From the NCBI GenBank assembly GCA_964466445.1, contig CAYXQT010000003.1:1-43101 (forward strand): a DNA stretch of 43,101 nucleotides. The letters are read 5' to 3'. Positions within the stretch are counted from its first letter, which is position 1. Each line of letters opens with the position of its first letter. A program made the position numbers and the translations under genes. This document shows, in pieces, positions 1 through 43,101 of this stretch. This DNA is from an uncultured Paraprevotella sp. Its GTDB lineage: Bacteria > Bacteroidota > Bacteroidia > Bacteroidales > Bacteroidaceae. Under the pieces are notes generated by a model. It was given only the letters and a program-made list of their open reading frames with translations. It was not told where the DNA came from and made no database searches.

Positions 1-8
1 GGCAACGT

Positions 9-258
9 TCCCGCGTTGGATTCATGACGACCCCGCCCCTCTTTCATGCTTCGGGGAATTTCCCCCCCCCCGCATGAGGGCGGCACGGATGCGAAGCCCG
101 TCGCCCAAGGCGGTGCGGACAGCCTTCGCCCGCGCGGATGTTCCGCGATGGGGTAGGGCGGTGCTCCCGCGTTGGACTCATGACGACCCCGCCCCTCTTT
201 CATGCTTCGGGAAAATTCCCCTCCGCATGAGGGCGGCACGGATGCGAAGCCCGTCGCC
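9..258. repeat. Two ~95-bp direct repeats (9-105, 165-258), each with an internal hairpin; REP/BIME-like
   Basis: TCCCGCGTTGGA(T/C)TCATGACGACCCCGCCCCTCTTTCATGCTTCGGG...CGCATGAGGGCGGCACGGATGCGAAGCCCGTCGCC occurs twice with a period of ~155 bp. Confidence 0.9.
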
Positions 259-348
259 AAAAGACTCGGCGAAGTCATGCGAGCTTTTCGGGGGAAACGC
301 AGTCCGCGCGGGTTGGGACGGGATTTCTTCCCCGTCCGGTGCGGGCGT

Positions 349-801
349 TCACAGCGCGAGCAGCTGTTCGCCGTGCGTCTTGGTCTTGATTTCCTTCGGG
401 GAGAAAACCTTCTCGATTACCCCTTCCTCGTTGATGACAAAGGTAGTGCGGAAAGTCCCCATGTACTTGCGTCCGCACATGCTCTTCTCTCCCCACACGC
501 CCATCTCGTTGACCAACGATTTGTCCGTGTCGGCAATCAAGGTGAAAGGTAACCCGTTCTTCTCCTTGAACTTCCTGTGCGAGTCGGCGCTGTCCACGCT
601 CACGCCGATCACCTCGTACCCTTTGCCTTTCAGCGCGGAGTAGTTGTCGCGCAAGCTGCAGGCTTCCGCCGTGCAGCCCGGCGTGTTGTCCTTGGGATAG
701 AAATAAAGCGCCACTTTCCTCCCTCGGTAGTCGCTCAGCAGGACTTGCTCTCCCCGCTCGTCCGCGCCCAGGAACTCGGGCGCCTTGTCTCCTACGTTCA
801 T
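349..801 (-). CDS. bcp: Thioredoxin-dependent thiol peroxidase (BCP/PrxQ)
   Basis: LYFYPKDNTPGCTAEACSLRD motif (CxxxxC), GVSVDS, RTTFVI. Confidence 0.95.
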   Translation of the reverse strand: MNVGDKAPEFLGADERGEQVLLSDYRGRKVALYFYPKDNTPGCTAEACSLRDNYSALKGKGYEVIGVSVDSADSHRKFKEKNGLPFTLIADTDKSLVNEMGVWGEKSMCGRKYMGTFRTTFVINEEGVIEKVFSPKEIKTKTHGEQLLAL

Positions 802-837
802 GTCTTCTTTGTTTTCAGGTCGAACCCATCCTCGGTT

Positions 838-1524
838 CTAAGGTCGTGCGTCCCACGCACATTCGTCTATCGCGTAGTTCACGAAGTCGTTGAAAGGCTT
901 CATCAGCTCGAAGATCCCCGCCGCCCGTTCCAGCCAGTCCCCCGCGCGGAAGAAATCGTCCGGCACCCTATGGCACACGGAATAGTCCTTCGGCCTCACG
1001 TAGTCGGGATAAGGGAAATCCTTCGGGAAGCCTTTGGGGAGGGTCTTCAGGCGGGACTCGCCTATGACGGGAAACGCCGCCTTGAAGTCCGCCGCCTCCA
1101 CGATGGAACGGAACTCGTCCACCTCGTCCGCGACCGACCGCCGGACGGCCTTCAGCACCGGCGGGGGCAGGCACCACGCCCCGCCGGCCAGCATGCACCC
1201 GCCGGGCTGGAGGTGGAGGTAATAGCCGCCGTGCAGGGACTTCTTGCCGCCGGCGTTGACGTAGGCCCCGAAATGGAGCTTGTAGGGGGACTTGTCTTCC
1301 GAGAAGCGCGTGTCGCGGTAGAAGCGGTACGTGCAGTCCCTCACCGCGAGGTGCGCCACGCCGCCGTCGAACGCCGCGATGCGGTGGATGAGCGCCTGCA
1401 CCATCTCCTCGAAGTAGCCCCGCGCCTCCTCGTAACGCCCCTTGTGTCCCGCGAACCACTCCCGGTCGTTGTGCGCGGCCACGTCCCGCAGGAAATGCAG
1501 TATGCAATCTGTCTTTTCTTTCAT
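838..1524 (-). CDS. DUF2461 family protein
   Basis: HNDREWF, YRFYRDTRFSEDKSPYK, GYYLHLQPG, LKTLPKGF motifs. Confidence 0.9.
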   Translation of the reverse strand: MKEKTDCILHFLRDVAAHNDREWFAGHKGRYEEARGYFEEMVQALIHRIAAFDGGVAHLAVRDCTYRFYRDTRFSEDKSPYKLHFGAYVNAGGKKSLHGGYYLHLQPGGCMLAGGAWCLPPPVLKAVRRSVADEVDEFRSIVEAADFKAAFPVIGESRLKTLPKGFPKDFPYPDYVRPKDYSVCHRVPDDFFRAGDWLERAAGIFELMKPFNDFVNYAIDECAWDARP

Positions 1525-1546
1525 GTATGTACTCGTTTACACTCGC

Positions 1547-1554
1547 CAAAGGTA
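1547..1554 (-). promoter_or_regulatory. Bacteroidetes -7 promoter element for DUF2461-bcp
   Basis: TACCTTTG on the minus strand (TAnnTTTG consensus), 22 bp upstream of the ATG. Confidence 0.6.
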
Positions 1555-1662
1555 ATAAAAAGTCCGTAAGGAAAAACGGGCGGTGCGTCCCGTGCCCCTT
1601 CCGGGGCGGAAGCCGGCATGTCGCGCCCGCGGAAGCGGGGACGGCTTCCGCCCCCCCCGCAT

Positions 1663-2796
1663 TCAGGAAGCCGCCGTCCCGCCGGGCGGCCCGTTCCCCC
1701 GCTGTCCCGTCCTCTTCTTCAGATAGTCGTCCAGGCTCATGCCCTCCATGCGCCCGAAGCAGTTCCGGGCCGTCTTGCAGGAGCCGAAGCCCGCCCTCAC
1801 GCAGTCGTTCACCGTGCGTATCGTGCCTGCGGCCACGCCCCGCTTCAAGGCGTCGATGCGGTAAGAGTTGATGTAGTCGTGGCAGTTGTTGTAGCCCTGG
1901 CTCCGGAGGCACTGCAGCAGCAGATGCCGGTTGATGCCCGTGGCCTCGCACAGGCGGTCCCGCCCGAACGTGTTGTCCTGCCACTCGCGCCCGTGCTGCA
2001 TGAAGAACTCCACCCTTTCGAAGCGCCGCCGGTTGGCTTCGTTGAAGTCCTCCCTTTCGGCGCGCACGATGACCTCCTCCGTGGGAGCCTCGTCCACTTC
2101 CACGATTTCGGGCTTGGGCAGATGGACGGCCATGGTCTCCAGCGTCCGGTAGAACAGGTACATGTTCAGGAGGCAGAACAGGTAGAAATAGACCAGCAGC
2201 AGCGTGGCGTTGAACACGGCCGTCACCACGACGTAGAACGACATGTTCAGCCCCATGGCGGTCACGTAGCCTTTCAGGTAGCGCGGAATCTCCGCGTCCT
2301 TGACCAGCTGCCGGGGCAGGCGGAGTATGTTGGCCACGTAGTACACGGACAGGCCCAAGCTCGCCAGGCGGAACAGCATGTCCGGCCTCCACCAGCAACC
2401 CGCCAGTTCGGAGTAGGTATGCACGATGACGGGGCGGTTCCCCAGGAGAAGCCCGGCGGCGTACGACAGGATGAGGAGGATGGCGGGAGAGGCGTAACGC
2501 CACATCCGGCCCCATTGCAGGTAACCCGGCATGGGGATGCTCAGGGGGTAGATGCCTTGAAGGAAGCAGGTGCACACCAGGCACAGGAGCATGAAAGGAT
2601 GGAGCAGGCCGATGTTCTCGAACCTCAGCAGGGAGGTGAACGGGATGGCCGCGCAGCACAGCCCGCCGAATATGCCCATGACCCACGCCAAGGAAAGGTA
2701 CTGCACCTTGTACCGCGAGTACAGCGACAGGACGGAAGCCATCATCAGGTGGACGGTGGCGATGACGACTGTGGAGATGAGGACGAACGTCTGCAT
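1663..2796 (-). CDS. Multi-pass membrane protein with C-terminal AraC-type HTH (377 aa)
   Basis: Start reassigned to MQTFVLIS (ATG 2796) to avoid overlap with recO; ~7 hydrophobic segments; C-terminal LCEATGINR...YINSYRI...AGFGSCKTARNCF resembles the AraC double HTH. Confidence 0.8.
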   Translation of the reverse strand: MQTFVLISTVVIATVHLMMASVLSLYSRYKVQYLSLAWVMGIFGGLCCAAIPFTSLLRFENIGLLHPFMLLCLVCTCFLQGIYPLSIPMPGYLQWGRMWRYASPAILLILSYAAGLLLGNRPVIVHTYSELAGCWWRPDMLFRLASLGLSVYYVANILRLPRQLVKDAEIPRYLKGYVTAMGLNMSFYVVVTAVFNATLLLVYFYLFCLLNMYLFYRTLETMAVHLPKPEIVEVDEAPTEEVIVRAEREDFNEANRRRFERVEFFMQHGREWQDNTFGRDRLCEATGINRHLLLQCLRSQGYNNCHDYINSYRIDALKRGVAAGTIRTVNDCVRAGFGSCKTARNCFGRMEGMSLDDYLKKRTGQRGNGPPGGTAAS

Positions 2797-2822
2797 GCCG
2801 GCGAGTTGGTGAAGACGGGCGT

Positions 2823-3548
2823 TCAGGAGAAGACCTCCTTCAGCACCTCCGGGGATTTCAGCTCGGGAAATTCCGGGACGTGCAGGCGGTAGTAGTCGTT
2901 CAGCACCTCGACGTAACGCTCCCGCTGCCTGCGGCTCATCGCGAAAAGGCGCATGGTGTCGTAGTTCATCCGCATGAAGACCGGAATGGCCGCCGCCTCC
3001 TCCGGCTCGAGGTAGGAGGGATGGGAGGGGCGGCGAGGCACGAAGCAGGCGTTCGCCATGTCGAAGTAATCCCCCTCGTGCCACGCCTCCACGTTGGGGT
3101 AGAAGCCGAGGAAGCGCGTCAGGCGCGTGATGAACACCAAGTGGAAGTTGGAAAAGGCGCGCTCGCTGGCGTCCAGCCACTGCAGGGAATAATATATATA
3201 GGAGAAGAGAGGCTCGCCCCCAGCCTCGTGCCTCAGTGCACGGTGCAGGAACTCGGCGAGGAACAGGGCGATGGAAGACTTGTACGGGTCGTAGGGCAAC
3301 GAGCGGTAGGCGTAGCCGAACCGCACGTCGCGCATCCGCTGCAAGGCGCGCTTCTGGCGGTAGTCGAAATCCATCTCCAAGATGGAAAGGGGGCGGAAGA
3401 ACACGCTCCTGACCCCCGCCCTCCGCGACCGCGGCAACCTCACCATGAAAGGCACCGTACCCCGCTCGGCGGTGAAGATGTCCACAATCAGGGAATTGTC
3501 GTCGTATTTCAGCGCGTGCAACACCACGCCCCGCGTCTTCTTCTGCAT
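2823..3548 (-). CDS. recO: DNA repair protein RecO
   Basis: MQKKTRGVVLHALKYDDNSLIVDIFT N-terminus, LTRFLGFYP, YYRLHVPEF; start reassigned to ATG 3548. Confidence 0.93.
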   Translation of the reverse strand: MQKKTRGVVLHALKYDDNSLIVDIFTAERGTVPFMVRLPRSRRAGVRSVFFRPLSILEMDFDYRQKRALQRMRDVRFGYAYRSLPYDPYKSSIALFLAEFLHRALRHEAGGEPLFSYIYYSLQWLDASERAFSNFHLVFITRLTRFLGFYPNVEAWHEGDYFDMANACFVPRRPSHPSYLEPEEAAAIPVFMRMNYDTMRLFAMSRRQRERYVEVLNDYYRLHVPEFPELKSPEVLKEVFS

Positions 3549-3646
3549 CGTGCCTCCGTTTTCAGGATTAAAGTTAGGAAAAAACGACGGAACGCGGAAA
3601 GAAATCGCCGAAAACGCGTTTTTTTGAAAGATTTTCCCCGATTTGT

Positions 3647-3677
3647 TTTGCAGGTTCGAAGAAAAGCGATACTTTCG
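3647..3677 (+). promoter_or_regulatory. Promoter for tRNA-Glu/rpsT
   Basis: TTTG (3647-50), 19 bp, TACTTTCG (3670-77; one mismatch to TAnnTTTG). Confidence 0.55.
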
Positions 3678-3754
3678 CATCGCCAACGGAATGCGGCGAG
3701 CCACGGGCGCAAGCCGCTTCCCGCAAGCAGGGGAGAGGAAGCTCCGGGCGTGCC

Positions 3755-3829
3755 GGTCCCTTCGTCTATCGGTTAGGACGAGAGATTTTCATTCTCTAAA
3801 GAGGAGTTCGACTCTCCTAGGGACTACCA
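3755..3829 (+). tRNA. tRNA-Glu(TTC)
   Basis: Acceptor GGTCCCT/AGGGACT, anticodon arm AGAGA-TT TTC AT-TCTCT, T-loop TTCGACT, encoded CCA. Confidence 0.96.
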
Positions 3830-3856
3830 ACTTGAACGAATTTTGAACGCGAGAAT

Positions 3857-4111
3857 ATGGCAAACCACAAATCAGCACTGAAAAGGATACGCCAGTCCGA
3901 GAAAAGAAGACTCCACAACAGGTATTACGCCAAGACCATGCGCAACGCCGTCCGCAAGCTGCGCGCCACGACGGACAAGGCCGAGGCGGAGGAAATGTTC
4001 CCCCGCGTGCAGAAGATGCTGGACAAGCTGGCGAAAGTGAACATCATCCACAAGAACAAGGCCGCCAACCTGAAGTCCAAGCTGGCCGTTCACATCAACG
4101 GGTTGGGATAA
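3857..4111 (+). CDS. rpsT: 30S ribosomal protein S20
   Basis: [13 protein letters not shown]...[13 protein letters not shown]. Confidence 0.98.
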
Positions 4112-4172
4112 GCGGCACGACTCCGGGAAAGCAGGCAGTTCGACACTTCCCGACGCTCTCCCGGGCGGACTG

Positions 4173-4200
4173 AAGCTCGGCGGAACGCCGGGCTTTTTTT
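4173..4200 (+). terminator. Intrinsic terminator after rpsT
   Basis: AAGCTCGGCG-GAA-CGCCGGGCTT stem ending in a T7 run. Confidence 0.8.
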
Positions 4201-4223
4201 CGGACGGGCACGCCACATCCGCC

Positions 4224-4290
4224 TTTGGTTAAAATTTTGGTTAAATTTTATTAAGGGCGATTGGATGTGACGAGAAAAATGTTAGTTTTG
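4224..4290 (+). promoter_or_regulatory. Promoter region of the surface-lipoprotein locus with an upstream direct repeat
   Basis: TAGTTTTG -7 element (4283-90); TTTGGTTAAA repeated at 4224 and 4236. Confidence 0.6.
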
Positions 4291-4447
4291 CACATCAATA
4301 GGTCGGCGACGGGCAAACGGCGGATTCCGCCGCCCCCGAGCGGGCCGATGGAAAGGAATGGATGAAAGCCGGCCGCGGCCGGTCTCGGATACTTGCTTAT
4401 TGAGAGAAAAGAACAGAGTATTAATGTGTTTTTTAAATTTATGTAGT

Positions 4448-7400
4448 ATGAGAAAAGAGTTTATGAACGTGGCTCTGATCGGTGCGCTTCTGGTCGCATC
4501 GACGAGCGTGATTCCGTCTTGCGACGACTACGATGACGACATCGCCAACCTGCAAGGGCAGATTGATGCGCAAAAGGGGTCGTTTGGAGAGACGGACAAG
4601 GAGTTGAAGGATGCCCTGACGCAGGTGCAGACTGACTTGACGCAGGCGCAGACTGACTTGAAGCAAGCGCAGGCTGACTTGACGCAGGCGCAGGCTGACT
4701 TGAAGCAGGCGCAGGCTGACATCGCAAGCGCAAAGGATGAGGCTTCCAAGGCCGCCGCCGAAGCCAAGGCAGAGGCCGCACAAGCCAAGCTTGATGCCGC
4801 AAACGCCGCACAAGTCGCCGCACAAGCCGCACAAGCCGCCGCAACGGCGAAGGAAGAGGCCATCAAGGAAGCCCAACGCCTCGTGGATGAATTGAAGGCT
4901 CAAATCCCCGATGTCTCCAAGTTCTTGACCGAAGCCAGTTTGGATGATTATGCCAAGCTCACTTACGTGGATGCCCAAGTCAAGGCCGTGACGGAGGGTT
5001 TGGATGCCGCTACCGGAAGGCTGACGGAAATCGAAAAAGTGATGGAAGACATCGGACTTACGCCCGAAGCCCGCGAGGCATTGAAGAGCTTGGGCGGCAT
5101 CCAGAACGTGCTGGCGCAACTGAACACCCAGCAGGAAGCCATCGACAACTTCACCAAGCAGTTGGGAGATCTGGACACGAAAGTGGACGACAACCTGAAG
5201 GCAAGCCTTGACTCCGCCGATAAGTGGGTTGAGGGCTTGCGTGCCGAATACACGAAGGTTCTGGAAAATTATGTGCAGAAAAGCGACTTGACGACCACAT
5301 TGGGCGACTATTACACCAAGAAGGAAGTGGACAGTCTGCTTGATGTCGTAAACGGGAGCATCGCCAGTCTGAGTACAGACTTACAAGGATCACTTGATAA
5401 GGTGAACACGGACTTGGGCACAAGGATTGACGATCTGAACACAGAGCTGACCGATAAGATAAACGAGGACATCAAGAGCGTCGAGGATAAGGTAGGCAAG
5501 GTTAATGCCAACCTGATTACCGTGCTGGGCAAGACCTTGCGCGGACTGGTGTTCTATCCCGAACTGTACGTGGGCGGCATCGAGTCGTTCGAGTACGGCT
5601 ACCTGTATTACGGGCATTTCAAGCTCCAGGGAAGACCGGAAGACACGATCAACTACGACGGGAAAAACAGCAAGTTCACCGTAGCGAATTCCCTTTACGT
5701 TCCTAACGGCACTGACTCCCTTACCTACAATCCTACCGACACGATTGTGTACCATCTGAACCCGTCGACCGCCTCGTTGGAAGGATGCGAGTTGAACTTC
5801 ATTTCGAGAGAAGTGGATGTGGTTAGCCGTGCCAAGGGCGACGGAACAGCCGCCAATCTTCAAATCGTGGAAGGCTTCAAGGTAGAAGACGGCAAGGTGA
5901 AAGTTCCCATGAAGGCCGACGGCCCCAAGATTCTGACCAACTATGCGGCAAAGCTGACTGACGAAGGCAACGGGTCGGCAGGCGACATCTTCGCCCTCCA
6001 AGCCAAAGTCCCGGCAGCCAACAAGGAGGAGAATGACACGGTCATCACCTCCGACTACGCCATGCTCTACGGCTCCAAGGTTATTCCTCAAGCCATAGCG
6101 TTCTCCAAGAAGAAGTTCGAGAATTTCGACTACGACGAGAGCGCGGACACGACGGGCGCGGGCATAGCATGCACCGGGAAGAATAAACTGTACCGTGAAC
6201 TGCTCAAGTGGCCCAAGAAAGCCGTGGCCAAAAAATGGGCGATTACCCTGAACTTCGACGACGAGACGGGCTTCGACCTTAAGGACATCCTCTGCATCCA
6301 CTACAAGTGGGAGACCGATACCAAGAACTACGGCGACCACCTCGCGTGGGCTTACGGCGAGGAGGCTCAGTACGGCTTGAAGTACAACTATGAGCTCGTG
6401 AAATATACGGTCGAGGGCTACACGAAAGGCGAACATGAGTACGCCACGGTGGACGCAGACGGAATCGTCAAGCCCAATAAGGTGGGCGACCGCACGACCA
6501 TAGGCCACGAACCGCTGGTTCTCGTGACCGTTCAGGACGAGAAGAAGAATGTCGTGCTCTACGGCTACGTCAAGGTGAGGATAGTCGACAACAAGAACAA
6601 GGTGATGGATCCGATTGCGAAGAAGGACACTGTGGAAGACTGCAGCGGTGACAGCGTGAAAATCGACTGGACTCCCGTTCCGGCGGAGGTTCTGGCCAAG
6701 CTGAACATGACCGACGCGGAATTCAAGGAGACGTATGAACTCGAATTGGGTGAGGACGGCTCCGCAACGCAGTGGGAACCCGCGGGCTCTCCCGTGACCG
6801 ATGCCACTCATTTCAACGGTCTTACGCCTAACCTGTACTGGGGTACAGTGAAAGAAAACAAAGACAAAGACCTGGTATGGTCGATGGACGCTTGCACACA
6901 GCAGAAGGTTTACGAGAGAGAAACCCCGGTAGCGCACTCCAAGACCATCTATGTCCGTTACAAGAGGAAAGGCGAACAGAAGGTGGATTTCGCGGTTTAC
7001 GTGCCCTTGACGCTGACCATCAGCCGCGACAAGTACGCGATTGAGTCGTTTGAAGGGTACTACGACATAAATCCCACGGTTTGGGGCTGGAATCCCGACG
7101 ACAAGATTTGTAAGAAGCCGGACGTGGAGGGCAATCCCGGCATGAACGTGGAAGTACCGGGCACGAAAGTGGATGCTTCCCCCGACACATGCGACACTTA
7201 CAGTCAGCACTTCATGGATGTCTTCATGGGCGCGAAGTTGGATAAACTTCCCGCGTATGCAGAGGGCGACACCGTCTTGTACTTCATCGGCGGTTACACC
7301 ATTCCGAAGCCGAATGGAGGAGAGTGGAAGATTGTCGTCAAGGAGAATATGGCATACAGTCAATGCACTAACAAGCAAGTACCTGCGCCGACGAACGAGG

Positions 7401-8149
7401 ATGCCCAAAGTGCGCATGAATATCCTCTTACCAAGGATGCGGGCGTGTACGTGGACACGTTAGTTTATATTGATCAGGAAGATGACAACCACCTGCTTGC
7501 TACGATTGATCCCGATACGAAGACAATCAAGTATGCCACGACCGAGGCGGCGAAAGAGTTGCTCAATGCCTACGGCACTACCGACAAGAGAGAGCCCAAG
7601 GCGTTCCTGAGAGTCGGCGTGGCGTTGACGACGGGGTGCGGTACCATCCTGCCTGTGACGGACAATTGGTTCGACGACTACATTCTCCGTCCGGTCAACG
7701 TGGTGCCCGTGGAAGGGAAGTACTTCACGGATGCTCTGGACAACGGTTCCCCTCTGAACGTGGCGGACCTCATCGACTTGAGCGACTGGCGTAATAACGG
7801 CAACTTTAGCCAGCATCTTAACTACTACCACTTCTATGGTGTTGATACCATCAAGATAGTCAACGACCCCAAGCAGATCCTGACCAACATCGATGGAGAA
7901 GACCCGTGGAAGTCGCTTGCAGAGACTGCTCCCAACACTGTGTTGGAGTACACGGAGGGAACCAACAACTTCTCTTCGCTGTCGTCAATGGCTGACCTTA
8001 CGGCGGCAATGGGTAAGATTACTTTGATGAACAACGGCACTCCTATCCTGAGTGAGTACAAGATGAGACTCCCTGTCATCGTCAAATACGGCTGGGGTAC
8101 AGTGAACGCGTTCATTGAGGTAACGGTTAAACCTAACAGGGGTTATTAA
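4448..8149 (+). CDS. Large surface lipoprotein with coiled-coil stalk (DUF4988/S-layer-like), 1233 aa
   Basis: Start MRKEFMNVALIGALLVASTSVIPSC (signal peptidase II Cys) followed by acidic DDYDDD; ~330 aa of heptad repeats, then beta-rich domains. Confidence 0.8.
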   Translation: MRKEFMNVALIGALLVASTSVIPSCDDYDDDIANLQGQIDAQKGSFGETDKELKDALTQVQTDLTQAQTDLKQAQADLTQAQADLKQAQADIASAKDEASKAAAEAKAEAAQAKLDAANAAQVAAQAAQAAATAKEEAIKEAQRLVDELKAQIPDVSKFLTEASLDDYAKLTYVDAQVKAVTEGLDAATGRLTEIEKVMEDIGLTPEAREALKSLGGIQNVLAQLNTQQEAIDNFTKQLGDLDTKVDDNLKASLDSADKWVEGLRAEYTKVLENYVQKSDLTTTLGDYYTKKEVDSLLDVVNGSIASLSTDLQGSLDKVNTDLGTRIDDLNTELTDKINEDIKSVEDKVGKVNANLITVLGKTLRGLVFYPELYVGGIESFEYGYLYYGHFKLQGRPEDTINYDGKNSKFTVANSLYVPNGTDSLTYNPTDTIVYHLNPSTASLEGCELNFISREVDVVSRAKGDGTAANLQIVEGFKVEDGKVKVPMKADGPKILTNYAAKLTDEGNGSAGDIFALQAKVPAANKEENDTVITSDYAMLYGSKVIPQAIAFSKKKFENFDYDESADTTGAGIACTGKNKLYRELLKWPKKAVAKKWAITLNFDDETGFDLKDILCIHYKWETDTKNYGDHLAWAYGEEAQYGLKYNYELVKYTVEGYTKGEHEYATVDADGIVKPNKVGDRTTIGHEPLVLVTVQDEKKNVVLYGYVKVRIVDNKNKVMDPIAKKDTVEDCSGDSVKIDWTPVPAEVLAKLNMTDAEFKETYELELGEDGSATQWEPAGSPVTDATHFNGLTPNLYWGTVKENKDKDLVWSMDACTQQKVYERETPVAHSKTIYVRYKRKGEQKVDFAVYVPLTLTISRDKYAIESFEGYYDINPTVWGWNPDDKICKKPDVEGNPGMNVEVPGTKVDASPDTCDTYSQHFMDVFMGAKLDKLPAYAEGDTVLYFIGGYTIPKPNGGEWKIVVKENMAYSQCTNKQVPAPTNEDAQSAHEYPLTKDAGVYVDTLVYIDQEDDNHLLATIDPDTKTIKYATTEAAKELLNAYGTTDKREPKAFLRVGVALTTGCGTILPVTDNWFDDYILRPVNVVPVEGKYFTDALDNGSPLNVADLIDLSDWRNNGNFSQHLNYYHFYGVDTIKIVNDPKQILTNIDGEDPWKSLAETAPNTVLEYTEGTNNFSSLSSMADLTAAMGKITLMNNGTPILSEYKMRLPVIVKYGWGTVNAFIEVTVKPNRGY
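4616..4720 (+). repeat. 5 x 21-bp in-frame tandem repeat encoding heptads
   Basis: LTQVQTD LTQAQTD LKQAQAD LTQAQAD LKQAQAD; near-identical 21-bp DNA units such as TTGACGCAGGCGCAGGCTGAC. Confidence 0.92.
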
Positions 8150-8190
8150 AAGTCGGGAATTTCCCCGTTAGTGTTGGAAATGGCAAATGT

Positions 8191-8228
8191 GAGAGGTGTG
8201 CTTTTCTGAAAGGGGAAGCGCACCTCTC
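8191..8228 (+). other. Intercistronic 17-bp stem with GAAA tetraloop
   Basis: GAGAGGTGTGCTTTTCT-GAAA-GGGGAAGCGCACCTCTC (with G-U pairs); no clear U-tract. Confidence 0.7.
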
Positions 8229-8258
8229 CTTGATTTGAAGAGAAGGAGCATTGAAGCC

Positions 8259-8753
8259 ATGAGAAGTAAGATTTGGGTCGCGGCGGCCCTGCTCGGCACC
8301 GCCTTCGCGTTAGGTGCCTGCAACGGGCGGAAGTCCGGGGAGACGATGACGGAAGCGGAGCGGTTCAAGAGCGGGCTGACTGCCGACGACACCACGCAGA
8401 TGCTGAAAATCTGCAACGATTGCATGGACACGCTGAAAGCCGGACGGGTGGAGGAGGCCCTGAAGGTCATCTACGCGGCGGACAGCGTGAAAGGAGCGGT
8501 GCCGCTCACGCCCGAACAGAAGCAGGAGCTAAGGAACACGTTCCGCTTGTTTCCCGTCATCGACTACCGGATGGTCAGTTTCACGTTCAACACCTCCGGC
8601 CTGAACGATGTGAAGTACGAGATAAAGTTCTTCGAGAAGGAGGAGGGAGACCCTACTCCCAACATGACAGCCTTCATGTTCAACCCCGTGAAGCATGACG
8701 GGAAATGGTATCTGACGGTGAAGCAGTCCAACCAGGAAGTGCTGGACAGGTGA
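8259..8753 (+). CDS. Small lipoprotein of unknown function (164 aa)
   Basis: MRSKIWVAAALLGTAFALGAC lipobox; C-terminal FNPVKHDGKWYLTVK; lies between the large lipoprotein and OmpA. Confidence 0.85.
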   Translation: MRSKIWVAAALLGTAFALGACNGRKSGETMTEAERFKSGLTADDTTQMLKICNDCMDTLKAGRVEEALKVIYAADSVKGAVPLTPEQKQELRNTFRLFPVIDYRMVSFTFNTSGLNDVKYEIKFFEKEEGDPTPNMTAFMFNPVKHDGKWYLTVKQSNQEVLDR

Positions 8754-8784
8754 AGTATCCCGAACTTGTAAAAACGACGACATC

Positions 8785-9879
8785 ATGAGGAAGACAACGA
8801 TAATCGCGATAGGGCTCTGCGCGTGCGCCGCTTGCCCGGCGGGGGCGCAGACGGAGGAGAAGTACGAGTTCCATCCCCACGGGACCCTGCAACTGCAGGG
8901 CGGCGCGGCATACACGCTGGGCGAGGCGGACTTCGGCGACCTCGTGTCGCCCGCCTTCGCCGTGCACGGTGGCTACCGGTTCACGCCCGTGTGGGGCTTG
9001 CGGGCGGGTGTGTCCGGCTACGAATCGAAAGGGGCGTGGGTGAACCCGCTACAAGTGTACAAGTACAACTACCTGCAAGGGAACGTCGACGTGACGGTGG
9101 ACCTCGCCAACTGCTTCAGGTACAACTACAGACGGGTGGTGAACCCTTATCTGTTCCTCGGAGTGGGGCTGAACGGCGCGTTCGGCAACGACGAGGCCGT
9201 GGCGATTAACGACGCGGGACACCGCTTGGAGAACCTGTGGCGCGACAACCGCATAGGAGTGGCGGGCCGCGGCGGCATAGGCGCCGACATCCGACTGTGC
9301 GGAAGGGTCTACTTCAACATCGAGGTCAACGCCAACATGACGAGCGACAAGTACAACTCCAAGAAGGCGGAGAACCTCGACTGGGTGTTCAACGCCTTGG
9401 GCGGCCTGACCATCAAGTTGGGCAGGACGCACAGGAAAGTGGAGGCGGTGGCGCCCGTCCCGGTGACCCCGGCGCCCGAGCCGGTGAAGAAGGAGCCGGA
9501 GAAGCCGAAGAAGCCCGAACCCGTGGCGGTGGTGGAGAAGAAGCCCGAAGTGAAGGCGGAGGAATTGCGCGAGGACGTGTTCTTCAAGATAAACTCCGCC
9601 GCAATCGGCGCGTCGGAGGAAGCCAAGATAGAACGCCTTGCGGCTTACCTCGCCGCCCACCCGGAGGCGAAGGTCGAAATCTGCGGCTATGCCGACAAGG
9701 CGACGGGAAACGCCGAAATCAACAGCGGACTGTCGCGGAAACGCGCCGAGGCGGTGTCGCAGGCCTTGCAGGACAAGGACATAGACGCCGCGAGGATACG
9801 GGTGGACTACAAGGGGGACACCGTCCAGCCCTTCGACGAGGCGGTGAAGAACCGCGTGTCAATCTGCATTGCCAAATAG
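8785..9879 (+). CDS. OmpA family protein (beta-barrel, Pro-rich linker, peptidoglycan-binding domain)
   Basis: Signal peptide; PVPVTPAPEP linker; FKINSA...GYADKATG...N..LSRKRAEAV...NRV OmpA C-terminal motif. Confidence 0.93.
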   Translation: MRKTTIIAIGLCACAACPAGAQTEEKYEFHPHGTLQLQGGAAYTLGEADFGDLVSPAFAVHGGYRFTPVWGLRAGVSGYESKGAWVNPLQVYKYNYLQGNVDVTVDLANCFRYNYRRVVNPYLFLGVGLNGAFGNDEAVAINDAGHRLENLWRDNRIGVAGRGGIGADIRLCGRVYFNIEVNANMTSDKYNSKKAENLDWVFNALGGLTIKLGRTHRKVEAVAPVPVTPAPEPVKKEPEKPKKPEPVAVVEKKPEVKAEELREDVFFKINSAAIGASEEAKIERLAAYLAAHPEAKVEICGYADKATGNAEINSGLSRKRAEAVSQALQDKDIDAARIRVDYKGDTVQPFDEAVKNRVSICIAK

Positions 9880-10146
9880 CGGGGGCGTCCCGCGCCATTG
9901 CGGCCGCCGTGCGAGGCAAGGCAGGCTCCTCCCGCCCGAAAGGGAGCCTGGCCCGCGCCTCCCGCGGCGGCCTTCCTTTTTGTCGCGGTTCAAGGGGGAC
10001 GGCCGGGAACGGCAGTGGGAATGGCGGACAATCAGGTAAGCGGGAGTCCCGCGGCGGGCGGCCCGCCGGCGGGTCCCGCCTCTTGAACGGGCGGCTCAAG
10101 GCGGGATTCCAGTCCGCCTGTCCTTGGCGGGTTCCGCCGGGGCACG

Positions 10147-10198
10147 AAAAAATCACGCACGGAAGGCGTCAGCATGCGCCTGCCTCCGTGCGTGATTT
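10147..10198. terminator. Probable bidirectional terminator
   Basis: Perfect 14-bp arms AAATCACGCACGGA (10150-63) / TCCGTGCGTGATTT (10185-98) with A/T-rich flanks. Confidence 0.6.
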
Positions 10199-10252
10199 CC
10201 GTAAGGGACGGATTCGCCCCCTGCTGCGGAGAAACGGCTGTCTGTTCCAGGC

Positions 10253-10420
10253 GTGCAGAATGTTACGGATGAAGTCTTGAAACTGAACAACGGACAATTT
10301 ACGCAGGAAGTTCCTGCGCAAATTCAGGACGTGGAGAAAACCGTTTCCGCCATTTACAGGATGGGGATTAAGGAGATAGAAAAAGTAAATCCGCCGAAGA
10401 AATGGAAAGCATTCAGGTAA
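10253..10420 (+). pseudogene. Possible gene fragment or small ORF (55 aa) in lower-GC stretch
   Basis: Open frame VQNVTDEVLKLNNGQFTQEVPAQIQDVEKTVSAIYRMGIKEIEKVNPPKKWKAFR* has protein-like composition; family not recognised. Confidence 0.3.
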
Positions 10421-10583
10421 TTCGTGACATGTCCTGACATTCCACGAAATGGCCGCTTTTACCGCTCAAATTGATTTTTGGGCGGTATTTTTTATGATAT
10501 TCAGCGGCAGATGACAATTCCGGATTTATGAACGAATGCTTTTCTATAAGGTTTATAATATATCAACAGTCTTGAACAATACG

Positions 10584-10626
10584 AAAACACCCGATTTCAC
10601 ATTCTTGGGTGTAAAACCGGGTGTTT
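10584..10626 (-). terminator. Hairpin/terminator downstream of tRNA-Ser
   Basis: Minus strand AAACACCCGGTTTTACA...TGTGAAATCGGGTGTTTT. Confidence 0.6.
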
Positions 10627-10659
10627 GTTTTGCAATCTGCCGTTTTTCAGCATTTACTG

Positions 10660-10746
10660 CGGAGAAACAGGGATTCGAACCCTGGGAACGGTTACCCGTT
10701 CACCGCATTTCGAGTGCGGCCCGATCGACCACTCCGGCATCTCTCC
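10660..10746 (-). tRNA. tRNA-Ser(CGA)
   Basis: Minus strand GGAGAGA...CCGCA-CT CGA AA-TGCGG, long variable arm, T-loop TTCGAAT, ...TTTCTCCG; TAACTTTG promoter element at 10759-66. Confidence 0.96.
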
Positions 10747-11542
10747 TCGTACAAGGGACAAAGTTACATTTTTTTTGGATACGCGGACGAAAAGTCACGG
10801 AAAAAAGCGGGAAAAGGTGAAACAAAGTTCACGACAGGGGGCCGGAAGCCGTGCCGACGCACCGGTTCCCGCACTTCTCCGCCCCTCCGTCCCGGCCAAG
10901 GGCGTGGATGATGACTGCGACACGGAAAAGGGGGCGGGACTTTCCGGAGACGGAGTGTCCCGTGTCGCAAGTGCATGGACACCTGACATGGGGAGCGAGG
11001 GCACGCGGCAGTGAATCCCGCATACCGGGCTGTCCGGAACAAGCCCGCCCGCCGGAACGTCCGGGAAGTCAGAACGACACGGAAAACGCCTCTCCGCTGA
11101 CAAAATGAAAGGTTCTTGCGGAGTCCGCGAGGCACGGACGGCGGCTACGGGAGGGCATTTGGAGAGGTTTCCGCCCCGTTTCGGATACGTTTTTTTCACA
11201 TTCCGGGCGTTTTCTTAACATCCTTTCACCGAAAACGTCCGTTTTTGTGCCGAGAAAAATTTCCGTTCCTGCGGAGAAAACACTTTTTTTGTCCGCAGGA
11301 AAATCCGGAAAAGCGCGGTTTCCGGCGGAAATCCCTCCCGAAAGCGGCGGAACGGACTGCGGAGAACGCGATTTTTTCTCTATTTGGAGGAAAAACGGGC
11401 GTTGTGTCGAAGTGCCGTTTTGTCAGGCGGAACGCCCTCCGGGCTTGCGCGTCCCCCGTCCGCAAGCGCGGGGAATGGCTTTCCTCCGTCCGTTTTGATG
11501 GCAAAACTCTTTCCTGGCTGACATTCCGCTTTCTGAAAACGG

Positions 11543-11602
11543 CGCGGGAATCGCGTATTTCCCGCGCCGCCCCGACCGGCGTGCAAATACGCGATTCCCG
11601 CG
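11543..11602. repeat. Perfect 18-bp inverted repeat with 24-bp spacer
   Basis: CGCGGGAATCGCGTATTT (11543-60) / AAATACGCGATTCCCGCG (11585-602). Confidence 0.85.
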
Positions 11603-11857
11603 GGGTCGGAACTGACGTTTTGACAAGACGGCAGGCGGCGGGAACCGCGTCTTCCGGCCCGTATCGGCAAGCGTCGGAGCGGTTACTGGGGAACGTCCTG
11701 CGGCAGCGGCTTTCCCGGTACGGCCCGCACGGCCTTCGCGGACGGCGGACGAACGACGAGACGGCGGACGAACGACGAGACGGCGGCCTTGGGGAATGCC
11801 GGCGGCGCGGCGGAAGAGACCCTTCCCGTTCCGCGCCCCGCCGGGGAGGGCAAGCCC

Positions 11858-14800
11858 TCATCTCGTCAGCGAGAAGCGCAGGTTGAAGCCGAAATCCTGC
11901 GTGACGGTGGGGTACGCGCTCGAAGAGAGCAACGGCTTGTTGCGCTGGCGGTCGTAGTAGAGGCTCAGGGTGACGTAGCGGCTCATCGTGTAGTCCATGC
12001 TGAACGACGACTTGATGGCCTTGTTGCCGCTCGTGGCTTCCGACAGCGATGTCAGGATGTTGCGCGTGATGGCGTCCTGGTTGCGGAAGGAGAAGTCGAA
12101 GCGCAGGTTCAGGTCGTGGCTGATGGCGCGGCTGTTCGTCGTCGAGGAAGTCGTGTTGCGGTTCGCGTTGCGGTTGTTGGCGGCGTTCCCTTGCCTGCCG
12201 CTCCTTCCCCCCGGCGCTCTCCTCCTGCGTCGTCCGAAGAGGGAGGAGAACTTGAAGTCGCTGATTTTGTACCCCCATCCCACGACGAAGTCGTTGCTGC
12301 AAGCCTCGTTGATCTGCACCGCGGTCATGCTCAGGGTGAGGACGCGCGTCTTGCGGTATTCCGCCTTGAAGGTCATGTTGTTGTTGAGCGTGAGGTCCAG
12401 CCCCGCCAAAGGCGAGAAGGCCTCGTTGATGGAGACGGAGCTGATGTCGTACATGCTGCTCGGCACGATGGCGTTGTCCGTGGCGTTTTGTATGAATCCG
12501 AGGTCGCCCATGTACTCCATCCAGCTGCTGTACGTGTTGTAGGAGCCCACGGAGTAGACGCTCTTGTAGGAGTGGTTGAGGGTGACGCTCTTGAAATGGT
12601 CGCGTATCCAGGGCAGGTAGGCCAGCCCCTTGTAGGACACCGTCCAGTTGGGCAGCATGTGCGCCAAGGTAGGGAAGATGTCCAACGGGGAGTTGGCGTC
12701 CCCTCCGCCGGTGTAGGCGGCGAGGAAAGCCGGTATCATCACGTCCGACGAGTACTTGTCCACGGCGCCGTTGGCGGGGTCGAACTTCCCTTTCAGCCCG
12801 GTAGCCGCGGGATAGGTGGCGCCGGCGTACCGCGCTTCCACTCGGTCGCGGAACGTGTTGAGGTACTGTTGGAAGCGGGTGAAGGTCTTGCTGTCGTATC
12901 CGTTCCCGGCGTTGCCCCGGCTTTCGAAGGCGGACTTGATGGAGATGGTGGTCATGGTGAAGCTGCCGCTTTGCGTGGTGGGCATTCCCTCGTACATGTA
13001 CTGGATGCTCTTGTTTTTGTTGACGGTGCGGCTGGCGTTGAGGTCTATCTTCAGGTCGGGTATCGGTTCGAGGGTGGCTTTTATTTGGAGGTCTTCCATG
13101 GCGTTGGTGGTGGCGGGGGTGCTGATGCTGTCGTTGTCGAGCAGCCATCCGCGCCCGTCGGCTTTCCTGATGTAGCCCTCGCCGGTGAGTCCGAAGGCGA
13201 AGTCGAGCCCCGGCTGGAGCCCTCCTGCCGACCGTTGCCCCAGCATGTCGCCCACGTTGGGCAGGAATCCCGGTAGCGACATGGCGAACGTGTTGCGGTA
13301 GCTGAGGCTGACGTTTCGCACCATCATGAGGAAGCGCGTGGCGCCTTGCAGGTAGGGGTACCAGGGCTTCTCCCTTGCCGGTGTCTTGGCGATGACGTTG
13401 ACGCGCAGCTTCACGCTGTCCATGTTGAGGATGCGTATCTTGTTCTTGTCGAGTTTCTTGAACTTGATGGGATAGCGTCGTCCCTCCTCCGTCACGGCGG
13501 TGACGCGGATGCGCCGGCTCTTCTGGTTGTGCGCCAGCTCCACGGTCGTGTCCGGCCTCAGGGTTACTTCCCCGGCGAATCCCTTGAACTTCGGGTTCTT
13601 CACCTTGGCGTTGGCCGTCCCCTTGGCGTTGTCGGCGGTCTTGCCGCCGTCCTGTCCGTCCGCCGTGCTTCCGTCCGCCGCCGTGTTCCCGTCCTTGTCT
13701 TGTCCCTCCTCCTTTTCCTTCTCTTTCCGCGCCTTGGCTTTCTGGCGTTCGCGGTTGCTTTCGTCCTTGGCTTTCTTCATCTCCCCGGCCGAGAATTTCT
13801 TGTTGACTTCCCTCAGGAAAGGAGAGAAGTTGTACAGGTTCTCCAGGTTGAAGCGTCCGTTCACGGTGGCCGAACGCTGGTTGTTGATGGTGTTGCCGTA
13901 GGAAGAGCCGTCCTCCTGCTCCATGCCGCGCTCCCAGGAGTAGTTGGCGGTGTAGGTTCCGTCGAGCGAGATCCAGGAGAAGCAGGGTATCTTCTCGAGC
14001 GGCGCCTTGTAGGAGAGCGTGGCGTCCTGCTGGTAGTCGAGCGGCGTGCCGAAGCCCTTGATGCTGCGCCACACGGAGTCTTTCCAGGCATGGTACTGGT
14101 CGGCGTAGAAATCCTTGTTGACGGGGACGTTGGGTTCCTCGATTTCGGCGTGCGTGGCGGAGTTGAACGAGAAGTGCAGGTTTTTGGTCAAGTCCCATTT
14201 CAGGCTGAAGTCGCGGTTCCAGAGGAACTCCTTGGAGAAAGACAGAGGCAGCGACATGGGGTCTTCCAAGTTGTCGATGTCCCGTTCCTGGTATTCGTAG
14301 TAGTTGCGCAGGATGTTGGTGTTGAAGCTGATGTTCTGCGGGATGTAGTTGAAGCTCTGGTCGCGTATGATGTCCCACCATTTGCTTTTGCTCTTGATGC
14401 TCTTCTTGAACGGCTCGAACGGCTTGTAGACGGGCGAGTAGCTGTAGTTGAACGCGCCGTTCCAGTTCTTTTCGGTTTCCCATGCGGTGGTCTCTCCCGT
14501 CTTGTCGGTGACGCTGTGTGAGTAGCTGAAGGAGAAGTTGGCGGGGTCGTAGGGCATGGGGTGCTTGGGCGTGGCGATGTTGAACTTCACGTTGCTCAGG
14601 CTGAAGTTCTTGCTTGTGGTCTCCGTGGTGGTGAGGCTGCGCAGGGAGTCTTTCTCGTGTTCCGTGGCGCAGGCGTCGAGCGCGTCGTCGAGCAGCATGT
14701 CCGTGTCGAGGGGGTTGAACTTGGGCTTGACTACTTCCTTGCTGTAAGAGTAGTAGACGGGGGCGGTGAAGTGCAGCTTTTCGGGCAGGAGCTTGCCGAG

Positions 14801-17800
14801 CTCGAAGTTGGTGGTGATGCTGTAGTCGTAGATGTCCTCCTGGTTGCGCTCGTTCACCTTGTCCTCGATGCCTCCGAACCCCGCCGTCTCCATGTGTCCG
14901 GTCAGGTTGACGGAGCCGAGGTCGGAGAACTGTACGTTGAGCGCTCCCTGTGCGGCCCATCCTCCGTCGTTGCTGTATTCCTGGAGCCGTAGTTCGTTGG
15001 CCCACACTTCCACCGACTTGGTTTCGCGCGCGTTGTTCCGCACGCCAATCATGACGGTCTTCACCTCTCCGAGCGTGGGGTTGCCCATGACGCTCACCTT
15101 GTTGTTGGGCCGGCTGTCGTCGTAGATGGAGAAGAGGGTGGTCAGGTTGGTGTTTCCGAGGCTCTTCTCGCGGTTGCGTTCCTGCTTCACCTTGGTGAAC
15201 GCGGAGAGGTCGATGTCGAGCATGTTCTCTTCGGGCCACACGGCGCGGCACTGGTCGGCGGAGTAGGTGTCGTATCGCCCGGCGGCGGTGAGCTTCAGGG
15301 GTATCTCGTATTCGTAGAAGTTGTTCTTGTAGTCGGAGCCGACGCGCACGAAGATGCTGGTCTGGTTGTCTTCCGTGTCGGTGACGTTCTCGGCGAGGGC
15401 GTTGGCGTGGACGAACATCTGGAGGTGCTTGTACTGCCGCATGTCCAAGCTGGTGTTCTTGTACACGGCGCGCGCGTCCCCCGGTGCGAGGTTGCGGACG
15501 ACCAGCGAGAGTGCCTGCTCGTTCTCCTCCGCCAGCTGGCTTTGGGCGGGGTCCACGACGCGGCTTATGCCGGGAGGCAGCACGTAGTTGACGGGCGTCT
15601 TGTCGTTGTTCTCCTCGATGTTGACGGCGGAGATTTCCATGCTTCCGTTGACGGCGGGCATTTCTCCGGCATAGAGGTTCTGCTCGTAGGAGCGCCACTC
15701 GGCTTTCACGAGGTCGAGGGTGGCGAAGCGCAGGATGACGGGTTGCTGGAATCCCGTGAGGAACAGCCGCATGAAGCGTATGCTCGCGAAGTCGTTGATG
15801 TTGCCCACTTTCTTCTGGTACTCGTCGAGTGGGACGCGGAACTGGTACCAGTTCACCTCCTCGGTGTTCCCGTTGCGGAGCTTGACGCTCGCCGTCCGCT
15901 TGTCCACGATGTGGTTGCGCCCCACGACGAAGTCCTCCGGCCGGATGCTGACGCGGTATTGGTAGTATTTCTCGTATTCGTTGAGCGTGTAGTCCTGGTT
16001 GATGTCCTCCACGTCGGGGGTGGTCTTGTAGGACGTGTCGTAGTTCTCGTTGGCGTTCTCGTTGGAGCGCGAGTTTCCTTCGGGCAGGTTGATGCGCTTG
16101 TAGCGTTCGAGGATGCCGCGTTGTTGCGCGTCGTAGTCCGACCCGCGGAAGTAGTGGTAGTCGTCCCCGGCGGGGTCGCCCGCGAGGGAGTCGTAGACTT
16201 GCGGGTTCACCTTGCCTTGCACTGCGGTGAGGAAGTCGCGGTAGGCGTCGAACGTGCGTTCCTCCTCGCTGTTCAGTCCGTCGAGCCCGATGTCCTGCCG
16301 TTCCCTCGTCCCGGCATTGTTGTTGAAGGCGTAGACCACGCTGGTGGCGCTGGGCACCCGTCCCCATGCGGTTACCGTGTAGTAGTTGGCGTTGCCGTCG
16401 GCGGGCATGCCGCTTTCGTAGAATTTCTTCCCGTCGTGCAGTATGTCCTCGCTCACTTCTCCGAGGTCGATGTAGAAGTCGCCGCCGTAGTCGCCTGCGA
16501 GTCCGCGTGTGTAGATGAAGGGGTCGAGCAGCCAGAACTCCACGTACTCGATGTTGGCGGTCTCGAAGTCGTTGGTGTCGAGCTTGCGCATCATTCCTCC
16601 CCAGCGCGCCTTGGGGTTGTCGAGCCTTCCTTCGGGGGTCAGCACGGGGTTCAGGTTGTAGGCGCCGCGCTCGGAGGGGTAGAAGGCGAGGTTCATGACG
16701 GGGAGCGAGGCCGCCGAGTTGTAGCTTGTCTGCGTCTTGTTGGGATAAAGCTCGCGCTCGAACACCTCGCGGACGTAGTGGTTGGAGAGCTGGTCGAGGT
16801 CGCTCTTGATGTGCGCCGGGGTGAGCGAGGAGCTTTGCCGGGTGAAGAGCGGGTCGACGGTGTACCAGCTGAGCAGGGCGCGGTTGTACCCGGCTCGTAT
16901 GTCGTTTATCAGCTTGCTCTCGTCGAAGTCGGAAGGCACGCTGGAAATCATCCACGAGGCGGGCTGCATCACGCTGATGCCGTTTTTCGTGTTCTCGAAG
17001 TCGTCGATGTAGGAGGCGTTGCCCTGTATCTTCCTGTTCTGCCCGGCGATGAGCTGTGCGAACTCTCCCGTGAAGCTGATTTGCGACGGCTCGGACACGT
17101 CGATGAGCGGAATCTTGTCTATCAGTCCGGTGAGCCACTGGCTTTCCTTCTTCCACGAGAGGTTGACGCCCCAGAGCGTGTTCTTGAGGGGCTCCTCTCC
17201 CATGTTGACTTTCGTGGTGAGGGGCTGTTCGTTGAGGAACATGAACGTGCCGCCGAGTGTGAAGTCCTTGTTGACGTCGTATTCGAGGTTGAAGCCCACG
17301 AGCGTCTTGCGCTGCATGCCGTAGTTCTCGTTGCTCTCGAAGTCGACGCTGACGTTGGTGCCCGCGTCGATGATGCTCTGGTTGATGATGGTGACCACGC
17401 CCATGGAGTAGTCGACGGTGTAGTCGGTGTTCTCGGTGAGGGTCACGCCCCCGGCGGTCACGGTGACGGAGCCTTGCGGCACGTTCATGGCGCCGAGGTT
17501 GATTTCCGCCCCGTTGTTGCCCTTGTACTCTCCGGAGAGCAGGAACTTGTTCTTCTCGGCTATCTGCTTGGCCATGGTCTTCGTGGAGTCGTAGAGCGCG
17601 TCGAAGCAGTATTTCTCGGCGAGCGCGTCGTCGCCGAGGTACTGGCGCAGGTGGCTTCCGAACGGTTCCGCCACGGGGAAGTAGATGCGCCCCTTGTTGA
17701 TGGTGTACCCCTCCACGTAGTCGAACTGCCCGTTCGGGTTGGGTCGGTTGTTGGCGTCCAGCCGGTCGAGGTTCATCACCTTCAATATCTTGGTGTCCTT

Positions 17801-19453
17801 GAAACGGGCTTCGGGGAGGTAGGAGACGTAGACGCCGGCGGAGTCGCTCTGGTATTGTATGTCCAACTTGAACTTTTCCTTTTGCGTGGTGGTGGCTCCG
17901 AGGCTGTACACGTTCTTCATCATCAAGTCCCAGTTGCCCATCTGCGGCGTGTTCGACGTGTTTTTCAGTGCCTTGACGAAGAGGGCTTGCGTGTTGTCGG
18001 TCAGGTCGGCGGAGAGTTCCCCCACTTGGTACGTCGTCCCGTTGTACGTGTATTCGAAGGCCGCGGCCAGCACCTCGTCGGGTTGCAGGGCGAAGTTGAG
18101 CGACACGTATCCGAGGGCGGTGTTCACGGTGTATTCCGAGGGGGACAGCAGCCGCGCGCTTTGCAGTTTCTCGTAGTCCACGCTTCCCTCGAAGCCCTCT
18201 ATCGCGTCCAGCTCGCTCGACGTCCGGCTGATGTCGCGCGCGTCGGCGTGCTGGGAGGTCATGGTGGAATAGAGGTTGTTGGCGGCGTTGGCGGGAGCCT
18301 GCACGCTCCCCCTGCCCCAGATGGGGTTGGAGATGTGCTCGTATTCGCCCAGGTCGGTGAACGCCACGATGTTGCGGTTGCTCTCGTAGCTTCCCGACTT
18401 GTTCGTCACCCAGAGCTCGATGCGCTTGATGGTGATGCCGGACATGACGGTGGGCAGCTTGCTCATGTTCCTGTCGTAGTTGTCGCGGAAGAAGTGGGAG
18501 AGGAAGAAATGGCGGTTCTCCTCGTATTCGGTGGCGGAGAACTCGTAGTTGTGCGATTGGGCCCCGCCTTTGGAGGACACGCTTTTCGACGCCGACTTCT
18601 TCTGCGAGACGACGGTCTGCAGTTTCAGCTTGCCGAACTGCAGGTCGGTGCGGATGCCGAACAGCGAGGAGGCGCCCTTGATGAGGGAGGAGTTGGTGGG
18701 CAGGGACACGTTGCCCGCCTCGATGAGCTTGATGATTTCGTCTTCCTTGCCTTCGTAGCGGAGCTTCATGTTCTGCGCGTCGAAGTCGAAGGTGGCGTCG
18801 GTGTTGTAGTTCAGGTTCATGTTGATTTTGTCGCCGACACTGCCGTTCATGCTCATGTTGACTTTCTCCTCAAAGTCGAAGCCGAACGTCTTCCGCCGGT
18901 TTTCGGACAGGCTGGGGTTGTCGGTCTTCTTGAGGTTCGCGCCGACTTTCAGTTCGGCGGAGCCTTGCGTCTTGACGCGCACGCCGCCGGGCCCGAATAT
19001 CTTCTCGGCGGGGCCGAGGTCGAACTGCATGTCGGTGAAGTCGAACTTGTTCTTGCCTTCGTTCTCGAAAGCCTCGCTGTTCTTCTGGCGGTAGTAGCTC
19101 CGCAAGGACTTCTGCAAGCTCCATCTCTGGTATTCTTCGGGTGTCATGAGCAGGGGGGCGTTCAGGTAGCTGTCCCCCACTTTGGTGCCTATCACGTAGT
19201 TGCCCGTTTCCGTGTCGTAGACGGTGTCGGTCTTCAGGTTCTCCGGGTCTTTCAGGTCCAAGCTCCGTCTCCTCAGGTCGTCCTCGTCGTTGGGAACCGT
19301 CCGCTTCACGCTGAAGCGGGGGCGGAGGGTGTCGGGGTCGGCGGCCTCGCCTTGCGGCATGCGCACGGAACCGGCGGTCTGCATGTCCGCCAGTGCGTTG
19401 GCGCTGACGGCCATGAGGACGATGTAGAACCCCTTTTTCAAGTTTCTTTTCAT
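11858..19453 (-). CDS. sprA: T9SS outer-membrane translocon SprA/Sov
   Basis: 2531 aa; signal peptide; GPAEKIFGPGG, YEGKEDEIIKLIEAGNVS, YIDDFE, WGGMMR, EYVEFWLLDPF, WANELRL; C-terminal beta strand FNLRFSL. Confidence 0.95.
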   Translation of the reverse strand: MKRNLKKGFYIVLMAVSANALADMQTAGSVRMPQGEAADPDTLRPRFSVKRTVPNDEDDLRRRSLDLKDPENLKTDTVYDTETGNYVIGTKVGDSYLNAPLLMTPEEYQRWSLQKSLRSYYRQKNSEAFENEGKNKFDFTDMQFDLGPAEKIFGPGGVRVKTQGSAELKVGANLKKTDNPSLSENRRKTFGFDFEEKVNMSMNGSVGDKINMNLNYNTDATFDFDAQNMKLRYEGKEDEIIKLIEAGNVSLPTNSSLIKGASSLFGIRTDLQFGKLKLQTVVSQKKSASKSVSSKGGAQSHNYEFSATEYEENRHFFLSHFFRDNYDRNMSKLPTVMSGITIKRIELWVTNKSGSYESNRNIVAFTDLGEYEHISNPIWGRGSVQAPANAANNLYSTMTSQHADARDISRTSSELDAIEGFEGSVDYEKLQSARLLSPSEYTVNTALGYVSLNFALQPDEVLAAAFEYTYNGTTYQVGELSADLTDNTQALFVKALKNTSNTPQMGNWDLMMKNVYSLGATTTQKEKFKLDIQYQSDSAGVYVSYLPEARFKDTKILKVMNLDRLDANNRPNPNGQFDYVEGYTINKGRIYFPVAEPFGSHLRQYLGDDALAEKYCFDALYDSTKTMAKQIAEKNKFLLSGEYKGNNGAEINLGAMNVPQGSVTVTAGGVTLTENTDYTVDYSMGVVTIINQSIIDAGTNVSVDFESNENYGMQRKTLVGFNLEYDVNKDFTLGGTFMFLNEQPLTTKVNMGEEPLKNTLWGVNLSWKKESQWLTGLIDKIPLIDVSEPSQISFTGEFAQLIAGQNRKIQGNASYIDDFENTKNGISVMQPASWMISSVPSDFDESKLINDIRAGYNRALLSWYTVDPLFTRQSSSLTPAHIKSDLDQLSNHYVREVFERELYPNKTQTSYNSAASLPVMNLAFYPSERGAYNLNPVLTPEGRLDNPKARWGGMMRKLDTNDFETANIEYVEFWLLDPFIYTRGLAGDYGGDFYIDLGEVSEDILHDGKKFYESGMPADGNANYYTVTAWGRVPSATSVVYAFNNNAGTRERQDIGLDGLNSEEERTFDAYRDFLTAVQGKVNPQVYDSLAGDPAGDDYHYFRGSDYDAQQRGILERYKRINLPEGNSRSNENANENYDTSYKTTPDVEDINQDYTLNEYEKYYQYRVSIRPEDFVVGRNHIVDKRTASVKLRNGNTEEVNWYQFRVPLDEYQKKVGNINDFASIRFMRLFLTGFQQPVILRFATLDLVKAEWRSYEQNLYAGEMPAVNGSMEISAVNIEENNDKTPVNYVLPPGISRVVDPAQSQLAEENEQALSLVVRNLAPGDARAVYKNTSLDMRQYKHLQMFVHANALAENVTDTEDNQTSIFVRVGSDYKNNFYEYEIPLKLTAAGRYDTYSADQCRAVWPEENMLDIDLSAFTKVKQERNREKSLGNTNLTTLFSIYDDSRPNNKVSVMGNPTLGEVKTVMIGVRNNARETKSVEVWANELRLQEYSNDGGWAAQGALNVQFSDLGSVNLTGHMETAGFGGIEDKVNERNQEDIYDYSITTNFELGKLLPEKLHFTAPVYYSYSKEVVKPKFNPLDTDMLLDDALDACATEHEKDSLRSLTTTETTSKNFSLSNVKFNIATPKHPMPYDPANFSFSYSHSVTDKTGETTAWETEKNWNGAFNYSYSPVYKPFEPFKKSIKSKSKWWDIIRDQSFNYIPQNISFNTNILRNYYEYQERDIDNLEDPMSLPLSFSKEFLWNRDFSLKWDLTKNLHFSFNSATHAEIEEPNVPVNKDFYADQYHAWKDSVWRSIKGFGTPLDYQQDATLSYKAPLEKIPCFSWISLDGTYTANYSWERGMEQEDGSSYGNTINNQRSATVNGRFNLENLYNFSPFLREVNKKFSAGEMKKAKDESNRERQKAKARKEKEKEEGQDKDGNTAADGSTADGQDGGKTADNAKGTANAKVKNPKFKGFAGEVTLRPDTTVELAHNQKSRRIRVTAVTEEGRRYPIKFKKLDKNKIRILNMDSVKLRVNVIAKTPAREKPWYPYLQGATRFLMMVRNVSLSYRNTFAMSLPGFLPNVGDMLGQRSAGGLQPGLDFAFGLTGEGYIRKADGRGWLLDNDSISTPATTNAMEDLQIKATLEPIPDLKIDLNASRTVNKNKSIQYMYEGMPTTQSGSFTMTTISIKSAFESRGNAGNGYDSKTFTRFQQYLNTFRDRVEARYAGATYPAATGLKGKFDPANGAVDKYSSDVMIPAFLAAYTGGGDANSPLDIFPTLAHMLPNWTVSYKGLAYLPWIRDHFKSVTLNHSYKSVYSVGSYNTYSSWMEYMGDLGFIQNATDNAIVPSSMYDISSVSINEAFSPLAGLDLTLNNNMTFKAEYRKTRVLTLSMTAVQINEACSNDFVVGWGYKISDFKFSSLFGRRRRRAPGGRSGRQGNAANNRNANRNTTSSTTNSRAISHDLNLRFDFSFRNQDAITRNILTSLSEATSGNKAIKSSFSMDYTMSRYVTLSLYYDRQRNKPLLSSSAYPTVTQDFGFNLRFSLTR

Positions 19454-19520
19454 GCTGTTCCGTTTGCGACGAGGCGTTCAGGATGCGGCCGCCTTCCGTT
19501 TCCCGTGACCGCCGGACTTC

Positions 19521-20123
19521 TCAGAGCCTTTTGAGGGCGAGCTTGATGACGCGCTCCACCGCCGCGTCCGGCTCCTCTTTCAGGATGGCCGTGACGACCT
19601 TTTGGGAGGGGACGGGAGGGAATCCCAGCATGGTAAGCGCGGCCACCGCCCCCTCTTGTATCTCGGAGTGTCCCGCACGGGCGGAGGCGGCGGCACTCCC
19701 CGCTCCGGCTCCTTCGATTTCCACGGACGCGACTTTGTCTTTCAGGTCGACGATGATGCGTTGCGCGGTCTTCAGCCCGATGCCTTTCACGGTCTTGAGC
19801 AGCTTGTCGTTGCCGGAGCCGACGGCGTCGACAAGTTCCGCGGGCGTGAGGGCGGAGAGTATCGTGCGGGCGGTGTTGCCGCCGATGCCGGGCACGCTGA
19901 TGAGCAGCAGGAAGAGCTCGCGTTCCTGCCGCGTGGAGAAGCCGTAAAGCACGTGGGCGTCTTCGCGGATGGCCTCGTAGACGTAGAGCCGGGCTTCCCG
20001 GTTGCCTTGCAGGGCTGAAAAGGTGTTCAAGGAGATGTTGAGGCCGTATCCCACTCCCTGGCAGTCTATGACGGCGGTGGCCGGGGTGAGTTCGGCTATC
20101 TGTCCTTTCACGTATTCTATCAT
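19521..20123 (-). CDS. ruvA: Holliday junction branch migration protein RuvA
   Basis: MIEYVKG...GVGY...REDA..LYGF...LISVPGIG...[12 protein letters not shown]...ALTMLGF; start reassigned to ATG 20123. Confidence 0.96.
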
Positions 20124-20365
20124 CTCATTTTTTGCTATGTGTATTTTGAAAAACGTGATTGATACCCCTTTATTGTGCGTGCGCGCGGTTTTTTCACGGC
20201 GCGGCGGAGGGACGGGGAGGGAAGCCCGGCAAGTCCGTGGAGCCTTGCGCCTGACGCGATTGGCACCCGTGCCTCCGGCCGTCTCCCCGGCGAAGCGCAC
20301 GCGGTTTCCCTTTTGTCCGTCAGCCACGGCCTCGCGTGTCGGCGGCGATGCCGCGAGGAAAGCCT

Positions 20366-20477
20366 TGGAAGCGGCAGGCTTGCGTCAAGAACTCCCGTGC
20401 CCTGTCCGGGGGACGCATAAATAGCGGATAGTTACCGGGCTGGAAGCGGCAAGCCTGCGTCAAGAACTCCCGTGCCC
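20366..20477. repeat. Two 37-bp direct repeats with a 38-bp spacer, overlapping the dam stop codon
   Basis: TGGAAGCGGCA(G/A)GC(T/C)TGCGTCAAGAACTCCCGTGCCC at 20366-402 and 20441-477 (35/37 identical). Confidence 0.9.
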
Positions 20478-21389
20478 GTAAGCACTGGCGGTGTTTGAAA
20501 TCATGATTTCGGAGACGGCACCGCGCCGGTCTCCCCTTGAGTTTATCGCCCTCGCGGCAGACACGCGCCTGATGCGGAACATCCCGTAAAGGCGGTCGAA
20601 GAAGTCGTCGTCGGCATCCACGTTCCGCGGGTCGCTGTTGCTCGCCACGAACAAGGAGCCGGACATGGCAATCTTCCCGCAGAAGTCGCGGAGCCTTGTC
20701 TGCTCCGCGTCGTCGAAGCCGCCTTTCGAGTAAGACGTGAACGCCGCCGTCTCCGTCAGCGGGCGGTACGGAGGGTCGATGTAATACAGCACGCCGTCGC
20801 CCGCGTACACGCCCGTTTCCGAGAAGTCGCCGCAAAGGATTTCCACATTCCGGAGGATGGCGGAGTCCGCCCTTAGGGTCTCCTCGTCGCAAATCACCGG
20901 GTTCGCGTACCGCCCGTGCGGGACATTGAACGCCCCCTTGGAGTTCACGCGGTATAATCCGTTGAAGCAAGTGCGGTTCAGGAAGATGAACAGCGCGGCC
21001 GTCTCCACGTCCGGGATGCCTCCCGCGTTGAAACGTTCGCGCCGCGAGATGAAATATTTCTTTCTCCCGTCGCCGTCGAGCGGAAGATATTCGGACTGAA
21101 GGCGGCGCAGTCCGGCAATCAGCCCCTCGACCTCGGACTTTACCACGCGGTACGTGCAGATGAGTTCCGCGTTGATGTCGTTGATTACGGCTCTTGCCAT
21201 GTTGGGATACTCCTGCAAGATCCAGAACAGGACGGCTCCGCCTCCTACGAACGGCTCCACATACGTCATATCGTCCCGTCGCGACAAGTCGGCGGGCAAA
21301 GACTTTCTTATGTCGCATAGGAGCCGGGCCTTTCCGCCCGCCCACTTGACGAACGGCCTTGCCGGGGATGTGCCTTGAGTCTTTTTCAT
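20460..21389 (-). CDS. dam: Dam/DpnM-type (D12 class) N6-adenine DNA methyltransferase, apparently orphan
   Basis: KWAGGK, EPFVGGGAV (motif I), NDIN, FLNRTCFNGLYRVNSKGAFNVP, DPPY (motif IV). Confidence 0.92.
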   Translation of the reverse strand: MKKTQGTSPARPFVKWAGGKARLLCDIRKSLPADLSRRDDMTYVEPFVGGGAVLFWILQEYPNMARAVINDINAELICTYRVVKSEVEGLIAGLRRLQSEYLPLDGDGRKKYFISRRERFNAGGIPDVETAALFIFLNRTCFNGLYRVNSKGAFNVPHGRYANPVICDEETLRADSAILRNVEILCGDFSETGVYAGDGVLYYIDPPYRPLTETAAFTSYSKGGFDDAEQTRLRDFCGKIAMSGSLFVASNSDPRNVDADDDFFDRLYGMFRIRRVSAARAINSRGDRRGAVSEIMISNTASAYGHGSS

Positions 21390-21548
21390 ACACGATTGTC
21401 CGTTACCCTTCGGTTGCCTCTCTTCCCGCGACCGCCGGGCTTCCCGGAACGGGGACGGCGGCGGACAGTCCGCGGGGACGGTTTCCTCCCTTCCCGCCGC
21501 GCCCGGACAAGGCCTGGCCTTCTGCCGGGGCGGTCGGGGACGAACGGG

Positions 21549-21582
21549 AAAAGGCTGCCCGCAGGGGTGGCAGGCAGCCTTT
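21549..21582 (-). terminator. Terminator after pnp
   Basis: AAAGGCTGCC...GGCAGCCTTT inverted repeat, with T4 on the minus strand. Confidence 0.65.
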
Positions 21583-21610
21583 GATGGTCATTCTCCGCCG
21601 ACGGGACGGT

Positions 21611-23842
21611 TCATTCTCTTCCCTTTTGTCCGCCGTCCTGTGGACGATGTCCGTGTCGTTCTCCCCTTCCGGGACGTTCGCGGCGGGCGGAGCGTTCCAC
21701 GTAGCCTTCCGGCTTTTCGAGCAGCACGCGGCGGGACAACTTGAACTTGCCCGTCTTCTGGTCGATGTCGAGGAGTTTCACGCGGACGTGGTCTCCCTCC
21801 TTCAGGCCGGCTTCTTCCACCGTTTCGAGCCGCTTCCATTCGATTTCGGAGATGTGGAGCAAGCCTTCGCGCCCCGGCATGAACTCCACGAACGCGCCGT
21901 AAGGCATGATGCTGCGCACCACGCTGTCGTAGACTTCGCCGACTTCGGGGACGGCGGCGATGGCCTTGATTTTCCCCAAGGCGGCATCTATCGCGTCTTT
22001 GTTCGCCCCGCTCACCTGCACTACGCCTACGCCGTCCGTCTCCTCGATGCTGATGACCGCGCCCGTCTCTTCCTCGATACCCTGTATGATCTTTCCGCCC
22101 GGGCCGATGACCGCGCCGATGAACTCTTTCGGAATCGTAATCTGCACGATGCGCGGGACGTGCGGCTTCAACTCGGCGCGGGGAGCGGGCATGCATTCGG
22201 TCAGCTTGCCCAAGATGTATTCGCGCCCGGCTTTCGCCTGCATGAGCGCTTTCTCCAGGATTTCATAGCTGAGGCCGTCGCACTTGATGTCCATCTGCGT
22301 GGCGGTGAGGCCGTCGATGGTGCCGGTGGTCTTGAAGTCCATGTCGCCCAAATGGTCTTCGTCGCCCAAGATGTCGGACAACACGGCGTACTTTTCCTCG
22401 CCGGGGTTCTTGATCAGCCCCATGGCGATGCCGCTGACGGGCTTCTTCATCGGCACGCCGGCATCCATCAGTGCCAGCGTCCCGGCGCAGACCGTAGCCA
22501 TGGAAGAGGAGCCGTTGGATTCCAGAATGTCGGAAACCACGCGCACCGTATAGGGGAAGTCCTCGGGAATCTGTCCTTTCAGGCCGCGCCAGGCCAGATG
22601 TCCGTGGCCGATTTCGCGGCGGCTGACGGCACGCTGCGCCTTGGCGTCTCCCGTGGAGAACGGCGGGAAGTTATAGTGCAGCAGGAAACGCATCTTGCTT
22701 TGGTCGAGTACCTCGTCGATGATCTTCTCGTCCAGCTTCGTGCCGAGCGTGCAGGTGGAGAGCGACTGTGTCTCACCGCGCGTGAAGAGGGCGGATCCGT
22801 GCGGGCCGGGCAACGGGCTTGCCTCGCACCAGATGGGACGGATCTCGGTGGTGGCGCGTCCGTCGAGGCGTCTGCCCTCGTCCAGCACGCAACGGCGCAT
22901 GGCATCCCGCTCCACGTCGTGATAGTAACGGTCTATCAGAGCCTTTTTCTCTGCCAGTTCGTCTTCCGGCAAGCCGGGATGCGCTTCGGCATACGACAGC
23001 TTGAAGTCCTCGCGGATTTTCGTGAAAGCGTCTTCCCGCGCGTGCTTGTCGCGGTTGCCTTCCCGTGCGATACGGTAAGCCGCATCGTAGCAGGCTTTCT
23101 TCACTTCCTCGCGCAAGTCCTCGTCGTTCACCTCGTGGCAATATTCCCGCTTTGTCTCCTTTCCGGCTTCCTTTTCCAGCTCTTTCTGGAGGCGGCACAT
23201 CGGCTTGATGGCCTCATGGGCAACCTTAAGGGCATCGAGCAAGTCCTGCTCGGACACCTCTTTCATCTCTCCTTCCACCATCATGATGTTCTCTTCCGTG
23301 GCGCCCACCATGATGTCCATGTCGGCCTGCTCCAGCTGGGCGAAAGTGGGATTGACCACATATTCGCCGTTGACACGGGCGACGCGCACCTCCGAAATCG
23401 GGCCTTCAAACGGTATGTCGGAGACCGCCAGCGCGGCTGACGCGGCAAATCCGGCCAACGCGTCCGGCATGTCCACGCCGTCGGCAGAGTACAGGATCAC
23501 ATTCACGAAAACTTCCGCGTGATAGTTGTCGGGGAACAAGGGGCGCAAGGCGCGGTCTACCAGACGGCAGGTCAGGACTTCATAGTCAGACGGTTTTCCC
23601 TCGCGCCTGGTAAAACCTCCGGGGAAACGCCCGGCGGCGGCGAATTTCTCCCTATACTCAACCTGCAAAGGCATGAAATCTGTTCCGGGGACGGCATCTT
23701 TGGCGGCACAGACAGTGGCCAAGAGCATCGTGTTGCCCATCGTGAGCATGACGGCTCCATCGGCTTGTTTGGCCAGTCTCCCGGTCTCGATGCTGATGGT
23801 TCTCCCATCAGGCAATTCGACGGTTTTCTTAATCACGTTCAT
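21611..23842 (-). CDS. pnp: Polyribonucleotide nucleotidyltransferase (PNPase)
   Basis: [44 protein letters not shown]; KH (IGPGG) and S1 domains. Confidence 0.98.
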
Positions 23843-23876
23843 TTGGTTTCTTAAAATGTTTCGTCAATAAATCGGG

Positions 23877-23998
23877 CAAATGTACGCATAAATATTGATA
23901 AATCAGATTTTAACCCCATAAAAATCGCGCAATCCGCCTTTTTTTCCAAAAAACCGCGGCTGATTCCCTCCGGTGAAAGCCAAAAGCCGTTATCTTTG
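23877..23998. promoter_or_regulatory. Divergent promoters for pnp and the TlpA-like gene
   Basis: TACATTTG on minus (23877-84) and TATCTTTG on plus (23991-98). Confidence 0.6.
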
Positions 23999-24027
23999 TA
24001 AACGGTTTGCAAACACATGATGCCGGG

Positions 24028-25182
24028 ATGAAAAAAACGATATGTGCCGTGGCCGCCCTCATGATGCTGTCCGCGGCTTGCGAGGACAAGGGAGTGCGGT
24101 TTGAAGTCAACGGGCGGATTGCCGGGGCCGACGGCAAGACCCTCTACTTTGAGGCTCTCACCTTGAACGGGATAGAGGCACTCGACTCCGTCCGTTTAGA
24201 CGAAGGCGGCCTCTTCCGTTTCCGGGGCGCGCGCCCGCTCAATCCGGAATTTTACCGGCTACGCGTCGGACGGCAAATCGTCAACCTGTCCGTAGACTCG
24301 ACGGAGACCATACACGTGGAGGCCGAACTGCCCGACATGGACACGGGCTATGAAGTGGAAGGCTCCGGGAACTGCCAGACCATCAAGGAAATCAGCGGCA
24401 AACTTATCGCCTTGCAACAATCCATTAAGGACATCATGGACGAGAAGACCCTGACGCTGGGGGAACAGGAACGCCTCGTGCAAGAAAAAATAAACCTTTA
24501 TAAGGAGGAAATGAAAAGGCGCTACATCATGGGAAATCCCGCTTCTGCCCCGGCCTATTTCGCCTTGTTCCAGACCATAAACGGAAACCTCATCTTCAAC
24601 CCGGTAAGCAACCCGGACGACATCAAGTTCGTGGGAGCCGTGGCCACGGCGTGGGACGCGAACTATCCGGGCACCGGCCGCACGGAAAACCTGCACAACA
24701 TTGCCATACAAGGCATGAAGAACACGAAACGCCCCTCCCTCGTGCCTTTGGAAGACATTGCCCCCGAAAAGATATCCGAGACCGGCATCATCGACATAGA
24801 ATTGCCCGACATACACGGGAAGAGCCGCAGGCTTTCCGACATCAAGGACAAGGTCGTACTGTTGGACTTCACGGCCTACTCCCTTCCGTCCTCACAAGAA
24901 CGCATCATGCAGATGAGGGCATTGTATGACAGGTATTCCTCTCTGGGCTTCGACATTTACCAGGTGTCCGTCGACCCCGACGAACATTACTGGAAAACGG
25001 CTTGCGAGCATCTGCCCTGGACTTGCGTCCATGAGAGCCAAAGTGAAGCCTCCGGCTATCTGAAATCTTATCTCGTGCACCGCCTTCCCACCTATTTCCT
25101 CATCAATCGCCACGGCGACCTCGTGGCGCGGGACGAGCAAGTGGAGGATCTGGATAAGACGCTCAGGAAATTGTGCGAATAG
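24028..25182 (+). CDS. DUF4369 + TlpA/AhpC-TSA-like lipoprotein lacking CxxC
   Basis: MKKTICAVAALMMLSAAC lipobox; LPDIHGK..RLSD.KDKVVLLDF, IYQVSVD, LPW, LPTYFLINRHG; active-site position reads FTAYSLPSS. Confidence 0.85.
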   Translation: MKKTICAVAALMMLSAACEDKGVRFEVNGRIAGADGKTLYFEALTLNGIEALDSVRLDEGGLFRFRGARPLNPEFYRLRVGRQIVNLSVDSTETIHVEAELPDMDTGYEVEGSGNCQTIKEISGKLIALQQSIKDIMDEKTLTLGEQERLVQEKINLYKEEMKRRYIMGNPASAPAYFALFQTINGNLIFNPVSNPDDIKFVGAVATAWDANYPGTGRTENLHNIAIQGMKNTKRPSLVPLEDIAPEKISETGIIDIELPDIHGKSRRLSDIKDKVVLLDFTAYSLPSSQERIMQMRALYDRYSSLGFDIYQVSVDPDEHYWKTACEHLPWTCVHESQSEASGYLKSYLVHRLPTYFLINRHGDLVARDEQVEDLDKTLRKLCE

Positions 25183-25647
25183 GGGTGCTGCCCCGCCTTG
25201 TCGCTTCGCGTATTTGAAACGCCCGACGTCAAAGTAAGTACGGCCTTTCCGTCTCGCGTGATTCGCGCGAAGCGGGGAGGAAGATTCCCGTAGGAGTCCC
25301 CTTGGGGTTTCGTTCGCGAGACACGGGATTCGCTTTTCAAGTCCCGGCGAAACGCGGATTTCAAAAAACGGCGAACGCCTTCCTCTTTTCTCCTGTGCGG
25401 ACTTCTCGACGGGAATGGATACAATTCTTGCATGTCAAGCACGTGTTTTTTACCTTTGCTAAGCCGAATCGGGAATTTTTCTCCGCCAAACAATCTTACG
25501 TTTGGTGGGGAAGACCGGCAAGCATGCAAGGGGAACCGGTTCCCAAGGTTGTCTCGGTACTTCGACATCGCCGCCATACCCGAAAGGGAAAAAGCCGTCG
25601 TTTGCCGCGGTCTCGTTAAAAAAACCGTAAATGACAAGAGGACTCTG

Positions 25648-25675
25648 TTTGGGGCAAGTGAATTTCGTACCTTTG
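25648..25675 (+). promoter_or_regulatory. Promoter for the glycosylase-like/deiminase pair
   Basis: TTTG (25648-51) and TACCTTTG (25668-75), 29 bp upstream of ATG 25705. Confidence 0.55.
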
Positions 25676-25704
25676 CATGCAGAAACCCTTAAACGAAATG
25701 CAAA

Positions 25705-26406
25705 ATGGAAAATCAGAAGATGATAATCAGATTACAAGGCGAAGCAAGTGACTTTATTAGAAATCGTTGTATCCTGATAGGCGGTGTTACAGTTTACCCC
25801 AAGGAGATAGAAGTGTATTATTTTAAGCAGGGAGAGTTCGAGGACAATTCTGTGCATCGGAACGATCTTCAGAAGAATAACAAGAACCATCTGTATGTCC
25901 ACAGGAGAGGGACGGCATACAGGGGCGGCAATCACGCCGGGGCGGATTTGGTGATAAGCGATAAAGACGATTTCTTCTATTCTTATTTGTTAAGGTCGGT
26001 TGCGTTTGGGGATGAAGAACTTGTTTCCGGTCCTCATCGGGTGCTTGTAGAATTGTGCAAACGCGTTTGCACGCCGGGAAAGACGGAAGTTGAGATGTAC
26101 GAAGAACTGGAAAACGTGCAATGTCAGATCGCCCCTAACGGCATGGAGGGCATAAGAGTGGGCTTTTCCGAGCGCATCAACTTAAGCGAAAGCGTAAATC
26201 CGGAATACAAAGAAGCCGAATTAAGAGCCGTTGCCATCGACCAGTTCTTTAGAAAGGCCAAATATCACAAAAAGGAGAAAATGATAACAGGCTTGATAAA
26301 AAAGGAGTTGGAGCAAAAGATCATCGGCAAGGAAGAAGCAGAGGAAATAGTAAAAGACAAGCTCGGCTACGTACCCGATGCCATAAAGTCATTGCTGGCT
26401 TCATGA
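25705..26406 (+). CDS. Divergent AAG/MPG-family (3-methyladenine-type) DNA glycosylase-like protein
   Basis: Ordered motifs EIEVY, DNSVH, LYVH, YLLRSV, ELVSGP, ERINL, ELRA parallel AAG ETEAY, DEAAH, LYVY, VLLRAL, ELCSGP, ARVGV, PLRF. Confidence 0.7.
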   Translation: MENQKMIIRLQGEASDFIRNRCILIGGVTVYPKEIEVYYFKQGEFEDNSVHRNDLQKNNKNHLYVHRRGTAYRGGNHAGADLVISDKDDFFYSYLLRSVAFGDEELVSGPHRVLVELCKRVCTPGKTEVEMYEELENVQCQIAPNGMEGIRVGFSERINLSESVNPEYKEAELRAVAIDQFFRKAKYHKKEKMITGLIKKELEQKIIGKEEAEEIVKDKLGYVPDAIKSLLAS

Positions 26407-27263
26407 CGAATCCCGTAATCTACACGTCCGAATGCCTGTCCACGGACAGAGCCACTGCCTCCGTTTCCGCATCACTTCATGCCGCTCTCGACAAGCTGAA
26501 AGTCGGGCATCGTGTACTTGCAAACGCCAATGACTATTGGATTCGCGACTTCATGCCCGTGTGCCTGTCTGCAGACGGGACTTATGCAAGATATGAATAT
26601 CGGCCGGACTATCTATGGGACGATGAGGACAAACGGCGGTACATCACCCGTCAAAGTGACGCTTGCGACGGGCTGGATTTGTTTGCTCCCAACGATATGA
26701 ACATCATCTTCGACGGCGGGAATTATGTCCGTTGCGGTAACAAGGTGGTGATGACAGATAAGGTTCTGATGGAAAATCCGCGATGGCATTTGGACGAACT
26801 TTTCCGACATCTTACCGACACTTTGTGTGCCGACATCGTCCTCTTGCCTTGGGACATGGAGGACGAATATGGACATTCGGACGGCATGCTCACGTATCTT
26901 GGCGAGGAGCGTGTATTGCTCAACAATTATCGTCAGGAGATACGGGGAAGGGAGGACAAGGATTACTACTTACGGCTGACAAAAATACTCGAAGCACATT
27001 TTGACATAGTTGAACTGTCATACGACTGCGAGTTAGACCCCGACTCTTGGTGTTATCTCAACTACTTGGAGCTTCCGGAGGCGATTCTTCTCCCGTGCTT
27101 GTCGGAGCAAGTCGATTGCGACAATGATATGGCGGCAAAAGAGACATTCACCCGTCTGTTCCCACGGAAAGAAATAGTGCAGATTTACGCCAAGCCCTTG
27201 ATTCGCAGGGGTGGCGCGTTGCACTGCGCGACGTGGGAATATTATCACAGGGATTGTTCGTAA
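26403..27263 (+). CDS. Agmatine deiminase/PPAD-family (pentein) enzyme, short form
   Basis: WIRDFMP, DGGN, GHSDG, YLNY, GGALHCATW; ATGA overlap with the upstream stop. Confidence 0.9.
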   Translation: MTNPVIYTSECLSTDRATASVSASLHAALDKLKVGHRVLANANDYWIRDFMPVCLSADGTYARYEYRPDYLWDDEDKRRYITRQSDACDGLDLFAPNDMNIIFDGGNYVRCGNKVVMTDKVLMENPRWHLDELFRHLTDTLCADIVLLPWDMEDEYGHSDGMLTYLGEERVLLNNYRQEIRGREDKDYYLRLTKILEAHFDIVELSYDCELDPDSWCYLNYLELPEAILLPCLSEQVDCDNDMAAKETFTRLFPRKEIVQIYAKPLIRRGGALHCATWEYYHRDCS

Positions 27264-27387
27264 CTGTTCAAGTAAATGGCATACTGTTTCTCCTATGTAT
27301 GCCGATTTGTAATAAAGAAAACGCCCCATGGGGCAAAGGAGATTATACCGGATCAATGAACGAAGTTCGGCTCTCGAAAAGGCATGT

Positions 27388-28067
27388 ATAGATTCAAGAT
27401 GGAAATGCAACCTCCTCCCTCCGCCCTTGAAGCATAACGGAAAGGGCGGGGGAGGAGAAGAAAGCGGCAAGGGTCATCCGGCAATACAGAAAATAAAGGG
27501 GAAGAGCGTCTGCCGCCCCGAAAATCAATTGCCCGTGAGCAGAGATACGAAAGCTGTCCGGGGTTAAAGGAAGGCAGAAGCCAGAAAACCATTGCGCGGC
27601 AGATAAATGTTCACTCCTCGACCGCAGGCAGGGAAAGACAAGGCACAACCCGACCCGTTCGGGACGTTACGTCGGCGTATGGCACGGGAAAGCGCGGACA
27701 TCCGCAAGGAACGCATTCATGGCCATGAGGTTGATTCTCCCTTGCCGGAAGAACGTGCCGACCGTCACCACGGACAACGGAAGCGGGTCCGCATGCCATA
27801 AGAAGATAGCAAAAGCCCCCGGTACGACCGTCCATTCTGTAGGTTCATGCGTCTCATGGCAGAAAGGTGTCATCGAGAATGGGAACAAGTTCATCCGGCA
27901 ATACCTCCCGAAAGGGACCGGCCTCAGGGTGCTGACGGACGGGATTATTAAAGGAGTAGGATACATGATAAACAAGAGGCCAAGGGAGAAACTGAACTTC
28001 TCTATTCCTATAGATAAGGAGTCTTTCAACTCGATTTCGTAATATTGCACTTGCCAGTTGACTCTGC
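27388..28067 (+). mobile_element. Internally deleted IS30-family element (~680 bp)
   Basis: Imperfect terminal IRs ATAGATTCAAGATGGAAATGCAA (27388-410) / TTGCACTTGCCAGTTGACTCTGC (28045-67) enclosing transposase fragments. Confidence 0.8.
27719..28042 (+). pseudogene. IS30-family transposase C-terminal fragment
   Basis: TTDNGS, SWQKGVIENGNKFIRQYLPKG, INKRPREKLNF; conserved DNGxEF and YFADPY motifs degraded. Confidence 0.88.
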
Positions 28068-28100
28068 AACTCTGCCGTGCCTTAGAAAACCCACGTTTTC

Positions 28101-28132
28101 TTTGTGGATTCAAAAAACATTGTTTATTTTTG
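28101..28132 (+). promoter_or_regulatory. Promoter for rpsU
   Basis: TTTG (28101-04), 20 bp, TATTTTTG (28125-32). Confidence 0.7.
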
Positions 28133-28178
28133 CATTGTAATTTGCGAAGATTAGTATTCATATATTAAAAACAAAAAC

Positions 28179-28370
28179 ATGATTGTAGTACCTGTAAAAG
28201 AAGGCGAGAACATCGAGAGAGCTCTGAAGAAATTCAAAAGGAAATTTGAAAAGACGGGTGTCATAAAGGAGCTGAGGCGCAGGCAACAGTTTGACAAACC
28301 ATCAGTGGTCAACAGGCTTGCCAAGGAACGTGCGATTTACATTCAGAAAATGCAACGCGCAGAAGAATAA
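28179..28370 (+). CDS. rpsU: 30S ribosomal protein S21
   Basis: MIVVPVKEGENIERALKKFKRK...FDKPSV. Confidence 0.97.
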   Translation: MIVVPVKEGENIERALKKFKRKFEKTGVIKELRRRQQFDKPSVVNRLAKERAIYIQKMQRAEE

Positions 28371-28436
28371 TTTCAACGGCTTTTCTTTGGCCTCTCATTT
28401 TTTATTTCCTGTGTCCGTTGTCGTGAAACGTGAGAA

Positions 28437-29318
28437 ATGTGGATAGAGTCTTTTTTGGAATACTTGACGGTTGAACGAAACTACTCGTCGAGAACGGTTG
28501 AAGAATACCGTGACGACTTGAATGCGTTTGAAGCGTATTATAAAAAGGTGGATTCCGCATTGTCGTGGGAAACGATAGACGGGGATGTAACAAGGGATTG
28601 GGTGGTGTCAATGATGGAGGCCGGACGTGCGGCCGCTACGGTTAACCGTAGATTGAGCGCCGTGCGTACGTTTTATCGGTATTTATTGAAACGGGGCGGG
28701 ATAAAAGTAGATCCCGTGAGAAATATACAAGGCCCCAAGAAAAAAAGGCCATTGCCGGTATTCCTGAAAGAAAAGGAGATGGATAGCCTTTTAGATGGTG
28801 GTTTCTTCGGTGATGATTTCTTGGGCAAGAGAGATAAGCTGATAGTGAATACGTTTTATGTAACGGGAATCCGCCTTTCAGAGTTGACAGGTCTGGACAA
28901 TCAGGATGTGGATTTGCAAGGAGGAGTGATAAAGGTGACGGGGAAACGGAACAAACAAAGGATTGTTCCTTTCGGTAGAGAGCTGGATGAATTGTTCAGG
29001 ATGTATATGGAGGAGAAGTCATCTTTGGGCATGGAAGACGGAAGCGCGATGTTCGTGGACGAGAAAGGTGTCCGGCTCACAAATGCGAAAGTGCGGAATC
29101 TTGTGCGGCATTATTTAGGGATGGTGACCACACAGAAGAAAAGGAGCCCGCACGTATTACGGCATACTTTTGCAACCTCGATGATGAACCATCACGCAGA
29201 TTTGGAATCTTTGAAAGAGTTGTTGGGACATGAGAGTATCTCCACTACCGAGATTTATACGCACACGACTTTTGAGGAATTAAAAGATATGTATAACCAG
29301 GCTCATCCAAGAGCCTAA
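28437..29318 (+). CDS. xerC: Tyrosine recombinase XerC-like (housekeeping)
   Basis: TGIRLSEL, GKRNKQR, PHVLRHTFAT, LLGH, TTEIYTH; rpsU-xerC-hpf context. Confidence 0.85.
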   Translation: MWIESFLEYLTVERNYSSRTVEEYRDDLNAFEAYYKKVDSALSWETIDGDVTRDWVVSMMEAGRAAATVNRRLSAVRTFYRYLLKRGGIKVDPVRNIQGPKKKRPLPVFLKEKEMDSLLDGGFFGDDFLGKRDKLIVNTFYVTGIRLSELTGLDNQDVDLQGGVIKVTGKRNKQRIVPFGRELDELFRMYMEEKSSLGMEDGSAMFVDEKGVRLTNAKVRNLVRHYLGMVTTQKKRSPHVLRHTFATSMMNHHADLESLKELLGHESISTTEIYTHTTFEELKDMYNQAHPRA

Positions 29319-29331
29319 AAAAAACAAGACT

Positions 29332-29631
29332 ATGGAAGTGAACATTCAGGCAATTCATTTCGATGCCACAGAAAAACTCCAGGATTTTATCAAGAAGAAA
29401 ATAGCGAAGTTAGGAAAGTTCAGCGAAGAGATAAGAAAGGTAGAGGTGTCATTGAAGGTTGTAAAACCCGAGACCTCCATGAATAAAGAGGTATCCATCA
29501 AGGTTCTGGTCTCGACGGGAGAGTTTTTTGCGGAGAAAGTTTGCGACACATTTGAAGAAGCAGTGGATGCGTGTTTGGATGCGTTGGTACGCCAATTGAC
29601 CAAGTATAAGGAAAAACAAAGAGATTATTGA
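29332..29631 (+). CDS. raiA: Ribosome hibernation factor (HPF/RaiA)
   Basis: IQAIHFDATEKL, FEEAVD...QL.KYKEK; 99 aa. Confidence 0.9.
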   Translation: MEVNIQAIHFDATEKLQDFIKKKIAKLGKFSEEIRKVEVSLKVVKPETSMNKEVSIKVLVSTGEFFAEKVCDTFEEAVDACLDALVRQLTKYKEKQRDY

Positions 29632-29649
29632 AAAAAAGGAGTTTTTTTG

Positions 29650-29680
29650 TTTGCGGTTTCAAAAAACAGACTTAACTTTG
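29650..29680 (+). promoter_or_regulatory. Promoter for the tRNA-tuf cluster
   Basis: TTTG (29650-53), 19 bp, TAACTTTG (29673-80). Confidence 0.75.
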
Positions 29681-29719
29681 TAGCCGTTTGGTGCATAATG
29701 TGAATATGGGGCTACGAAT

Positions 29720-29793
29720 GCCTCTTTAGCTCAGTTGGCCAGAGCACGTGATTTGTAATCTCGGGGTCGTTGGTTCGAATCCGACAAGAGGCT
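29720..29793 (+). tRNA. tRNA-Thr(TGT)
   Basis: GCCTCTT/AAGAGGC acceptor; anticodon loop TT TGT AA. Confidence 0.96.
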
Positions 29794-29828
29794 CGCGCAA
29801 GGATAGTGCGCGAAGATATATAATAGAA

Positions 29829-29911
29829 GGGCAAATACCAGAGTGGCCAAATGGGGCAGACTGTAAATCTGCTGGCTTACGCCTTCGGTGGTTCGAATCC
29901 ATCTTTGCCCA
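29829..29911 (+). tRNA. tRNA-Tyr(GTA)
   Basis: GGGCAAA/TTTGCCC acceptor; GCAGA-CT GTA AA-TCTGC; long variable arm. Confidence 0.96.
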
Positions 29912-29953
29912 CCTCCCGTCCCTTGAGCCTGCAAAAGGTGAAAGACGGGAATC

Positions 29954-30026
29954 GCGGAAATAGCTCAGTCGATAGAGCACTAGCCTTCCAAGCTGGGGGT
30001 CGCGGGTTTGAGTCCCGTTTTCCGCT
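29954..30026 (+). tRNA. tRNA-Gly(TCC)
   Basis: GCGGAAA/TTTCCGC acceptor; anticodon loop CT TCC AA. Confidence 0.95.
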
Positions 30027-30035
30027 CTGTTTTCT

Positions 30036-30107
<72 letters not shown>

Positions 30108-30154
30108 CGGAAGAGCATGGGATCATTCATTAATTAAATAATAAGGGAAAAGCT

Positions 30155-31336
30155 ATGGCTAAAGAGAAATTTGAGCGTACCAAACCTCACGTGAACATCG
30201 GTACCATTGGTCATGTGGATCATGGAAAAACCACTTTGACTGCCGCAATCACCGCGGTATTGGCAAAGAAAGGTTTGTCGGAAGTAAAATCGTTCGATCA
30301 AATCGATAACGCGCCCGAGGAGAAAGAGAGGGGCATTACCATCAATACGGCACACGTCGAGTATGAGACGGAGAAACGCCACTACGCGCACGTCGACTGC
30401 CCGGGACACGCCGACTATGTGAAGAACATGGTGACGGGCGCGGCGCAGATGGATGGCGCCATCATCGTGGTTGCCGCTACGGACGGGCCGATGCCGCAGA
30501 CGCGCGAGCACATCCTTCTGGCTCGTCAGGTGAACGTGCCGCGTCTGGTGGTGTTCCTGAACAAGTGCGACATGGTGGACGATGAGGAAATGCTGGAACT
30601 GGTGGAGATGGAGATGCGCGAGCTGTTGGCGGCTTACGATTTCGAAGAGGACACCCCGATTATTCGCGGCTCCGCCTTGGGTGCGCTCAACGGTGTTCCC
30701 GAATGGGAAGAGAAAGTGGTGGAACTTATGGACGCTTGTGATACATGGATTCAGGAACCCGTCCGTGATATCGAGAAACCTTTCCTGATGCCGGTCGAGG
30801 ACGTTTTCTCCATTACGGGCCGTGGTACCGTGGCAACGGGCCGCATCGAGACGGGTATCGTGAAAGTCGGCGACGATGTCCAGATACTTGGTTTAGGTGA
30901 GGACAAGAAGTCCGTGATTACCGGCGTGGAAATGTTCCGTAAGGTTTTGGACGAAGGAGAAGCAGGAGACAATGTCGGGTTGTTGCTTCGCGGCATCGAC
31001 AAGACAGAGGTCAAACGCGGGATGGTAATCACCCATCCGGGTTCCATCGTTCCCCATTCCGGTTTCAAGGCTTCCATTTACGTGTTGAAAAAAGAGGAGG
31101 GCGGCCGTCACACTCCGTTCGGGAACAAGTACCGTCCTCAGTTCTACCTGCGTACTATGGACTGCACGGGTGAAATCCACTTGCCGGAAGGCACTGAGAT
31201 GGTAATGCCGGGCGACAATGTGGAAATCACGGTGAATCTGATTTATCCGGTGGCTTTGAACGTAGGTCTGCGCTTCGCTATCCGTGAAGGCGGTCGTACG
31301 GTAGGCTCCGGTCAGATTACCGAGGTCTTCGACTGA
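30155..31336 (+). CDS. tuf: Elongation factor Tu
   Basis: [27 protein letters not shown]. Confidence 0.99.
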
Positions 31337-31377
31337 TTCGCAAGGTTGTCACAGGCTCTCCGGGCGGGGAGCCGTCC

Positions 31378-31453
31378 ACGGGAGTAGCTCAGTTGGTAGA
31401 GCACCGGTCTCCAAAACCGGGTGTCGGGAGTTCGAGTCTCTCCTCCCGTGCCA
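31378..31453 (+). tRNA. tRNA-Trp(CCA)
   Basis: ACGGGAG/CTCCCGT acceptor; CCGGT-CT CCA AA-ACCGG; encoded CCA. Confidence 0.96.
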
Positions 31454-31465
31454 AAACGGAAGAGT

Positions 31466-31657
31466 ATGTTCAAGAAGATTTTCAAATACTGCAAGGAATC
31501 GTACAACGAGCTTGTCCATAAGACGAGTTGGCCGACGCGATCGGAACTTACCAGCAGTGCGGTGGTAGTATTATCTGCTTCCCTACTCATCGCATTGGTT
31601 GTCTTCGCCATGGACTTCGTGTTCCAAAGCGTGATGGGGCTAATTTATCCTAATTAA
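31466..31657 (+). CDS. secE: Preprotein translocase subunit SecE
   Basis: ELVHKTSWPTRSEL plus one TM helix; start ATG 31466. Confidence 0.93.
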   Translation: MFKKIFKYCKESYNELVHKTSWPTRSELTSSAVVVLSASLLIALVVFAMDFVFQSVMGLIYPN

Positions 31658-31666
31658 TTGGGGAAA

Positions 31667-32212
31667 ATGGCTGAGACTGAAATGAAATGGTACGTCATGT
31701 GTGCCGTGAGCGGGAAGGAAAGCAAGGTGAAGGAGTACATTGACGCCGAAATCAAGAAAGGTGACTTCGGAAAATATGTCTCTCAGGTGCTGGTGCCGAC
31801 GGAAAAAGTAGTTCAAGTGCGTAACGGCAAGCGTATAGTCAAGGAACGTAACCATCTGCCGGGCTATGTGCTGGTAGAAGCGGTCTTGGCGGGCGAGACG
31901 CTTATGTTGTTGCGGAATACACCGAACGTATTGGGTTTTCTGGGAGAGTCCAACAGTGATCCTACTCCGTTGCGTCAGTCTGAGGTGAATCGCCTCTTGG
32001 GTGCCGTGGACGAAATGCGGGATGTACCGGAAGAGGTGTTGATACCTTATAGTGAGGGGGAAACGGTCAAGGTAACAGAAGGGCCTTTCAGCGGCTTTTC
32101 CGGCGTAATCGAAGAGGTGAACAGTGAGAAGAAGAAGCTGAAAGTAATGGTCAAGATATTCGGTCGCAAGACACCGTTGGAATTAGGTTTCATGCAAGTG
32201 GAGAAAGAATGA
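31667..32212 (+). CDS. nusG: Transcription termination/antitermination factor NusG
   Basis: KWYV, PGYVLVE, TPNVLGFLG, GPFSGFSG, IFGRKTPLEL. Confidence 0.97.
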   Translation: MAETEMKWYVMCAVSGKESKVKEYIDAEIKKGDFGKYVSQVLVPTEKVVQVRNGKRIVKERNHLPGYVLVEAVLAGETLMLLRNTPNVLGFLGESNSDPTPLRQSEVNRLLGAVDEMRDVPEEVLIPYSEGETVKVTEGPFSGFSGVIEEVNSEKKKLKVMVKIFGRKTPLELGFMQVEKE

Positions 32213-32270
32213 CGCGTCGTTACGCGTGTCGTTCTTAGAGTGTCAAATTCAATAAACAAATAACAAAAAA

Positions 32271-32714
32271 ATGGCTAAAGAAGTTGCCGGGATAATCAAG
32301 TTGCAAATTAAGGGGGGCGGCGCAAATCCATCACCTCCTGTGGGACCGGCGTTGGGTTCGAAAGGTATCAATATCATGGATTTCTGTAAGGCTTTCAACG
32401 CCAGAACGCAGGAGAAAGCGGGGAAGGTGTTGCCGGTAGTAATCACTTATTACACGGACAAGTCATACGACTTTATCGTGAAGACCCCTCCCGTGGCAGT
32501 ACAGTTGATGGAGATGGCGAAGCTGAAAAGTGGTTCCGCAGAGCCTAACCGCAAGAAAGTCGGTGAAATCTCCTGGGAACAAGTGCGTGCGATTGCTGAA
32601 GACAAGATGCCAGATCTGAATTGCTTTACAATAGAATCCGCAATGAAAACGGTTGCAGGAACAGCGAGGAGCATGGGCATCACCGTAAAAGGAGATTTTC
32701 AGGTCAATCATTAA
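32271..32714 (+). CDS. rplK: 50S ribosomal protein L11
   Basis: [19 protein letters not shown]. Confidence 0.98.
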
Positions 32715-32728
32715 AATCTTCAATTAAA

Positions 32729-33430
32729 ATGAGTAAACTGACAAAAAACCAGAAGCTGGTAGCCAGCAAGATTGAAGCGGGGAAAGCATATTCCCTGAAA
32801 GAAGCTTCCCAGTTGGTGAAAGATGTCACGACAACGAAATTCGATGCTTCCGTGGATATCGACGTGCGTCTGGGCGTGGATCCGCGCAAGCCAAACCAGA
32901 TGGTGCGAGGGGTCGTGTCGTTGCCAAACGGTACGGGCAAAGTCACTCGGGTTCTTTGCTTGTGTCCTCCGGATACCGAAGCAGCCGCCAAGGAGGCGGG
33001 TGCCGACTATGTGGGTCTTGATGAGTATATCGAGAAGATAAGGGGTGGCTGGACTGACGTGGACGTTATCATCACAATGCCTTCGATAATGGGGAAGATT
33101 GGGATGTTGGGACGCATACTCGGTCCGCGCGGACTGATGCCTAACCCGAAGAGCGGTACAGTGACCATGGATGTGCCCAAGGCTGTAAAAGAAGTGAAAC
33201 AAGGGAAGATTGACTTTAAAGTAGACAAATTCGGTATCGTGCACACTTCTATCGGGAAGGTTTCCTTTACTGCCGGGCAAATAGCCCAGAATGCGAAGGA
33301 ATTTATTTCGACTATCATCAAGTTGAAGCCTACAGCTGCCAAGGGCACCTATATAAAGAGCATTTATCTTTCAAGTACGATGAGCCGCGGTATTAAAATC
33401 GATCCGAGAGCCGTCGAGGATATCCAATAA
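32729..33430 (+). CDS. rplA: 50S ribosomal protein L1
   Basis: [25 protein letters not shown]; start ATG 32729. Confidence 0.98.
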
Positions 33431-33442
33431 AGCAAATGAATC

Positions 33443-33961
33443 ATGAGAAAGGAAGATAAAGGTAATATCATAGTCCGCCTTGGCGAAATCCTGAATGAGT
33501 ATGCTCATTTCTATCTGGTTGACGTGACGGGTCTGAATGCTGCGGCAACCAGTATGATGAGGAGAAAGTGTTTCCAATCGGAAATTAAAATGGTGCTTGT
33601 GAAGAACACCTTATTTCATAAGGCATTGGAAGCGGCTGAAAAGGATTATACCCCTTTGTACGGTTGTCTAAAAGGCACGACGGCCGTGTTGTTCTCCAAC
33701 ACGGCGAATGCCCCCGCAAAGTTGTTGAAGGGGTTTGCCAAGAAAGGAATGCCCGCATTAAAGGCGGCTTATGCAGAGGAAGGTTTCTATGTAGGTGCGG
33801 AACAACTCGAAGCTCTTGCGACCATCAAAAGCAGAGACGAAGTCATTGCCGAGATTGTGGCTTTGTTGCAGTCGCCGGCGAGGAACGTACTTTCAGCCCT
33901 CCAGTCAGGCGGAAACACTATTCACGGGGTTCTTAAGACCCTTGGTGAAAGACCGGAATAA
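33443..33961 (+). CDS. rplJ: 50S ribosomal protein L10
   Basis: VKNTL motif; position between rplA and rplL. Confidence 0.96.
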
Positions 33962-34005
33962 TTAAAAATCAATCAGTAATCCAACAAATAAAAAAACAGA
34001 ATAAA

Positions 34006-34383
34006 ATGGCAGATTTGAAAGCTATCGCTGAAGAATTGGTAAATTTGACAGTTAAGGAAGTCAATGAATTGGCAACTATCCTGAAGGATGAGTACGGAAT
34101 TGAACCTGCCGCGGCTGCTGTCGCTGTGGCTGCGGGTCCTGTTGCCGGGGATGTCGAGGCTGCCGCTGTAAAAGATTCTTTCGATGTGGTATTAAAAAGC
34201 GCAGGTGCAACCAAGCTACAGGTAATCAAGGCTGTGAAAGAATCTTGCGGTCTCACCTTGAAAGAAGCGAAAGAAATAGTTGACGGTGCCCCCAATGTAT
34301 TAAAGGAAGGGATGCCGAAAGCTGATGCTGAAGCCTTGAAGAAGACTCTCGAAGAAGTAGGCGCTGAAATCGAGTTGAAGTAA
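34006..34383 (+). CDS. rplL: 50S ribosomal protein L7/L12
   Basis: LTVKEVNEL, Ala-rich hinge, [12 protein letters not shown]. Confidence 0.98.
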
Positions 34384-34412
34384 TCAAAGGCCTGTATCAG
34401 TACAGGCTTGCG

Positions 34413-34450
34413 GGTAAAGAATCCTCTGGTAGGGGGTTCTTTGCCTTTTT
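34413..34450 (+). terminator. Terminator/attenuator between rplL and rpoB
   Basis: GGTAAAGAATCCTCT-GGT-AGGGGGTTCTTTGCC followed by T5. Confidence 0.75.
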
Positions 34451-34491
34451 GTGCCTAAAACTACCAAAAGGTTGAACTAATAAAAATACAA

Positions 34492-37400
34492 ATGTCCTCT
34501 AACCTTGTAACCCAAAGAGTTAACTTTGCCACAGTCAAAAGCCCGATGCCTTACCCCGACTTTCTTGACGTGCAATTAAAGTCGTTCAAGGATTTCCTGC
34601 AGTTGGACACTCCTCCCGAGAAACGTAAAAACGACGGCTTATATAAAGTATTCTCGGAGAATTTCCCAATTGCCGACACGCGTAACAATTTCGTGCTGGA
34701 GTTCCTGGATTATTACATTGATCCGCCGCGCTATACAATCGAGGAATGCTTGGAGCGCGGGTTGACCTACAGTGTGCCACTTAAGGCCAAACTGAAGCTA
34801 TATTGCACCGACCCGGATCATGAAGACTTTGACACGGTTATTCAGGACGTGTTCTTAGGACCCATTCCCTATATGACCGACAACGGGACTTTCATCATCA
34901 ACGGAGCCGAACGAGTCGTGGTTTCGCAATTACATCGCTCGCCGGGCGTTTTCTTCGGGTCGAGTATCCATGCGAACGGAACGCAACTGTATTCGGCACG
35001 AATCATTCCATTCAAAGGTTCGTGGATAGAATTTGCCACGGACATCAACAATGTGATGTATGCGTATATAGACCGCAAGAAGAAATTGCCCGTCACGACT
35101 TTGTTGCGTGCCATAGGTTTTGAGGACGACAAGGATATTTTGGAGATTTTCAATCTGGCGGAGGAAGTCAAAGCAACGAAATCCAATCTGAAGAAGCAAA
35201 TCGGCAAGAAGTTAGCCGCACGCGTGCTAAAGAGTTGGATTGAAGACTTCGTGGATGAGGATACCGGCGAGGTGGTTTCGATAGAGCGTAATGAAGTCAT
35301 CTTGGATCGTGAAGCTGTCTTGGATGAAGAAAATATCCACACCATATTGGACAGTGGTGCTGAAAGTGTGTTGTTGCATAAGGAAGAAGCAAACACGTCT
35401 GATTATTCCATCATCTTCAACACTCTCCAGAAAGACCCCTGCAATTCCGAGAAGGAGGCCATATTATACATTTACCGCCAGTTGCGTAACGCAGACCCCG
35501 CAGATGATGCCAACGCACGTGAAGTAATCAATAACTTGTTCTTTTCAGAGAAACGTTATGACTTGGGGGAAGTGGGGCGCTACCGTATCAACAGGAAATT
35601 GAACCTTTCCACGGACATGGATGTCCGCGTGTTGACGAAAGAAGATATCATAGAGATTATCAAGTATCTGATAGAATTGATAAACTCAAAGGCACTTGTG
35701 GATGACATCGACCATTTGAGCAACCGGCGTGTAAGGACGGTAGGTGAACAACTGAGCAATCAGTTTGCCATCGGTCTGGTACGCATGAATCGTACAATCC
35801 GGGAACGCATGAACGTGCGGGACAATGAAGTTTTCACTCCGGCAGATTTAATCAATGCGAAGACCATTTCTTCCGTAATCAACTCTTTCTTCGGGACGAA
35901 TGCCCTTTCGCAGTTCATGGATCAGACTAACCCCTTGGCCGAGGTGACGCACAAGCGGCGTTTGTCCGCCCTCGGTCCTGGCGGCTTGTCCCGTGAACGT
36001 GCCGGTTTCGAAGTGCGTGACGTGCATTACACGCACTATGGCCGTTTGTGTCCTATCGAATCGCCTGAAGGCCCGAACATCGGCCTGATTTCCTCTTTGT
36101 GTGTGTATGCCAAAATTAACAGCCTCGGTTTCATCGAAACACCTTACCGCAAGGTGCATGACGGAGTGGTGGACTTGTCCTTGGGGACGGGCATTGAATA
36201 TCTGACAGCGGAAGAGGAAGAAGGCAAGGTTATCGGACAGGGTAATGCTCCGTTAAATGACGACGGCACGTTCATCCGTAAGAAAGTAAAATGTCGGCGG
36301 GATGACGACTATCCGGTCGTGCCTCCTTCCGATGTCAATCTGATGGATGTGGCTCCACAGCAAATTGCTTCCATCGCGGCGGCCTTGATACCGTTCTTAG
36401 AACACGACGACGCGCACCGGGCGTTGATGGGTTCAAACATGATGCGTCAGGCTGTACCTTTGCTGCGTAGCGAATCCCCGATTGTGGGTACAGGCATAGA
36501 GAAGCAGGTCTGCGAGGATTCGCGTACGATGATAACGGCAGAGGGTGACGGCGTGGTGGAATATGTGGACGCGACGACCATACGCATCTTGTATGACCGT
36601 ACGGAGGAGGAGGAATTCGTGAGCTTCGAGCCGGCACTGAAAGAATACCGTATCCCGAAATTCCGCCGCACGAACCAGAACATGACAATAGACTTGCGCC
36701 CGATTTGCGACAAGGGACAACGCGTGAAGGCAGGCGATATCCTGACGGAAGGCTACTCCACACACGAGGGAGAGCTGGCCTTGGGCAAGAACCTGCTGGT
36801 GGCTTACATGCCATGGAAAGGTTACAATTATGAAGATGCCATCGTACTGAACGAGCGTGTGGTACGCGAGGACATCCTGACATCCATCCATGTGGAAGAA
36901 TTTTCATTGGAGGTACGCGAGACGAAACGGGGAATGGAGGAGTTGACGGCCGACATACCGAACGTGAGTGAAGAGGCGACGAAAGATTTGGACGAGAACG
37001 GTATCGTGCGCGTGGGTGCACTCATCCAACCGGGTGACATCATGATAGGCAAAATCACCCCGAAGGGTGAGAGCGACCCCTCGCCGGAGGAGAAATTGCT
37101 ACGAGCCATCTTCGGTGATAAGGCAGGCGACGTGAAAGACGCATCATTGAAAGCTTCTCCATCGTTGAACGGCGTGGTGATAGACAAGAAGCTGTTCTCA
37201 CGTGCCATCAAGACGCGTGCGGCGAAGGCTGCTGACAAACTGCTCTTGCCCAAGATAGACGAGGAATTCAACAGCAAGGTGGCGGATTTGAAGTCAATCT
37301 TGATAGACAAATTGCTGGAACTGACGAAAGGCAAGGTTTCACAAGGCGTGAAAGACTACATGGGCAGCGATGTGATAGCTTCAGGCCGCAAGTTCACGGC

Positions 37401-38307
37401 TTCGGCTTTGGAGGGAATCGACTTCACGGCGACACAATTGAGCGGATGGACGAACGACGAGCACCTGAACAGGTTGATATCGCGGTTGACCATCAACTAC
37501 CTAAAGAAATACAAATTGCTTGACGCGGAACTAAAGCGCAAGAAGTTCGCCATCACGATTGGCGACGAATTGCCTTCGGGCATCATCCAGATGGCCAAGG
37601 TTTACATTGCCAAGAAACGCAAGATAGGCGTGGGTGACAAGCTGGCGGGACGTCACGGAAACAAGGGCATTGTGTCGAAAATCGTGCGTCAGGAAGACAT
37701 GCCGTTCCTTGCCGACGGTACGCCGGTGGACATCGTCTTGAACCCCTTGGGCGTGCCTTCGCGCATGAACATCGGGCAGATTTTCGAGACTGTATTAGGC
37801 GCAGCAGGAAAAACGCTTGGCGTGAAGTTCGCCACTCCGATTTTCGATGGAGCCACATTGGACGATTTGTGCGAATGGACGGACAAGGCGGGCTTGCCTC
37901 GCTATTGTTCCACGCAACTGTACGACGGCGAGACCGGTGAGAAGTTCGACCAGTTGGCTACCGTTGGCATCGCTTATATGCTGAAGTTGGGTCACATGGT
38001 GGAAGACAAGATGCACGCCCGTTCCATCGGCCCGTATTCATTGATTACCCAACAGCCGCTGGGCGGTAAGGCTCAGTTCGGCGGACAGCGTTTCGGTGAA
38101 ATGGAAGTCTGGGCTATCGAGGCATTCGGAGCGTCACACGTATTACAGGAAATTTTGACTATCAAGTCGGACGATGTGACAGGACGCTCGAAAGCATACG
38201 AAGCGATTGTCAAAGGCGAGCCGATGCCGACTCCGGGCATTCCGGAATCATTGAATGTGTTGCTCCACGAACTGAGAGGTTTGGGATTGAGTATCGCACT
38301 TGAATAG
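34492..38307 (+). CDS. rpoB: RNA polymerase beta subunit
   Basis: [41 protein letters not shown]. Confidence 0.99.
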
Positions 38308-38496
38308 TCGTGCAAGGCGAACTTGACATAAAGGCCGGAGCAGGGTCGGTATCGCTTAGGACGCGATGGAACGAAAGTTGTGTCATGCGGCACGAAGGCA
38401 AAACGGAAGATTGGTAGTTCAGGCGAACTCACGCCGGAGTGTGGCCGACATCCAATAAAGCAAATAACATTTGAACCTTTTTATCAAAAATAGAAC

Positions 38497-41400
38497 ATGG
38501 CTTTTAGAAAAGAATCCAAAATAAAAAGTAACTTCACGAAGATAACCATCGGATTGGCTTCGCCCGAGGAAATTCTGGAAAATTCGTATGGTGAGGTCTT
38601 GAAACCCGAAACCATCAACTACCGTACCTATAAACCGGAACGTGACGGTTTGTTCTGCGAACGCATCTTCGGCCCGACGAAAGATTATGAATGCCATTGC
38701 GGAAAGTACAAGCGAATCCGTTATAAAGGCATTGTCTGCGACCGTTGCGGTGTGGAAGTCACGGAAAAGAAAGTGCGCCGCGAACGTTCGGGGCATATCG
38801 CATTAGTGGTGCCCGTGACCCATATCTGGTATTTCCGTTCGTTACCGAACAAGATTGGATACTTGCTGGGACTGCCGACAAAAAAGCTGGACGCAGTCAT
38901 TTACTATGAACGTTATATCGTAATCCAACCCGGCATGCTGGCCGAAGAAGGACTCGGTACAAATGACTTGCTGACAGAAGAAGAGTATCTGGATTATCTG
39001 GAGAAACTGCCCAAAGAAAACCAGTATCTGGATGATTCGGATCCTAACAAGTTCGTGGCCAAGATGGGTGCGGAGGCCATTTATGACCTTTTAACCCGCT
39101 TGGATTTGGACAAATTGTCATACGAATTGCGTGACAGTGCCAATGCCGACACGACACAGCAGCGTAAGACCGAAGCCTTGAAGCGGTTGCAAGTGGTTGA
39201 ATCTTTCCGTGCCAGCCGAGGACGCAACAAGCCGGAATGGATGATTATGAAGATACTTCCGGTGATTCCGCCTGAATTGCGCCCGTTGGTTCCGCTGGAT
39301 GGCGGGCGTTTTGCCACTTCCGACTTGAACGACTTGTACCGCCGCGTCATCATACGTAACAATCGCTTGAAGCGGCTGATTGAAATCAAGGCACCGGAGG
39401 TGATTCTGCGCAATGAAAAACGCATGTTGCAGGAGGCCGTGGACAGCCTGTTCGACAACTCGCGCAAGGCAAGCGCGGTGAAAGCGGATGCCAACCGTCC
39501 TTTGAAGTCCCTCTCCGATTCGTTGAAAGGCAAGCAAGGGCGTTTCCGCCAGAACTTGTTAGGCAAGCGCGTGGACTATTCAGCCCGATCGGTCATTGTC
39601 GTGGGGCCGGAGTTGAAGATGGGGGAATGTGGACTGCCTAAGTTGATGGCCGCGGAGCTTTACAAGCCGTTCATTATCCGTAAGCTCATAGAACGCGGTA
39701 TCGTGAAGACCGTGAAGTCCGCCAAGAAAATTGTAGACCGCAAGGAACCCGTGATTTGGGACATATTGGAATATGTGATGAGGGGTCACCCGGTACTGTT
39801 GAACCGTGCCCCGACATTGCACCGCTTGGGCATCCAAGCTTTCCAGCCCAAGATGATAGAGGGCAAGGCCATCCAGTTGCACCCGTTGGCATGCACGGCG
39901 TTCAATGCCGACTTCGACGGTGACCAGATGGCCGTGCATCTGCCCCTGAGCAATGAAGCAATCTTAGAGGCACAGATTCTGATGTTGCAGTCCCACAATA
40001 TACTGAACCCGGCGAACGGCGCGCCGATTACAGTGCCTTCGCAGGATATGGTGTTGGGTTTGTATTATATTACCAAGCTCCGTCCCGGAGCAAAGGGTGA
40101 GGGCTTGACGTTCTACGGACCTGAAGAGGCTATCATCGCTTACAACGAAAAGCGTGTAGACATTCATGCGCCTGTCAAGGTCGTGGTGAAAGACCTGAAT
40201 GCGGACGGAAAGTTGGAGAAAAAGTTGGTGGAGACATCCGTGGGTCGTGTGATTGTCAACGAAATCATTCCGGAAGAAGTCGGTTATTTCAATGACACCA
40301 TTTCCAAGAAAACCTTGCGCGGCATCATCACTGACGTGATAAAGACAGTAGGTGTAGCCCGTACTTGCGAATTCTTAGACGGCATCAAGAACTTAGGTTA
40401 CCGTATGGCATACGTGGGCGGTTTGTCCTTCAACTTGGATGACATCATCATACCCGAGGAAAAAGAGGAATTGGTTCGTCGCGGTAATGAAGAGGTGGAA
40501 CGTATCGCCAACGATTACGGGATGGGGTTCATCACTGACAACGAACGTTATAATCAGGTCATCGACACGTGGACACACGTCAACAATGACCTTTCCAAGT
40601 CCTTGATGAAGACTATGAAAGAGGCGGATCAGGGTTTCAATTCCGTATATATGATGTTGGATTCCGGGGCGCGTGGTTCCGCGGGACAGATTAGCCAGCT
40701 TTCCGGCATGCGTGGCTTGATGGCGAAGCCGCAGAAAGCGGGGGCGGAAGGTACCCAGATTATCGAGAACCCGATTCTTTCCAACTTCAAGGAAGGCATG
40801 AGCGTGCTGGAGTACTTCATCTCCACTCACGGTGCACGCAAGGGGTTGGCCGATACGGCTTTGAAGACAGCCGACGCGGGTTATCTGACGCGCCGCCTTG
40901 TAGACGTGTCCCACGATGTGATTATCACGGAAGAAGATTGCGGTACATTGCGTGGGTTGGCGTGCACGTCCCTGCGGAACGGCGATGAAGTGATTTCCTC
41001 GCTTTATGAGCGCATCCTCGGACGTGTGTCCGTACATGACATCATCAATCCCACGACGGGCAAGCTGATTGTTTCCGCGGGAGAAGAAATCACGGAGGGC
41101 AAGGCACAGGAGATAGAAGATTCTCCGATAGAAAGCGTGGAAATCCGTTCGGTGTTGACATGCGAGAGCCGCAAGGGAGTCTGCATGAAATGTTACGGGC
41201 GCAATTTGGCGACGGGGCGGATGGTACAGAAGGGAGAGGCTGTAGGCGTGATTGCGGCTCAGTCGATTGGAGAGCCGGGCACACAGCTGACGCTTCGCAC
41301 GTTCCATGCAGGAGGCGTGGCATCTAACGCGGCGGCGGACGCGGCCATCATCGCGAGGTACGATTCGAGGGTGGAGTTTGAGGAACTACGGACGGTGGAC

Positions 41401-42774
41401 ACGACCGACGAGACGGGGAACGCCGTCAAGACGGTAACGGGACGTCTGGCGGAGGTGCGCTTCGTGGATGTCAATACGGACATCGTACTCTTCACGCAAA
41501 ACGTGCCTTACGGTTCCACCTTGTATGTGAACGAGGGGGACAAAGTGGAGAAAGGCGAGCTGATTGCAAAGTGGGATCCGTTCAACGCGGTCATCGTGAC
41601 GGAAATTTCAGGCATAGTCCAGTTCGAGGACGTGACGGAAGGGATGACTTACCGCGTGGAAGCGGACGAGACGACGGGTCTGCGGGAGATGATTATCACG
41701 GAGCCGAAAGACAGGATGAAGATTCCTTCGGCGCATATCTTGGATGAGAACGGGAAGTCGGCTCGCACGTACAACTTCCCCATCGGAGGTCACGTGGCCA
41801 TCGAGGACGGCCAGACTGTCAAAGCAGGGGACATCTTGGTGAAGATTCCACGCGCGGTGGGCAAGGCGGGAGACATCACGGGCGGTCTTCCGCGCGTGAC
41901 AGAATTGTTCGAGGCACGGAATCCGTCCAATCCGGCTGTGGTCTCGGAAATTGACGGGGAGGTGACGACGGGCAAGCTGAAACGGGGCAACCGGGAAATT
42001 ATCGTCACCTCGAAGTTAGGAGAGGTGAAGAAGTATCTCGTGCCGTTGTCGAAGCAGATTCTGGTACAGGAGAACGACTACGTGCGTGCGGGGACACCGC
42101 TGTCGGACGGCGCGGTCACGCCGGCGGACATCTTGGCAATTAAGGGTCCCACGGCAGTGCAGGAGTACATCGTGAACGAGATTCAGGACGTGTACCGTCT
42201 GCAGGGAGTGAAGATTAATGACAAGCACTTCGAGGTGATTGTGCGGCAAATGATGCGGAAGGTGCAGATAGAGGAACCGGGCGACACGCGGTTCTTAGAG
42301 CAACAGGTGGTGGACAAACTTGATTTCGCGGAGGAGAACGACCGGATTTGGGGAAAGAAAGTGGTGGTGGATGCCGGGGACTCGGAAACGATGGAGAAAG
42401 GGATGATTGTGACGGCACGGAAGTTGCGTGACGAGAATTCGACGCTGAAACGCAAGGACATGAGGCTGGTCGAGGCTCGTGAGGCGATGCCGGCGACATC
42501 AGTCCAAATTTTGCAAGGCATCACGCGTGCGGCTCTGCAGACATCAAGTTTCATGTCGGCCGCCTCGTTCCAGGAAACGACGAAGGTGCTGAACGACGCG
42601 GCAATCAACGGGAAGACCGACAAGTTGGAAGGGATGAAGGAGAACGTGATTTGCGGGCATCTGATACCAGCGGGGACGGGTCTTCGCGAGTTCGAGAAGA
42701 TAGTTGTGGGGAGCAAGGAGGAGTACGAGCGTCTGACGGCCAATCGCAAGTCCGTACTGGATTTCGACGAGTAA
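38497..42774 (+). CDS. rpoC: RNA polymerase beta-prime subunit
   Basis: Zn finger CHC...[24 protein letters not shown]. Confidence 0.99.
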
Positions 42775-42878
42775 AGGAATTCCTCCGCTCCGTTCTGCTC
42801 CGTATGGAGACAGAATCGTCCTCCTCAAACCTTTCTCGGAGAAACGGCGTAACTATCCGAAAAACACCTTGTCGGAGC

Positions 42879-42912
42879 AAAAAATCTCAGGAGTTATTCC
42901 TGAGATTTTTTT
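42879..42912 (+). terminator. Intrinsic terminator after rpoC
   Basis: AAAAAATCTCAGGA-GTTAT-TCCTGAGATTTTTTT. Confidence 0.85.
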
Positions 42913-42980
42913 GTAGTTGTACGGGGTGGTGCGATGATGTCGGATTCGGAACTTTTTTGGAGAAATTCTTCCGGCGATGT

Positions 42981-43101
42981 ACGCGAGTTCGGAATAAGCA
43001 AGTACATGAAAAACTGATAATCTCGCAAAGGATTTGTATTTTTCATGTGTGGAAAACAACAGCTTACAAAGGCATAAGCGATGATTGCCGAAGACAAAGT
43101 C
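42981..43101 (+). mobile_element. Left end of a probable IS982-family element (cut by the window edge)
   Basis: IR-like ACGCGAGTTCGGAATAA at 42981; ORF start MIAEDKV at 43081 resembles the Bacteroidales IS982 transposase start MITEDKV; only 7 codons visible. Confidence 0.55.

What the first reader, a model, noticed from the sequence alone, without database searches (positions are those of the whole stretch)
25705..27263. Candidate new system: AAG/MPG-like DNA glycosylase translationally coupled to an agmatine-deiminase-like enzyme
Seen: two genes with an ATGA stop/start overlap (26403-06), their own promoter, visibly lower GC than the genes to the left, and an adjacent decayed IS30, lying between core genes. 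No polyamine-pathway partner (N-carbamoylputrescine amidase, carbamoyltransferase, antiporter) is nearby. Established: AAG/MPG enzymes excise modified purines; penteins hydrolyse or transfer amidino/guanidino groups; some phages carry amidine- or amine-bearing bases (deoxyarchaeosine in phage 9g, putrescinylthymine in phiW-14); DNA glycosylases such as Brig1 act in anti-phage defence. Inference: a two-component module that edits and/or excises hypermodified bases, e.g. amidine-to-amide conversion plus base excision. Alternatives are self-protection against a guanidino-bearing genotoxin, or an effector-regulator pair controlled by Arg deimination. I know of no described system with this pairing.
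Basis: partly seen in the sequence, partly recalled or inferred. Interest (0 to 1): 0.82.

Follow-up and report, generated by a model that had tools for sequence, protein, structure and literature searches.

The report
DNA glycosylase paired with guanidine-removing enzyme
In gut and environmental Bacteroidia, a gene for a predicted DNA base-cutting enzyme repeatedly sits beside, or is fused to, a gene for a predicted guanidine-removing enzyme, and the pair likely works as an undescribed anti-phage module that would first strip a charged chemical disguise from viral DNA and then cut out the exposed base.

Summary
ORF A (25705-26406) has the AAG/MPG glycosylase fold (Z 12.2), keeps the catalytic Glu, and has Asp where AAG's anti-guanine gate Asn169 lies. 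ORF B (26403-27263) is a short agmatine-deiminase-like pentein with an intact Asp-His-Asp-Cys set. The pairing recurs: 29 of 36 close A loci carry B, fusions exist, one in this same genome, and 5 of 6 held-out B loci have a glycosylase neighbour. New here: B swaps partners among unrelated DNA-attacking folds (59 places: 33 AAG-like, 5 hypoxanthine-glycosylase-like, 8 HNH-like), never has the putrescine-pathway partner, and its nearest kin lie in phage cassettes with a second pentein and a pyruvoyl decarboxylase. Best reading (0.45): an unmask-then-excise defence like BapA-Brig3, on a guanidino-bearing phage base. Main rival (0.2): B destroys a free phage-made agmatine-type shield. No activity was tested; the substrate is unknown.

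The parts
25705..26406 (+). ORF A, 233 aa: divergent AAG/MPG-fold DNA glycosylase (predicted), plus a C-terminal three-helix extension
   Evidence: AF2 pLDDT 97; Foldseek top 9 hits all human AAG, best E 2e-5; VIA Z 12.2, rmsd 3.0, 154 aligned; 21 of 126 family members hit PF02245 at E<=0.1, best 1.2e-5
25810..25812 (+). E36, equivalent of AAG catalytic E125
   Evidence: invariant in 126 of 126; register through a canonical MPG
25945..25947 (+). D81, at the place of AAG N169, the gate against guanine
   Evidence: D in 125 of 129; aligns to N86 of canonical MPG L140, which aligns to human N169
26403..26406 (+). ATGA stop/start overlap (translational coupling inferred)
   Evidence: sequence
26403..27263 (+). 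ORF B, 286 aa: short PAD_porph pentein of a distinct subfamily; D49, H158, D160, C275 catalytic set; D154 amine-binding position
   Evidence: PF04371 E 4e-21; fold matches agmatine deiminases, TM 0.7; four residues invariant in 36 of 36; tree
27225..27227 (+). C275, predicted nucleophile
   Evidence: aligns to the agmatine deiminase Cys; invariant
25648..25675 (+). possible Bacteroidetes-type promoter (TTTG, 16 nt, TAnnTTTG)
   Evidence: sequence; consensus recalled; spacing short; untested
27719..28042 (+). IS30 transposase remnant, adjacent; no shown link to the pair
   Evidence: NF033563 64 bits, cut-off 80; related copies elsewhere in the genome

Best explanation
The two genes form a recurrent, sometimes fused pair that likely acts as an unmask-then-excise anti-phage module: B would hydrolyse a positively charged guanidino (agmatine-like) group attached to a base of invading phage DNA into a neutral ureido group plus ammonia, and A would then flip out and excise the altered purine, leaving abasic sites that would stall phage replication. 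Shown: folds, conserved catalytic residues, pairing, fusions, partner swapping, lack of the putrescine partner. Inferred: both activities, the order of steps, the defence role. Most likely base for A: a guanine-like purine, because Asp replaces the Asn that excludes guanine in AAG; hypoxanthine is the alternative, because both glycosylase families that partner B come from hypoxanthine-excising families. A alone would cover phages whose base needs no unmasking, which fits the A-only genomes.
For: Pairing: 29 of 36 close A loci hold B; in 401 order genomes 20 of 30 with A have B adjacent, against 34 of 371 others with B; A-B fusions in G000:C54, L037, L103 and an HNH-B fusion in L115. Partner swapping: of 59 B places, 33 AAG-like, 5 hypoxanthine-glycosylase-like (TIGR04274, 37-49 bits, cut-off 80), 8 HNH-like (PF01844 weak), 3 an unplaced family, 10 other; partner labels are scattered on the B tree, 20 changes for AAG, at least 13 forced. 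Held-out: 4 of 6 new B loci outside the order have AAG-like and 1 a hypoxanthine-glycosylase-like gene directly adjacent. Control: 0 of 20 lower-scoring deiminase loci have A; 14 of 19 canonical ones have the CN-hydrolase partner, which no B locus has except an unrelated divergent gene at G000:C54. Defence context: PADLOC hits within 2.2 kb in 10 of 36 B loci against 1 of 19 controls, one generic hit on each side (one-sided p 0.045); B lies inside type I restriction loci (L118, L121, L165, L168, L169), next to Nmad2/Nmad3 (L103), on plasmids and viral contigs. Phage link: B's nearest relatives are in phage cassettes with a second pentein and a PS-decarboxylase-like gene (8 of 10 loci; tree); those two genes occur in six Bacteroides thetaiotaomicron phages, in DAC19 among replication and nucleotide genes, and in 39 Campylobacter phage records. 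Precedent: BapA-Brig3. N169S AAG excises undamaged guanine (PMC5363859 passages).
Against: No phage base with an alkyl-guanidino group turned up in my searches. The phage cassette usually sits by virion genes, and 27 scanned ORFs of a complete 50-kb carrier phage showed no nucleotide-modification family; two earlier unchecked notes read it as arginine-to-amine metabolism. B's pocket is compatible with free agmatine. A lacks B in 10 of 30 genomes. Defence enrichment is modest, kin are not independent, and the 36 loci were mostly those without a strong match to my A profile; this window's own flanks hold no defence gene, and neither A nor B hits PADLOC. The B profile was built from A-adjacent genes, so the 20 of 30 figure is partly circular. 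Many A-like members have a very short hairpin where AAG has its intercalating Tyr162 (20 of 67 motif-matched), so base flipping is not assured for them. This genome has no canonical MPG by tblastn, so A could be doing repair.
Confidence: 0.45

Rival explanations
1. Still defence, but B acts on a free metabolite: phages make an agmatine-type cation with their pentein-decarboxylase cassette to coat DNA or inhibit host DNA-attacking enzymes; B would destroy it so that the partner glycosylase, HNH nuclease or type I enzyme can reach the DNA. A's target could be hypoxanthine, as in deoxyinosine genomes.
For: B keeps the agmatine pocket (W46, D49, D/E154 in 69 of 75); its sister clade sits in a phage cassette best read as amine metabolism; this reading also explains B inside type I restriction loci, where no base excision is needed. 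Fletcherviruses replace dG with dI (PMC13091555 passages) and 39 Campylobacter phage records carry both cassette genes.
Against: Fusion to glycosylases and to HNH suggests acting on the same DNA site rather than on a diffusible pool (inference); many B genomes also hold a canonical deiminase; the GMP-reductase-like gene beside the DAC19 cassette found no Campylobacter phage match, so the deoxyinosine link to Bacteroides phages is unsupported.
Confidence: 0.2
2. DNA repair or detoxification: A would remove damaged or adducted purines from the host's own DNA and B would break down a guanidino-bearing lesion, excised product or genotoxin.
For: AAG and family-6 UDG are repair families for deaminated purines (established; TIGR04274 name); this genome lacks a canonical MPG by tblastn; this locus has no defence neighbours.
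Against: Patchy spread (A not found with the single-protein query in 29 of 29 same-genus genomes), HNH and type I restriction partners, plasmid and prophage carriage, and constant partner exchange fit conflict systems better than repair.
Confidence: 0.13
3. Effector-regulator pair: A is a toxic glycosylase that would attack normal guanine, and B keeps it off by deiminating one of its arginines, or marks host DNA as self.
For: The Asn169 gate is replaced; A has conserved arginines R97 and R157; tight coupling.
Against: A occurs without B-subfamily genes in 10 of 30 genomes, all at least 93% complete; B pairs with unrelated folds; it is closer to agmatine deiminases than to peptidyl-arginine deiminases and keeps the amine-binding acid.
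Confidence: 0.08
4. B is an ordinary agmatine deiminase carried as cargo at variable sites; the pairing reflects shared descent of one mobile cassette and no joint function.
For: Annotation as agmatine deiminase family; this genome has no canonical copy by tblastn; 10 of 59 B places have none of the recurrent partners.
Against: Several fusions, both gene orders, three or four unrelated partner folds that all act on DNA, and no amidase partner.
Confidence: 0.07

Closest known systems
BapA-Brig3 (bioRxiv 10.64898/2026.02.25.707755; abstract, introduction and passages read)
   Same: Overlapping two-gene operon of a base-modifying hydrolase and a DNA glycosylase; the hydrolase trims a phage hypermodification so the glycosylase can excise the base. 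This is what the pair most likely works like.
   Different: Brig3 is UDG-like and BapA an ASCH-type glucose hydrolase acting on glucosyl-5hmC. Here the glycosylase has the AAG fold and the helper is a Cys-His-Asp pentein; the stem 'deimin' does not occur in that text. No homology claimed.
Defence glycosylases Brig1, Brig2, Dag1/Dag2 (bioRxiv 10.1101/2025.10.29.685425; first sixth and passages read)
   Same: Divergent glycosylases, sporadic, in mobile contexts, excising modified phage bases; Dag1 targets modified guanines including deoxyarchaeosine.
   Different: HhH and UDG folds, single genes; AAG, MPG, alkyladenine and deiminase occur 0 times in that text.
AAG/MPG alkylpurine-DNA glycosylase (PF02245; PDB 1ewn)
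   Same: Fold; E125, Y127, D132, H136, R182, G217-P218, R261 equivalents kept.
   Different: 18% identity; below the Pfam cut-off; Asn169 replaced by Asp; the Tyr162 hairpin is longer here and nearly absent in other members; extra C-terminal helices; sporadic.
Agmatine deiminase AguA (PF04371, TIGR03380)
   Same: Pentein fold, catalytic set, amine-binding acid.
   Different: About 280 aa against about 345, lacks the N-terminal segment, own motifs (D104/N107, G161, W278), separate side of the tree (SH-aLRT 99), far below the equivalog cut-off (41 against 382 bits), no amidase neighbour.
Phage pentein + PS-decarboxylase-like cassette (undescribed in the searches; noted in earlier scan findings)
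   Same: Some versions carry a B-like gene, the nearest kin of B found.
   Different: Viral, no glycosylase neighbour; function unknown; only 7 of 35 loci include the B-like gene.

Membership tests
AAG/MPG superfamily (ORF A) | AAG fold | tested here: met
   Z 12.2, rmsd 3.0, 154 aligned, next unrelated 5.7; Foldseek E 2e-5
AAG/MPG superfamily (ORF A) | catalytic Glu125 and Tyr127/His136/Arg182 pocket | tested here: met
   E36, Y38, H51, R97
canonical MPG repair family PF02245 (ORF A) | score above the family cut-off and Asn169 specificity gate | tested here: not met
   no hit for A; relatives best E 1.2e-5; Asp in place of Asn
AAG/MPG superfamily (ORF A) | intercalating Tyr162 hairpin | tested here: inconclusive
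   hairpin present and longer, Y72 invariant in the 23 close relatives, but not aligned to Tyr162 by the profile
AAG/MPG superfamily (ORF A) | base excision activity | not testable with these tools
   needs an assay
PAD_porph penteins PF04371 (ORF B) | family score, fold and Asp-His-Asp-Cys set | tested here: met
   75.9 bits, cut-off 25
agmatine deiminase AguA equivalog (ORF B) | TIGR03380 cut-off, full length, amidase or carbamoyltransferase partner | tested here: not met
   40.6 against 381.8 bits; separate clade; no CN-hydrolase partner
agmatine deiminase AguA equivalog (ORF B) | hydrolyses free agmatine | not testable with these tools
   pocket residues are compatible
Brig/Dag defence glycosylases | UDG or HhH fold | tested here: not met
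   the model matches AAG instead
Brig/Dag defence glycosylases | sporadic, near defence or mobile genes | tested here: met
   modest, and not at this locus
helper + glycosylase defence (BapA-Brig3 logic) | helper converts a phage base into the glycosylase's substrate and widens protection | not testable with these tools
   gene arrangement fits; no activity data
catalogued defence systems (PADLOC-DB 2.0) | match to a system model | tested here: not met
   0 families for A and B at E<=1

The most novel reading that the evidence does not exclude
Phages, including cultured Bacteroides phages DAC16-23 and SJC03 and crAss-like viruses, use a pentein plus pyruvoyl-decarboxylase cassette to put an undiscovered guanidino (agmatine-type) group on their DNA, and Bacteroidia have turned a relative of the cassette's own deiminase into a universal de-cloaking enzyme that plugs into AAG-fold and UDG-fold glycosylases, HNH nucleases and type I restriction enzymes. 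That would be a new DNA base, the first pentein acting on DNA, and the first AAG-fold immune effector.
Probability: 0.22. Interest if true: 0.92.

Novelty: new variant of a known kind. Interest (0 to 1): 0.76.

Why it matters
If true, it adds a third glycosylase fold (AAG) and a new helper chemistry (guanidine or amidine hydrolysis) to bacterial immunity, in the dominant gut phylum. The helper's partner swapping predicts an unrecognised cationic disguise on phage DNA and names cultured phages and a laboratory host in which to look for it, so the question is directly testable. A natural AAG family with Asp at the guanine gate is also of interest for glycosylase base editors, where that position is engineered. 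It would also correct a recurring misannotation: these genes are labelled putrescine biosynthesis.

Tried and rejected
Sequence searches of A itself against Pfam, NCBIfam, PADLOC and PDB found nothing. The complex prediction for A with B gave no answer, which is no evidence either way. Profile-profile comparison of the close A family with two canonical MPGs failed (probability 1.3%, shallow profiles); the register came from an HMM alignment instead. My guess that the third small partner family (L112, L121, L138) is UDG-like was not supported; it is counted as unplaced. The large genes beside the phage cassette are not DNA polymerases, as I first guessed. The idea that cassette-bearing phages share a GMP-reductase route to deoxyinosine failed: no Campylobacter phage among 41 matches. 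Low GC as evidence of transfer was set aside. An empty-site test failed because the flanks are not syntenic in relatives, and no joint skipping the pair was listed in four runs. No RNA holder was listed. Twelve listed strain differences in the two ORFs (5 silent, 7 not, none catalytic) say nothing on selection. The close A family was not found in viral contigs or phage records, though divergent A-like genes were, beside B. The Atlas gave unnamed clusters and a lead-only MPG hit at 0.87 for a homologue. Earlier-finding look-ups by sequence were blank, as was one by words. The careful tree did not finish; the quick tree has no bootstrap and no real root, so the direction of transfer between phage and host is not determined.

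Full report
Observation. Two ORFs of 233 aa (A, 25705-26406) and 286 aa (B, 26403-27263) overlap at ATGA. They lie between a DUF4369/thioredoxin gene and an IS30 remnant followed by rpsU and xerC in a Bacteroidales-type genome (order inferred from the T9SS gene and the named relatives). The stretch is present in four gut-metagenome assemblies of one study, one possibly the source. The promoter is plausible only; GC is weak evidence, since core genes to the right are as low. The flanks are not neighbours in 16 same-genus stretches, so no clean insertion site can be drawn.

ORF A. It hits no family directly. Relatives: 24 close proteins and 280 cluster representatives. A model from 126 aligned sequences has pLDDT 97 and matches human AAG: the top nine Foldseek rows and Z 12.2 over 154 residues. 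21 of 126 members hit PF02245 weakly, and the family profile finds canonical MPGs back (E 4e-8 in a six-sequence search). Through a canonical MPG aligned to human AAG (numbering by the 79-residue offset there), E36, Y38, D47, H51, R97, G109-P110 and R157 correspond to E125, Y127, D132, H136, R182, G217-P218 and R261. D81 corresponds to N169; it is Asp in 125 of 129 and in 67 of 67 motif-matched sequences out of 89. E125 is catalytic, Y162 drives flipping and N169S raises excision of undamaged guanine (PMC5363859, passages). So A is a predicted glycosylase with an altered guanine gate, not a canonical MPG.

ORF B. PF04371 at E 4e-21, pentein fold closest to agmatine deiminases, D49/H158/D160/C275 invariant in 36 of 36. 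A profile of B scores genomes in two groups, above about 120 bits and below 106. On a quick tree of 105 rows the 19 canonical enzymes fall on one side (SH-aLRT 99) and B with phage relatives on the other. B lacks the N-terminal segment but keeps the acid four residues before the catalytic His in 69 of 75; that this residue binds agmatine's amine is recalled, not from a call.

Pairing. 29 of 36 close A loci hold B, in either order, with one fusion. This genome has a second, fused A-like/B gene on contig C54. In 401 genomes of the order, 30 have A at E<1e-15; 20 have B adjacent and 10 have no B-subfamily gene. B occurs in 54 genomes. Of 59 B places (split genes counted once; fragments in G253 and one in G150 dropped), 33 have an AAG-like neighbour within two genes or fused, 5 a protein like DNA-deoxyinosine glycosylase (below cut-off; PDB 2l3f), 8 an HNH-like protein, one of them fused, 3 an unplaced family and 10 none of these. 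The B profile was trained on A-adjacent genes, so I tested it on a phylum-wide sample: 6 of 400 further genomes had B, with AAG-like adjacent in 4 and the deoxyinosine-glycosylase-like gene in 1. As control I picked 20 of the lower-scoring places: none had A, and 14 of the 19 canonical ones had the CN-hydrolase partner (one secreted form set aside).

Context. PADLOC at E<=1e-25 within 2.2 kb: 10 of 36 B loci (type I RM, PARIS AriAB, Uzume, MzaE, PD-Lambda-1, candidate systems; one generic ABC match) against 1 of 19 controls (a generic exonuclease). These 36 were the loci fetched with longer flanks, mostly those without a strong A match; neighbours of the close A+B loci were only clustered, not scanned. 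B also sits directly after hsdR in three viral-collection loci, beside Nmad2/Nmad3, and on Flammeovirga and Prevotella plasmids. This window shows no defence neighbour.

Phage relatives. Of 19 viral-collection hits, six form a separate clade. These genes sit with a second pentein (arginine-dihydrolase/DDAH-like, below cut-offs) and a PS-decarboxylase-like gene in 8 of 10 loci; the second pentein has the decarboxylase in 29 of 35 loci and the B-like gene in 7 of 35. One carrier is crAss-like (PF23898). The two genes occur in 6 Bacteroides phages and 39 Campylobacter phage records. In DAC19 they lie among primase, dUTPase, dCTP-deaminase-like, GMP-reductase-like and polymerase genes; in F336 the pentein lies between helicase and clamp; in most uncultured phages they follow virion genes. 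Fletcherviruses have deoxyinosine genomes (PMC13091555, passages). Against a DNA-modification role: 27 scanned ORFs of a complete carrier phage gave no nucleotide-modification family, and two earlier AI notes read the cassette as arginine-to-amine metabolism. Phage polyamine enzymes are well known (PMC9992855, passages).

Mechanism. A deiminase that loses its metabolic partner and keeps acquiring unrelated DNA-attacking partners most simply works on something on or around their common target. I commit to unmask-then-excise on a guanidino-bearing phage base (0.45), with removal of a free agmatine-type shield as the main rival (0.2); together with minor variants, defence stands at about 0.7. Repair (0.13), arginine-deimination control (0.08) and cargo (0.07) follow. 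Every enzymatic step is inferred.

Comparison and novelty. The logic matches BapA-Brig3 (abstract, introduction, passages); the folds do not. The Dag/Brig2 paper does not mention AAG or deiminases. Searches for this pairing listed no description; I saw listings and abstract starts only for papers not named above, the library lacks most subscription papers, one search's family name was poorly searchable, and supplements of large defence screens, which I did not read, may list these families. Verdict: real, recurrent, apparently undescribed; a new variant of helper-plus-glycosylase defence; interest 0.76.

Noticed in passing
G000:C54:5083-6495 (L006), minus strand: Second copy in the same genome: a 470-aa fusion of a divergent AAG-like domain (short hairpin) with a B domain, between a rubrerythrin-like gene and a gene that looks like NAD synthetase (both by eye; the latter hits the CN-hydrolase profile).
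   Followed up: yes
L175-L180, L193-L237; L238:9956-11794 (Bacteroides phage DAC19): Widespread phage cassette of a pentein and a PS-decarboxylase-like gene, sometimes with a B-like deiminase; after the capsid gene in T4-like contigs, in the replication module of DAC phages, present in Fletcherviruses. Function unknown.
   Followed up: partly
L238:13895-14869 and 13387-13884: DAC19 carries GMP-reductase/IMPDH-like and dCTP-deaminase-like genes next to the cassette; its DNA composition is worth measuring.
   Followed up: partly
L021:3456-5414, L024:2934-4637, L028:7754-9499, L107:1817-3118, L109:1520-2923, L125:4730-5860: Sel1-like repeat domains (by eye) fused to B or encoded right after it in many rumen and gut loci; could be a sensor or scaffold.
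   Followed up: no
L122:2743-4134: AAG-like domain fused to a GNAT acetyltransferase, next to a type ISP restriction-modification gene: a second base-modifier plus glycosylase arrangement.
   Followed up: no
L103:2929-6085: A-B fusion in one run with Nmad3 and Nmad2 (nucleotide-modification-associated domains).
   Followed up: no
L112:1660-2859, L121:2409-3062, L138:2-478: Unplaced protein family beside B, once fused to the HNH-like domain, once inside a type I restriction locus.
   Followed up: partly
L062:1-450, L070:141-1367, L041:1150-2583: Two A-like genes in tandem or near each other; the L070 one lacks several catalytic motifs; L041 is a Mycoplasmataceae bin with an HNH-like neighbour and no B.
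   Followed up: no
L125-L127, L089 (114-aa gene), L038:4653, L183:7560: A small unknown domain sits between A and B or is fused to B's N-terminus in several loci.
   Followed up: no
window 27401-27460: G+C-rich inverted repeat downstream of B with about 85% copies on other contigs; possible terminator or dispersed repeat. Not folded.
   Followed up: no
window 20460-21389 (-): Dam-family adenine methyltransferase (TIGR00571 above cut-off) between pnp and ruvA, with no nuclease seen beside it.
   Followed up: no
window 4358-8149 (+): 1263-aa probable lipoprotein with a long coiled-coil region and no specific family match, upstream of an OmpA-family gene.
   Followed up: no
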